From positions 97,030,001-97,094,000 of the forward strand of contig NC_043005.1 of the NCBI RefSeq assembly GCF_006345805.1: a stretch of 64,000 nucleotides of DNA. Direction: 5' to 3'. Positions 1-64,000 of this stretch are shown here, in pieces; the first letter of the stretch is position 1; each line of letters opens with the position of its first letter. The notes under the pieces were generated by a model that was not told where the DNA came from, ran no database searches, and was given only the letters and a program-made list of their open reading frames with translations. This stretch comes from Octopus sinensis. Taxonomy: Eukaryota. Made by a program: the position numbers and the translations under genes.

Positions 1-163
1 CTCTCTCTCTCTCTCTCTCTCGTGTGAGAAATAAACGGCGAGGGTCGCAATTACTGGCAATAATACAATAATATCATCTTCCGAGACATCTGGAATTCTA
101 TCACAATGGAAAAATATGGTTGCCGTTACTCTGGTAGGGTATAGCATGTGTATGTGTCTGTGC

Positions 164-256
<93 letters not shown>

Positions 257-491
257 TGTGCGTGCGTGCGTGTGTGTGCGTGTGTATGGGAGGTTTTAGA
301 GTCGATGATGTAACTGGATACAGACTGCGAAACAGCTGGCAACAGAGGCCGTAATAATACCGAGAAGTGGATGTTCTGTTAGAACAAACTGCACTGCGGT
401 GCTTACCATGTGCGAAACTCTTATATTAGCACACTTAGACACCACCCCGCACTCACACATGCACGCACACATATGCACACACTTATATATA

Positions 492-542
<51 letters not shown>

Positions 543-575
543 GCATGTAACTATGCATACGTACATACATACATG

Positions 576-618
<43 letters not shown>

Positions 619-876
619 TATATATATGTATGTATTATGTGCGTTTATACATACATAATATACACACAGAAATCTAACATAACACGCATGCATATACATG
701 TGTTTATATATATATATATATGTATGCATACATACAGAAAGACAGACAGACACGCGCACACAAACCAGCATACATGTACGTGCGTAAGTCTGTGTGCATG
801 TATATATTCATACATACACATGTAATATACGTACATGCATACACTCATATAAAATTATTACAAATACAGACACACA

Positions 877-927
<51 letters not shown>

Positions 928-1511
928 TACATATATGCATTATATATATATATATATATACATATACATTATACACACACACATACAGACATACATACAC
1001 GCATACGTATATTCATAATATTTATATTCATACATATAGACATTCATATCTAAATGCTAATATTTAGTTAAAGGTGTAAACATTTCAAGTACCCATCTAC
1101 ATTATGAATATAAGACGTGATACGTTGGACAGTGTACAGTGTGACATTGTAAGCTGAATGCGAAGGAAATCGATTTTCATCTAGAATCATTTAAAAATCA
1201 ACTTGTAAATATGAGCAGCTCCTGGCGCTATTTTGTAGATTCCATTTCTATGAGCAAACTTTCCTGTATTTGGCACTTGTAGGATTTTCCTATATTTACG
1301 TGTATCTTTTTTCGATGACGTACATCATATGGAGTAGTGTTATGCATATACGCTGACATAACCATTCATTCACGCGCGCTAGCGCAAACACACATATACA
1401 CACACACACACACACAAACGCACGCACATACATGCATACATACAATAGACATCTATTTGTAATATTCTATTGCTTTTCTCCAAATTCATTAAGTTTAAAA
1501 ACTTCTCAACA

Positions 1512-1558
<47 letters not shown>

Positions 1559-1560
<2 letters not shown>

Positions 1561-2112
1561 GCCCTGATGCAGTACCAGGCAGTGGCTCTCATGGCTTCTG
1601 ATCTTAACTGACTGGAAGTGTTATCATGTACATTGTTTTGTCTTGGTATAAAAGATGGGCTACAGCAAATATTCTGCTCAATACCACAGATTTGCTTGTC
1701 AGTTGTTTGACCTTAACCAGTTGAGCATGTCCCTTAGTGGCTGACGATATGTGCATCTCTGATCACGAGCAGAAGTAGTGGGGGAGCATCATAGCCATGT
1801 GTTGAGAGGGATTCTTTGGGGTTGAATAGTTCACCTCTGGAAACATGGGTGGTTCTTTCAACATCCTTAAACAACCCTTATTCAGGGACCGTTTGAGCGG
1901 GATGGGCTACTCAACCTGAAGAGAATCTAACTGGGCCCCACCTGCAAGGTCATGTGCTGTTTATCTTGATATGAGATCACCATGTCGTGCACATATGGTT
2001 GTGATGCATGTGCCTGGTGTACCTTTATCAGACAGGTAGTCATGATGGGTATATTGGGCTTCGTATATTTTACCCCAGTGTCACTGTGATGGCATGAACT
2101 GCTCTCTCACTC
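1559..2112 (+). mobile_element. ~550-bp non-coding interspersed element (family E), copy 1, embedded in (AAT)n
   Basis: Begins atgccctgatgcagtaccaggc and ends ctctctcactc followed by (AAT)n. Four more near-identical copies in the window. No ORF. Orientation is assumed from the AAT tail. Confidence 0.85.
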
Positions 2113-2136
2113 AATAATAATAATAATAATAATAAT

Positions 2137-2685
2137 ATGCCCTGATGCAGTACCAGGCAGTGGCTCTCCTGGCTTCTGATCTTAACTGATTGAAAGTGTT
2201 ATCACGTACATTGTTTTGTCTTGGTATAAAAGATGGGCTACAGCAAATATTCTGCTCAATACCACAGATTTGCTTGTCAGACTTTAGCCAGTTGAGGATG
2301 TCCCTTAGTGGCTGACGATATGTGCATCGCTGATCACGAGCAGAAGTAGTGGGGGAGCATCATAGCCATGTGTTGAGAGGGATTCTTTGGGGTTTTAATA
2401 ATTCATCTCTGGAAACATGGGTGGTTCGTTCAACATCCTTAAACAACCCTTATTCAGGGACCTTTTGAGCGGGATGGGCTACTCAACCTGAAGAAAATTC
2501 TAACTGGGCCCCACCTGCAAGGTCATGTGCTGTTTATCTTGATATGAGATCACCATGTCGCGCACATATGGTTGTGATGCATGTGCCTAGTGTACCCTTA
2601 TCAGACGAGTAGTCATGATGGGTATATTGGGCTTCGTATATTTTACCCCAGTGTCACTTTGATGGCATGAACCGCTCTCTCACTC
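2137..2685 (+). mobile_element. family E copy 2 (tandem with copy 1)
   Basis: Same 5' and 3' termini as copy 1, separated from it only by an (AAT)n tract. Confidence 0.85.
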
Positions 2686-2760
2686 AATAATAATAATAAT
2701 AATAATGATAATAATAATAATAATACCAACAACAACAATAATAATAATGGTAATAATAAT

Positions 2761-2909
2761 TTTCATATGTTTTCAGAGGCATTCGCTAGAACAATACTCT
2801 GTGCAAAACCAAAAGTATAGCACCTTTGTCATAACACTTGAACTTGTCTCTTGAGGTTTCTGGATAAGATTTGGCGTCAACGTGTAGAAATACATAGCAA
2901 AAGCCAAAC

Positions 2910-2952
<43 letters not shown>

Positions 2953-3133
2953 TTTATATTACTTTTAAAACAAACTTTTAATTTGCTTATGTCTTGAAAG
3001 ACATTGTCTAGAACAATACTCTATGCAAAACTAAATATATGGCACCCTAGTCATAGCACCAAGTTGAACTTCTAACTTGTCTCTTGAGATCTCTGGGTGA
3101 GACTTGTACAAGCACGAAGCAAAAGCCAAATAT
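2761..3133 (+). mobile_element. two tandem 5'-truncated retroelement 3' ends with (AAT)n tails (probable R4/Dong-like 3'UTR)
   Basis: 2761-2912 and 2953-3133 share ctagaacaatactct...cttgtctcttgag...gcaaaagccaaa and end in (t)ataat. The Dong assignment is inferred from (TAA)n targeting. Confidence 0.5.
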
Positions 3134-3136
3134 ATA

Positions 3137-3677
3137 ATGTACCCTGATGCAATACCAAGCAGTGGCTTTCATGACATCTGATCTTAACTGTTATCATGTG
3201 TTTTCACGTAAATGTTTTGTCTTGATGTAAAAGATGGGCTATAACAAATATTCTGCTCAATACTACAGATTTGCTTGTCCTTGATAGCTTACGGTATATG
3301 CGTCTCTGATCACGAGCAGAAGTAGTGGGAGAGCATCATAGCCATGTGTTGAAAGGAATTCTTAGGGGTTTGGATAATTCATCACTGGAAATATGGGCAT
3401 TTCGTTCAACATCCTTAAACAAACCTTATTCAGGATCCTTTTGAGCAGGATGGGCTATACGACATGAAAATTCTAATTGGGCCCCATCTGTAAGGTCACC
3501 CGCTATTTATTTTAATAACGAATCATCATGTCGTACACATACGGTTGTGATGCATGTGGCTGGTGTACCTTTATCCTCAGACGGGTATACGTTGACCTTC
3601 GTATATGTTATGTTGACCTTCGTATATGTTATGTTGACCCCAGAGTCACTTTGATGTCATGCACAGCTCTCTCACTC
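3137..3677 (+). mobile_element. family E copy 3 (more diverged)
   Basis: Colinear with copies 1-2, with an internal deletion and a 21-bp tandem duplication near 3590-3640. Confidence 0.8.
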
Positions 3678-3739
3678 AGCAACAACAGCAACAGGAACAA
3701 CAAGTTAGAGAACAAGAACAAGAACAACAATATTGATTT

Positions 3740-3915
3740 CAAATTTTGGCACAAGGAAGGGGGTAAATCGATTACATCTTGCCCCAAAACATGGCTGGAA
3801 CTGGGGAGGGCTGTACGAGCAAAGCTGACTTCGGCGGGAGTTGAAGTGAGAGCATAAAATACCAGAACAAATAATGTTAAGCATTTTGTCTGACGCGCAA
3901 ACCATTCTACCAAGA
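3740..3915 (-). mobile_element. degenerate SINE family A
   Basis: Reverse-complement similarity to 24997-25229 (tttcaaattttggcacaagg...aatcgattacatc...agcattttgtctgacgcgc). Confidence 0.55.
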
Positions 3916-4186
3916 CCCAAAATGATGTATATGACTCACACACACACACACACACACACACACCACACACACACACACAACACACACACACACACATGCA
4001 TATACATAGACGCATATATTAATGATTATATTATTTTGTGTGTGTCTGTATATATGCGTATGTGTATGTTTGTATATATATGTATATATATATACATTCA
4101 TATTCATTATGTATACACACACACCTATATATATATATATATACACACACATAATAAAATGTATACACACACACACCACACACACA

Positions 4187-4308
<122 letters not shown>

Positions 4309-4454
4309 CATGGCGTAGACAGTAACACACAAATATATAATAGATACAGTTACACCTATGATAAAATGATAAAATAGAACTGGAGATTGAGTGAATCATC
4401 ATATTTCAATAAATAGATGAATAAATAGATAGATGAATAGATGAATAATGTTAT

Positions 4455-4620
4455 TGTATTCTGTTCAGTTGCTCGATCAACTCAGCTACGAAGTCATTGC
4501 ATTAGCATATTAGTGGCTAGGTACTCTATAGACTCGGGTACCCTTTCACGTAATTCTCAAATGTAATTTGCGTGACACACTGTGATAAGGCTGGTGCTTT
4601 GAATTGTGGGTAGAATCAAT
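4455..4620 (-). mobile_element. degenerate 3' part of SINE family C
   Basis: Reverse-complement similarity to 52310-52450 (gtaccctt..cgta.ttctc...gcgtgacaca..gtga.aaggct). Confidence 0.5.
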
Positions 4621-4847
4621 TAGAAGTGCTTCTGTACAGTTTGCATCTACGTAAATTAATAATGCATAAATTATTCACAATGTATGGATTCCGTTGCGTG
4701 TTATCTTGGGCAAGTGTCATTTTTCTATAACTCGAATTGACGTACATACCTATACAATCATATACACGCACATATATAAACACGCACATATACATATATT
4801 TATATACGTATAAATACATATCGTATCTATCTATCTATCTATCTATC

Positions 4848-4919
<72 letters not shown>

Positions 4920-6024
4920 GCTATCTCTCTCTCTCTCTATATATATATATATTTATATATCTATCTATCTGCATATGTACACATACATATGCATATGTAT
5001 ATGCATGCGCATATAAATATATCTATTTATTAATACCTAACTATATATACATACGTATATTATTATTATTATTAATGATAAAATAAAAAAATGTTATAAC
5101 ATTAACAAAACAACAACAACAACAACAACAACAACAATAGTGTTGTATTCTCGTATCAGCCATGTTACCAATCAGTTTCATCCAAGATTTGAAATAATTC
5201 CCGCAATAATAAGAAAAAACTGAAATGAAAAGAAATTTCTTATCTCGTTGGATGGAGTTAGCATATTCTACGTAGAGTATCGGACATATAATTCCACAGT
5301 GGTAAAAGGTACTTTTCCTTTTAGCCCTTTCTGACGATTGTTGGTGTTATCTCACTCCTTGTATGAAACCAACAGGGGAAATGATTGATATAAGAATATA
5401 ATATTGTATTTTGTTAGTAATAATACCCCACCGCCACTCAATATATGAATGCTTAGACAACTACAACAGCAGCAGCAACATGAACAAGATGAAGAAGAAG
5501 AACAACAACGCATACACACACACACATACACAGAAAGTAGATAGTGGTTGACTGAGGCGGTTCTTGTACTAAGTGTCCTTCGTGTGTTACCCTAAAAGTG
5601 TTTTACATCACGTGACTTAACTACTGTTAAAGGTCCACAGGAGATTTAACATTCAAAGGTGTCAAGGCAATTCGAAAGGCGCTGTCTCCCATGACACGAT
5701 CGTAATTTCTAATATCACCTATGTAGGTATGAACACACACACACAGACGCGCGCACGCACACATGCATGTATGTATATGCATATATTAATACACACATAC
5801 ATACGTGTACATACACACATATATATATTTTTTGGAATGTTGACTCCCGAAGCTGTAAATAAGTCTTCGATTTTTCTGTGCAGAAGGTTTTTTAACTCAA
5901 TATTTACTCGTTATTCTTTTCAGCTTTATCTGCTTCGAGAATCACTGTCCCCAATACCCAAAAATAATAAGAAAGAAAAATCATTTTACGCTTTCGATAT
6001 TTCTAAATTCTTATGACGTCAAAC

Positions 6025-6061
<37 letters not shown>

Positions 6062-6601
6062 CACTATAGTAATATGCATACAAACACGTGCACATATATG
6101 AGAATTAAAATTTCTCTCTACCCCACCCTGTCTCTATCACTCCTCTCTCTCTATATCACCTATCACTTTCTCGTTCCCTCTTTTCCTCTCTGGACACACA
6201 CACACACACACACACACACAACATGTATGTGAGTGCATGTAGTTAACGTTTACAATTTGAGAAATGTTTCAGGTTTCAAAATAACTTAGTCGGAGTTAAT
6301 GGAGAAAGATCTAAAAATTATATTTTATTGTGAAAATGTAGGCGTGAAGAACAGGAATGAAAGGAAATTCATCAAAGTGTTAAAAGTTGGTGGATTTAGA
6401 AATCAAGCCATTATTCCTTATAAGACGTAAGAACATGGTACAAATTTAAATTCAAGCATAATTTACTATCCCATGAGAACAGCTACTTATATTTATGTGA
6501 GTGAAATAATTTAAACATGCTATTTCTTTTGTACGCAGTAAATATATTTGTATATAAATTTAAAGTGAAGTGTTACAATAATTACGTAGAAAACTATATA
6601 T

Positions 6602-6646
<45 letters not shown>

Positions 6647-6946
6647 TTAAGAGGTATAATGCGTAATTATAACATTTTTATTACAAAGTAGCTATAAAAT
6701 TAGTAAAGGAGAGAAATAAAAAGCAACTCTATAGAGGAAGTAACGGAATGAAACAGAAATGAATCTTAAATTAAATTAGACATTTTACGAGCATGAACGC
6801 AAAAAAAAAGGTGCATACATCGGGTCATGGGAATCGAACCGCACATCTGTCGAAATTCAAGCAACCACTCTATACGATATACGTGTGTTTGAAACGTCGT
6901 GGGCGGTTCTGTGAATATTTTTCTATCCAAATCTGTTATTTTTTAC

Positions 6947-6990
<44 letters not shown>

Positions 6991-7418
6991 ATATATACAA
7001 TTAGAGACAACCTTTTAATAGAAACCACTGAATTTGAAATATTTTTGACCTGAGCTCCGATAAAAATTGTAACCTGTCCAATATGTATTTGCATGCATTC
7101 TTCAGTGAAACTAGACTGTAGCATAAAACTAGTCACTAATTTCTTACACTAAACATAACCAAATTAGAAGAAACCAACTGAAGACACAAATCTCTGAATG
7201 TGTTCTTTCTGTGACGTCTCTGTCTACTCTAATACAAATCTGACTCCTTCGTTTATTGATACATAGATTCGCCAACGAACGTTATCAATAACATATAAGC
7301 AATCCATAATTTCTCTCACTAAATGCAACTAATTTAGCAGTTACCACCCAACTAGTTTCAACGTCAAACTAAGAAAACGTCGTTACCACCCTTTTCTTTC
7401 TATTCCCACCCTTTAAAT

Positions 7419-7650
7419 CAGTGGTTCTCCACCGAAGTCAACATGGCTCTTGCGGGTATATATAAGATTTTGTTGTTTAAATTATCTGCATTAATTTTGT
7501 TATACTTCTACAATTCATAAAATATTTTAACAATTCCTAATAATATTTAATTATAAAAATATGATTTTTAAAAACAGAGAATGACTGGGAGTAAAATAGG
7601 TATTAAAGGTGCCCGAAGGTTAAAAAAAAAAAGATGGCTGAGAAACACTG
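7419..7650. mobile_element. hAT-type MITE
   Basis: Terminal inverted repeats cagtggttctc / gagaaacactg. Flanking 8-bp target-site duplication ctttaaat / cttgaaat (1 mismatch); 8 bp is the hAT signature. Confidence 0.75.
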
Positions 7651-8349
7651 CTTGAAATATCTGCTTTCTCCTTTTTTTCCTCTTCTGCCTCTTCATATTC
7701 TGCTACATTTCCCTCCCAAGAAATTCCTTTTTTCCTGTTCAGCCAATAAAAGATATTTCTTTGCATATTATATAAAAACACTTTATTATAGAACACTTGC
7801 AGTTACATCACTCCACCCTGAAGAAGAATACCCTGAAACTATATATAAGGCTTTACTACTAATTCTCACCCACATAATTTATGCAAAGGCACATCCGCAT
7901 ACTTACATTCGAAAGTAAGCAAAAATACTCCAATTTCTATATACCATGGTTGACATCAGTCCAGCTCTTGCACACGTATAACCCTTGACATTTTCAGATC
8001 TACCAAAGTCTATTATAAGTATTTGCTTGTTAATTATGTTTGCTAATGAGATTTTAATTATTTATCTGTGACCAGTGATATAAAATAAAATAGCGAATGT
8101 TGTGACTTACATTATTGTGTTTTGGTTTCTTTTCACTCTTACTGATGTAAATTTACACATTGCCTTATACGAATTCCTTCCTTCTCCCGTTCATCACCCC
8201 CGTCACATCCTTTCGTCTTCACACATCTCTCTTTATCTTCATCTTTCTTCGTCTCCCCCATTCATCTCCCTCATTTCCCTTTCATCTCCCATTCATCGTT
8301 TCTTGTTCTGTTCTATCTTCGCCCAACTATTGTTTATGACCTTCCTAAG

Positions 8350-8462
8350 ATGTGAGCTGCTAGAATCGTTAAGTAAGCCGGACAAAATGCTTTGTGGTTT
8401 CCCTTCCGGTTCTATGTTCTAAGTTCAGATTCCGCTGAGGTCGATTTTGCCTTTCATCCTTC
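8350..8462 (+). mobile_element. SINE family A, 5' half
   Basis: gtgagctgctagaatcgtt...aagttcagattccgctgaggtcgattttgcctttcatcc matches the full copies. Confidence 0.7.
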
Positions 8463-8760
8463 TCTTTCGCCTCCTTTTCATCTTACTCCTCTTCCTCTTG
8501 CTATTTCCCCCTCTTCATCTTCCCCCTCTTCATCGTCCTCATTTTCTTCCTCTTTCTCTCCTCTTCATCTTCCTCATCTTTCTTTTCCTTCTTTTCTTCT
8601 TCCTCTTTCTCCTCTTCTTCCTTTTCCTCCTCTTCCTCTTTCTTTTCCTCTTTCTCCTCCCTTACCCTTCCGTTTCCTCGTTTCATCTTCTTCCCCTTCC
8701 TCTTCCTCCTTCTCCTTCTCTTCCTCTCCCCCTTCCTCTCTCTCCCCCTCCCTATCTTAC
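8460..8760. repeat. polypyrimidine (CTT/CCT) low-complexity tract
   Basis: ~300 bp almost exclusively C/T on the + strand. Confidence 0.9.
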
Positions 8761-10199
8761 CTTTTAATACATGTCCTCACTCCCTCCCCTCACAATTCCC
8801 CCTTCCATTTCTTCCCAGCCATTTCATCTCTGATTTGTTATCTAAAATTACTTTAGTAAGCGAAAGTGTCACTTCATTATCGTTTCTGCAGGAAAAGGTG
8901 TGAACGAGACGGAATAATTGATGGAAGATATTTACACTTCAACACTTCAATTCATCCTGGGCCGATCAACAAAACAAAGCAGTATTTTATTTTAGGAATG
9001 GATAGGTGAAATCCACCACCAGAAAAAAACAAAACAAAAACAATTGCAGTAAAATTCCATCATACTGTTCTTCAAGATTTTCTACAGGTATTGTATTTGA
9101 AAAGGAATTTACTTATAGAGGCAGGTCGCGATTCGATCTCCTAACTGAAAAAAGTTACCAAGGTATGGCTGAGTTGTTAAGACGTTCACCTCGTAAACGC
9201 ATAGGTTCAGATTCGATCTCAATGGGCGGCATCTTGAACAAGTGATTTTTTTTTTACCAAAACCTAGATTTGGACCAAAACTTGTATAAGAAATTTAGTA
9301 GACGTATTTTTTGCGAAAGCCTGACAGTGGTACCGTTCTTAGTCTTCGGTAACAGACATCGCCCGTCGCCCTGTTTCACATTTCACAACTCTTCTGCTTG
9401 AATTTTGGTGGCCTTTAACAGAGTCCACTCTGTCGCAAACATTCGAACTAGGTATTCGGTTAACGTATTCATCCCTACACGGCGAATTGGTAGGGTTGTC
9501 AGAACGAAGTGACTATAAAAGCCAGTGAAGTACTCCAGTGACATGATGGGGGTTGTAATTATGTATTGGTGAATAAAATGATGCCTTCTTGCTTGGAAAT
9601 CTCGCATGTCATGCTGCGCTGGGGAAACATTTACGGAAACGATTTGCTTCTGGTAAAAGGTTGCATGAACACAACGAATGATAACTTATCACCGAACTTT
9701 ATTAATTCTCTTTGTGAAACTTTGTTTAGCATCAATCCTTAGTTATTTCGAAAACATGCAAACTTAAATCATGAAATATAATCAAGCAACGAACTCTGAC
9801 TCGCAAAAATTACTGTCATTGCGCCAAAATATGAAAACGTTGTTACTATAATCTTAATACAATGTATTGCGAACTTATTATCGGCTATGTACGGGTGGTA
9901 CAGATGGTAACAAACCGAGTAATGATTAATTTGGGTGATTAGTGACCGAGTTCAAATCCTGTAAGTCAATATCGAGTTTTGCAACTTATCCCACCGTTCA
10001 TCTACATGGAATATTTACATATTATGTGTCCAAAATATATAATCGATATTCAAAAAGAAATAGTTAATAGCGACTTCGAATTTTCGCCAATGGTAAACTT
10101 GGTATAAGTGTTTATGACAAATTGAACGTACATATGTCTCAATACATGCACATATATATGTGCGCGCACACACACATACACACACATATATATATATAC

Positions 10200-10515
10200 G
10201 ACGGGATTCTTTCAGTTTCCATCCACCAAATCCACTCACAGGGCTTTGGTCAGCTTGTGGCTATAGTAGGGCAAGTGTCTTCTACTATAGCCTCAGGCAG
10301 ACCAAATCCACTCATGAGGATTTGGTAGACAAAAGCTGAAAAAAGTCCGTAGTGTGTGTGTGTGTGTGTGTGTGTGTACATATGTGTGTATTTGTGCGGT
10401 TCTTTATCCTTGTCCCCAACCATCGCTCGACAAATGGTTTTGGTGTATTTATGTCTCCCAAGCTTAGAGGTTCGCCAAAAGAGAGCATGACCTCAGTCTA
10501 ATGACTGAAACAAGA
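10200..10515. mobile_element. two SINE family B fragments in inverted arrangement
   Basis: 10200-10268 is a minus-strand SINE B segment. 10269-10515 is plus-strand (ggcaagtgtcttctactatagcc...gatttggtagac...atgactgaaacaag). Confidence 0.7.
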
Positions 10516-10547
10516 AATACACACACACACACACACACACACATATA

Positions 10548-10845
10548 TGCATGCCTTGGTAGTTAGGGTGTTACACTAAGGATCGCGTGATCGTAGTTTC
10601 AATTCCTAGATTGGGTGGTGTGTTCTTATCTTGAATAAAACACTTCATCTCACGTTGCTCTGCCATCACTTCGACACCTGACGCGTGGTACATCGTGTAG
10701 CTGTTCAGGCAACGTCGATTTGATGGAGAGAGTGGACCAATGTACAGCACGTACTTTTGATCGCTATAAACAAATCATTTTGTGCAGGGCTTTTGGTAAA
10801 AGCTGAACACTCATACGCTGTCTTCGATGGGAGAGTCCATCATAG
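10548..10845 (+). mobile_element. tRNA-derived SINE, family C-like head with a distinct tail
   Basis: A-box-like (ggtagttagggtg) and B-box-like (gtttcaattcc) motifs, then ttgaataaaacacttcat. The tail ends cgatgggagagtcca; a related minus-strand fragment lies at 55630-55720. Confidence 0.65.
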
Positions 10846-11329
10846 ACATTTAAAATGTCTGACTGTGAGCCAGAGTAGATGAGTAAGACGATGACAGTTA
10901 AGAATACGGAAACATGTCTGAAAGTTATTGAATAGGATGGCGTTAAAAAGCCAAGTGACAAGAGCGATCGTTAATCGTCACTAATGATCTTATTCATAGG
11001 TTGGATTATGTGTAATCAGTGTAATCTGATGCAAAAGAGTTATAAGGTAGCTTTGGATGTGGACAGTACATGTTTCTAACTAAACACCCGGGTGGTGGGG
11101 AAAGTGTGAACAGAATGAGGAGTACACTTGATAGGTTAGACGTGGAGAAGGAGAATGTGGGATAAATAAGCAAACTGTCGATATATAAGACGTTTACAAT
11201 TACATGGAGTAACGAAAAAGTACGTATATTCATTCATAGGTACATACATGGACACACACGCACACACACACACACACACGCGCACACACATACACATACA
11301 TACACACACACACACACAAGCGTTGTTAA

Positions 11330-11695
11330 TGGATATAGTCTTGCGCTGGTTAATATTTTTTCAATGATTTAGGTTGCATTTTGCTTTTGATAATTTTATG
11401 TGAGCCTAAAATTCTGTTCATTGTTTTATCTCCTGTGAGGGTGGATAGATTTTGGATGATAATGTTGAAGGCTTCATTGTTTCTAGGGCTATGTGTGGAG
11501 ATGTATGGGAATATTTTAAAGTCTAGTGTAGTATTTCGGTTGACTTCCCTAATCTATTTCCTTAGCTCGTTTAATGCTATCATTTATTAATGATATTGGG
11601 TAATGTCTTTAGATTAGTATTGATCTGAGTTCAAGGAGTCTTTCTTCACGAGTATAGGTGTCCGAAACTATGGTACAGATTCTTTTCGCTAGATT
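11330..11695 (-). mobile_element. Penelope-like element fragment (RT thumb/linker)
   Basis: Minus strand translates LAKRICTIVSDT...ERLLELRS...PYISTH...NNEAFNIIIQN...HKIIKSKMQPKSLKKILT, homologous to 19130-19540. Stops and frameshifts present. Confidence 0.8.
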
Positions 11696-12795
11696 ATCTA
11701 GATTATTTCGCGGAAAATCCAATCTATGCCATTACATGCTTAGGGTGTAGTAATCATTATATTGGCCAAACGGGAATATCACTCCGTCGAAGAACCACTC
11801 TATTGTGGGTGGCGGATTAGTTCCGCCACCCACAATACAGACAGATACAGGTCAGTGATCACATAGAAAGGTGTGCTAGGAACCTTAATTCTAAATTTCT
11901 AATTTTCCCCTTCTATCAATGTTCACCGAGCACCTCGGTACAACAAAGAATGAATAAAGAGGCAACTTTCATCAATAAATATCTACCACAACTCAATATG
12001 AATACATAACTTAATGCAGAACACTACTAACCTTTCAATTAATACCACCCATACATCCCATACACCATTCACTTTTAAAGAATTATATCTACCCTAATTG
12101 CACCAAATCCAGAACTACTTACCTCCATTACACATAATCGTTTTACTCAGGGACTAGTAGACCCGACACCGTTCGGTAATAGGTGCGCATTCAAAGCAGT
12201 GATCAATAATTTTACGAAACCGGTATGCTTTTGAATCTCTTTAACAATTCACAATAATGACTTTTATTACTCTTATTCCTACCTCAGTTCATCTAGTTCT
12301 ATATACCTATCGTTACTTTTCATAAAAAGCTTTTACTTTTTTTGATTTCCAATGTGCATTTTCGCTTATTTTTTCCTCTTACTTTCCCTGTGTGTTTGTG
12401 TGTGTGTGTGTCCGTGTCCGGCTGATGTCTAGTCTGAATTTTTGCCGGTTTGTCACTATTGGAAAATAAAGGTGAGTTGGGGCTAACGAGGTCCGGTTTA
12501 AGCCCTTGCAACCTCTGCTAAATACACTAAAGGATCAAATGGTTGTAGATTCAAAAGAGGTCTGTGTTAGATCTGCCTGGTATATAATTTGGACTTGTAC
12601 TTTTAGTAAAATGAATTTGCTTACAGTTTTGCTGATGACAAAATTTTTGAAATATCAATTTCTTTTCGCAATAAAACGTGAATGAATATTACATTGTTAT
12701 TGATTTTAAAATTACATAAAATACAAATAATTCCAAAACCCAAAGTTGCAGATATATAGTTAATTAGGAGAATTATGTAGTTCCTTTTAGAACAT

Positions 12796-13839
12796 AAATC
12801 TGTAACGAATCATTCCTGAGAAAGGGAGGACTGTATTTGTGGCGCACCAGTGATGTGAACTCTCGCACATACGCATTTCATCTACAGCAGTCGAATCAAA
12901 CATTGAACGCCTCCTCCCTTCGCTCTAAGTAGTAGCTACTCATGACAGCAGCAGAAGCTGCAGCGGTTCTCCGTCGGTTATTGCTGACGATCAGTCAATG
13001 CATTGAATACCTGGATGTCGCTAGGTAGAAAAGGATTCGGAAATTCAGCTGACCGAAGAAGAATTAGAGAGACTGTTTAGAGTGGAGGCGGAAAAGAGAG
13101 AACTGAAAAGCCAAAATAAAGGAAGCGGCGTATGGTATTACGTAACCTACCCGCAGAATATTGAAACAGAGAAGAAAATACTCAAGTTCAACCAAATAGT
13201 AAGAGTAAAGATACCAGCATATATATATATGCAGAGGATATGAAGGAGATAGTAATTGAAGAGGTAAGTTATAAGAGACTGCAAGAAATGTGTGGAGATA
13301 ATATTGACCCACCAGGAGTAAGGGTGGAATTCAAAGAATTGCCACCAGTAGTGGATTTAGTAGAAATCGAACCACTAATGAAATATTACTAAAAAATAAA
13401 TATGTCAAAGCGACAGGAAAAAAGAAAAGAAAAAAGAAAAAGGAGAAAAGAAAAGGAAAAAAGAAAGAGTGTTTTATGTTATGTTTAATAATATCGGAAA
13501 ATAGATGAACAATTTTAGAGAACGTATATAACGGTTCAAATAATGGTAGACGATAATTAATTGTTAGTTAAATACATGGTAAAAACGGACAGTTTGAAAA
13601 GATTAATGGTAATGCATGTGATGAGGGGCGCATGCAGCCATTCATAACCCCATTATTGTATCTCATCATATTCGTTTTATGTATTGTCCCCTCTGTGGTG
13701 TCCTGTCTGTCCTTGTTTGTCCCCCTCTATTTTTGAGCCCTTGTGGCTAATAAAGAAACCGAGCTTTTAACTTTGGGTGAGATTCAATCCGTACCAACAA
13801 CGACAATCTTAACAGTGACTCTAATTCCGTTATAGATTT
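12796..13839. mobile_element. possible ~1-kb element bounded by imperfect inverted termini (solo LTR or TIR element)
   Basis: aaatctgtaacgaat at the left and attccgttatagattt at the right. No coding homology recognised. Confidence 0.3.
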
Positions 13840-14745
13840 GTAATGAAACAGCCACAAAAGTATATTGGGTTTTCTACAATGATCAGAAATATATTGTACT
13901 TTCTACAAAGATCTCTATTCATTTAGGTATGCTTACTTCTTTCTGTGAACGCTTACACTGCACTTGCTCACACTTTGTAAAAACTTACTTGTAGACGCAC
14001 ACATTATACAGACTTTATGCACACATCACACATACTCAAATACACGGCACAGATTCACTTGTGTGGGTGCACACAAAATGTAGGATCACCTATATGACTG
14101 AATGCAAAATAGACTTATTTGCATGAGTGTACATATACTAAATCATTTATATGAACACACACATCATTCAGATTCAGCTACATAGACACACAAAATCTTT
14201 GTGGAATTTCTATTTCTTTTCTATATTCATTGATATTTCACTGCTTTTAGTATGTTCTTGCTTTTCAACTTTTTTACTTAATAACTGCATTTGCTGCTAT
14301 ATCTTATTATTTTAATAAGCAGTTGTAGTTCCTTGACATAGAAGCTGCAATAAAGGTAGTAGCAGTGACATAGATTGCATACCAGCGATACAATACCTAT
14401 ACTACAATGACAAGATGGCTTTCGTGCGTACTTAAAAGTCTACGAGTTATCAGTTGCAACAAGCTCAATGGTGACGCATATTTAATTATAGTTGTGTGTT
14501 GAAATACTACGACCCATATTGCTTTCATTAATGAAAACCTGGCAGCAGGAATATAAATAACGTATTAACACACATCGTAGTAATTCATTTGTATGAACAC
14601 ATACACCGTAAAGGCATATTTGTATAGACGTGTACCACGTACAGTTTTCTTTGTATGAATGCACACACTTTAAGATTCACTTGTTTGAATGCAATTATTG
14701 TACAAGCTCATATATACGAACGCATAAATCATATTATCATATTTA

Positions 14746-15139
14746 CTAGCAGTATCGCCCGGCGTTGTTCGGGTTTGTTTCGACCCTTTAGAATTGGAAT
14801 TTGTGAAAAGTAAAAATTGTGCATTATGTAGCTTGTTATTCTCTTTAAGTGACCATTTTTCTGGTTGAAATACACCGAAAAATGGCGACACAGCAGTCAC
14901 AAAATCGTAAAAAATAGAGATTTTCATAGAAAAAAAAGCCCCTTTTTGATGTAAATAATTTTTGGCGTTAACATGGTCTAATTTGAATTTTTTCTTCTAC
15001 GGAAGGAAGAGCAAGCCTTCTATCATACTCTCAATTTTGGTCAACTTGTACCGCAGGGTCTCGGAGGAGATAGTGTTAGTTGAAGGCTACCAAACCTGCC
15101 ATACACAGACAACTTCAGCTTTATATAGAGAAAGATAGA
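14746..15139 (-). mobile_element. non-autonomous Helitron
   Basis: Minus strand starts TC(tatctttctctatataaagctg) and ends with hairpin cccgaacaacgccggg 8 nt before CTAG|T. A second copy lies at 44681-45066. Confidence 0.8.
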
Positions 15140-15771
15140 TAGCAAAATCTATAGAACACCGCTTTCGTTTCTGTACTGAATGGCATCCATTATTTTTCGT
15201 ATATATCTTGACATCGAAAATGTCACAGCGAAACAAAATTATCGACAAGTAAAAAATATACTTTGCTATGCGTAATGTCTTTGCTTCAGTTTATGTTTTC
15301 TGCAAATTAATTACAATTTATTCTCTAGGTAAAGAAAATTTTCTCCTTGATCAAAAATTTTTATGAGGGAGGGTTAAACATTCAGATATGTAAGAAGTGG
15401 ATATAACAACAAATGGAAGATGATTCCAACCTATTTGGATTCCACTCAAATTCGATTTAATTACTAACATTCACGTTCTCATAGTCAGTCTATTATATAT
15501 ACAGATTTCCAATTGTGACTTTTGGCCCGACATTTTGAGCTTATTTGATGAGGGTGCATTTGTCATCGCCGGTATTTGAATACATATCTTCAGTGGCTGT
15601 GAATAAATATCCTTCAAAATTTCCGAGTTGTTTTACTGATTCTATTACCCCCCTCTCTCTCTCACACACACACACACGCACACACACACACAAATATTAA
15701 CAGATATATACATATTTATATACATACATATACATATACTTTTATTCTAGATAGTTAATTATCTATATCTA

Positions 15772-15841
<70 letters not shown>

Positions 15842-15842
15842 C

Positions 15843-15900
<58 letters not shown>

Positions 15901-16589
15901 GTCTGTCTGTCTGTCTCTCTCTCTACATATGTAGTTAATCACCTATAATAGATAACCTGATAGTGTACACTTGGTAATTAATTTACAAGAGAGATTATCT
16001 GGGCAGGAATTATCTAACCTATGATATTTCTAGGTTAATTCTAGGCCAACTTTGGTGTTATAACCTCGAAAGGGATCAGCAGGTGTAATGCTGAATAATT
16101 TATGATGTTGATACTCTTGTGTGAGAATTTTGTTTATTTTCGGTGCACTTAGCAATACGATCTCTTGGTGCAGTACATAATTCTTTGATATTTAATTGAC
16201 AAATCTTCAAGCACCGAAACACCAGATAACTTTGAAATTAACACAGATTAATACATAGATACACACACATGCGCATACGCACACCCCACCAATACACCTC
16301 CACATATATATGAGTGTGTGTGTGTGTGTACATATGTATATTTATGTATACACATATATATATGTACACACACACATATACATAAAAATACATAGACATT
16401 CGCGCGCGCGCACACACACACACACGCATGTTTGTATATACGTTATGTCATTGTACGAGAATAAATGAAACAAAATGCATCGAAATAAGGTGCTAGGTCG
16501 AAATACCGATTATTTAGTTCCTATATCTTCATAGTTTCTCGAGAATATAACAATCCCCTCCAGATTTTTTAGAGTATGCAGTATACGCA

Positions 16590-17140
16590 AATCATGGTTG
16601 CCCCCTCGTTATCGAGTATGGCCATTGCACGAAGCTTAACTGTTACTGGTGCTGTGATCGAATGTGACTTTTTAGCCCAGCTAAAGATCTACAATGTCTT
16701 GTACAGAATTGGCAGTTAAAACCTTTACCGGCCAACAGCCGGCTGTAGTTGTAACTGGGCTTCATGTAACTTTGCACGTCGCTTAAGTTTTCCTGCCGAA
16801 TCACACTCTCTTCCACAGATATGATTAGTATGGTGTGTTACACCACCACCAGTGGCCAGGTTGTCACTCATCTGTCTCGCTTTATGACTACGAAGGTGAC
16901 TTTTGAGTCCAACTTTACAGAGGCAGGCTCTTGCACAGACATTGCATGTCAGCATCAAAGGAAGACCCTTCCCTTCTGGAAGTGTAACAGCGATGCCCTT
17001 CCTCACATCCCTCCTTACTTTCTCATGTGCAACTCGAGATTTCTGAAAAGTGGCCGTCCCCTCATGCACAATTCTTCCCCACCTGCTACGATCAATAGCT
17101 ATGCCTTCCCATGTATTTTGTGATGGTGTTCTGTATTGCA
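16590..17140 (-). mobile_element. RTE LINE 3' segment (ORF C-terminus with C2H2-type finger, plus 3'UTR)
   Basis: TWEGIAIDRSRWGRIVHEG...TCNVCARACLCKVGLKSHLRSH, followed by a terminal stem-loop ctcgataacgag near 16600. Confidence 0.8.
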
Positions 17141-17903
17141 TTCAGAAAATGCGGATACGGTGTTTACGTCCATTATCGAATCTCTGGCAGCATATTTAAT
17201 ATCAGGCGCCTTGCTGCAAAAACAAAGGTATTTACCTCTATCGTAAGAAACCTTTTGTATGCAGATGATTGTGAGCTAGTAGCACACACAGAGATTGATA
17301 TGCAACACATTTTGAATGCATTCTCTGATGCTTGCACTGCCTTAGGATTGACAGTCAATCTCAAGAAAACTGTTGTCATGCATCAACCTGCCCCTGGTAA
17401 GCAGTATAGTGTACCAAATATCTATGTGTATGGTAAACGACTTGATGTAGTCGATCAGTTTGTCTACCTGGGAAGCACTATTAACAGATATAACAAGTTG
17501 GATTATGAAATTCCATATAGAATTAGGAAAGCAAGTGTTGCTTTCGGAAGGCTAGAAAAGCGCCTCTGGAGTCGGCGTAAGACAAAGATAAAGGTGTCCA
17601 AGGCATGTGTGCTCCCTTCTCTTCTCTATGCCTGCGAGACGTGGGTCACACATCGATACCACCTTAAACAACTGGAACCTTTCCATCAGATGTGCCTCAG
17701 ACGGATCTATGGCATTAAGTGGAAGGACTGCATCAGTGATCTTGAAATATTAGAAGGCTCTCGGTGTGAAAGTATACAAGCTCTTGTGTTAAAGCAAAGG
17801 CTCAGATGGAGTGGTCATCTAGTCAGGATGAAGGATTCAAGGATGCCAAAACAACTCTTTTATGGAGAGTTAGCTAAAGGAAAACGACATAAAAAGAGGT
17901 ATA
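17141..17903 (+). mobile_element. RTE LINE reverse transcriptase segment (inverted relative to its 3' end)
   Basis: YRISGSIFNIRRLAAKTK...LLYADDC...FVYLGSTI...LLYACETW...RLRWSGHLVRM.DSRMPKQLFYGEL is typical RTE-clade RT and thumb. Confidence 0.92.
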
Positions 17904-17927
17904 CGCAAATTCATACATACATACTTG

Positions 17928-17992
<65 letters not shown>

Positions 17993-18044
17993 TTACATGT
18001 ATATATATATAGAGAGAGAGAGAATGCTAAAATAAATTTATCAT

Positions 18045-18255
18045 AAAAAACATTTTAGTACCGGTTTCAGTCATTGAAACTTTTCAACTCTAAGTATGGA
18101 AAACAATTAAATTTTGGGAAAAAAAGTTTTTTAAAAGAATATTTGCATAGTATTCAAATACAAGGGGCATTTCTCTTATTTCTGCCTGTCTCAGTCTCTC
18201 CTTTTTACTCTTGTGGGTTCGAGGTCGTTGTGAATTCTTGGCAGAGAATAATAAC

Positions 18256-18308
<53 letters not shown>

Positions 18309-19750
18309 GAAGAAGAAGAAGAAGAAGAGAAAGAATAATAAAGAATGCGGGCGTGGTATGATAGTAGTAGGATGTTAAATGGTCAAGTGCCCTGAAAGTG
18401 ACTTGTTGTGGATGATAGTAGTGATTGAATTCTTGAGACATCTCTTTTGAATGTATTGTTTTTAATATTTGCGTGGGTGTTATTCTAAGCAGCAGTAGTA
18501 GTAAAGTAAAGAAGGAGGTGGCAGAGCGGAAGAAGAAGACGAAGAAGGAGAAGAAGAAGAGAAAGAATAATAAAAGAATGCGGGAGTGGTATGATAGTAT
18601 TAGGATGTTAAATGGTCAAGTGCCCTAAAAGTGATTCGTTGTGGATTATAGTAGTGATTCGGACTGTTTTTAATGAATTCTTGGGCATCTCATTTCAATG
18701 TATCATTTTTTAATATTTGTGTGTTATTCTAAGGTCGTGGAGGACATGTCATTTGTCGTAGATGCGTTTAAAGGGGTCTGTATTCTCTTTACTAATTCGT
18801 TGGCTACAGGTTGTATCATCCCTGAATTGCTAGAGGGGGAAAATTCTGAAGCTTGGATTTTTGTTATTGGCGCAAATGTCGACGTGTTGGCTGAATGCCA
18901 TTTTTCTATTTTTCGGAATTTTGATCTGGGATCTGTGCAGAGCTATCCTTTGGTGTAGACCGTTTTTTGTTTGGTCTATGTATTGCTATTGACACCCAGA
19001 GCAGGTTAGTGCGTATATCAAGTTCTCCCATGCACATGTGAAGATGCTTTTCACTGAGAATCGTTGTCTCTGTTTGAAGGAGATCTCTGATCCTTCAATT
19101 AAATTGACGCATATCCCACAGTTGGGTCATCCGCATTTTTTTACTGACGGCTTCAGTGTTGTTGTTGAGCGTATTCGGGCTTGTGTTAGGAGACTTTCCA
19201 TAGATTTGGGTTGTCTCTTGCTTTTTATGATGGTGTGTGTTTGGAGAATTAAGTTCATTCTGTGCTCCTTTTTTAGCAGGGAATTATTTTGAAGGATGAT
19301 GTCGAAGGCTTCATTGTTAAGAGGGTTGTGGAGATGTATGGTAGGGCTTTTGGTTGTAAATCCTTCTTTAATTTGGGATGTCTGAGTTCGTGGATGTTGA
19401 GTTGTAGGGCACGTTGAAGGCATATGTCAATTAGTGAAGGTGGGTAGTTCCTGGTGATGAGTGTATTCTTTAGTTCATGTGGTCGTGTATCCTTGCATTA
19501 GAAACTATAGTACAAATCCTTTTTGCCAGGCTGAAGGGGATATTCATTCTGGTGTGTCTGGGGTGGCAAGAGTTGAACGGTAGATATTGCTTAAAGTCCG
19601 TGGGCTTATAGTATATATCTATTTCTATTACATTGTTGGATTTCTTAATGAGGATGTCGAGGAAGGGAAGTTGTTGATGGCTATATTCCACCGTGAATTG
19701 AATGTTTACGCCAAGTCCATTTATAAGTGCTTGGAACTCTTTAATTTCTC
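18045..19750 (-). mobile_element. Penelope-like element, 5'-truncated (RT C-terminus, GIY-YIG endonuclease, pLTR-like 3' region)
   Basis: LPFLDILI...IYYKPTD..QYLPFNSCHPRH...IPFSLAKRICTIVS, then KKCG.PNCGIC and NLIYALTCSGCQ.QYIDQT (GIY-YIG). Direct repeats at ~18325-18485 and ~18555-18730. Multiple stops. Confidence 0.88.
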
Positions 19751-20129
19751 TATATTTTCATGCGAAAGAATGGCTAAAAGAATGCTTACGATTGGCTAAA
19801 ATTACCAACATTTTCAAACTTTAATTGCTAATAACTCTTTATTTATTGATTTATAGCGAAAATTACTTTCACGTCATTAATTAGCCTATAAAAGTGTATC
19901 ATTACACTGAATATGAAATCAATTCGAACACAATTGGTGCTGGCAGCCAAACCGATAAGATCCACCACTGCTAATACATCAGTAGTAGTATCACTTCTAA
20001 CTCTATTCGTACCATTTTCGCAACTACCGCCTAAACCATCATTACCAACTACTACTAACTCTACCACTCTCACAACAACCACTATACTAAATATAAAGCC
20101 ATCGCTCTATTAAATAATACACTGCCACT

Positions 20130-20650
20130 ATCATCTTGGCTATCAACACTTCCTTTAACGCCATTATCACGAACACAACCACCATCATCACAAATATTAT
20201 CACTACAAGTAGCAGCCTCACCACCACAAACATTACCGCCGCCACCGTTACCAACACTGTCACCACTAACAACACCACCAGAATCATCATCACCTTTATT
20301 ATCATTACAAACACCATCAGTATCACCATAAAAGCCTCCAGCATCTATCACAAAGACAACCAACGTCGCCAGAAACACTTCTCCCACCACCACCACCACC
20401 ACGAATCCCCCCCATCCATCCATCGTCACCACAAAGAGCATCAACATCATCACACACTACTTCACAAGCAACTTTCCATAAGCACCACCACCAACACCAA
20501 CGCCAGCAATATCAATTCTACGCCTTACCACAAACAACAAAAGGCCACCACCACCACAACTGCTACCACCATTATAAACACGAGAACACATTCAACTATT
20601 CCCACCACCACCACTACCACCGTCATCATCATCATCATCATCATCATCAC
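20130..20650. repeat. degenerate (CAC/CAT/CAA)n low-complexity tract
   Basis: Strongly C/A-skewed trinucleotide sequence; explains the overlapping Thr/Val-rich ORFs. Confidence 0.8.
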
Positions 20651-21010
20651 ATTGAAGCATATTGAAGACTTTCTCTGAAGCGATACAGAAAAGAATCGGA
20701 ATGTTTCTATTACTTGGTGTTGATGTCTTGACAAGTCTTTTTCTTAGTTAAAGAAAGTCGATAAGGGAGATAAACGTGAAGAGATATGGTTTTGTTTTTT
20801 GCATAGTAAAACTGACCTTTTTTTCCCTCCACCTTTGTTGGTTTTTCAATTTTAACAAACGCAGCAGAAAATTATATGAGGGGATTTGCTTTTAGAAGAC
20901 TTCTGCTTTTGTTATTTATGTGCAAGTATTTGACTGCACACACACACACACACACACACGCATTCACACACACGTATATATATGTAAATGTATATAATCA
21001 TTCTCTCTCC

Positions 21011-21092
<82 letters not shown>

Positions 21093-21126
21093 ATAATAAT
21101 AATATAATATAATATATAATATATAA

Positions 21127-21247
21127 TTGGCCTGCTCGCTTAGCCAGCGGGGTGGCGCCATTCGAAGGTTAAAACAATGCGAACGCATTGTGACCAGCAA
21201 TGTGTAACTACATCTGATGGACTGGTCGGTCACGTGATCACGGTGAT
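21127..21247 (+). mobile_element. isolated 3' tail of SINE family C (TA-tailed variant)
   Basis: ttggcctgctcgcttagccagcgggg...ggtcggtcacgtgatcacggtgat. Same module as 37876-37997 and 58430-58530(-), flanked by (TA)n. Confidence 0.8.
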
Positions 21248-21635
21248 AATATATAATATATAATATATAATTTAGCGTGCGATTTAATAAATTGTATTTT
21301 AGACAAACTTCTGCTGATGACCTATAGATGTTGTGTAAGTAAAATTGCATATTACATTAATAGCGAAACAATTGTCCAGAGTTAATCTATATTTTCGTTA
21401 TTTTTCACTTGCCTCGTTTACGTTAAATGTTGTGTTAATTCTCCTTGGAAACAATTTTTTAGTGGCTAATACCATAGCGGATATATTTTTAGCGCTAGAG
21501 TCGACCATATAGTGGTCACTCTCTTATATTTATGTATACATTTTTATTGTATCCCTGGCTTCTATGCGCTAAGCCACTTGGTGTTAAATTGATGGTATTA
21601 TTAAATTAATATCTAATTTTTCACCCTTATTTGTA

Positions 21636-21675
<40 letters not shown>

Positions 21676-21957
21676 CACAAATAAGAAAATGGAGAAACAA
21701 ATTTAGTTTGTTCATCAACTTTCGGATATTATAGTGTTGGATTATTTATTCATTTAACAAAATGAGAAACTCAATAGCATACATATATATCTTATAATTC
21801 AATATTTATATATATAAAATTCAAATTACGATGAACGTAAATAAACAAACGAAGTTTGCTTTAGAAGCGTTGAAAGTTAAAGAAGTGATTTTAAATTCTC
21901 AAACGCAGAATAATGCTAATGATATAGCCTAACAGGATAAGCTACCCCTATTTTGCA

Positions 21958-22031
21958 GAAAAAAGTGTTGGCGGTCGGCTATGAGACTCGAACTCACACC
22001 TCCGTGTGAACCATTAAGCTAAACGGCCCAC
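21958..22031 (-). pseudogene. tRNA-derived sequence lacking the anticodon arm, with an oligo-T terminator
   Basis: Minus strand gggccgtttagcttaatggtt...gtgagttcgagtctcat...ccaacacttttt shows an A-box, a B-box/T-arm and a T-run. Confidence 0.5.
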
Positions 22032-22173
22032 ACCACACAAATTCTTCTGCAAATTTAAGATATATAGAAATTTCACTTTATGAGACGCTATCATACGTTA
22101 AATTCAAATTATGATGAATGTAAACAAACAAACGAAGGTTTGCTTTAGCAACGTTGAGATGTCTTTATATATA

Positions 22174-22215
<42 letters not shown>

Positions 22216-22659
22216 TATATAATGTTTTGAATCACACAACAATGCTCTATAATACAAACAATGGACTATAATATATGATAACTGTTGTAATTTAATCACC
22301 CATAGTCTGATATGATATTTCGGAATAAAATTCCTTCTTTAGATATCCCTAGAAATTGATGGAGTCGGTTTTTCAACGGCTTTTCTGTTTTTATTTTTAT
22401 GTTCCGAAAGCGTCTCAGCAGTGGTCTCACAAAGCGCCTTCCGGAATTCCTCATAAGATGTGCATGAGGTCGGCCATGTCTCAATCTCATGGGTGCTGGC
22501 ACATCCGTAGCGCTGCTTCTAAGTTACGTATTAAACGTGCAGCTTCCAGTTTTTCCCTTCTTTTTCTCTCTTTTTTTTTTACTATAAACAATGCATGAGC
22601 ATGTTATCAAAACTGAACCTACACGCATCTAGATGTAGCTAAATAACACATTGATTACC

Positions 22660-22960
22660 AACCTCCAGCCTGTTGTTTATTTGGGGCCCTAGTCTGTGTA
22701 TGAGTACAGCTTCCTTAATTCTTCAATTACCCAAATTTCTTTCATTGGCCTCAATAGTGACTCTTATGCTTTTGTCGGTGTTCTGGCATCTGTCTAGATG
22801 TTTTCTGAAAGAGGAGGATTTCATGTTCAGATGCTCTTTGATGCCAACGTGTAATGTGCTACCCACATAAAACTTGTTGCATTTGTTACATTGTATTCTA
22901 TGCACAACATTTACCCGTTGGCATAAATCTGTGTCACGGATGGGACAGATTATTAGTGTG
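22660..22960 (-). mobile_element. Penelope-like GIY-YIG endonuclease fragment (second family)
   Basis: RIQCNKCNKFYVGST-LHVGIKEHL...SSFRKHL...RIKEAVLIHRLGPQIN. Confidence 0.8.
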
Positions 22961-23137
22961 CATTGACTGTTGTCTCTTGTTCGTTTCTTTACTACTTATT
23001 ATTACTATTATTATTGTACCAGTTAATCACTGGGGTCGATGTAATTGACTTAATCCCCTTGTCTGTCCTTGTTTGTTCCCTCTATGTTTAGACCCCTGTA
23101 GGCAATAAAGAAATAAATTATTATTATTATTATTTTT

Positions 23138-23666
23138 GAGTGACACTGGGGTAAAATATATGAAACCCAGCATACCCATCATGACTACCCGTCTGATAAG
23201 GGTACACCAAGCACATGCATCACAACCAGATGTGCGCGACATGGTGATCTCATATCAAGATAAAGAGCGCATGACTTTGCAGGTGGGGCCCAGTTGGAAT
23301 TTTTTTCTGGTCGAGTAACCCATCTCGCTCAAAAGGTCCCTGAATAAGGGTTGTTTAAGGATGTTGAACGAACTATTCATGTTTCCAAAGGTGAATTATC
23401 CAAACCACCAAGAATTCCTTACAACACATGGCTATGATGCTCCCCCACTACTTCTGCCCATGATCAAGAGATGTACATATCGTCAGCCACTAAGGGACAT
23501 CCTCAACTGGCTATGGTCAAACAAGTAACAAGCAAATCTGTGGTATTGAGCAGAATATTTGCTGTAGCTCATCTTTTATACCAAGACAAAACAATGTACA
23601 TGATAACACTTCCAGTCAGTTAAGATCAGAAGCCATGAGAGCCACTGCCTGGTACTGCATGAAGGC

Positions 23667-23668
<2 letters not shown>
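23138..23668 (-). mobile_element. family E copy 4
   Basis: Reverse complement of 1559-2112, with a short microhomology deletion near its 3' end, flanked by (ATT)n. Confidence 0.85.
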
Positions 23669-23721
<53 letters not shown>

Positions 23722-24276
23722 GAGTGAGAGAGCATTGCATGCCATCAAAGTGACACTGGGGTAAAATATACGAAGCCCAGTATACCCATCAGGACTGGCC
23801 GTCTGATAAGGGTACACTAGGCACATGCATCACAACCATATGTGCGTGACATGGTGATCTCAAATCAAGATAAACAGCGCATGACCTTGCAAGTGGGGCC
23901 CAGTTAGAATTTTCTTCAGATCGAGTAACCCATCCCGCTCAAAAGGTCCCCAAATAAGAGTTGTTTAAGGATGTTGAACGAAACACCCATGTTTCCAAAA
24001 GTGAATTATCCAAATCTCTAAGAATCCCTTTCAACACATGGCTATGATGCTCCCCCACTACTTCTGCTCGTGGTTAGAGATGTACATATCATCAGACACT
24101 AAGAGAACGCTCAACGGGTTATAGTCAAACAACTGACAAGAAAATCTGTGGTATTGAGTAGAATATTTGCTGTAGCCCATCTTTTATACCAAGACAAAAC
24201 AATGTACATGATAACACTTCCACTCAGTTAAGATCAGAAGCCATGAGAGCCACTGCCTGGTACTGCATCTGGGCAT
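23722..24276 (-). mobile_element. family E copy 5 (tandem with copy 4)
   Basis: Full-length reverse-complement copy with (ATT)n on both sides. Confidence 0.85.
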
Positions 24277-24996
24277 TTATTATTATTATTATTATTATCG
24301 TTTTTTTTCATTGCTTGGAGACTTTCGATTCTTAAATCAAGAACTGGGTATATCTCTGAAATATATAAAAGAGATTGAGACTGATGTTTCAAGGTTAACA
24401 AAAAAATGCTCAAGTTTCAATGCTGTTTGAAAATACCCAAACAATATTTAAAGACCCTGGTATTGCTATTTTTCTGGAACGTTCCTCTGTCTATCTTCAA
24501 AGGCAATCTGTCAATGTCACTACAAAAAGTGTGGTGATTAATAACTCCAGTTGTATCAATTACTAGTGGGGATGATAATCACATCCATTAACAAGTAGCA
24601 AATTGTTTGGGTCAGTGCATTTGTCAGTGCGTTGTATAGAATACATCGCGGTATTTGTACCGATTATCCGCTCTCTGAGTTCAAATCCCACCGACGTCAA
24701 TGGTGCATTTCATTCTTTCGTGGAAGATAAAAATAAGATTTACCAATCCAGGGTGGCGTATTGACGAAACAGTTAGAGGAGGATCGAGGGATATGCGTCA
24801 ACAGGAACGTCTGAACATCATTATAGGGCCCGGGTAAATTAGTGCACAGGGCCCTTAAGTATTTATTTTTGACAGCAAGCCAGAACAGACAGTGATCCAA
24901 ATTGGGTATCCAGACTCACGAAGCTCCCGGGCAACTGCCTGTGTGCCCACGCACTAAGATCGCACTGTGCCTGATGGCATCTACCTTGGTGTTTGA

Positions 24997-25229
24997 AAGG
25001 TGGCGAGCTGGTAGAAACGTTAGCACGCCGGGCGAAATGCTTAGCGGTATCTCGTCTGCCGCTACGTTCTGAGTTCAAATTCCGCCGAGGTCGACTTTGC
25101 CTTTCATCCTTTTGGGGTCGATTAAATAAGTACCAGTTACGCACTGGGGTCGATATAATCGACTCAATCCGTTTGGCTGTCCTTGTTTGTCCCCTCTGTG
25201 TATAGCCCCTTGTGGGTAGTAAAGAAATA
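24997..25229 (+). mobile_element. tRNA-derived SINE family A, full length, with a 21-bp TSD
   Basis: A-box (gagctggtagaa), B-box (gagttcaaattcc) and central gaggtcgactttgcctttcatcc domain. Flanks ggcatctaccttggtgtttga / ggtatctgccttggtgtttga. Confidence 0.9.
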
Positions 25230-26762
25230 GGTATCTGCCTTGGTGTTTGACAGAAACACCTAAAACAACACTAATGCCAAGCTGTATCGGTGGTCTTACT
25301 GTTGGATAAACATTGATGACGCGGCGAGAAGAGACTTGTATAAAAAGGCAACTGCTAGTTCTGTTAGAAACAATCTTACCCAAGCTTTCCCGAAGTTGTG
25401 CAGATGCAAGGTAAACATTGATCAACGAAAGACAATGTTTTTAATTCAACAGCTTGGTTGATATATTTCTTTAGATTTCCAGCACACTTTTGTATAGCTT
25501 TACATTTATTTGCTATGTCGATAATCAGTACACTATTGGGAGTTTTATAATGGCAAAGGATGCTAGGTTTATTGTGACGTATCTAGTGGTCTGTATGTTT
25601 GTAAAAAATAGTTTCACACTGTCATTTTCCAAAACAAATCTATATTTATCTAGATTTATATGAGTATTACAAATAACATTTATCTCGGTATAGACCAGTA
25701 GCTATTTTAATTTAACTTCGGTCTCCATAGAAAGCTGCAAGGAAGTAATTTTTGCTACACAGACACTTGGAAAACTCAGTGCTTGCTTCAGTTTAAAACC
25801 AAATAATGTCTTCAAGGCAATTTAATTATCACCACGTGAATGATCCTTTTGAAAAATGCTGTTTTGCACTTTACCGCTCTATTCTGTGAACTTTTAGCTG
25901 GAAGTGAGAATAATAAAAACAAAGAATAATGAGACATGTACACAAATACACACCTAGATACACAAATACACGTATATATATATATATACCACAAATGCAC
26001 ACATCGATGCATACAAACAAAATACACATTCAAATACATACATAGAAACATACATAGATAAACGCAGTCAGTACAAATTCAAATATAAATACATGCACTT
26101 ACACAGACACATGTACTTACACAGACACATGCACACAATTGGACAGAAATAGAAAATCAAATAAACACACATGCATACAAAGTTTCTCACATACAGACAC
26201 ATGCAAGCATGTATATACGGTAAACACGATCAAACGATTACACAGTCATATACAGACATAAATTCAGACGTACACATGTTTATATGTTTATACATATACA
26301 CATACAAACACGCACACATACATTTATATGTATACAAACTAAAATGCGGGCAAGGTATTATGTGTATATATGAGTACACCTTCACATGCACACACTCAAA
26401 TATATATATATACAGCTTACACATCTTGCCTACACGTATAAATAGGATCACACACTTACATAAGCTCTCGTAGAGAAATAAGCATATAAATATTAATGTG
26501 TAGTATAAACATATACGTATTAATATGTATACATATATGCAAGTTCATACGCACTGATACACACATTGTCACTCACACACACAAAACACATTCATACACA
26601 CGTGAATATATTCATACAGGCATACAGTTATGCACATATACATATATTGACGGCTAGAATTTTAATGGTAATACAAGAACGTGCAGGCACACATTTCTGT
26701 TATCAAGCACACACTCTAGTACTATAACGCACACACAAACACACACATACACACGTATATTT

Positions 26763-26800
<38 letters not shown>

Positions 26801-27156
26801 GGTGAGGTGGAGAGTGAGTGAGAGAAATGTTATCTTGTGATCGTAGTAATCCACAAATAAGATGTTTAAAAATAAAATTTTAAAAATTAGATTTCTTATT
26901 ACGCATGGCCTCTGAGTTTCAGCAAAAGCTTCATCAAAAAATATTGTTTCTCTGACGAAGCTTAGCGGGATCACGCTTCATTGAAACCGGTTAATCCAAT
27001 GTAATTTTCCAGGCATCCACAACATGTAATCACATAGATCAAACTGCGGGAGTTGCAAGTACAACCATCTTTTTATTTTAAAGGTTTATCAATCCTTAAA
27101 CTTCAAAACTGAGCTTTCGGTGAAATATAGGCATTAGGCTCAATTTGGTCTTCCGC

Positions 27157-27292
27157 ATCCCTGGACGATGGGATCCCGGGGCCGCAATGTGCGTTCGAAG
27201 TGTCGATCTTCACTGAGTCCTGTAATTCGCATCAGTTTACGCAGATAGCCGCGCTCTTCATCGACGGACGAGCCGAGTGATTCTCCGTCCAG
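27157..27292 (-). rRNA. 5.8S rRNA copy (isolated, pseudogenic, 3' end missing)
   Basis: Minus strand ggacggagaatcactcggctcgtccgtcgatgaagagcgcggc...gcgaattacaggac...atcgacacttcgaacgcacattgcggccccggg matches conserved metazoan 5.8S motifs. No 18S or 28S nearby. Confidence 0.92.
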
Positions 27293-27433
27293 GCTTCCAC
27301 ACAGTTTCTGCCAACTAAGTTTACTCACAATGCATTTGCCAGCCCGGGGCTATAGTAGAAGACACCTGCCCGAAGTTGCTGTGCAGTGCAACTGAACCCA
27401 AAACCATGTGATTGCAACCATGCTTGTGCCTAT
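27293..27433 (-). mobile_element. SINE family B 5' part fused to the 5.8S copy
   Basis: Minus strand cacatggttttgggttcagttgcactgc...gggcaggtgtcttctactatagccccggg...gaaactgtgtggaagc runs directly into the 5.8S sequence. Confidence 0.8.
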
Positions 27434-27995
27434 TGGGCTAATTCTTTTTCCAGATTGAATGGAGTATTCTTGTATGTTTAGGAAGACAGGTTGTGAAGAG
27501 AAGATGGTGCTTTGTATCGGTGGGTTTGAAGGGTATGTCCCTTTCTATTTCTCACCTGTTTCCTAATCAAAATATCTAAAAGTGACCGTTTTCCTCAAAG
27601 TTGAAATCCATCGTGAATTCGTTAATTTATGATGTGATTTGCTGTTAATGACATAGCACACACACACACACACACACACACGCATGTAAATAACATATAC
27701 ATATATATATACACATATGTATACATATGTTTATATATATATATAAACAAACACATATATCTTTACATAATATATATGTATATTTGTGTATGTATTTATG
27801 TATTTATATATAAATATGTGTATATATGGACATGAATGCATATTTATATATACGGAGCGAGAGAGAAGAAGAGAAAGAGAGAAAGAAAGAGAGAGAGAGA
27901 GAGAAAAGAAAAGTAATGGAGGGATAAACACACATAGACGCACTTCGAGGCACATATACATTTACAGCTTGCATACACTTACACACACAATATAT

Positions 27996-28081
<86 letters not shown>

Positions 28082-29404
28082 CACACACTGAGAGAAATAT
28101 AATTATTCTGAAGTAGCATGTTATAAAATTGGCCTCATTAGCGTTAACGTAATTAATGAGTAAAGCATCAGAAAGCTAATTACAAAAATTAGTCTTCCTG
28201 TTGCACCAAGCTCAAGTTCTCCTGAATCCACTTGTCTTTCCTCCTCTCATCATTCATACTGTGTTCCCCACGCTGGGCCCCCTACTCACAACTTTCACTT
28301 GGTCTTCCTGTCCATAACATCAGTTCTTTTAAAAAGAAAAAAAATCCCTCAGCCTATGTTGTTGGTTAGACTCAGTTCAATCCTGATTGGGCCAGCCTAT
28401 GATCAAAAGCGTACCATCCGTGACCATTCTGTCTTTTAAGGAGGAGTCCTGTCCGTTTTTAGGACGGTAATGTGTGAATTCATGAGATTGGATTACTATT
28501 TCTAGAAGGTCGTATGACTCTGCCGATGCTCCCCACCACCCCTAGTATATTTGCCTCTTTCTGCTCATGTTTTTCCCCAGAACCCGCCGACTTAAAACGA
28601 GCTAAAGAGAAATATTAATCCTGCTAATCACACTGGTCTCAGAGAGACCGCGAAAAGCATAGATAATGCTGTGTTTCAAAAACTAAATCGTAAACGTCTT
28701 ATCCCAAACAACAAATACTTAAAAGTCAAGATACCATTGAGATAGTCGATCTTTGGTAGAAAGACCTAGTTGCAATGACTTGGGGTTAAACAGCAACAAC
28801 ATCGCCATTGCCAATTTATTACCTTTGTTCCCGTCAGATTCAGCCACCACAAGAACCGCGACGACGACGACGACTGTCACCACCACCACCACCACCACCA
28901 ACTTACTATCACTAACAATACCACAATTGACAACAGCAACGAAACTGCCACTATTACCTCCACCACCACCATCCATCCATCCATCCATCCATCCATCAAT
29001 ATCACTAGCTCCAGTACCAGCATCACATCACTACGCACTACTGCCGCCGCCTGCACCACCATCTTAATACCATCTTAACACCACTGCCATGACTACCACC
29101 ACTAGCGCAGGACCTTCCCTCTACCGCCGCCTCACGTGACCATTCTTACAGTTTAACAATCGGCTTGTGTTGTTGAGTGATTAATTCTTCTGTCCTTGAC
29201 TTCTTCCCTAGGATTGTTACAGATATTGGGTGATGGCCATGGTTTTACAGATTCTGGTGGCTTCTATTCATGGCCATGTTGATGGTGCTGGAGATGATGA
29301 TGATGATGACTGAGTTGAAGACGAATAAGACGATGACTTTAATGACGACGACGATGAATTGGTTGATGATGATGATGATGATGATGATATGCGGCGAGCT
29401 GGTT

Positions 29405-29637
29405 AAGGCGGCGGGCTGGCAGAAACGTTAGCACGCCGGGCGAAATGCGTAGCCGTATTTCGTCTGCCGTTAAGTTCTGAGTTCAAATTCCGCCGAGGTC
29501 GACTTTGCCTTTCATCCTTTCGGGGTCGATAAATTAAGTACCAGTTACGCACTGGGGTCGATGTAATTGACTTAATCCGTTTGTCTGTCCTTGTTTGTCC
29601 CCTCTATGTTTAGCCCCTTGTGGGTAATAAAGAAACA
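29405..29637 (+). mobile_element. SINE family A, full length
   Basis: Near-identical to 24997-25229; a partial copy follows at ~29685-29850. Confidence 0.9.
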
Positions 29638-29882
29638 GATATGATAATTATTGTAATATATTATGCTAATTAAGTCTGCGAGCTTTGTGGCATTTCGTCT
29701 GCCGCTACGTTCTGAGTTCAAATGCACTGCGGCCTAGGTCGACTTTGCCTTTCATCCTTTAAGAGTCGATAAAATAAGCACCAGTAGAGCACTGGGGTCG
29801 ATGTAATCGATTAATCCCTTACCCCGAAGTTGCTGGCCTAATACCAAGATTTAAATGAGAGCCGTGGTGATGCAGCTGTTGG

Positions 29883-30384
29883 TTCTTCTTCTTCTTTTTC
29901 TTCTTCTTCTTCTTCCAGTCAGGACTCACGCCATTATCCACAAAAAACAATCTGTAATTCGAGCCTACTCTAAGCTACTAAGGATGCGTGTGGCAACTTG
30001 AAGATCCACCCACCACACGCGATAGACTGGCGGTTGCACGGGTGCGAAAGCTACGTTGTTATCCTCATTCTGTAAACGGTGGCTCTTAACGGGTGGAGAG
30101 CTGAACCATCCTGGGGTACAGAGGATTCGCAATCTAGACTAGGGTCTGAAACTTTACCACAGCATAATGGGTTACATCATGGTTCCTCTGCTTTGTGGCA
30201 GAAAGAGTGAGAGAAAGTTGTGGTGAAAGAGTACAGCGGGGTTCACCACCACCACCCGCCGGAGCCTCGTGGGGCTTAGGTGCTTTTGCTCAATAAACAC
30301 TCACAATGCCCGGTCTGGGAATCGAAACCGCGTTCTCACGACCGCGAGTCCGCTGCTTTAACCACCGGGCCATTGCGCCTCCAC
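29883..30384 (-). mobile_element. SINE family C with a (GAA)n-tailed 3' module
   Basis: Minus-strand head gtggaggcgcaatggcccggtggttaaagcagcggactcgcgg...gtttcgattcccagaccggg, a unique ~290-bp body, and a (GAA)n tail at 29883-29914. Confidence 0.8.
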
Positions 30385-31000
30385 AGCAGCAACAGCTGCC
30401 AATGATGATAATGATGATAATGATGATAATGATGATGGAGGTTGTGATATTCGTGGTGACGTTGGTGATGGTGCTGATGTTGATGCTGACGATGGAAATA
30501 ACGGAGCTGCTAGTGGCTCTGATCGTGATCATAGTGATGATAGTGTTTCTGCTGCTGCTGCTGCTGATGATGATGATGATGGAGAAGGGTAAGGGGAAGA
30601 CGGTGGTGATGCTAATAGAAGTACCCGGCTAGAAATTTGGGAGAAGGAGAAGGGGGTTTAGACGATTAACTCATACCCAGAATCTGTCAGGCATTTTATT
30701 TTATCTACCTCGGAGGGACGTAAGGTAGCGTTGATTCGACTGGATTTGAATTCTGAACATAACGAGCCGGAAGAAATACTGCCAGGCATTTTCCTTTCCT
30801 CTCACTGATGTGCGAGGCACTGAAAAGGAGAATGAAAGCAGTAATTCCCACTCCTGATAAAACCGTTAAAATGCCAAATACGCGAGGAACACGAAACTAT
30901 TTATACAGAAGGGCCATATATAATTACTAGAAAAATCTATAGTCAAAGCCAGTAAATCACCGGAGACTCTTTAGCCGACTGTATCCCTCTTCTCTCTTTA

Positions 31001-31212
31001 CAGGGTGTCCATAAATTATCTTTACAATTTCAAAAATTTAGAAAAAAAAAAGAAAAAGAATAAATCCAGCAAAGTTTATTAGAAAACATAGGCAAACAAA
31101 TAAGTTTTATTCATCAGAATACTTCCACGAGGGTTTCAATTTTTACAAACTCAGCTTTGATAACTACAATATAATTTATAATGGAAATTGTAAAGATAAT
31201 TTATGAACATTG
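31001..31212. mobile_element. Tc1/mariner-type MITE
   Basis: TIRs cagggtgtccataaattatctttacaatttc / gaaattgtaaagataatttatgaacattg with TA on both sides. The terminus resembles the TIR of the 53844 element. Confidence 0.8.
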
Positions 31213-31234
31213 TATATTGGGTTTCAAATTATTG

Positions 31235-31446
31235 GTTTCAAGTTTTGGCTCAAAGCCAGCAAATTCGGGGAGGGGGAAAAGTCGATTACATCGACCCAGT
31301 GTTCAACTGGTACTTATTTTATCGACCCTGAAAGAATGAAAGGCGAAGTGAACCTCGGAGGAATTTGAACTCAGAACGTAATGATGGACGAAATGCAGAT
31401 AAGCATTTTGCCCGGCGTGCTAACGATTCTGCCAGCTCGCCACCCT
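31235..31446 (-). mobile_element. SINE family A (alternative 3' tail)
   Basis: Reverse complement of the A head and central domain, ending in a gctggctttgagccaaaacttgaaacc-type tail. Confidence 0.8.
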
Positions 31447-32469
31447 ATAACATCCTGTATAGTGATATCGTATTTTACAAACGAAATCGATAATCCGGTG
31501 GTCTGTTGCCGACATCGCTGAAATGTATTTCTACACTGGACACATGTAGAATGGTTGGCATGGTTTCTGAAAATAAAGTGTTTTGTCTCAAGACTCAAGG
31601 CAGCGCCCATGACATCACACTCAGTTGAGGTCACCATCTAAACAGCTGACAAGACACTCTGTTCAACTGTCAGCTTCTTAAACAAATAGATGGTAAAATT
31701 TTAAAGACAACAAAATCTATAAACAACTGGATATCATTGTTTGTTATTTTTTCTTGGTGGGGAGGGTTTGCATTTAAAACTTCTAAAAATAATTCTACTT
31801 TAAAAACATTGAAAAAGAAACAGTTTTAACGGGAAACTGATATTTCTTAAAGATTTAGTTGCAGTTTATAAAATAAAAACAAATGAAGACAACAGTTAGA
31901 CTGGCATGATTGGGGCCGTACTGTGATTACATAAACACAGAGTCAACACCCCAAATCTTTAATTATCTATTTTAAAAAATTTGCAGTAAAAAAGAAACAA
32001 AAAATACTTTATAGATTGGCCTGTTTTACGAACAGTAAGAATTTATATCTTCTTTTCAACCACTCAGTAGAGCAACAGACGAAATGTCGTGTTCAAATTC
32101 AGCTACTTTTGATGGTCTGAATGAGTGATTAGCATAAATAGTTCAAAAGTTGAATAAACTTGGTCACCTTGGGAAGAGCCACTTCGAGCATGACACTTCG
32201 TCAGAAAGAGAGAGAGGAAAAGAGAGACAGAGACAGAGATAGATAGAGACAGAGGGGGGAGAAAGAGGGAGGAAAAGGAGAGTGGGGAGAGAAAGAGAGA
32301 TGTATATTACCAATTGATTTTTGTGATGTCGTGAAGAATATGTAAAAGTGAAAATCTAATCAATTGTCCGCACCCGCCAAAAAGTGTGACCTTGCACCTC
32401 ATGGCCGAAACAACTGTAAGCTAATGAAGTCCATGACGTAATTTCTTATTCCTTTGTTAATTTAATGTT

Positions 32470-32762
32470 TCCTGTCGAACCGCTAAGTTACATGGAGGTG
32501 TCTGTTGTCGAGCAGTGGGGGTGGGACAGATACTGACACAAAGACACGCACGGTTACACACACACACACACATACATACACATAAACACGTGTGTATTCT
32601 ACGGGCTTCCACAGAGCTTCCGTCTGCAAACTCATCCACAAGTTAGTGGTCGGTGCAGGTTATATTAGAAGATACTTACCAATTTGCCGCGTCGTGGGAT
32701 TGAACCCGAAACAATGTGGTTGCTAAGCGACCTTCTTAACCACACAGCCATGCATGTGCCTA
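32470..32762 (-). mobile_element. SINE family B
   Basis: Minus strand ggcacatgcatggctgtgtggttaagaagg...cgggttcaatccc...tcttctaatata...gaagcccgt plus (TG)n. Confidence 0.75.
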
Positions 32763-33227
32763 CTCAAAGGGGTTAACTAAGGTTACTTCATGACAGAACA
32801 AGAGATAATAAATCATGGAAATTTTACGCAGAGAACAATCTAAGTAATATGAAATATTTTGAAACAGCCAAAATATATTGGTGTCAATGACCTCAGCTTA
32901 CAATGATAAGACTCAGCCTTCAACTTTAATTCTCCAGATTGTTTCTATTCTATTTCCACAAACCCATGAATGAATAAATAGTTTATTTATTATTATTTAT
33001 TTTTATTCTTTCTATATATTTATTATCGTTTATTTATATATTATTAAACAGACAGTAAACCTGGCAGCTTTTAATAACCAGTGCTTTGTGATTTGACTCC
33101 AAAGTCCCTGGTTTGTATCATTTAATGACTTTATTCTTATTTAATTAGCGTTTGATACTGTTATTTGTTTAATTAGTTATCCAGTTTCAATGAGCAAACT
33201 ATATGGATAAACTTGTAGCATTTGCAA

Positions 33228-33297
<70 letters not shown>

Positions 33298-33356
33298 CAT
33301 AGATATGCATGCGTGTATGTATGTATGTATGTATGTATATATACATACATACATAA

Positions 33357-33401
<45 letters not shown>

Positions 33402-33541
33402 ATAATATATATATATATATTATATATATATATACACATATATATATGTGCTTGTTTGCGAGAGAAGGCTTACAAAGCAGACGAAAGTACTCGATACACC
33501 AGGAATTTTGCATATATGCATACTCATATATATATGTATAT

Positions 33542-33588
<47 letters not shown>

Positions 33589-34336
33589 ATATATATATAT
33601 ATATATATATGTATGCACACATATATACATACATATGCATATACATGCAAAAACATACATACGTTAATTTCGTCAGCTGTCACCAGCTGTTTGATACATC
33701 CTCGTTTATATGGCTTTGTTGTTCGTATATTTGACAACTTATATATATTATGAACTAAGTTAATTGTTAGCAATTTTTCATCCGCCATTTTAGGAGTAAA
33801 TATATTACATCCCATGCACATGTAACATTTAAAACACTGCATACGTGCTACACGCAATATATATTTGCCAAAGACACGAGTATGTTTCCATGCAATAGTG
33901 ACCCTTGAGTTTAATTATTAGTATCCAGATCAGAGCTTCATAACACGAGGAGCATGCCCAGCGGTGGAACGAAGCAGTATTTGGGGGCAGGTGTAGGTTA
34001 CATGGAAAAGGGTTAAGGTTAGGGTTAGGGCAAATGTAGCAAGTGAGTAAAACTTGCAATCGAGTTTTAATTACAACTTCTAACGATTCTGCCAACTCGC
34101 TACCCTATAACACCCTGTATAGTGATAATGCTATATTTAAAATTTGTCCGTTCATGGAGGACCGCATATTTATTTTGGAATATCGAAGAGACCTGGCTGA
34201 CAAGAAAGACACACACAAAAAACAAGTAAACTGAAAACAAAAAAAAAGACAAAAAAGATTTACACAGATACATTAACAAGGATTTGAGCAGTTTGTTGCA
34301 CTGGATTCGAGTCGATAACTTCTAGACAGGTTCATC

Positions 34337-34418
<82 letters not shown>

Positions 34419-34429
34419 ATACATGTCTA

Positions 34430-34479
<50 letters not shown>

Positions 34480-34484
34480 CACAC

Positions 34485-34645
34485 AGGTGTGAGTCTGTAA
34501 TAGGAAGTTGCTTCCCAATCATATGGTTCCGGGTTCAGTCTTATTGCATGGTGCTAGGCAAGTGTCTTCTACTATAGTTACGGGCCGAGGAAAGCCTTAT
34601 GAGTGCAGGATTTGGTAGATGGAAACTGGAAAAATTCCATCGTAT
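34485..34645 (+). mobile_element. SINE family B 5' part
   Basis: atggttccgggttcagtc...ggcaagtgtcttctactatag...gatttggtagatggaaactg. Confidence 0.8.
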
Positions 34646-34656
34646 ATATATATATA

Positions 34657-34693
<37 letters not shown>

Positions 34694-34809
34694 TATATGT
34701 AATGTATGTATATATATATAATGTATGTATGTATATATATATATATAATATGTATATGTATGTATGTTATATATATATATGTATGTATGTATATATATAT
34801 ATATGTATA

Positions 34810-34870
<61 letters not shown>

Positions 34871-35011
34871 GTATGTATGTATGTATATATATATATATGT
34901 ATATATATATATGTATGTATGTATGTATATATATATGTATATATATATATATGTATGTATGTATATATATATATGTATATATATATATGTATGTATGTAT
35001 ATATATATGTG

Positions 35012-35042
<31 letters not shown>

Positions 35043-35119
35043 GTATATATATATATGTATGTATGTATATATATATATGTATATATATATATATGTATGT
35101 GTATATATATATATATGTA

Positions 35120-35155
<36 letters not shown>

Positions 35156-35165
35156 TGTATGTATG

Positions 35166-35203
<38 letters not shown>
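34643..35203. repeat. compound (TA)n/(TATG)n microsatellite, ~560 bp
   Basis: Direct inspection. Confidence 0.95.
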
Positions 35204-35209
<6 letters not shown>

Positions 35210-36033
35210 TAAAGGTGCGAAAACGGTGTTCTCCGAAGGAATTCAAAGGTTAGCGTAATCCAAGGGTAGGTAATCTGGTGTAGGGAAATCCAAGACTTAG
35301 ATGCTCCAAATCATCGTCGGAAGGACCTAGAAAATCCACGTTAGCGTGCGATAATAGGCAAGACGAAAATAAAAAATAACAAATTACAAGATAACAAAAG
35401 TCGGAAGGACGAACACATGGAATGCATTAATTTGACGCTTAATATAAGATGGAAAAACGAGTGGGTGTATAACGTTTCGGGCATGGCTCTTCGTCAGATT
35501 GAGGAGAAAGGAAACTTCTATGGAAGGAAGGAAAAATGACCAAGAAAAGTTCTTGTGTGGTTATATGGCTGGAGTAACCGGAAGTGAAGAGAATTAGAGA
35601 AAGTGATTTTTAACACAGGAGAGTACAGAAATGGCCGGTGTATGTGTGTTGTAGTACATTTGTGCGTGTGCGTTTGTGTTTGTGTGAGTGATGTATACGT
35701 AAAGGAGCGGCATCGACGCATACATCATGCACATCGCTTTTGACGTTTGTTGTTTTGTTATTTTTAAATTTCGATTCGTCTATACGTATATGTCTGTGTT
35801 TGTACCCACCACTGCCTAACAACCAGCGGTGGTGTGTTTACGTCCCCGTAACTTAGCGATTCGGCAAAAGGAACCGATAGAATAAGTACCAGGCTTAACA
35901 AAAAGAAAACAAGTGACGTGATCGATTCGTTTGATTAACAATTCTTCAAGGCGTGGCTCCAGCATGGCAGTAGTCTAATGATTGAAACAAGTAAAGGAGA
36001 TACACAGACATACACAGATATTATGTATGTATG

Positions 36034-36089
<56 letters not shown>

Positions 36090-36378
36090 ACACACATATA
36101 TATATATTTGTAAATAGTAAGGGATTTCTCCACATGTTTACCGGTTTGCTCTCAGGTATCCAAAACAAGTTATTCAACAGTTAATATATAAATCCAATAA
36201 TATTCTCATAAGATGAGAATTTAGAGATATATTCTGTTGGACAATTCTGAATAACCATATTGGCTTCCTGGAGTATATAACATCAATAATAATAGTAATA
36301 ATAATAACGATTATTACGAAGTGGCATAGCAATGCCTTGAATTTAATGAAACTTCGTAATAATCTTTATTATTATTGT

Positions 36379-36451
<73 letters not shown>

Positions 36452-36644
36452 CAGTGCCCTAACATGGCTGGTTGCAGTCAAATGACTGAAACAAGTAAAA
36501 GAATATATATATATATATATATGTATGTATATATGTATATATATATATATCGTTACATAAACATATGTTCACATGTACATACACATACACACATACAGAT
36601 ACGTCTAGACACATACATACATACATACATACATACATGTTTCT

Positions 36645-37560
36645 CAGAAGCTGTAGACCCTTGGAGAAGTTCTGCATCTACAACATGACTTGGATGCAAT
36701 ATACAGGTGGGATGAGGAAAATAATATGTAGTTTAATGTTGGAAAATTTCAAGCTCTGCGCTTCCAACACAGGAAGCTCAATGAAAAGTAGATAGGACAC
36801 CCTGGTCCAGGGGGAATTGCGATTCCTGAATCAAAGTCAGTGCGTGACTTGGGCATCGAGATGAGTAATGATGCATCTTTCCATGTCGACATTATCAAGT
36901 TGGCATTATCAGATGGACCTTTTGAATTTTCAAAACGAGAGAAAAGGAAACCATAACGATCATCTTGAGGACTTTCGTACTCAGCCGTCTAGATTCCTGC
37001 TCCCAGTCACTAAACAATGTAAAATTAACGACGATACTCGGGGTGATCCAACGAAGCTACACAAAGAAGATAGACACAATGCTACAAGGAGAGACCGAAA
37101 GAATCAAGACTCTACTCCTTGAAGCGAAGGCGGGAAAGATATGCAGTGATATACATCTGGGAAACCCTAGAAAAACTTGTGTCAAACTTTGGCATCGTCA
37201 GTTACATAAAGAGCAGGACGAGGCGCCACTGCATAGTACCAAAAATCCCAACTTTGTAATTAGGATGCAGAACCAGATGCTGCAACAGCTTGGGCTTCAA
37301 AGGACCACAGCTCTTCAATATCCTCCCACAAAGCCTGAGAGACCTTCGTGGCATGAATGTAGGCTTTTTCAAAACAAAACTGGATCGCCTTCTGTCAAGA
37401 GTTCCGGATGAATCTACCACAACCCAAGAAACACAGATGAGGGCAGCAACGCCAAACTCCCTCATCCACAAAATGTCACATATCAGAGGAGGTTTAGTGA
37501 AAGTGAAGAAAGTAGACGGCGGTGCTTCAGCATGACCGCAGTCCCTGGACTGAAACCACG
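36645..37560 (+). mobile_element. CR1-group LINE 3' fragment
   Basis: SVRDLGIEMSNDASFH...RTFVLSRLDSCSQ...RRERYAVIYIW...LGFKGPQLFNILPQSLRDL...FKTKLDRLLSRVPDE, frameshifted. Confidence 0.8.
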
Positions 37561-37583
37561 AAGAAAAAATATCATATAAATAC

Positions 37584-37715
<132 letters not shown>

Positions 37716-37731
37716 ATATATATATATATAT

Positions 37732-37992
37732 ATGGCCTAGTGGTTAGGGCAGCGGACTCGCGGTCGCAGGATCGCGGTTTCGATTCCCAGACCGGGTGTT
37801 GTGAGTGTTTATTGAGCGAAAACACCTAAAAGCTCAACGAGGCTTTCACCACTCTTTCTCCCACTCTTTCTTCTGTTGGCCTGCTCGCTTAGCCAGCGGG
37901 ATGGCGTCATTCGAAGGCTAAAACAATGCCAATGCATTGTGACTTGCGATATGTAACTATATCCGATGGACTGGTCGGTCACGTGATCACGT

Positions 37993-37997
<5 letters not shown>
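37732..37997 (+). mobile_element. SINE family C with a TA-tailed 3' module
   Basis: Head atggcctagtggttagggcagcggactcgcgg...gtttcgattccc, joined to the ttggcctgctcgcttagcc...cacgtgatcacgtga tail. Confidence 0.85.
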
Positions 37998-38028
<31 letters not shown>

Positions 38029-38033
38029 TTATA

Positions 38034-38117
<84 letters not shown>

Positions 38118-38494
38118 TTATATATATATTTATGTGTATGTATATATATATATATATATGTATTATGCATGCACACAGTTACACACCAGCTTGATTCATC
38201 TCCACATTGCTTACATTTGTGGGTTAGGAACATTTGACAACGTGGGTGTGGCCAATGCGCAAGATTCTTTAAATAATGCGGAGCCGAGTTAAACCGTTAC
38301 TTAATAGGTTTATCTCCAACGAAATCTATTGAGCATCACTTTCCTTTGGTTTAAACAATCGAAAGTGGCACTCAACAACAACACACACACACACACACTT
38401 ATGGTTGGAATAATTTTGGACGTAGGTTTTCTTCACCAAGGCTGTCCTGAGATTAAACCTCCTCCTGCTCCTTATCACCACCACCATCATCGTT

Positions 38495-38561
<67 letters not shown>

Positions 38562-38564
38562 CCA

Positions 38565-39095
38565 GCAGAGGATCTACAGCGACCATAGAGAGAAAGTGAG
38601 CAGAGCCACGGATTCGTCTCTAACCAGGCAGCAGCAGGTAACACTCAGCCGACTTAGAAGTGGTCATCACCCGGACCTCAAGTACTGGTTCTACAAGATC
38701 GCCCGAACCATAGACAGAAAGTGCAGAAAGTACGGAGTGGGCGAGGAGACGGCGGAGCATGTCGTCTACGACTGTCCACGGATCCATCGCCCGCCGCAAA
38801 TGCCAACCCCTCCAGACACTCTGGCCAGTAACCCTCTCCCTGTCCTTCGGATCTGGGAAAAGTGGACTTCCGCTCCCGACCTGCCAGACGTCTCCCAACC
38901 CCACAGAATGGACGCAGTGAAATCACCCTTACCCGTCTTGTTGCTCAACAACAACAACAACAACAGCAGCAGCAACAACAACAACAACAACAACAACAAC
39001 AACTGCAGCAGCAGCAACAACAACTACAACAACAACAACAACAACAACAACAGCAGCAGCAACCACAGCGACGACGACGACGACAACAACAACAC
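38565..39095 (+). mobile_element. I-group (Ingi/Nimb/LOA-like) LINE 3' end with a (CAA)n tail
   Basis: LTRQQQVTLSRLRSGHHPDL...CRKYG.GEETAEHVVYDCP is the post-RNase H RLRxGH motif plus a degenerate CCHC knuckle, followed by (CAA)n. Confidence 0.75.
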
Positions 39096-40847
39096 CACAG
39101 TAGTACCAACAGTAACAACCACACAGAACATGCACAGCTGCGCACATATAGACAGGCATACACGCACGCTAACGAATAACTATCCTAAGGTTTCATTTCT
39201 GTCCTACGCAGTTCTCTACCTTCGCCAGTTTCGGCTAAATCCACCACCACCACCAAAACCACCACCACCACCACCACCACCACCACCACTACCACCACCA
39301 CCACCACCGCTTATGTTTTGCCCCTTTAACACGTAATTACTTAGATAATTAAATAAGTGAATAGTACGCGTGTTCTAATTCAAACATTGCTGGTTCGAGG
39401 TCAAGGGTGTTCGGGTGAAAGATTAAGGTCTGCCGATCTACACAATGACGACGAAGGAATGAAGATGGTGGCGGTGGTAGTGACGGTGTTTGGTGGAGAT
39501 GGTGTTGGTGGCGGCGGTAGTGCAGGTTGTAATGCTGGTGTGTAATGATGTTCGTGTTGAGGTTGATGTATTGTGACGGTAGTGGTGGTAGTTCTGATGG
39601 TTGCGATTACGGTGGTAGTGGTGGGGATGTTGGTGATTGCGGTAATGGTTTAATTGTGCTGGTGGTGATGGTTGTGGTGGTGATGGTGCTATTAGTTGTC
39701 GTGGGGCATTGATGGTTGTGATGCACGATGTAATAAGATTTCCAACGGTGGTGATGATGGTGGTGGTGGTGGTGGTGTTGGTTGTGCTGGAGACGTTGAT
39801 AATGGGTGTCGCGATGGTTCTGCTGATTGTTGTGGTGGTGGTTGTAGCAGTGGCATTGTTGATCGTAGTGCTGGAGAAGATAAAGGTGAATATGCTAGTA
39901 GTGGTGATGGTTGTAGTGGTAGCGATGGTTAATGTAGTGGTGTTGGTGGCAGTGATGGTGATGACGATGATGCGGATGGTGGTTGTGTCAGAAATTATGT
40001 TCGTGGTGTCGAAGTCTGAAGTTTGGATTTGAAAGATCAAAGGAACTTAAAGAGATAAAGCGCGCACGCATGCGCGTGTGTATAGATATGAGTGTGTGTG
40101 TGTATGCGTGTGTGTGAGTGAGTGTATGCGTGTGCGTGATTGCTATGATGCCAGCTCACGTCCATCCTCCCTCTGCCGATGTATGTTGAGGTGGCGGAAT
40201 CACAGAAGTGAGTGGAATCATACAAAAAATTAATATGTGGGTATGTGGGTGAGTGTGGGGGAACAAAACAGGAGTGGGACTTTGGATAGGTTTAGAAACA
40301 GGGGCGGGCTATGATGTTATTTAACCTTGGGCCAGCTATCATTTAGTGGACCTGATCAAAGGCGTTTCGGCGTCTTTGAATTTCGTTTTAGAATATCTAG
40401 GACTATATCATTATTCGATGCGTCCTATATTTTTGTAGAGACAGTAGGTTGTAATTTGAGGGAGATTTGCTTGCTATTACTGGCATATCGAACGATGGCG
40501 AGTTTGCTTCTTTTCGTGGCTCGAACGGTAAATGTAACAGCAGAATATCTGATGGTGGTGATGACAGTGACAGTGATGGGGGTGATGACAGTGGTGGTGG
40601 TAATAGGAATGGTGAAGGCTATAGAGTTTGTGGTGGTAGTAGCAGTGACGGTGGTGGTGGTGGTGGCGGTAGTGATGGCGAGGATGGTAGTGGTGGCGGT
40701 ATTCCAGGTGGTGGAGATGGTATAGATCTTGGTGGTAGTGATGATAATGGTGTGAAGCACAGTTTCATTCTGTGGGAAAATGGAGCTGACGATGATGGTG
40801 GCAATGGTGCCATTAAAGATGTTGATGGTAGGAGCCATGATTATAGC

Positions 40848-41222
40848 AGTGGTGGTGGTGATGCAAACGCTGATGGTTGCAGTGGTGGTGGTGATGCAAA
40901 CGCTGATGGTTGCAGTTTGTTGGGTGATGCAAACGCTGATGGTTGCAGTGGTGGTGGTGATGCAAACGCTGATGGTTGCAGTGGTGGTGGTGATGCAAAC
41001 GCTGATGGTTGCAGTGGTGGTGGTGATGCAAACGCTGATGGTTGCAGTGGTGGTGGTGATGCAAACGCTGATGGTTGCAAGTGGTGGTGTGATGCAAACG
41101 CTGATGGTTGCAGTGGTGGTGGTGATGCAAACGCTGATGGTTGCAGTGGTGGTGGTGATGCAAACGCTGATGGTTGCAGTGATGGTGGTGATGCAAACGC
41201 TGATGGTTGCAGTGGTGGTGGT
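40848..41222. repeat. 33-bp minisatellite, ~11 copies
   Basis: Unit gtggtggtggtgatgcaaacgctgatggttgca repeated head-to-tail with few variants. Confidence 0.95.
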
Positions 41223-41364
41223 GGTAGTCATTGAGAGTTAAGTACTGTTCCATAATGTGAAAAGTTCTTGAAATGGTGCCATACCGTTTCTCTCAGCTTA
41301 TCTCATTAGCTTAATTGCAACAACATCTTACATTTCGTTTCTGTGTGCAAAAGCACAGGTACAG

Positions 41365-41523
41365 ATGTGTGGCAAGTAGCTTGCTTACCAGCCACATGGT
41401 TCTGGGTTCAGTCCCACTGCGCGGCAACTTGGGCAATTGTCTTCTACTATAGCCCCGGGCCGATCAAAGTCTTGTGAGTGGATTTAGTAGACGGAAACTG
41501 TAAGAAGCCCGACGTATATATAT

Positions 41524-41563
<40 letters not shown>

Positions 41564-41830
41564 GTATATATGTGTGTGTGTATGTTTGTGTCTATGTTTG
41601 TGTGTGTTTGTGTGTCTGTGTTTGTCTCCCCATCATTGCTTGACAATTAGGCTTACAAAGAATAAGTCCTGAGGTCGATGTAGTCAAACAAACTGACCCC
41701 AGGACTTACTCTTTGTAAGCCTAGTACTTATTCTATCGGTCTCTTTTACCGAACCGCTAAGTTACGGGGACGTAAACACATCAGCTTCGGTTGTCAAGCG
41801 ATGTTGGGGCGACAAACACAGACACATAAA
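41365..41830. mobile_element. SINE family B (+) followed by a minus-strand SINE B 3' part
   Basis: gtagcttgcttaccagccacatggttctgggttcagtccc...gaagcccgacg; 41690-41830 is the reverse-complement tail. Confidence 0.8.
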
Positions 41831-41863
41831 CATGCACACACACACACACACACACGCACACAC

Positions 41864-41900
<37 letters not shown>

Positions 41901-41947
41901 TGCTCTCACATACACCCACACACACATACGCACACGCACACACACAC

Positions 41948-42238
41948 ATGTCAATCATGGCCTGGATCACACCAACAAATTCAGGAGTTCTTTTCTTATT
42001 AGAACGATCAGGGTGAGTAACACTCTGAAATGTCCGTATTGGAGTTTCCGGCCGGAATGTCAATTTGGAAACATGTCGTTTCCAAATTTCTAGCGGAGTG
42101 AACTTCGTCATAATGCTGTTGTTCTCACAGACAGTGTCCAACTGACCCTACTATACTGTGTAGTCGATAAAATCAAAAACAATGTGCATGTAAGAAATAA
42201 AAAATATAAAATAGCGAGTTTACCCATCGTACCTTATA
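41948..42238 (-). mobile_element. mariner/Tc1-family transposon end with a deleted transposase N-terminus
   Basis: Minus strand MTKFTPLEIWKRH...HPDRSNKKRTPEFVGVIQAMID resembles the transposase HTH linker; ends at a TA tract. Confidence 0.55.
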
Positions 42239-42244
42239 TATATA

Positions 42245-42341
<97 letters not shown>

Positions 42342-42519
42342 TTATATATATAACTTATATATTTATTTATATATACATATATATTTATATATCACGTTAG
42401 TAGAGTTAGAGGTTGGGATTAACCGTCTAAGGGATAAAAATATCCGTTTTACTACCGGGTATTATTACCTATGTTAACCAATTTAATCAATTTGCTGTTA
42501 ATAATAATTTGTCTTGCAA

Positions 42520-43028
42520 ATAACTTGCACATGCAAGTGCTACAAGTCAAAAGCTCCGTATACCGGAAGCCAGCAAGTGTATGGGGTCATCAGGAGAGAA
42601 TTCGCGCCGTTTTGGGGCCTACCACTCGACGGCATCAATGCGTACCGGTCCCCCTCACTGATATGAAGCCCCGCTTGCTAGATCCTTCTAGCCATCGCTC
42701 ATCCTCTCTTTTTAATCAAATCCAGTGGCTAGCCTTCTCCACTGTAGATTGGATATCGGTCATGGTGGTATTGACTTTACGATGAGTTAGGCCTAACGAT
42801 AACAACAGTCGTCTCACACTGTGTCCAACGAACCCTCTACATCCGACTTCGATTGGAAAATGTTCCGCTTTCCAGCCTGCGTCTTCACATTCCTCGAGGA
42901 GGTTTACATAACGGTCAATCTTTCGAGCCCGAGCGGCGTCCATATTATCTTCATGAGGAACCGTTAACTCGACTTTATTTACAACTTTCTTTCTTTCACA
43001 CCACATCAAAATATCTGTTTTTTTTCGT
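42520..43028 (-). mobile_element. HERO-like (RLE) non-LTR retrotransposon 3' end
   Basis: DILMW..ELTVPHEDNMDAARARKIDRY..L...GWKAEHFPIEVGCRGFVG...VEKASHWI*LKR is a restriction-like endonuclease C-terminus, followed by a 3'UTR. Confidence 0.85.
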
Positions 43029-43035
43029 AATTGGG

Positions 43036-43067
<32 letters not shown>

Positions 43068-44039
43068 ATGTTTATATGTCTGTGTTTGTCCCCCCAACAT
43101 CGCTTGACAACCGATGCTGATGTGTTTACGTCCCCGTAACTTAGCGGTTCGGCAAAAGAGACCGATAGAATAAGTACTAGGCTTACAAACACATTTATTA
43201 ACTTCCTATTCTCCATTCTCTTTTCTTCTTTTAAATGAATATAAACTATATGTTTTTATATATATACCCATTATTTTAAGGAGATTCATTCCCCAAAAAT
43301 ACTTAGTGTTGAACCAGTATTTCCTTGGCTGAAACCATTCCTTCATGAAATTTAAACATCCTCTAATTGAATCATACATACATACATACATACATACATA
43401 CATACATACATACATACATACATACATACTACATACATATGTATGTAGGTACGGTATATTCTGTTACGAACGTAGTAGAGTACAGTATAAAGTTCGTCCA
43501 TTTTCAGATTTATCCTGTGCTATGCAGTAGCATTATTATAAGTACTTTCAGGTTTGTGTTTGGGCATCTGTCGTGTGTGAATCGATAATTGAAAAATTGG
43601 AGTAAAAAACCAGGTCTACGGTTGGACATTTATATCTAAATCACTACAATTGTTTCTATGCATGTACTTGATTATGCAACTATTTCCCTGCATTATGAAA
43701 TCCTAGTTGGGCTTCCTCAGGTGATATGTAAATATTATCTCCGTAAGTTCAAAATCCTCGGCTTCAAGAACATCCTCTGTGCTTGCCGTGGCCTAAATTT
43801 AGTAGCAGTCACTGAGCTTATCAGGGTGTGTTGTTGCTGAAGGGCCGTTGGCAAACTTCTTTGAATGTATAGATGTAGTGGGATGGTGGTCCTGCTACTG
43901 TTAAAATGGTTGCCGTTTTAAAGGGATTGGCATTTATTTGTACTGTTGATTTGTTCTTCACGGTTGTTCTTCAGGTTGTTCAAGATGATGGGAGCTGGAA
44001 CAAGGCTGGCCAATATACATCGGTAGAATTATTTACCTC

Positions 44040-44215
44040 CAGCGTATCATATTTCTAATCCATGCTGTCTTCAATACTTTACCAAGTCCAATAAACCTTC
44101 ACACACAGAGCAGGGCATCTCTCCAACAGCTGCCCTAGAACCTTAACCGAGGGCCACTGCCACTGGCGACATGACCAGATGCTCAGGGCGGTTGTAGAGG
44201 TGATATAGTCAGACA
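44040..44215 (+). mobile_element. HERO-like retrotransposon fragment (zinc-knuckle region)
   Basis: FLIHAVFNTLPSPINLHT...SCPRTLTEGHCHWRHDQMLRAVVEVI. Confidence 0.7.
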
Positions 44216-44680
44216 TTCAGTCCATAATTGAAAGCGACTAGGTGGATAAAGAGGGCTGACCAGTGATTTGCTGGTATGGGGAAATATAATTCGTTTGAAA
44301 CATTTTAATGTACTGTAAAGTTCATGAATGCACGATTAAACTAATTCCGAGTGTCAGGTACATAGCTGGAAGCTAGAGAATAGAATTTCATAAGATTCAG
44401 AGATATAAAACTTCAAAATCTTTTTATTGGCCATGTAATGTTCTGGAAAATTTAACATTTCCTCTTTTATATTAAATGACAAATGAAGCTTGATAGCGAT
44501 AAACAATATTAGGTTGTTACTCTTGGTATTTATTTTCAGTCGCTTAGTATAACTAGAAACCTTATATATATTTCCTTATATTTTTTTAATCCTAACAATA
44601 ACAATTTGTAAGGATTAATATAAATTACTGTTACGTTTATATGCTTTTACAGCTGATTTTTAAGATACATTTTCCATATA

Positions 44681-45063
44681 TCTCTCTCTCTATATATAAA
44701 GCTGAAGTTGTTTGTGTATGGCAGGTTTGGTAGCCTTCAACTAACACTATCTCTTCCGAGACCCTGCGGTGCAAGTTGACCAAAATTGAGAGTATGATAG
44801 AAGAAGGCTTGCTCTTCGTTCCGTAGAAGAAAAATTCAAATCGGACCATGTTAACACCCAAAATTATTTATATCAAAAAGGTGCCTTTTTTCTATGAAAA
44901 TCTCTATTTTTTACGATTTTTTGACTGTTGTGTCGCCATTTTTCGGTGTATTTCAACCAGAAAAATGTTCACTTAAAGAGAATAACAAGCCACATAATGC
45001 AAAATTTTTACTTTTCCAATTCTAAATGGTCGAAACAAACCCGAGCAACGCGGGGCGATACTG

Positions 45064-45066
<3 letters not shown>
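44681..45066 (+). mobile_element. non-autonomous Helitron, second copy
   Basis: Reverse complement of 14746-15139, with 5' TC and 3' hairpin cccgagcaacgcgggg; the CTAG end is eroded to CTAT. Confidence 0.8.
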
Positions 45067-45130
<64 letters not shown>

Positions 45131-45548
45131 GTGTGTGTGTGTGTGGGTGTGTTGTGTGTGTGTGTGTGTGTATTCAAATTTATGATTCTCTCCTAGCAAT
45201 AAATGTGTCCATTTATATTCAATTGTGTATGTCACAAACTTAACCGTCTACCTTGAAAAACAGATAGATTATAATTTTACAAGTTAAAATAAAAATTCTA
45301 TATTTACCTATATCCAACTTCATCCACACCCGAAAGAGAGGACTTTGTCATCCTTTTATTACCTATAACAGCACAACCCCAAGTTTGTTTGCATAAATCA
45401 TAAATTTAAGATCGCTTCTACTCTGTAAGTTCGGTTACTTTCTTCATAATATTTCTGATTATTTAATTCATCCCTGCAATCTCTCCAATCATTAATACTC
45501 CCCACCTATCTCTCTCTACACACACACCACACTCACATACACACACAC

Positions 45549-45803
45549 ACTACCTGATTTACTATCAAGGTTGAGTTCCCCAGCCTTTTCATTTCCAAAG
45601 GCACTCAAAGGGCAGTAAAGGTTTGTGCTTAGAATTTCTTACATAATATGCTACTTACCCATAGCTGGAACCCTGATGGGTGCTATTCCGGGTCAAAGTA
45701 GACCTGAGAACAATAGTGGCTAAAATGTTGTCCCATACCCCTCAGAACCTGGAACTCCAATCACCGGATACAATTTAAGGCCATACCAGGACATCTGTAT
45801 ATG
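45549..45803 (+). mobile_element. 5'-truncated copy of a (CA)n-tailed non-coding retroelement (family F)
   Basis: Near-identical to 52877-53133; sits between CA-repeat tracts. Confidence 0.8.
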
Positions 45804-45855
45804 TACACACACACACGTACACACACACACACACGCACGTATACACATACACGCA

Positions 45856-45923
<68 letters not shown>

Positions 45924-46840
45924 CAGATACGAATTCCTTTCTTTGCACGAATCGCTAATGATAAAATATATCGCTCCGGCATCGCACATCACCAACTACT
46001 CAAAGCAAACAACATAGTGATGCGTGCAAAGTCTTGCGGACAAACTGTGCACGCTCCGGGATATAGGATTGGGAGTGAAGAACGAACGACCGACGTTGAT
46101 ATACGTGAGGGGCACCCATGATAGTTCCTTCAGGTCATACATGACAGGATAAATTTTCAAGACCAGATAATGACTTAGAGTCGCAAATTTACACCTGTTT
46201 TAACAAAACAACAACTGCGTGAACTGATAAAATCTAAGACATTAACAACATAAGCAAAGTATGACTTGCACAGTGAACACTACATTGCCTTGGCTAAGCG
46301 TAGAATTATTGAGATCAAAGTAAATGCTATGATCATTGGGTATTTCGAATGGTTGTAGTTGAAGAATTACATTGGTTAAATTTACCAGGTTTTTATTAGG
46401 TGTAGCCCTCTCCAAGGTGAGTAGTAGCGAACCGTGGTAGACCCTATGTTGGATTCAGGTATCAACAAGAAGGACGTCAGGAATGGCTAGGTACTTAGTG
46501 TTGCGCTCACTGTAAGTTAGAGAAAGCCTTAGTTGTCATTTGTTGATAGTATACTCTAAGTACACATACACATACATGGTGGTACTCCAGCATGACCGTA
46601 GCTGCATGGTTGAAACGAGTAAAAGAGTAAAAGAGAATATATATAATACAAGATATAAATAATGATCATTACATATTTATCCAATGTTGATTGCTTCCAT
46701 TAATGCCAGCATATTGCGATAAACTACATCTACCAACATTATAACGGAGCTCCGAGCCCCCAGAAACAGATGTTGGGCTTATAACACTTCACTTCTTCCC
46801 TTTAATTTTCTTTGTCATTTATATTCTGTGTAAGTTGTAT

Positions 46841-46959
<119 letters not shown>

Positions 46960-46968
46960 GCTATCTAT

Positions 46969-47128
<160 letters not shown>

Positions 47129-47295
47129 ATTTAATTTATTTATCTGCATAATTGCCTCTATATCTGCTCAACTTGATCCCTCTTATAGCCTTTCTTTACC
47201 CCCACGGAATTGATCCCTTGTGAAGACATTGACATCTAAGTTTGAATCATTTGAGCGCTACTGGGTATCTTCTATACTGAGAATCTCTGGATCTC

Positions 47296-47363
<68 letters not shown>

Positions 47364-48299
47364 TAAAACTACTAGAAAGGGTTAACTTGGACGGTGATAA
47401 ATTGTGGAGATGTTTGGTGATTGTATGGGGTTGTTACTTTTGGTTAGGGTGAATGCAGTCTTTTGGTAAAAGAAGCATTTGTTATACTTATTCGGCAGTG
47501 CACTGTGAGCTTGTCAAACGGACTACTGAAAGTTAAGTGTCTTTCAACGACATAACTCAAAATGACTTGGAATGAAACATGTCGCAGTAAAATTGTTGTA
47601 TAGAAGTGACTGAATTGTGATTAAAAAAACTGATCTAATAATGTTGATCTGTTCACATTGTTTAATGAAGGAATACCAAACATTGGTCGATTAAATTTAT
47701 GCAGCTGTAAAACCTTATGGATAATATATTACAAAGAATCCGACAATTCTGTCTATTATGTAGTGTGGATGAGAAACTGTAACTGAAGATTAAGATTATT
47801 AACCCCAAAATTTTACGCGTTTTAATAGCAGTAATTTTTTTTCTTGTTTTGCTTAATTAAAATAATTGCTTTTCCTCGTAGTTTTTCATGTCAGCTGTGA
47901 AGGTGAAAAGGGTAAACTTGGACAGAGTTAAATAGTGGAGATATTTGTGATCGTATGTGGTGGTTACTTTTGACTGTTTCTTCTCGATAAGGATAATTGA
48001 TTGATAACGAATCTTGACACAAGCGGAATCGGACATCATAAATAACCTTAAACTTTTTACACACAGTCATACCTCCTGTTGACACCTATACGCCAGACTG
48101 AACGCTGTTTTATCTCCGAAGTGAATATTGCAAGTAAAATTTAAACAATTAACAGTTATTTAGCTTTTGTATTTGACGGCTGTTGCTTTAAGTATTTTAT
48201 TTTGATTTTCACTGACGTATTGGTAAAGAACAACGGAATACGAAACAGTAGTTTCGAATAAAAATAAAAATGGAAGTTTTAATCATCCGATGGACAGGC

Positions 48300-48912
48300 C
48301 ATAAGGATTACAAAAATAGAGATTCTCACTTTGAAACTGACAATTTTGAAAATCTGTTTAGATTATGGAACAACCCGATCTCTCATATATTCATGTTTAA
48401 AATTTCAGCGCGATCAGATGAACAATACTCGAGTTATAAGCGCACAAAAACAAACAGAATGAGCTAATGAGGCAGACCTCTACATGGTAGCTAGACCTGG
48501 TGGAAATAGCAGCCAAATCTCCCTCAAAACACGCCACTGTCTTATATATGTATATATGTATGTATTAACAGCACTTTGGCTTTTTGCATTTGACAAATGT
48601 TGCTTTAAGTTAGATAATCGTATTGAGCCTTCTACGTAGAGAAAGAGAGGGAGAGAGAGGGAGAGAGAGAGGGAGAGAGAGAGGGAGAGAGAGAGAGAGA
48701 GAGAGGGAGAGAGAAATAAATAAAACAGGACAAAAAGATTACAAAAATAGAGATTCTTACTTTGAAATTGACAATTTCGAAAATCATTTTAGATTATGAA
48801 ACGCGCCGCTCTCTTATGTATCCATGTTTAAGATTTCAGCGTGATCGGATGTACAATATTCGAGTTATAAGCGCACAAACAGACAGACAGAATGGTATTT
48901 GTATAGTAGATA
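48300..48912 (-). mobile_element. two related Helitron-like 5' fragments
   Basis: 48305-48465 and 48737-48911 are diverged direct repeats (gattacaaaaatagagattc...tttcagcg.gatc...cgagttataagcgcacaaa); the second ends gtatagtagat (TC start on the minus strand). Confidence 0.5.
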
Positions 48913-50969
48913 TATATTCATATGTATGTACAGATCTATTTATGCTGGTCTACACAGTTTTAATGGAAGTGCGGTAAATTTCCTGTAACGTTTGTTTTGT
49001 TTTTTGTTTTAGACTCTTATGTAAGTTTACTGTTATTTCTATCATTTGAATTTGACATGATAAGGCCATTGATCTCCTGCCAACAATAATATTTTACCGA
49101 AATCAGCTACTGGTTATTTGAAATTTCCTTAGATAAACGATATTCAGTGAATATTAACAATTTACGAGAGACAGAATATTTGAAGAAGACTATTTATATA
49201 CATCATTTTGCTTTCTTTCATAAAATTATTTTTGAAATATAGAAATAGGAAATGAAAACTTAGCATACTGTTCTACACACATTGAAGAAAGCTCTCCGCT
49301 GAAAAAAATTATGTAAATATTGGTTTTAGGTTTGATAAAGAGCGACATGGTGTCTGTGACAGCGATGTGATTATTGAAATATTTATATAGTGTTGATCTA
49401 ATATTTCTTCAAGGGATATGGCGTTGACTTGACAAAAACATCCAAGAAGAATGAGCTCGTTAATGCACTGAACGTGTAGTGGTGGCGGTGGTGGTGGTGG
49501 TAGTGGTGGTGGTGGTGGTACTGGAGGTGTGAGTGTGTGTGTGTGGGGGGGGGCAGAGAAAGGAATATTCATAGACCCTTTTCTGTGTGAAGAAGAAAAA
49601 ACAAATATGGGTACGAAAATGTTTCATTTAGTGAAGAACCAAGGCATTTGATTATATACAATTGTAATTGTAGTGAGGAGAAAAAAATTACCTTATTGAT
49701 TAATTTCTAGTTTCGCCCCAACAACCGCACAAAACTAAAAGTTAGCATGGGCAACAATTACGAAATAAAAATTGAATTAATTGAAGATTACGGAGATGTA
49801 CTTGCATAGCAAGTGACTTAATCTGAGATCGTGTGCTGGAACGAAAACAATTGTAGCATGGAAGGTGTTTATAAACCATTTAAGAAACACACAAAACCGT
49901 TAGATTCCCTTCAACATTTAAATTTAATTTGTCAAAATATTTTCGTCGCTTTGAAACCATGACCTGTTCACTGACAAAACTTCGTGCTGCATCATTGTTG
50001 GAATTGAAGATTATCTTTTATTTATTTTTTCCTCGCTTCAGTCATTGCACGGTGGCCGTAGCATGTGTGTGTGTGTGCGCGCGGTGTGGTAGGGGGGGGG
50101 TGCAGGTCTTGAATGGTTTTATTCGAACGAACCGACACAAGGACTTATTGTTTTTTAAGCCTGGTACTTTTCTGTCGGTGTCTTTTCATAAACTGCCTAG
50201 TTATGGGGACGTAAACAAACCAACATCGGTTTTCAAACGGTGGTGGTGGTGGTTGGGACAAACACACACTCACACAAACACACACTCACACACTCACGCA
50301 CTCACACACGCTCACACACACTCACGCACTCACACACACAAACACACACTCACGCGCGCACACGCATACGCACACAGACATCTTCTTCACATTCAGCCAC
50401 TTAGAGTTCAACGAAGCATAAACTAAAAGTGGCCAATCCCTAAGATAACTGAAGAATAATTCTCAAGAACTGGAATGAAACAACTGATATACAACTTATA
50501 AAGAGGGGCGAAGGTGGTGCGTGGGTGGGGAGGGGGTTGCAATAACCAGGAATGGTTTTTACACGAAAGACACAGTTTTTATGGTGCTAACATACTTAAT
50601 GTATAGTGAGCCTCACTCAGATAAGTAAAAGAAATACATAGGCGAGAACGTGGTTGTGTGGTAAGAAATTTCCTTCTCAACTCTATGGTTCCGGGTTCTG
50701 TCTTCCACTATAGCACCAGTCCGACCAAAGCCATGTGAGCGGATTTGGTAGAGAGAAATTGGAAGAAGCAAGTCACACACACAGACACACACAGACACAC
50801 ACACACACACTCACACACACACACACATACACACACACACATACACACACACACACACACATACACACACACACACACACGCACACACAGACACACACAC
50901 ACACACACAGACACACACCACACACACACACACACACAGACACACACACACACACACATACACACACAC

Positions 50970-51012
<43 letters not shown>

Positions 51013-51269
51013 CACATATATATATGTATGTACCTTGGTCTTTGCACTTGTGTTTGTCTCCCACCATCATTTGACAATTGGACCCGTAACTTCGTGTTTA
51101 ACAAAAAGAGGACTGACAAGATAACTACCGGGTTTACAAAAAATGTTACTGTGGGCGATTTGTTCGTCTAAAACCTTTCAAGGCAGAACCTCAGCATGGC
51201 AATAACTGAAACAAGTTAGAGATAATCGTTAAAGTACCACCAGGAGTTGGTGCATTGCAGTATTTAACT

Positions 51270-51695
51270 TGCGGCGAGCCGGCAGAAAGGTTACCACGCC
51301 GGACAAAATAATTAGCGGTATTTCGTCCGATTTTAATTTTTGAGCTACACCTCCACTGAGCTTGAAATTGCGTTTCATCCCTCGGGGTCGATAAAATAAG
51401 TACCTGTTGAGCACTGGGGTCGATGCAATCCCTCAAACTTGCTTGCCTTGCGCCAAAAGTCAATATTTAGCTTCCTTCAAGACGAAAAGCTAACAGAATA
51501 GTTACTGCGCTGGGTAAAATGATTAGTGGCATTTGGTCCGACTTTACGTTCTGAGTTCAAATGCCATCGTGGTTGACTTTGTCATTCATCCTTTCGGAGT
51601 AGATTAAATAAGTACTAGATGAGTACCGGGATCGATGTAATCGACTTAACCGTTCCCCCCAACATTGCTGGCTTTGTGCCAAAATTTGAAATCGA
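51270..51695 (+). mobile_element. two degenerate SINE family A copies
   Basis: gcggcgagccggcagaaaggtt...ggggtcgataaaataagtacc and ctgagttcaaatgcc...ttcatcctttcgg...gccaaaatttgaaa. Confidence 0.75.
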
Positions 51696-52182
51696 TTTTT
51701 AACTTGCTCCGTTCGTTTTGTACGATTTGAGCTCACTTATACCGGAAGTAGGCTTACTGACTTCGCCATTACTGGACTGGTAAAGGGAAGAAATCTATGA
51801 AATAAGGACTATTAGTTGTCGTTGCTTAGCCCCCAGATATCCACAGATTGGGGACACCTGTGATCAAAGGCGTTCCAGTAACGTCCATTCACTACTTTTG
51901 TACAACTGTAACTACATTGTTAAAGGAGCAATTGGATGTGATTCGAGGGAGAATTGTCTGTCATTTTTGCAAGCCAAATGACCAGACTGATTCGAATAAA
52001 GACTCCACACAGACACACAGACGCACCTACACACATATACACACACATACACACACATACACACAGACGCACCTACTCACACATACACACACAGACGCAC
52101 CTACTCACACATACACACAGACGCACCTACACACACATACATATGCATATACGTATATGTGTATATATATATAGATATATGT

Positions 52183-52532
52183 GAATGCGCCTGGCTTAGT
52201 GGTTAGCGTGTTCGGCGCACGATTGTTAGGTCGTGAGATTCAATTCTCACCGACGCGTTGCGTCCTTCAGTAAGATACTTTATTTCACGTGGAAAAAATG
52301 AGTAGTATCTGCATATCAAAGGGTGAGCCTTGTCACATTCTGTGTCACGCTGAATCTCCCTGAGAACAACGTTAAGGGTACACGTGTTTGTGAAGTGCTC
52401 AGCCACTTGCACGTTAATTCCACGAGCAGGCTGCTCCGGTGATCAGATCAACTGGAATCCTCGTCGTCATAACCAACGGAGTGCCAGTGTCAACTGGAAC
52501 CCTTGTCGTCGAAACCGTCGGAGTGCCAGTGT
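52183..52532 (+). mobile_element. SINE family C-like with a duplicated 3' terminus
   Basis: Head ggcttagtggttagcgtgttcggc...gattcaattc; tail caactggaa.cct.gtcgtc..aacc..cggagtgccagtgt present twice (42-bp unit). Confidence 0.8.
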
Positions 52533-52539
52533 ATATGTA

Positions 52540-53133
52540 TACATATTCCTCGTGCCCGGATACGCCGTGAAAGTGCGGTACGCCCCAAGAAGCTATGTAA
52601 ACCAATCCTTGATTCTGCTGGGTTTTTCTCCCTGCCTACGCTTGGTAGTTTTAAAGGGAGAGTCAGACTGCGCATTCAGTTCCCTGTCTTTAGGCTTGGA
52701 AGTCTGATCACAGTGACTCGGCGGTCTAAGACGGCTATGGTGACCAGAAAGCTGTCAGTTTTTGCATTGGAATGGCCTTATGCTAGATGAATTGCCTTGC
52801 AAGGCTGAAGAGTTTCACCTACTCTGGAGTTGTTGGAAGGGTGCCAAAGGGGGCATCGGACCACTTGAAAGAATCCACTACCTGATTTACTATCAAGGTT
52901 GAGTTCCCCAGCCATTTCCTTTCCAAAGGCACTCAAAGGGCAGTAAGGGTTTGTGCTTGGAATTTCTTACATAATATGCTACTTACCCATAGCTGGAATC
53001 CTGATGGGTGCTATTCCGGGTCAAAGTAGACCTGAGAACGACAGTGGCTAAAAGGTGGTCCCACACCCCTCAGAACCCTGGAACTCCAATCACCGGAAAC
53101 AGTTTAAGGCCATAACCAGGACATCTGTATATG
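52540..53133 (+). mobile_element. ~600-bp (CA)n-tailed non-coding retroelement (family F), long copy
   Basis: The 3' 255 bp match 45549-45803 and end ccaggacatctgtatatgt plus (AC)n. No ORF homology recognised. Confidence 0.7.
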
Positions 53134-53182
53134 TACACACACACACACACACACACACACGCACGCACACACACACACACAC

Positions 53183-53228
<46 letters not shown>

Positions 53229-53843
53229 ACAAACACACACACACACACATATTCTTCACTCTGAACAAATAACTGTTCTAAATATAATAGTCATAATACA
53301 GGTTTCCCTCAAAAAAATCTGGTCCTTCGGGAAGAAACTCAGAAAAGAGAATATGAAAAAAACCCCCAAAACATCAATAGCTGTTTCAAGGTTATACCAC
53401 TTGTCTAGGACTTACTTTGTTCTCCTCAAAAATACAAATGCTACACTGAACCTCAATGTGATTAAAAGTTACAACGCAATTAAATACTATTTGATATTGT
53501 ATTCGACTTTCTCGGATCCTTGTAATTTTAAAGGGCTATTGATAATAGTTCTTTCTACTTTTGGAACAAGGCCATCAATTTTTCGTGTGTGAGAAGATTA
53601 GCCGATTATATCAACCCTAGTACTTGAGAAGTACTTAATGTTATCGACCTTGAAAAGGTGAAAAGCAAAACTGACCTCGACGGAATTTGGACTCAGAACT
53701 TAAAGAGCTAGAAGAAATGCCACTAGGAATTTTCTCCGACATTTTAACAATTCTACAATGCTTGCCTATGTGCATTTCTAACAACAAACACAACCAAATA
53801 TGTATACATATGCATTGCATACGTACATATGTCTGTATATATA

Positions 53844-55089
53844 CAGGGTGTCCCAAAAAAATGTATGCACACTTTAAACAATTGTAAAGTAGTTGTTTAT
53901 TAAAAGACACTTCATTTTCAAAATTTAATAGAATCTACAGACATTATTTTATTGTTTTGTCAATGCCTGTTTTCAAACTGATGTCCGGTCTGGTCCAGGC
54001 ACTGCTGACAACGCAAAGGAATGGAATCACAAATATCACAAAAGAATTTGTTTGGTATTTGTGTGCACTCTCGTCCGATGGCTGCTCTCAAATCAGCGAC
54101 TTGTAGATTTCATAGCGTAGAATTTGTCTTTAAGTTATCCCCATAAAAAAGTCTAGTGGTGTGAGGTCTGGTGAATTCAACCATACCTCTTCATCCAATT
54201 CACCTGTTTAGCAAGATCTCATCAAGGAAGGATCTAACATAGCAATGGTAATGTGGGGGTGCCCCATCTTGCTGAAAATAAAACTCCTCATCTTCAAAGT
54301 CTTCTCTAATGCTTGGCATAACAGACTGTTGCAACAAGTTCAAGTAAACGGGACCAGTCACAGTAGCATAACAAAAGAATGGTCCAATTAATCCTCTTGA
54401 TGATAAACCACACCACACAAATATCAAATTAACATGGTGTTTCACCATAACATGCAGATTCTCAGGACCCCAGTAGGTGCAATTGTGGCAGTTAATTGAA
54501 CCATTTAATTTGAATGTGGCTTCATCACTCCACACAATCTTTGTTGGAAAGTGTGCAGCTTCTACACATCGTTCCAAGTACCACTCGCAATGCTGCACTC
54601 TTTCGTCTGGATCATCATCATTAATAGCATGGACTAATCTTGGAATGTAACTTTTCCATTGACAATGCTTCAAAATGCATTGGACAGATGATTTTGGAAT
54701 ACCTACCTCATGACTCGCTTTGCCGCACAGATTTTCTTGGACTTTGGTGATTCATTTCCAGTACTCCTTGCTTTGTTGGGGTTGTTGATGTTCGGGATCT
54801 TCTGGAATGCTTATCGTGGACATTCTGAACAGTTCCATCAGCTTCAAACTTATCTCTAATTCAAGTGATAGGGAGTTGCATTGGTGGATCTGTTTGAAAC
54901 TCCCTCCCTAACTGTTTTTGCACTTCAACTGCATTTTCACACTTCCAGTATCATTTTAGAATGGATTTTCTTCGTTCAAAGCTTAATCTGACTGCCATCA
55001 TTAAATCCTATAGGTTTCATCTGGAAAGAAAACATATCACTTGAGTTATCAGCTGCTAAAGTGTGTATGCATTTTTTTGGGACACCCTG
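53844..55089 (-). mobile_element. full-length Tc1/mariner DNA transposon, DD41D (rosa/Visitor)-type, inactivated
   Basis: ~33-bp TIRs cagggtgtcccaaaaaaatg(t/c)at(g/a)cacacttta with TA flanks, enclosing a transposase relic. Confidence 0.92.
53960..55001 (-). pseudogene. DD41D-type transposase pseudogene
   Basis: MAVRLS...IRDKFEADGTV...[11 protein letters not shown]...[15 protein letters not shown]...FQQDGAPPH...PDLTPLDF. D-to-D spacing is 41 if a deleted PPRS is restored (my reconstruction). Stops and frameshifts present. Confidence 0.85.
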
Positions 55090-55121
<32 letters not shown>

Positions 55122-55127
55122 ATATAT

Positions 55128-55461
55128 ATAAAGTGATCGTTTGTTGCCAACTTAATGTGGCAGTTTCAGGAAAGGGAAGGATGCTACTGCTATTTAGCCC
55201 CAGGAAACACCGTCTCCAGTTGGCTATATGACACAAGCGCACTGTGTCCTTATGTTTTCAAATAGAAGAGATAAGCACCTCCACCCAGCTAAGCCGGAAT
55301 CCAGTGACTAGTTTCTGAGTCATTGCTCTTCATCAGTCTGGGGTAGCTTGGCTAGTTAGCTGTCGATGCTTGTTTCGGTGTTTCCAGGGGGTTAAATAGC
55401 AGTAGCATTTCTCCTTTTCCTGGAAGTGCCACATTAAGGTGGCAACAAACGATCACTTTAT
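55128..55461. repeat. fold-back element with ~85-bp inverted arms enclosing a hammerhead-like motif
   Basis: 55128-55212 is the reverse complement of 55376-55461 with a few mismatches. Confidence 0.85.
55301..55341 (-). ncRNA. minimal type I hammerhead ribozyme-like motif
   Basis: Minus strand ccaga-CUGAUGA-a-gag-caauga-cuc-a-GAAAC-ua-GUC-acugg, with palindromic stem III (ACUAGU) as in Penelope-associated hammerheads. Confidence 0.6.
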
Positions 55462-56199
55462 CATGCTGCTACTGTATAAGTCTCTCTGAGAGATTTAGAA
55501 ATGCAATATTTCTAATTATATAACTATCTTTATGAATACGAATTGATATACAAAAGCACAGATATAATATTTTAGTTTGTTAGGTGGTCTGAATAAATTT
55601 CTCCAAAATAAACTCCCTCCCTCCATCAAATCGACATTATCTGCACAGGTGCACCACGTGCCACATGTCAGATGATGTAATGATCGCAGGGCAACGTGAA
55701 ACGAAGTGTTTTGCTTGGGAATACACACACATACATATATATATACATATGTACGATGGGCTTCTTTCAGTTTCCACCTACCAAATCCACTCATTTGGCT
55801 TTGGTCGGCCCGAAGCTACAGTAGAAGACACTTGCCCATGGTGCCACACTGTAGGATGCAACCCTGAACCATGTGTTTGGGAAGCAAGCTTATTTATATA
55901 TCTTATATATTTGTCTTTGTAACCTGCGTTCTCATTTTCCGTCCAAAACAGCCTCCAAAGGTGCAGACGCCGATGTTCTAAGTTTTGATAACATGGCTAA
56001 AAAGTTTCTCCAGGTTTTATCCTCTGACCATCGTCACCAACTTTCATGACTGTGTCGCTTGTTTTTCGGGCCACCAACAGGCGAATCCCTAAAGACGCCA
56101 TATCGACTATTAGAAATTTCGTTACTTTGACTTCAATAAGCAAAACTTTGGAAAACGAAAATTCTAAATCATTTTGTGTAACAATTCTACTAATTGCCT

Positions 56200-56325
<126 letters not shown>

Positions 56326-56954
56326 CTCTTTCTCTCTCGCCCTCCCTCGCTCTCTCTCACCCTCTCTGCCTGTCTGTTTGTCTGTCTACGTGTGTGCGTG
56401 TAAATGCATGTACGTGTATGTATGTGTGTGAGTGTGTGTATGTATTTGTGTATACATATTTATATATATGCATATATGTATGTATGTGTATACGTGGGGG
56501 TGGAGGATGTGTGTATGCGTCTGTCTTTCTACATTAATATGACTATAATAGTGTCCAAATAGATATGTTGTTTTTGGAATGGTATTCACGATACACTACT
56601 AGATTGTAGTTGTTGGTGATTGTAGAAGGAAGCCGGCTTGAAAAAAAGGAAACTGGTTTGTTTGATTTCACGGCAGGGTGGCTCAGCCTATATTTCTATT
56701 GCACTTTCAGGTCATTGTGACCGGGTAGGGAATATATCAACTCTCCGAAAAGAAAGCAACTGAAGAATTGGGGATGGGGTAGAATGAGAAAATATCTTAA
56801 CTAGGATCTTCGACAAATAAATTATTTCAAACGAGAAACAGTAAGAATTTTTGTTGTTTCTGTTGTTTTTTGATTTTAGTCACAGGTAAAATCAGATTAA
56901 GCAAACTTATGATCGAAGATATTTCATTCTTGACCATCTCGATTTTAGTTTTCA

Positions 56955-57187
56955 GATGTAATGAATGGAACATGAGGAAATATGGTGACATTGTAAAAGA
57001 GCTGACAAAAGTGGGACGTCGTTGCATAGTAGAAGTAGTGGAGGTTGGAGCATGTTAGTCTGTAGCAACCTCCATGTACCTACAAGGTCAGCTCAGAATC
57101 AAAGGTCGCCAAAAACACCGACTATGAAACGTTTGTCAGAAGAATTCAATGAAGCTACGGGCAAAGAGAAGCGATAGCTGGATGTGA
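56955..57187 (+). mobile_element. degenerate HERO-like RLE endonuclease C-terminus
   Basis: NEWNMRKYGDIVKELTKVGRRCIVEVVEVGAC*SVATSMY...QLRIKGRQ...MKRLSE parallels the KY..L...G......EVG.RG motif seen at 42.8 kb. Confidence 0.55.
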
Positions 57188-58127
57188 AGAAGAATATTGC
57201 AAGCCGCTAAACGACAGAAGCTTGGAGTGAAATAAATCCACAGGGCATGCCAGTTCTGAAACTCTGAGAGATTCAATTGCAGTGAGCATGTATTTGGACA
57301 GAACAGATAAGAGGTGTGGTGAAAGAATAATTGTTCACTCCATTCGTTTACAGCTGTTTCGTTATCATCTTGACAATATAAGTATTACATCATCATTCTC
57401 ACATATATACCAAATCAGATATGCAATCTTATGTGGGTGTCTTTTTCTTTTCACTATATTGTCTGGTTTAAAAAGCCACATCAGTCGCCATGATGGATCT
57501 AAGGTGTAAGTACAAGAGGTGGTCAGACACTACACAAGGCGTAGACAACCACCATGTGTGTGTGTGTGTGTGTGTACTCATGGGTGTGTACATCCACATA
57601 CAAGGTGAAATTTACACCACAGTTCAGAAAATCAGATCACCCGAAGATACCGCGTACGATCCCTATAAAAAGTAACATTTCAAAATCAGCAGGTTGACAC
57701 CCTGGAGTCATGACCTAGGTGGGTCCAGCTTTCTTAGAGTGCTTGCCCTTTAGCGAGTTTCCACTTACTATTCTAGGATTACATTATCCAATGTGTACGC
57801 ATTTCTTGTTTGTTTCGTGAGGCAACCGGGTATGCAGAGAGAGAGACTTGGCTGCAACTTCTAGCAGATTCAATGAGCATGTAGATGTTTCCTTATTACT
57901 GAGATAGCCCCCACTCAAAAGAACCCTGGTATATTGATGGTATTTCAAAAATTTCATTTACAGTGTGATGAAAGACAAAGTAGAAGGGACATGTTAAAAT
58001 ACTGTATAATATTTAGACGACTAAGTAACCTTAAGATAGAAAGAAGCCCCTGACTGATGTATTGATTCTTGCAGACGACAATATATCTTTACAAGGAATG
58101 CTCTAAATAAACGATCCAAATAATCTC

Positions 58128-58294
58128 AGGTGTGGCAGTGTGGTTAAGAAGTTTGCTTTCCAGCCATGTGGCCCTGGGTTCAGTCCTACTCTATGATACT
58201 TTGGACAAGTGTCTTCTACTATCGTCTTGGGCCGACCAAAGTCTTATGAGTGGATTTGAGAAGCCCGCCATACATTCATGCAAGCATACACACT

Positions 58295-58340
<46 letters not shown>

Positions 58341-58410
58341 ATATATAATATATATATACAAGTGTGTATGTTTACATGAATGTATGGCGGGCTTCTCAAA
58401 TCCACTCATA
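58128..58410 (+). mobile_element. SINE family B head ending in a (TA)n-centred inverted duplication
   Basis: ggtgtggcagtgtggttaagaagtttgc...; arms at 58245-58296 and 58359-58410. Confidence 0.8.
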
Positions 58411-58429
58411 TATATATATATATATATAT

Positions 58430-58530
58430 CACCGTGATCACCGTGACCGACCAGGCTATTAGATGTTGCCACGCATCACTGGTCACAATGCGCTTCGCGT
58501 TGTTTTAGCCTTCAAATGACGCCACCCTGC
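58430..58530 (-). mobile_element. SINE family C TA-tailed module
   Basis: Reverse complement of 21127-21247. Confidence 0.8.
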
Positions 58531-58609
<79 letters not shown>

Positions 58610-58864
58610 CGTGTATGTGTGTGTGTGCGTGTGTGTGTGCACGCGCGCGTGTGTGTTGTGTTTGTTAACCACCATTGCTTGACCGGTGATGGTTTGCTTA
58701 CGTCCTTGTAACTTAGTGGTTCAGCTAAAGACACCGATAGAATAAGTACAAGATAAAATACAATAAGTACTGGAGTCGATTTTCTTTTCGAGTATACTAT
58801 TAAAGCTGGTGCCCCAGCAAAGCCGCAGTCCAATGACTGGAACAAGTAAAGGATAGAAGACGAA

Positions 58865-59062
58865 TCAAAATATCTGGAAATAGAGGTAACCAGAATAGGG
58901 AAACTGAAGAGATTAACAAACCTCGTAATTGTAGGCACATTGGGAATGAAAAAATACGATGCAAAGAATTATAGAACTAAAAACTAGGCCTTACGCATCA
59001 ACAGAGCATAATTGAAAATAGCTTTACTGGGTATTGAACGTACGCATAACGTATTTTGCTCT
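58865..59062 (+). mobile_element. R4/Dong-clade RLE endonuclease C-terminal fragment
   Basis: SKYLEIEVTRIGKL...VIVGTLGM...KIALLG resembles the KY.DL.IE..RMW...P..VGALG...QK.ALLGTA.ILR motif. Confidence 0.7.
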
Positions 59063-60076
59063 CGCTTGGTCTCGGTGATGTGTATTCAGATGTTCTACCA
59101 TTTGAATTCTTGTCGATTCTTGTCAACATGCATGTGACTGAGTATTCCGTAGCGCAAATCTGACGGGAGTCAGCGACGAGGCTGGACCTTCGAATTGCCG
59201 GTACAATCAAAAGAATGGGCGAGAGAGAGAGAGAGAGAGAGAGGGGGGGAGGAGCGAATCGATTCTAGTATTAGACTTGGACTCTATTTATCGATACGGT
59301 AAGGATAAAAGGCGAAAGCGATCTTGGTGGGATTTGAACAAATACTGCAAGGTATTTATTTGCTACTCTATTATTACAATTGAAAAAAAGATGCTTCTTA
59401 TACCAAAGAGACACAGAATTGCGCCTGAGCGTGCAGTGAAAGCACATTATAAAAATAAGACTACTGAGATGATTATCAGACTGTCGTTCGATGTGGAGGG
59501 TTTAGTTTTTCGACCAGCTTCATTACCTGCTCCTGAATTAATGTGTAAATGGCCGAGTTTTGCACTGCGATGTGCAAGCTTAAGTTAATTCACAAGCAGA
59601 ACCAGTGTGACACACTTTATGACAAGGCTGTATTGTTTATAACACTGGTACAATCTAAGCGACGGATTTGGATAATTTCCTTCTATCCAGTTTCACTCGC
59701 AAGGCATAGATCGACTTTAAGAAAATCACATTTACCCAAGATGTTACGAAGTGGAGTCGACCACAGGATCTTATCTTTTCGGAGCGAACTTCTGAGTCGT
59801 TTACTCGAAACAGAAAACAACACAGCATTAAAGCCATAGAAATCTTATTTTTTACATCTCTAACTAAAAGAGAAGGATGAAGTGTTGCTGAAGTATGTAC
59901 ACAAAATAACACATAGATAACTGTCAGAATGTACGAGAAAGAAATATGCACAAGAGAAATGCTGAAACATATGTAAAAGACATGGGCAAGGATATATAAA
60001 TTTAAATTGGAATATGGAAGGTTACATAGTTATTTCCAATATTCCCCTAGGAATAACTGTATGAAGAACAAATATT

Positions 60077-60177
<101 letters not shown>

Positions 60178-61059
60178 ACTTCAGTAAATCCTTCACAACA
60201 CTATTGAAAATGACGGCCATAAATAGTATCAATACTTCCATTATTCAATTGCTTCGACAATAAAAGATCACGCTGATATGCTGCAAGCAATGAAAATACT
60301 TATCGTCATTCACAGATGTGTGGAAACTTGTATTCATACAGAGTTACTGGAAACATTAAAATGCATGGAATCTATAGAACAGTTGGAACAACACGTACAA
60401 GCAAATGGGAGAAACTTTAGAAGATATGGAAAAGCGAGAAGAAAATTGATTGACATGTAACATTTTGTTGAGAGAAAAGAATATTTTGCTGAGAAAGAAA
60501 CAACAACTAGGCTCAGAGAAATAGTCAGGTTTCATATAGGAAACTAATTGATTCCTGGATACATGTATGAATGGCTGTAGTCTTAAGAAGCTCGCTTTGC
60601 AACGAAGGGGTTTCAGGTTCAGTCCTACCAAACACTCGTGTATGAATTTAGTAGACAGAAACTATGTGGATGCCCATCGTGTATATATATGTGTATATAT
60701 ATGTATATATATATTATATATATATATATATATTATATAAATTAGAGATAAAACCACTATTATGAAATTCAAATAGTGATAGACATAAATATATTTATAT
60801 TACGTATTATATTATGTATTGATCATTGTCTTGTACTCTGTTTTTTCGTTGTTTCCTTGTTTGTTTTTACGTTTACGTTTCTCGTTGAGTTCTACGTCTA
60901 TTTGTGGTGTCCTGTACTCACGTATATATATTTATATATGCATGTATATATACATGTAGATGTAGGTACGTACATATATGTATGTATGTATGCATATATT
61001 TTATTTATTAAATTATTGTATGACTGAGCGCCCTCGCGTCGTTTCGTTTCCTCCAAGTA

Positions 61060-61095
<36 letters not shown>

Positions 61096-61289
61096 AAAAT
61101 GTGTTGCTGAAAATGCACTTAAATTTCAAAAACTCGTGAATGTTTAAAATACATTTATTTACAAACTAGTTTCAACAATATTTTTTGTTTATCAATGGTA
61201 AAAGTGTAAAAACATCGTTATAAGTTTCAATGTGGACAAATCAAAATTAAATTAATTTATTTCAATATTTTTTGTTTTGCTTCAGCACC

Positions 61290-61483
61290 ACCAGCTCAAA
61301 TATTTTTTCCTCTGTCTACCCTTCTTGGGATCTTTCCTTCTCCTTGTTTCCGACGAAGAGCTCCGCTCGAAACGTTAAACCCTCCTTCCCTTCTTTCCTG
61401 AGCGTCAATAATACTTTAATTGTTCCACGTCCTGCGTTGCTGTGTTTTTTTCTCTTTTTTTCTCTGTGTTTTCTTGTTTGGAT

Positions 61484-61485
<2 letters not shown>
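61290..61485 (+). mobile_element. Penelope pLTR-like fragment carrying a minimal hammerhead motif (61346-61380)
   Basis: guuu-CCGACGA-a-gagc-ucc-gcuc-GAAAC-GUU-aaac; a related minus-strand motif lies at 35470-35498. Confidence 0.6.
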
Positions 61486-61514
<29 letters not shown>

Positions 61515-61580
61515 CTATATATTATATATATCTATATATATATATATATATATATATAACAAATACGTAACACTCACACC

Positions 61581-61774
61581 CAGTACTAAGAGTCCCCTGG
61601 TAGTAGCAGATATGATTTTATCCAATTTACGGCCATCATTCGTCAGCTGTTGTGTCAATTACGGAGAAGAAAAAACACTTTCTTCTATAGCACACACAAA
61701 CATAACAGCTGATTAACGATGGCTGTAACTTGGGTAAAATTATATTCGATGCTGCCGGGATATTCTGAGTACTG
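61581..61774. repeat. MITE-like hairpin with ~75-bp inverted arms
   Basis: cagtact...cagctgttgtgt (61581-61655) pairs with acataacagctg...agtactg (61700-61774). Confidence 0.75.
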
Positions 61775-61873
61775 TATATGTGTGTTCCATGCTTGTATTA
61801 TATATGAAAAATACTCTATGTAAACGATATCAACGATATTCTGGCTTATTTTTTGTTACGCACGTCGTTTATC

Positions 61874-61915
<42 letters not shown>

Positions 61916-61917
61916 AT

Positions 61918-61951
<34 letters not shown>

Positions 61952-61977
61952 ATATTATTATATATAATATATATATA

Positions 61978-62039
<62 letters not shown>

Positions 62040-62658
62040 AATATATATGTAATTTATACACACACACACACATACACACACATATATATATATATGTATG
62101 TATGTATATTTACATATTCACGAGGGGTGCTGAAGAAATACTATTTTATGAGGGCGCGGGTTGGACAACTTATAGATATAGATTGGGTGATTATAGGTAA
62201 ATTCGCTGACATGTCTAAATATGATGAAATCTAGAAGACGATATCTAGAAGTGTGTAACGATAAATGATGACGGAATCTGACGGGATATTATGAAATGCT
62301 TCAGGATATATCAACATATTACGATATATGTTGAGTTACGACAGACTACAGCATCATATGATGAAGCACAGTGAATTACTGCAAACTGTAACGGACTGTA
62401 GCGGAAAGACACAGCTGTATGTGGCGGAAGTTTCATGATACCGTGGAACATAGCCCCATACAGATAGTTTCATTAAAACTGCCGGTGGTGGAGTGGGTGT
62501 AGGTGTGGGTGGGTGGGGGTAACTTTTGGAGTTATGTATATAACGTCGCTACTCCCAGAAAGGATCTGTTTTGAATTACAATAATATTTAGAATTACTTT
62601 ATAAACCACACGCTGCTGGAACGAAATGTTTTTAGAGGACAAAATAAAAAAAATACCA

Positions 62659-62703
<45 letters not shown>

Positions 62704-63842
62704 TAATAATAATAATAATAATGATTGTAGTAATAATAGTAATCCTAATAACTAAAGTAAATATACTTTCGCTATTTCCGTCCGTTAGTCTATTTCTTAA
62801 GAGAAAAGCCAGAATTAAAGTAACAATTTGAAGAGAAAAAAAGTAACTCCAAAAAATCAAAACAAACAAAAAACTGAAGTGTAAATGAGAGTAAAGACGA
62901 AAATATTGTAAAGAGAGAAAATTGAGAAGAAAATGAGAGAAACCGAGAAAGAGAGAGAAAGAGAGGGGGAGCAGAGTGATAGTAAGAGAGTAAGGGAGAG
63001 AGAATAAAATAGAAAAATAATAATATATATAATAAATAAATGAAGGTGTTCCGTTGTTTGCCATCTGCAGCCATACAGTTTGAGGCTAACCATAAACGGA
63101 GAAGATGGTTGATTGTCAACAGTCTGATTTAGCGTGTTAGTTAAAGGTGTTAGTGCCAGACAGAAAAAAAAAGAGGAATTTCTGCTGGAATATTTTACTT
63201 CTGATAAGGATTGGTAGTTTCTTTTTTTTACTTACAGCTCGTCACCCTCATTTTGTTTTGATCTATAGAACTATTTTCCAGTGTTTGATGCGACATGCCT
63301 ATTATCGGTGCTACCTGACTCATGCCAAATAAATCGATGAGTGAAAAGCGTTATTAAAAGCCTTCGAGTAATCAATGCCATGCTATGCCCAGATCGGTGA
63401 TTCTTCTGCGGTTTTCAGCAACAGCTTTTATTGATCAGCGACTGAGCTATGGATCGATATTACTCTTTGAGTCATTCTCTGTCTTTTTGTTTTTCAGAAG
63501 TGTTATTTTTTCCCCGTTGCGATAAGATTGAGCTAAAGGATTTCCAGAGGACGAGGTAGCTTATGAAGTTTTTGGAGAATTGATATTTCTCTAGTCTTTG
63601 ATATTAAGATGTTTAGCGCCAGGTAGGTCCTAACTGATGATGTCTATATGATAGGTGTTCCAACCGCGACTATTCCGTTTTTTAAAAAATTTCAAACACT
63701 ATCTAGAACATTATCAAGAAAGTTTCCTCTGTTTTCTAAAGACTGTACGCTGTAATTTGAGAGAGATTTACTTGGTATTTCTAGCAACCATTAAAGGTTG
63801 TCCTGTTGGCATATTTAAAAAAAAATATTAATTCTGATGCTT

Positions 63843-63960
63843 AAGGTGGTGAGATGGCAGAATCGTTTGTACGCCGGGTAAAATGCTTAACGGCATTTCG
63901 CCGAGGTCGACTTTGCCTTATATCCTTTCAGGGTTAATGAAATAAGTACCAGTTGCGCAC
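63843..63960 (+). mobile_element. SINE family A, internally deleted
   Basis: aaggtggtgagatggcagaatcgtt...gccgaggtcgactttgcc...aagtaccagttgcgcact. Confidence 0.8.
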
Positions 63961-64000
63961 TCGGCTATTCTTTCCATTCAAGGGATTTTTAATTCAATAT

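What the first reader, a model, noticed from the sequence alone, without database searches (positions are those of the whole stretch)
1511..3725. Fixed-end ~550-bp non-coding element that arrays itself inside (AAT)n microsatellites
Seen: the region reads (AAT)n-E-(AAT)n-E-(AAT)n-UTR-(AAT)n-UTR-E. All five E copies in the window (three here, two at 23.1-24.3 kb) have the same two termini and the same polarity relative to the AAT strand. They show no ORF, no TIR and no recognisable tRNA B-box. Copy 3's flanks are degenerate (tataat left, AAC-rich right). Known: Dong (R4-clade) retrotransposons insert specifically into (TAA)n. Inference: E is a non-autonomous passenger of a sequence-specific R4/Dong-type endonuclease, and each insertion regenerates its own target, so microsatellites grow into multi-kb element arrays. 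The absence of 5' truncation suggests a defined RNA start (internal promoter or self-cleaving 5' end).
Basis: partly seen in the sequence, partly recalled or inferred. Interest (0 to 1): 0.7.

Follow-up and report, generated by a model that had tools for sequence, protein, structure and literature searches.

The report
Repeat-seeking hitchhiker of Dong retrotransposons
This is a very abundant 557-base non-coding repeat that sits in AAT repeats facing the same way as the genome's many Dong-type jumping genes and likely borrows their enzyme, although it shares no detectable sequence with them and how its RNA starts is unknown.

Summary
E is real. The window holds five copies, and a 26-mer near its 3' end has 12,804 exact hits genome-wide. 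It is not fixed-ended: 34 of 79 sampled copies are 5'-truncated and all 79 keep the 3' end, the signature of target-primed reverse transcription. (AAT)n lies upstream of 66 of 79 copies, (ATT)n of 2. Dong/R4-type LINE tails lie within 400 nt upstream of 23 of 79, all co-oriented; background 0 of 150. The window's 'UTR' pieces are Dong 3' UTRs. E shows no sequence similarity to 14 Dong tail families, no tRNA head or Rfam match, and no ribozyme by an unvalidated descriptor. Junction duplications still point to a defined RNA start. Dong tails share a covarying stem-loop; E has a look-alike that does not score significantly. E positions 104-273 also occur inside a TA-flanked MITE, which likely captured them. 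Verdict: a SINE-like passenger, likely of Dong/R4 and microsatellite-targeted; a new variant of a known kind.

The parts
1512..1558 (+). (AAT)n target tract, 5' flank of copy 1
1559..2112 (+). E copy 1, full length, youngest (98.7% to family majority)
1559..1661 (+). E head (E positions ~1-103): no Rfam, tRNA or repeat homologue found; in one young copy elsewhere it folds as a closed multi-branch domain (z -2.4)
1661..1828 (+). Segment of E (positions 104-273) shared with the interior of a ~495-bp TA-flanked MITE family (F)
2012..2061 (+). 3' stem-bulge-stem hairpin of copy 1; look-alike of the conserved Dong 3' UTR stem-loop, score not significant
2113..2136 (+). (AAT)n: tail of copy 1 and 5' flank of copy 2
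2137..2685 (+). E copy 2, full length with a 7-nt internal deletion (97.4% to majority, 96.2% to copy 1)
2585..2633 (+). 3' hairpin of copy 2 (-27.3 kcal/mol)
2686..2760 (+). AAT-rich tract
2751..2911 (+). 5'-truncated Dong-type LINE, 3' UTR only (family B)
2912..2952 (+). (AAT)n tail of the first Dong 3' UTR piece
2963..3135 (+). Second Dong family B 3' UTR piece
3142..3677 (+). E copy 3, old (84.9% to majority), with an internal deletion and a 21-nt tandem duplication at 3591-3639
3678..3730 (+). Decayed, AAC-rich tail of copy 3
23117..23134 (-). (AAT)n on the minus strand, 3' flank of copy 4
23139..23668 (-). E copy 4, lacks the last ~27 nt
23669..23721 (-). (AAT)n on the minus strand between copies 5 and 4
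23722..24276 (-). E copy 5, full length (92.6% to majority, 90.0% to copy 4)
24277..24296 (-). (AAT)n on the minus strand, 5' flank of copy 5

Best explanation
E is a 557-nt non-coding repeat of at least 12,800 copies that lies in (AAT)n tracts with a fixed 3' end and a variable 5' end, and it is likely copied into those tracts by the reverse transcriptase and endonuclease of the co-oriented Dong/R4-type LINEs. Shown: copy number, polarity, 5' truncation, shared target, shared orientation, and no detectable sequence shared with the Dong tails sampled. Inferred steps: (1) E is transcribed into an RNA that likely starts within ~5 nt upstream of the GCCC at its head, by a promoter or cleavage not identified; (2) a Dong protein would bind the 3' region in trans, likely through the (AAU)n tail helped by a stem-bulge-stem hairpin that resembles the one conserved in Dong 3' UTRs; (3) the endonuclease would nick the (ATT)n strand and prime reverse transcription; (4) synthesis often stops early, and the 5' join is made by short homology to the target, sometimes after a false start that duplicates the first bases; (5) both flanks remain (AAT)n, so later E and Dong copies land beside earlier ones and mixed arrays build up.
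For: Polarity and truncation: 45 full-length and 34 5'-truncated of 79, with 79 of 79 reaching the 3' end. Of 29 rows anchored on the 5' motif, 25 run to the 3' end. Target: (AAT)3 upstream of 66 of 79 against (ATT)3 upstream of 2; downstream 75 against 0; background 16 and 11 of 2,220. Truncated copies also abut (AAT)n directly, so the repeat is a target and not only a tail. Shared site and strand: Dong tails within 400 nt upstream of 23 of 79 copies (all same strand) and downstream of 9 (8 same strand); Dong ORF fragments in 30 flanks, 30 on the same strand; 0 of 150 background windows hold a tail. A young partner pool exists: 124 scored matches at 98-100% to one family, a 1,208-aa frame with RVT_1 whose only solved relatives are R2 proteins. 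E follows the tail on the same strand in 4 of 12 long copies of that family. Two fused elements carry a Dong-type ORF end and then E's 3' end with no AAT run between (L185; L217). Defined RNA start: in 15 of 100 full-length copies a partial E piece joins directly within ~5 nt of the head, and none has a partial piece joined through an AAT run. Literature: Dong inserts in (TAA)n in insects, molluscs and cnidarians (PMC7998251, passages; PMC3812793, passages).
Against: No sequence similarity between E and 82 Dong tails in 14 clusters (best E 0.70), or between E's last 120 nt and 14 family tails (z at most 1.25). R1 and R2 are described as needing their own 3' UTR (PMC3414825, abstract). A model built from 11 Dong tails scores E's hairpin at only 9.7-17.8 bits (E 0.1-5); in the youngest subfamily another site of E outscores it. 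The loop lies 74 nt from the tail in E against 42-59 nt in Dong families. The hairpin's stability is only borderline once the choice of window is counted (2 of 40 shuffles). About one in seven copies (11 of 79) lacks an AAT-rich 5' flank. The two fusions can also be E insertions that deleted a Dong tail. Sharing a target does not prove sharing an enzyme. The R4/Dong label rests on domain layout and target; no tree with reference elements was built. The 79 copies come from the first 24 Mb of one contig and include a few local duplicates.
Confidence: 0.65

Rival explanations
1. Same Dong/R4 machinery, but E is an ordinary LINE-derived passenger: its head, its tail or both descend from a Dong family that I did not sample or that is extinct (R2-SIDE or EhSINE type).
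For: An octopus annotation lists 51 Dong-R4 families (PMC13282606 supplement); I sampled about 15 tails and the 5' ends of only two families fully. Tails of different Dong families mostly show no detectable similarity to each other, so old homology could be lost. E's hairpin falls in register with the Dong model.
Against: Contigs of four runs laid on E's last 183 nt show no well-supported foreign sequence joining upstream among the loose ends displayed (1,042 weaker rows not shown). The same test did reveal the MITE that shares E's middle. Two genome-wide patterns linking a Dong ORF-end motif to E's tail gave 1 and 2 hits, of which two are one-off fusions. No other family shares E's head in 218 sequences, 0.9 Mb.
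Confidence: 0.2
2. E is mobilised by another element that also uses AAT/ATT repeats: a Tx1-like LINE, a Penelope-like element, RTE or HERO.
For: Some HERO families target microsatellites (PMC4640811, passages). Earlier unreviewed notes on this genome report a Tx1-like family in ATT repeats. An octopus annotation lists many Penelope-like families.
Against: The HERO-like family of this genome ends in (AAT)n in 0 of 20 copies and shares nothing with E. The noted Tx1 family lies opposite to Dong (not checked here), whereas E is co-oriented with Dong. No convincing hammerhead: one core with a 2-bp stem II, and no truncations cluster at its predicted cut near position 174. The junction duplicates mostly repeat the head or an inner piece of E, not its 3' end as a pseudo-LTR would.
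Confidence: 0.1
3. E is not a TPRT product but a solo LTR (it begins TG and ends CA), a DNA element, or a unit spread by recombination between AAT tracts.
For: Full-length copies can be read as TG...CA. Some neighbours are near-identical tandem pairs (L123, L119). A 170-nt part occurs in a MITE.
Against: One-sided 5' truncation in 34 of 79 copies, strict strand polarity to the repeat, no TIR, no adjacent internal domain in 79 flanks, and neighbouring window copies of clearly different age.
Confidence: 0.03

Closest known systems
R2 SIDEs and R2/R1 hybrid SIDEs of Drosophila (PMC3414825: abstract and section 8 read; PMC3774820: passages)
   Same: Short non-coding passengers of a site-specific non-LTR element; they use the partner's target and show variable 5' junctions.
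   Different: SIDEs are made of the partner's ribozyme plus its 3' UTR, are rare, and sit in rDNA. E shows no detectable Dong-derived head or tail, has no ribozyme found, numbers over 12,800, and sits in dispersed (AAT)n.
EhSINE1 of Entamoeba histolytica (PMC1635306 and PMC3118788: passages)
   Same: A non-coding SINE moved by a LINE with a restriction-like endonuclease. Its R4-clade placement and similar length are recalled, not seen in a call.
   Different: EhLINE and EhSINE lack targeted insertion. EhSINE1 shares its 3' end with EhLINE1 (recalled); E shares none with the Dong tails sampled and is strictly microsatellite-bound.
Dong elements of the R4 clade (Bombyx Dong, DongAG, DongBG, ostracod Dong; 'Dong-R4' of octopus annotations)
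   Same: (TAA)n target, polarity, frequent 5' truncation, (AAT)n after the 3' end.
   Different: E encodes nothing. Bombyx Dong has an HDV-like ribozyme at its 5' end; none was found in E.
tRNA-, 5S- or snRNA-headed SINEs and bipartite non-autonomous LINEs (PMC5786205: passages)
   Same: Short, high-copy, TPRT-type non-autonomous repeat with age-structured subfamilies.
   Different: No small-RNA head or A/B boxes, three internal T4 runs, no LINE-derived tail found. That paper names only RTE, Ingi, Vingi and R2 as sources of bipartite non-autonomous LINEs.

Membership tests
Non-autonomous non-LTR retroelement (TPRT product) | Dispersed, high copy, no coding capacity | tested here: met
   12,804 exact hits; longest ATG frame 35-50 aa; no tblastn similarity to the Dong ORF
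Non-autonomous non-LTR retroelement (TPRT product) | Fixed 3' end with a simple-repeat tail and variable 5' truncation | tested here: met
   34 of 79 5'-truncated, 79 of 79 reach the 3' end; 25 of 29 5'-anchored rows complete
Passenger of Dong/R4 | Same target and polarity as Dong | tested here: met
Passenger of Dong/R4 | Intact, young partner present | tested here: met
   1,208-aa frame, copies 98-100% alike; clade label not tested by a tree
Passenger of Dong/R4 | Mobilisation in trans by the Dong protein | not testable with these tools
   needs an assay; two fused elements are only suggestive
Passenger of Dong/R4 | 3' recognition structure shared with Dong | tested here: inconclusive
   Dong motif covaries; E look-alike scores 9.7-17.8 bits, E 0.1-5
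SIDE / bipartite non-autonomous LINE | 3' end homologous to the partner's 3' UTR | tested here: not met
   82 tails in 14 clusters; 14 family tails, z at most 1.25; unsampled families remain
SIDE / bipartite non-autonomous LINE | 5' end homologous to the partner's 5' UTR | tested here: inconclusive
   no match to the 5' ends of families A and F1 or to one partial relative; other families not seen
SIDE / bipartite non-autonomous LINE | [quoted passage not shown] | tested here: inconclusive
   0 hits with my descriptor, which had no positive control and also gave 0 on the Dong A 5' region; Rfam none
Classical SINE (tRNA, 5S, 7SL or snRNA head) | Small-RNA-derived head with Pol III A and B boxes | tested here: not met
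   no boxes, three T4 runs; ARAGORN 0; Rfam none
Penelope-like passenger / retrozyme | Hammerhead ribozyme and pseudo-LTR architecture | tested here: not met
   one weak core with a 2-bp stem II; no truncation peak at its cut; duplicates repeat the head or an inner piece, not the 3' end
Solo LTR or MITE | Both ends intact, no strand polarity to the target, TIRs or an internal domain | tested here: not met

The most novel reading that the evidence does not exclude
E is a SINE-like parasite of a site-specific R4/Dong enzyme that arose without taking any LINE sequence: it is recognised by structural mimicry of a stem-loop conserved across Dong 3' UTRs, and its ~100-nt head is an undescribed self-cleaving RNA or promoter that sets the 5' end inside an AAT tract.
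Probability: 0.17. Interest if true: 0.75.

Novelty: new variant of a known kind. Interest (0 to 1): 0.45.

Why it matters
Site-specific retrotransposons with a restriction-like endonuclease are described as needing their own 3' UTR, and their known passengers are cut-down copies of the partner. A passenger with over 12,800 copies and no detectable partner sequence would show that an R4/Dong enzyme accepts a foreign template. E would then be a natural test substrate for what such enzymes recognise, which bears on R2-type gene-insertion tools. The shared stem-loop in 11 diverged Dong tails is a directly testable candidate signal. The head is a candidate new 5'-processing or promoter element. 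If E proves to derive from an unsampled Dong family, it is still a first Dong-dependent SINE as far as my nine library searches reach, but an expected one.

Tried and rejected
Rfam at E up to 10 on the window region and on one young copy: only chance hits. A resemblance of the head to U1 snRNA or 5S rRNA was recalled from memory and is not backed by those scans. HDV descriptor: 0 hits, no positive control. Hammerhead: one weak core, rejected. I first read the Dong tail motif as a pseudoknot; the folds favour a nested stem-bulge-stem. L185 looked like the partner LINE, but the other 32 rows of that family end in their own tail, so it is a one-off fusion; an apparent likeness of that family's terminus to E was not significant (177 of 1,000 shuffles). 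L216 is a truncated E with a chance pattern match. Pfam scan of E's six frames did not run because of stop codons; coding remnants were checked only against one Dong protein. Expression: no RNA holder listed; all runs were contigs, so nothing on RNA start, strand or level. Substitution rates along E are flat (0.025-0.043) and show no protected domain. An 8-bp head-to-tail pairing is not significant (E 5.5). Full-text search for four 22-mers of E: 0 papers. Topic searches listed no paper describing a Dong-dependent SINE. Repbase, Dfam and the octopus repeat libraries could not be searched, and E very likely stands in them as an unclassified SINE or unknown repeat.
Full report
Observation. The region reads (AAT)n 1512-1558, E 1559-2112, (AAT)n, E 2137-2685, an AAT-rich tract, two pieces U (2751-2911, 2963-3135) separated by (AAT)n, and an old E at 3142-3677 with an AAC-rich tail. 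Two more copies lie on the minus strand at 23139-23668 and 23722-24276. All have one polarity to the AAT strand. E has no ORF of note and no TIR. The copy at 23139 lacks the last ~27 nt, so the termini are not all the same. The copies differ in age: 98.7, 97.4, 84.9, 92.6 and 92.6% to the family majority; copies 1 and 2 are 96.2% alike and copies 4 and 5 are 90.0% alike. The array therefore grew by separate insertions. The genome (G000, 2.72 Gb) is likely an octopus; that rests on recalled repeat types and on earlier unreviewed notes, not on a test of mine.

Copy number and polarity. A 26-mer near E's right end has 12,804 exact hits, its reversed control 0. A 26-mer at the left end has 5,604. 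I examined 79 of the first 100 listed 3'-motif hits, all in the first 24 Mb of contig C1 and including a few local duplicates. Of these 45 start within the first 10 nt, 34 are left-truncated at scattered positions (42 to 516), and 79 of 79 reach the right end. The motif lies ~16 nt from that end, so I ran the mirror test: of 30 loci anchored on the left motif 29 gave a row, and 25 run to the right end. The exceptions are an internal deletion, a head duplication, an interruption by another repeat and a short-tail copy. The plus strand is thus the RNA sense and E behaves as a product of target-primed reverse transcription. Public runs under five organism labels in ten studies hold E.

Target. 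(AAT)3 lies within 40 nt upstream of 66 of 79 copies and (ATT)3 upstream of 2; downstream the counts are 75 and 0; background 40-mers give 16 and 11 of 2,220. Truncated copies abut the repeat directly, so it is the landing site and not only a tail. The 3' junction is AATAAT in 67 of 79. Eleven of 79 have no AAT-rich left flank.

Partner. The flanks are full of LINE fragments. One family gave 124 scored matches at 98-100% and a 1,208-aa frame with RVT_1, a CCHC-type knuckle and a PD..D motif read from the sequence, and R2 proteins as its only solved relatives. With its (TAA)n flanks this is the R4/Dong layout (PMC7998251, passages; PMC3812793, passages); I built no tree with reference elements. 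The tails of 82 such fragments fall in 14 clusters. The window's U pieces are 3' UTRs of one of them. A Dong tail lies within 400 nt upstream of 23 of 79 E copies, always on E's strand, and downstream of 9 (8 on E's strand). ORF fragments occur in 30 flanks, all co-oriented. None of 150 background windows holds a tail. A HERO-like family, the other restriction-like candidate I could sample, ends in (AAT)n in 0 of 20 copies. An octopus annotation lists 51 Dong-R4 families and 1,279 unclassified SINE families (PMC13282606, part 1 of 3 of the text and the one supplement read). A second octopus paper reports a full-length Dong (PMC9115989, passages).

No shared sequence. E matches none of the 82 tails (best E 0.70). 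Its last 120 nt score no better than shuffles against 14 family tails. It does not match the 5' ends of the two families seen in full, and no other family shares its head in 0.9 Mb of fetched sequence. Contigs of four runs laid on its last 183 nt show no well-supported foreign upstream partner among the rows displayed. Two patterns that tie a Dong ORF-end motif to E's tail gave three hits genome-wide. Two are fusions: a Dong body, part of its UTR, then E's last ~98 nt (L185) or last ~37 nt at a 4-nt microhomology (L217), with no AAT run between. The other 32 rows of L185's family end in their own tail. Template jumps are known for R2 (PMC3414825, section 8), but an E insertion that deleted the Dong tail fits as well.

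Possible shared structure. Tails of diverged Dong families fold into a stem, small bulge, stem and 5-nt loop, with the loop 42-59 nt before the repeat in 12 of 13 representatives. On 11 of them 14 of 15 pairs change on both sides and 0 of 500 shuffles reach the score. I drew that structure from folds of the same sequences and left out one family that aligned badly, so the control leans in its favour. E has a hairpin of the same shape with loop GGGUA, 74 nt before the tail: z -6.1 for the chosen 49 nt of copy 2, but only 2 of 40 shuffles once the choice of window is counted. A model from the 11 tails places E's hairpin in register and ranks it first and third in the window, at 14-15 bits and E 0.6-0.8. 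Across other loci it gives 13.5-17.8 bits, against 20.5 and 14.7 for two Dong tails of clusters not in the model, and no hit for the left-out family. In the youngest subfamily it gives 9.7 bits and is outscored by a site in the head. This is a lead, not a finding.

The 5' end. Among 100 non-redundant full-length copies, 15 have a partial piece of E joined directly to the head (two of the 15 are related duplicates). Each join falls within about 5 nt upstream of GCCC. Among the 87 copies with an AAT run upstream, none has a partial piece joined through that run; only complete 3' ends occur there. This suggests that the cDNA ends at the head and so that the RNA has a defined start. What makes it is unknown: no A or B box, three T4 runs, no HDV-like fold by my descriptor (unvalidated), one implausible hammerhead core, no tRNA and no Rfam family. 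In one young copy the first ~105 nt fold as a closed multi-branch domain (z -2.4). Bombyx Dong self-cleaves by an HDV-like ribozyme (PMC3774820, passages), so a ribozyme remains the obvious thing to assay.

A shared middle. A recurrent loose end in three runs led to a second family with 584 exact motif hits. All 30 loci examined carry part or all of E 103-270 inside a ~495-bp element with ~100-nt inverted ends (80% alike) and TA at both termini, which is a Tc1/mariner-type MITE by its ends (my reading). The two majorities differ at 6 of 170 sites. MITE copies are 6.7-13.6% diverged (28 copies); E copies 0.4-13.7% (32 copies). Both CpGs of E's segment are decayed and nearly fixed in the MITE, and 20 older E rows carry E-type alleles. 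The MITE therefore likely captured a piece of an E copy (about 3 to 1), not the reverse.

Comparison and novelty. E works like an R2 SIDE or EhSINE1, a non-coding passenger of a restriction-like-endonuclease LINE, but fails the defining test of LINE-derived ends as far as sampled, and it is not a tRNA-headed SINE. PMC5786205 (passages) names only RTE, Ingi, Vingi and R2 as sources of bipartite passengers. Nine searches listed no Dong-dependent SINE. Repbase, Dfam, subscription papers and bioRxiv supplements were out of reach, and E probably sits unclassified in octopus repeat libraries. The retrozyme preprint (10.64898/2026.07.22.740005, passages) and PMC4640811 (passages) bear only on rivals. 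An earlier unreviewed note on this genome reached the same reading for what appears to be the same element; it is not independent support.

Verdict. A real, abundant, microsatellite-targeted non-autonomous retroelement, likely moved by Dong/R4 (0.65 without a LINE-derived end, 0.2 with one from an unsampled family). New variant of a known kind; interest 0.45.

Noticed in passing
L085-L114; shared part at window 1661-1828: A ~495-bp TA-flanked MITE family (at least 584 copies, 7-14% diverged) carries E positions 104-273 between its inverted ends; likely captured from an E copy.
   Followed up: yes
L013:1073-1121, L003:292-340, L142:1860-1908, L152:4249-4297 and others: Diverged Dong-type families share a stem-bulge-stem with a 5-nt loop at a nearly fixed distance (~52 nt) from the (AAT)n tail, with compensatory changes; a candidate recognition signal for the whole clade.
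   Followed up: partly
L185:1429-2300 (-); L217:1484-2100 (-): Fused elements with a Dong-type ORF end and E's 3' end, no AAT run between.
   Followed up: yes
L055, L084, L128, L135, L162, L063, L062, L066, L140, L173: 5' junctions with a false start: the first 10-230 nt of the insert, or an inner piece, precede the insert itself, in full-length and truncated copies alike.
   Followed up: partly
window 23139-23143; L184 (= L144): Short-tail copies ending at position ~530, at an inner TCACT that repeats at the true end; seen at two places.
   Followed up: partly
window 23020-23134 and 24995-25240: An abundant short repeat whose 3' end runs into the (ATT)n tract that holds copies 4 and 5; near E it mostly lies opposite to E (21 of 26 hits). 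Its tails may seed the arrays.
   Followed up: partly
window 42520-43030 (-): 5'-truncated copy of a HERO-like LINE family (label from recalled motifs); not tied to AAT repeats.
   Followed up: yes
window 17099-18046 (+): Reverse transcriptase fragment (RVT_1 just under cut-off), RTE-like by recalled motifs.
   Followed up: partly
window 40425-41237 (-) and 39438-40046 (-): Thr-rich open frames; the first contains a 33-bp minisatellite of 11.5 copies. Possibly mucin-like exons or only repeats; no Pfam hit.
   Followed up: partly
window 54200-54751 (-): 183-aa frame that reads like a Tc1/mariner transposase fragment (recalled motifs); no Pfam hit at E 0.01.
   Followed up: partly
window 59400-59468: Short decayed Dong family F1 tail.
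   Followed up: no
L149 (~1950-2100), L050:4388-4523: Dong tails followed by (ATT)n instead of (AAT)n; in L149 a truncated E follows that inverted tract on the Dong strand.
   Followed up: no
L043-L054: Dong family A copies show at least three different 5' extensions, two built on microsatellite-rich or A-rich sequence.
   Followed up: no
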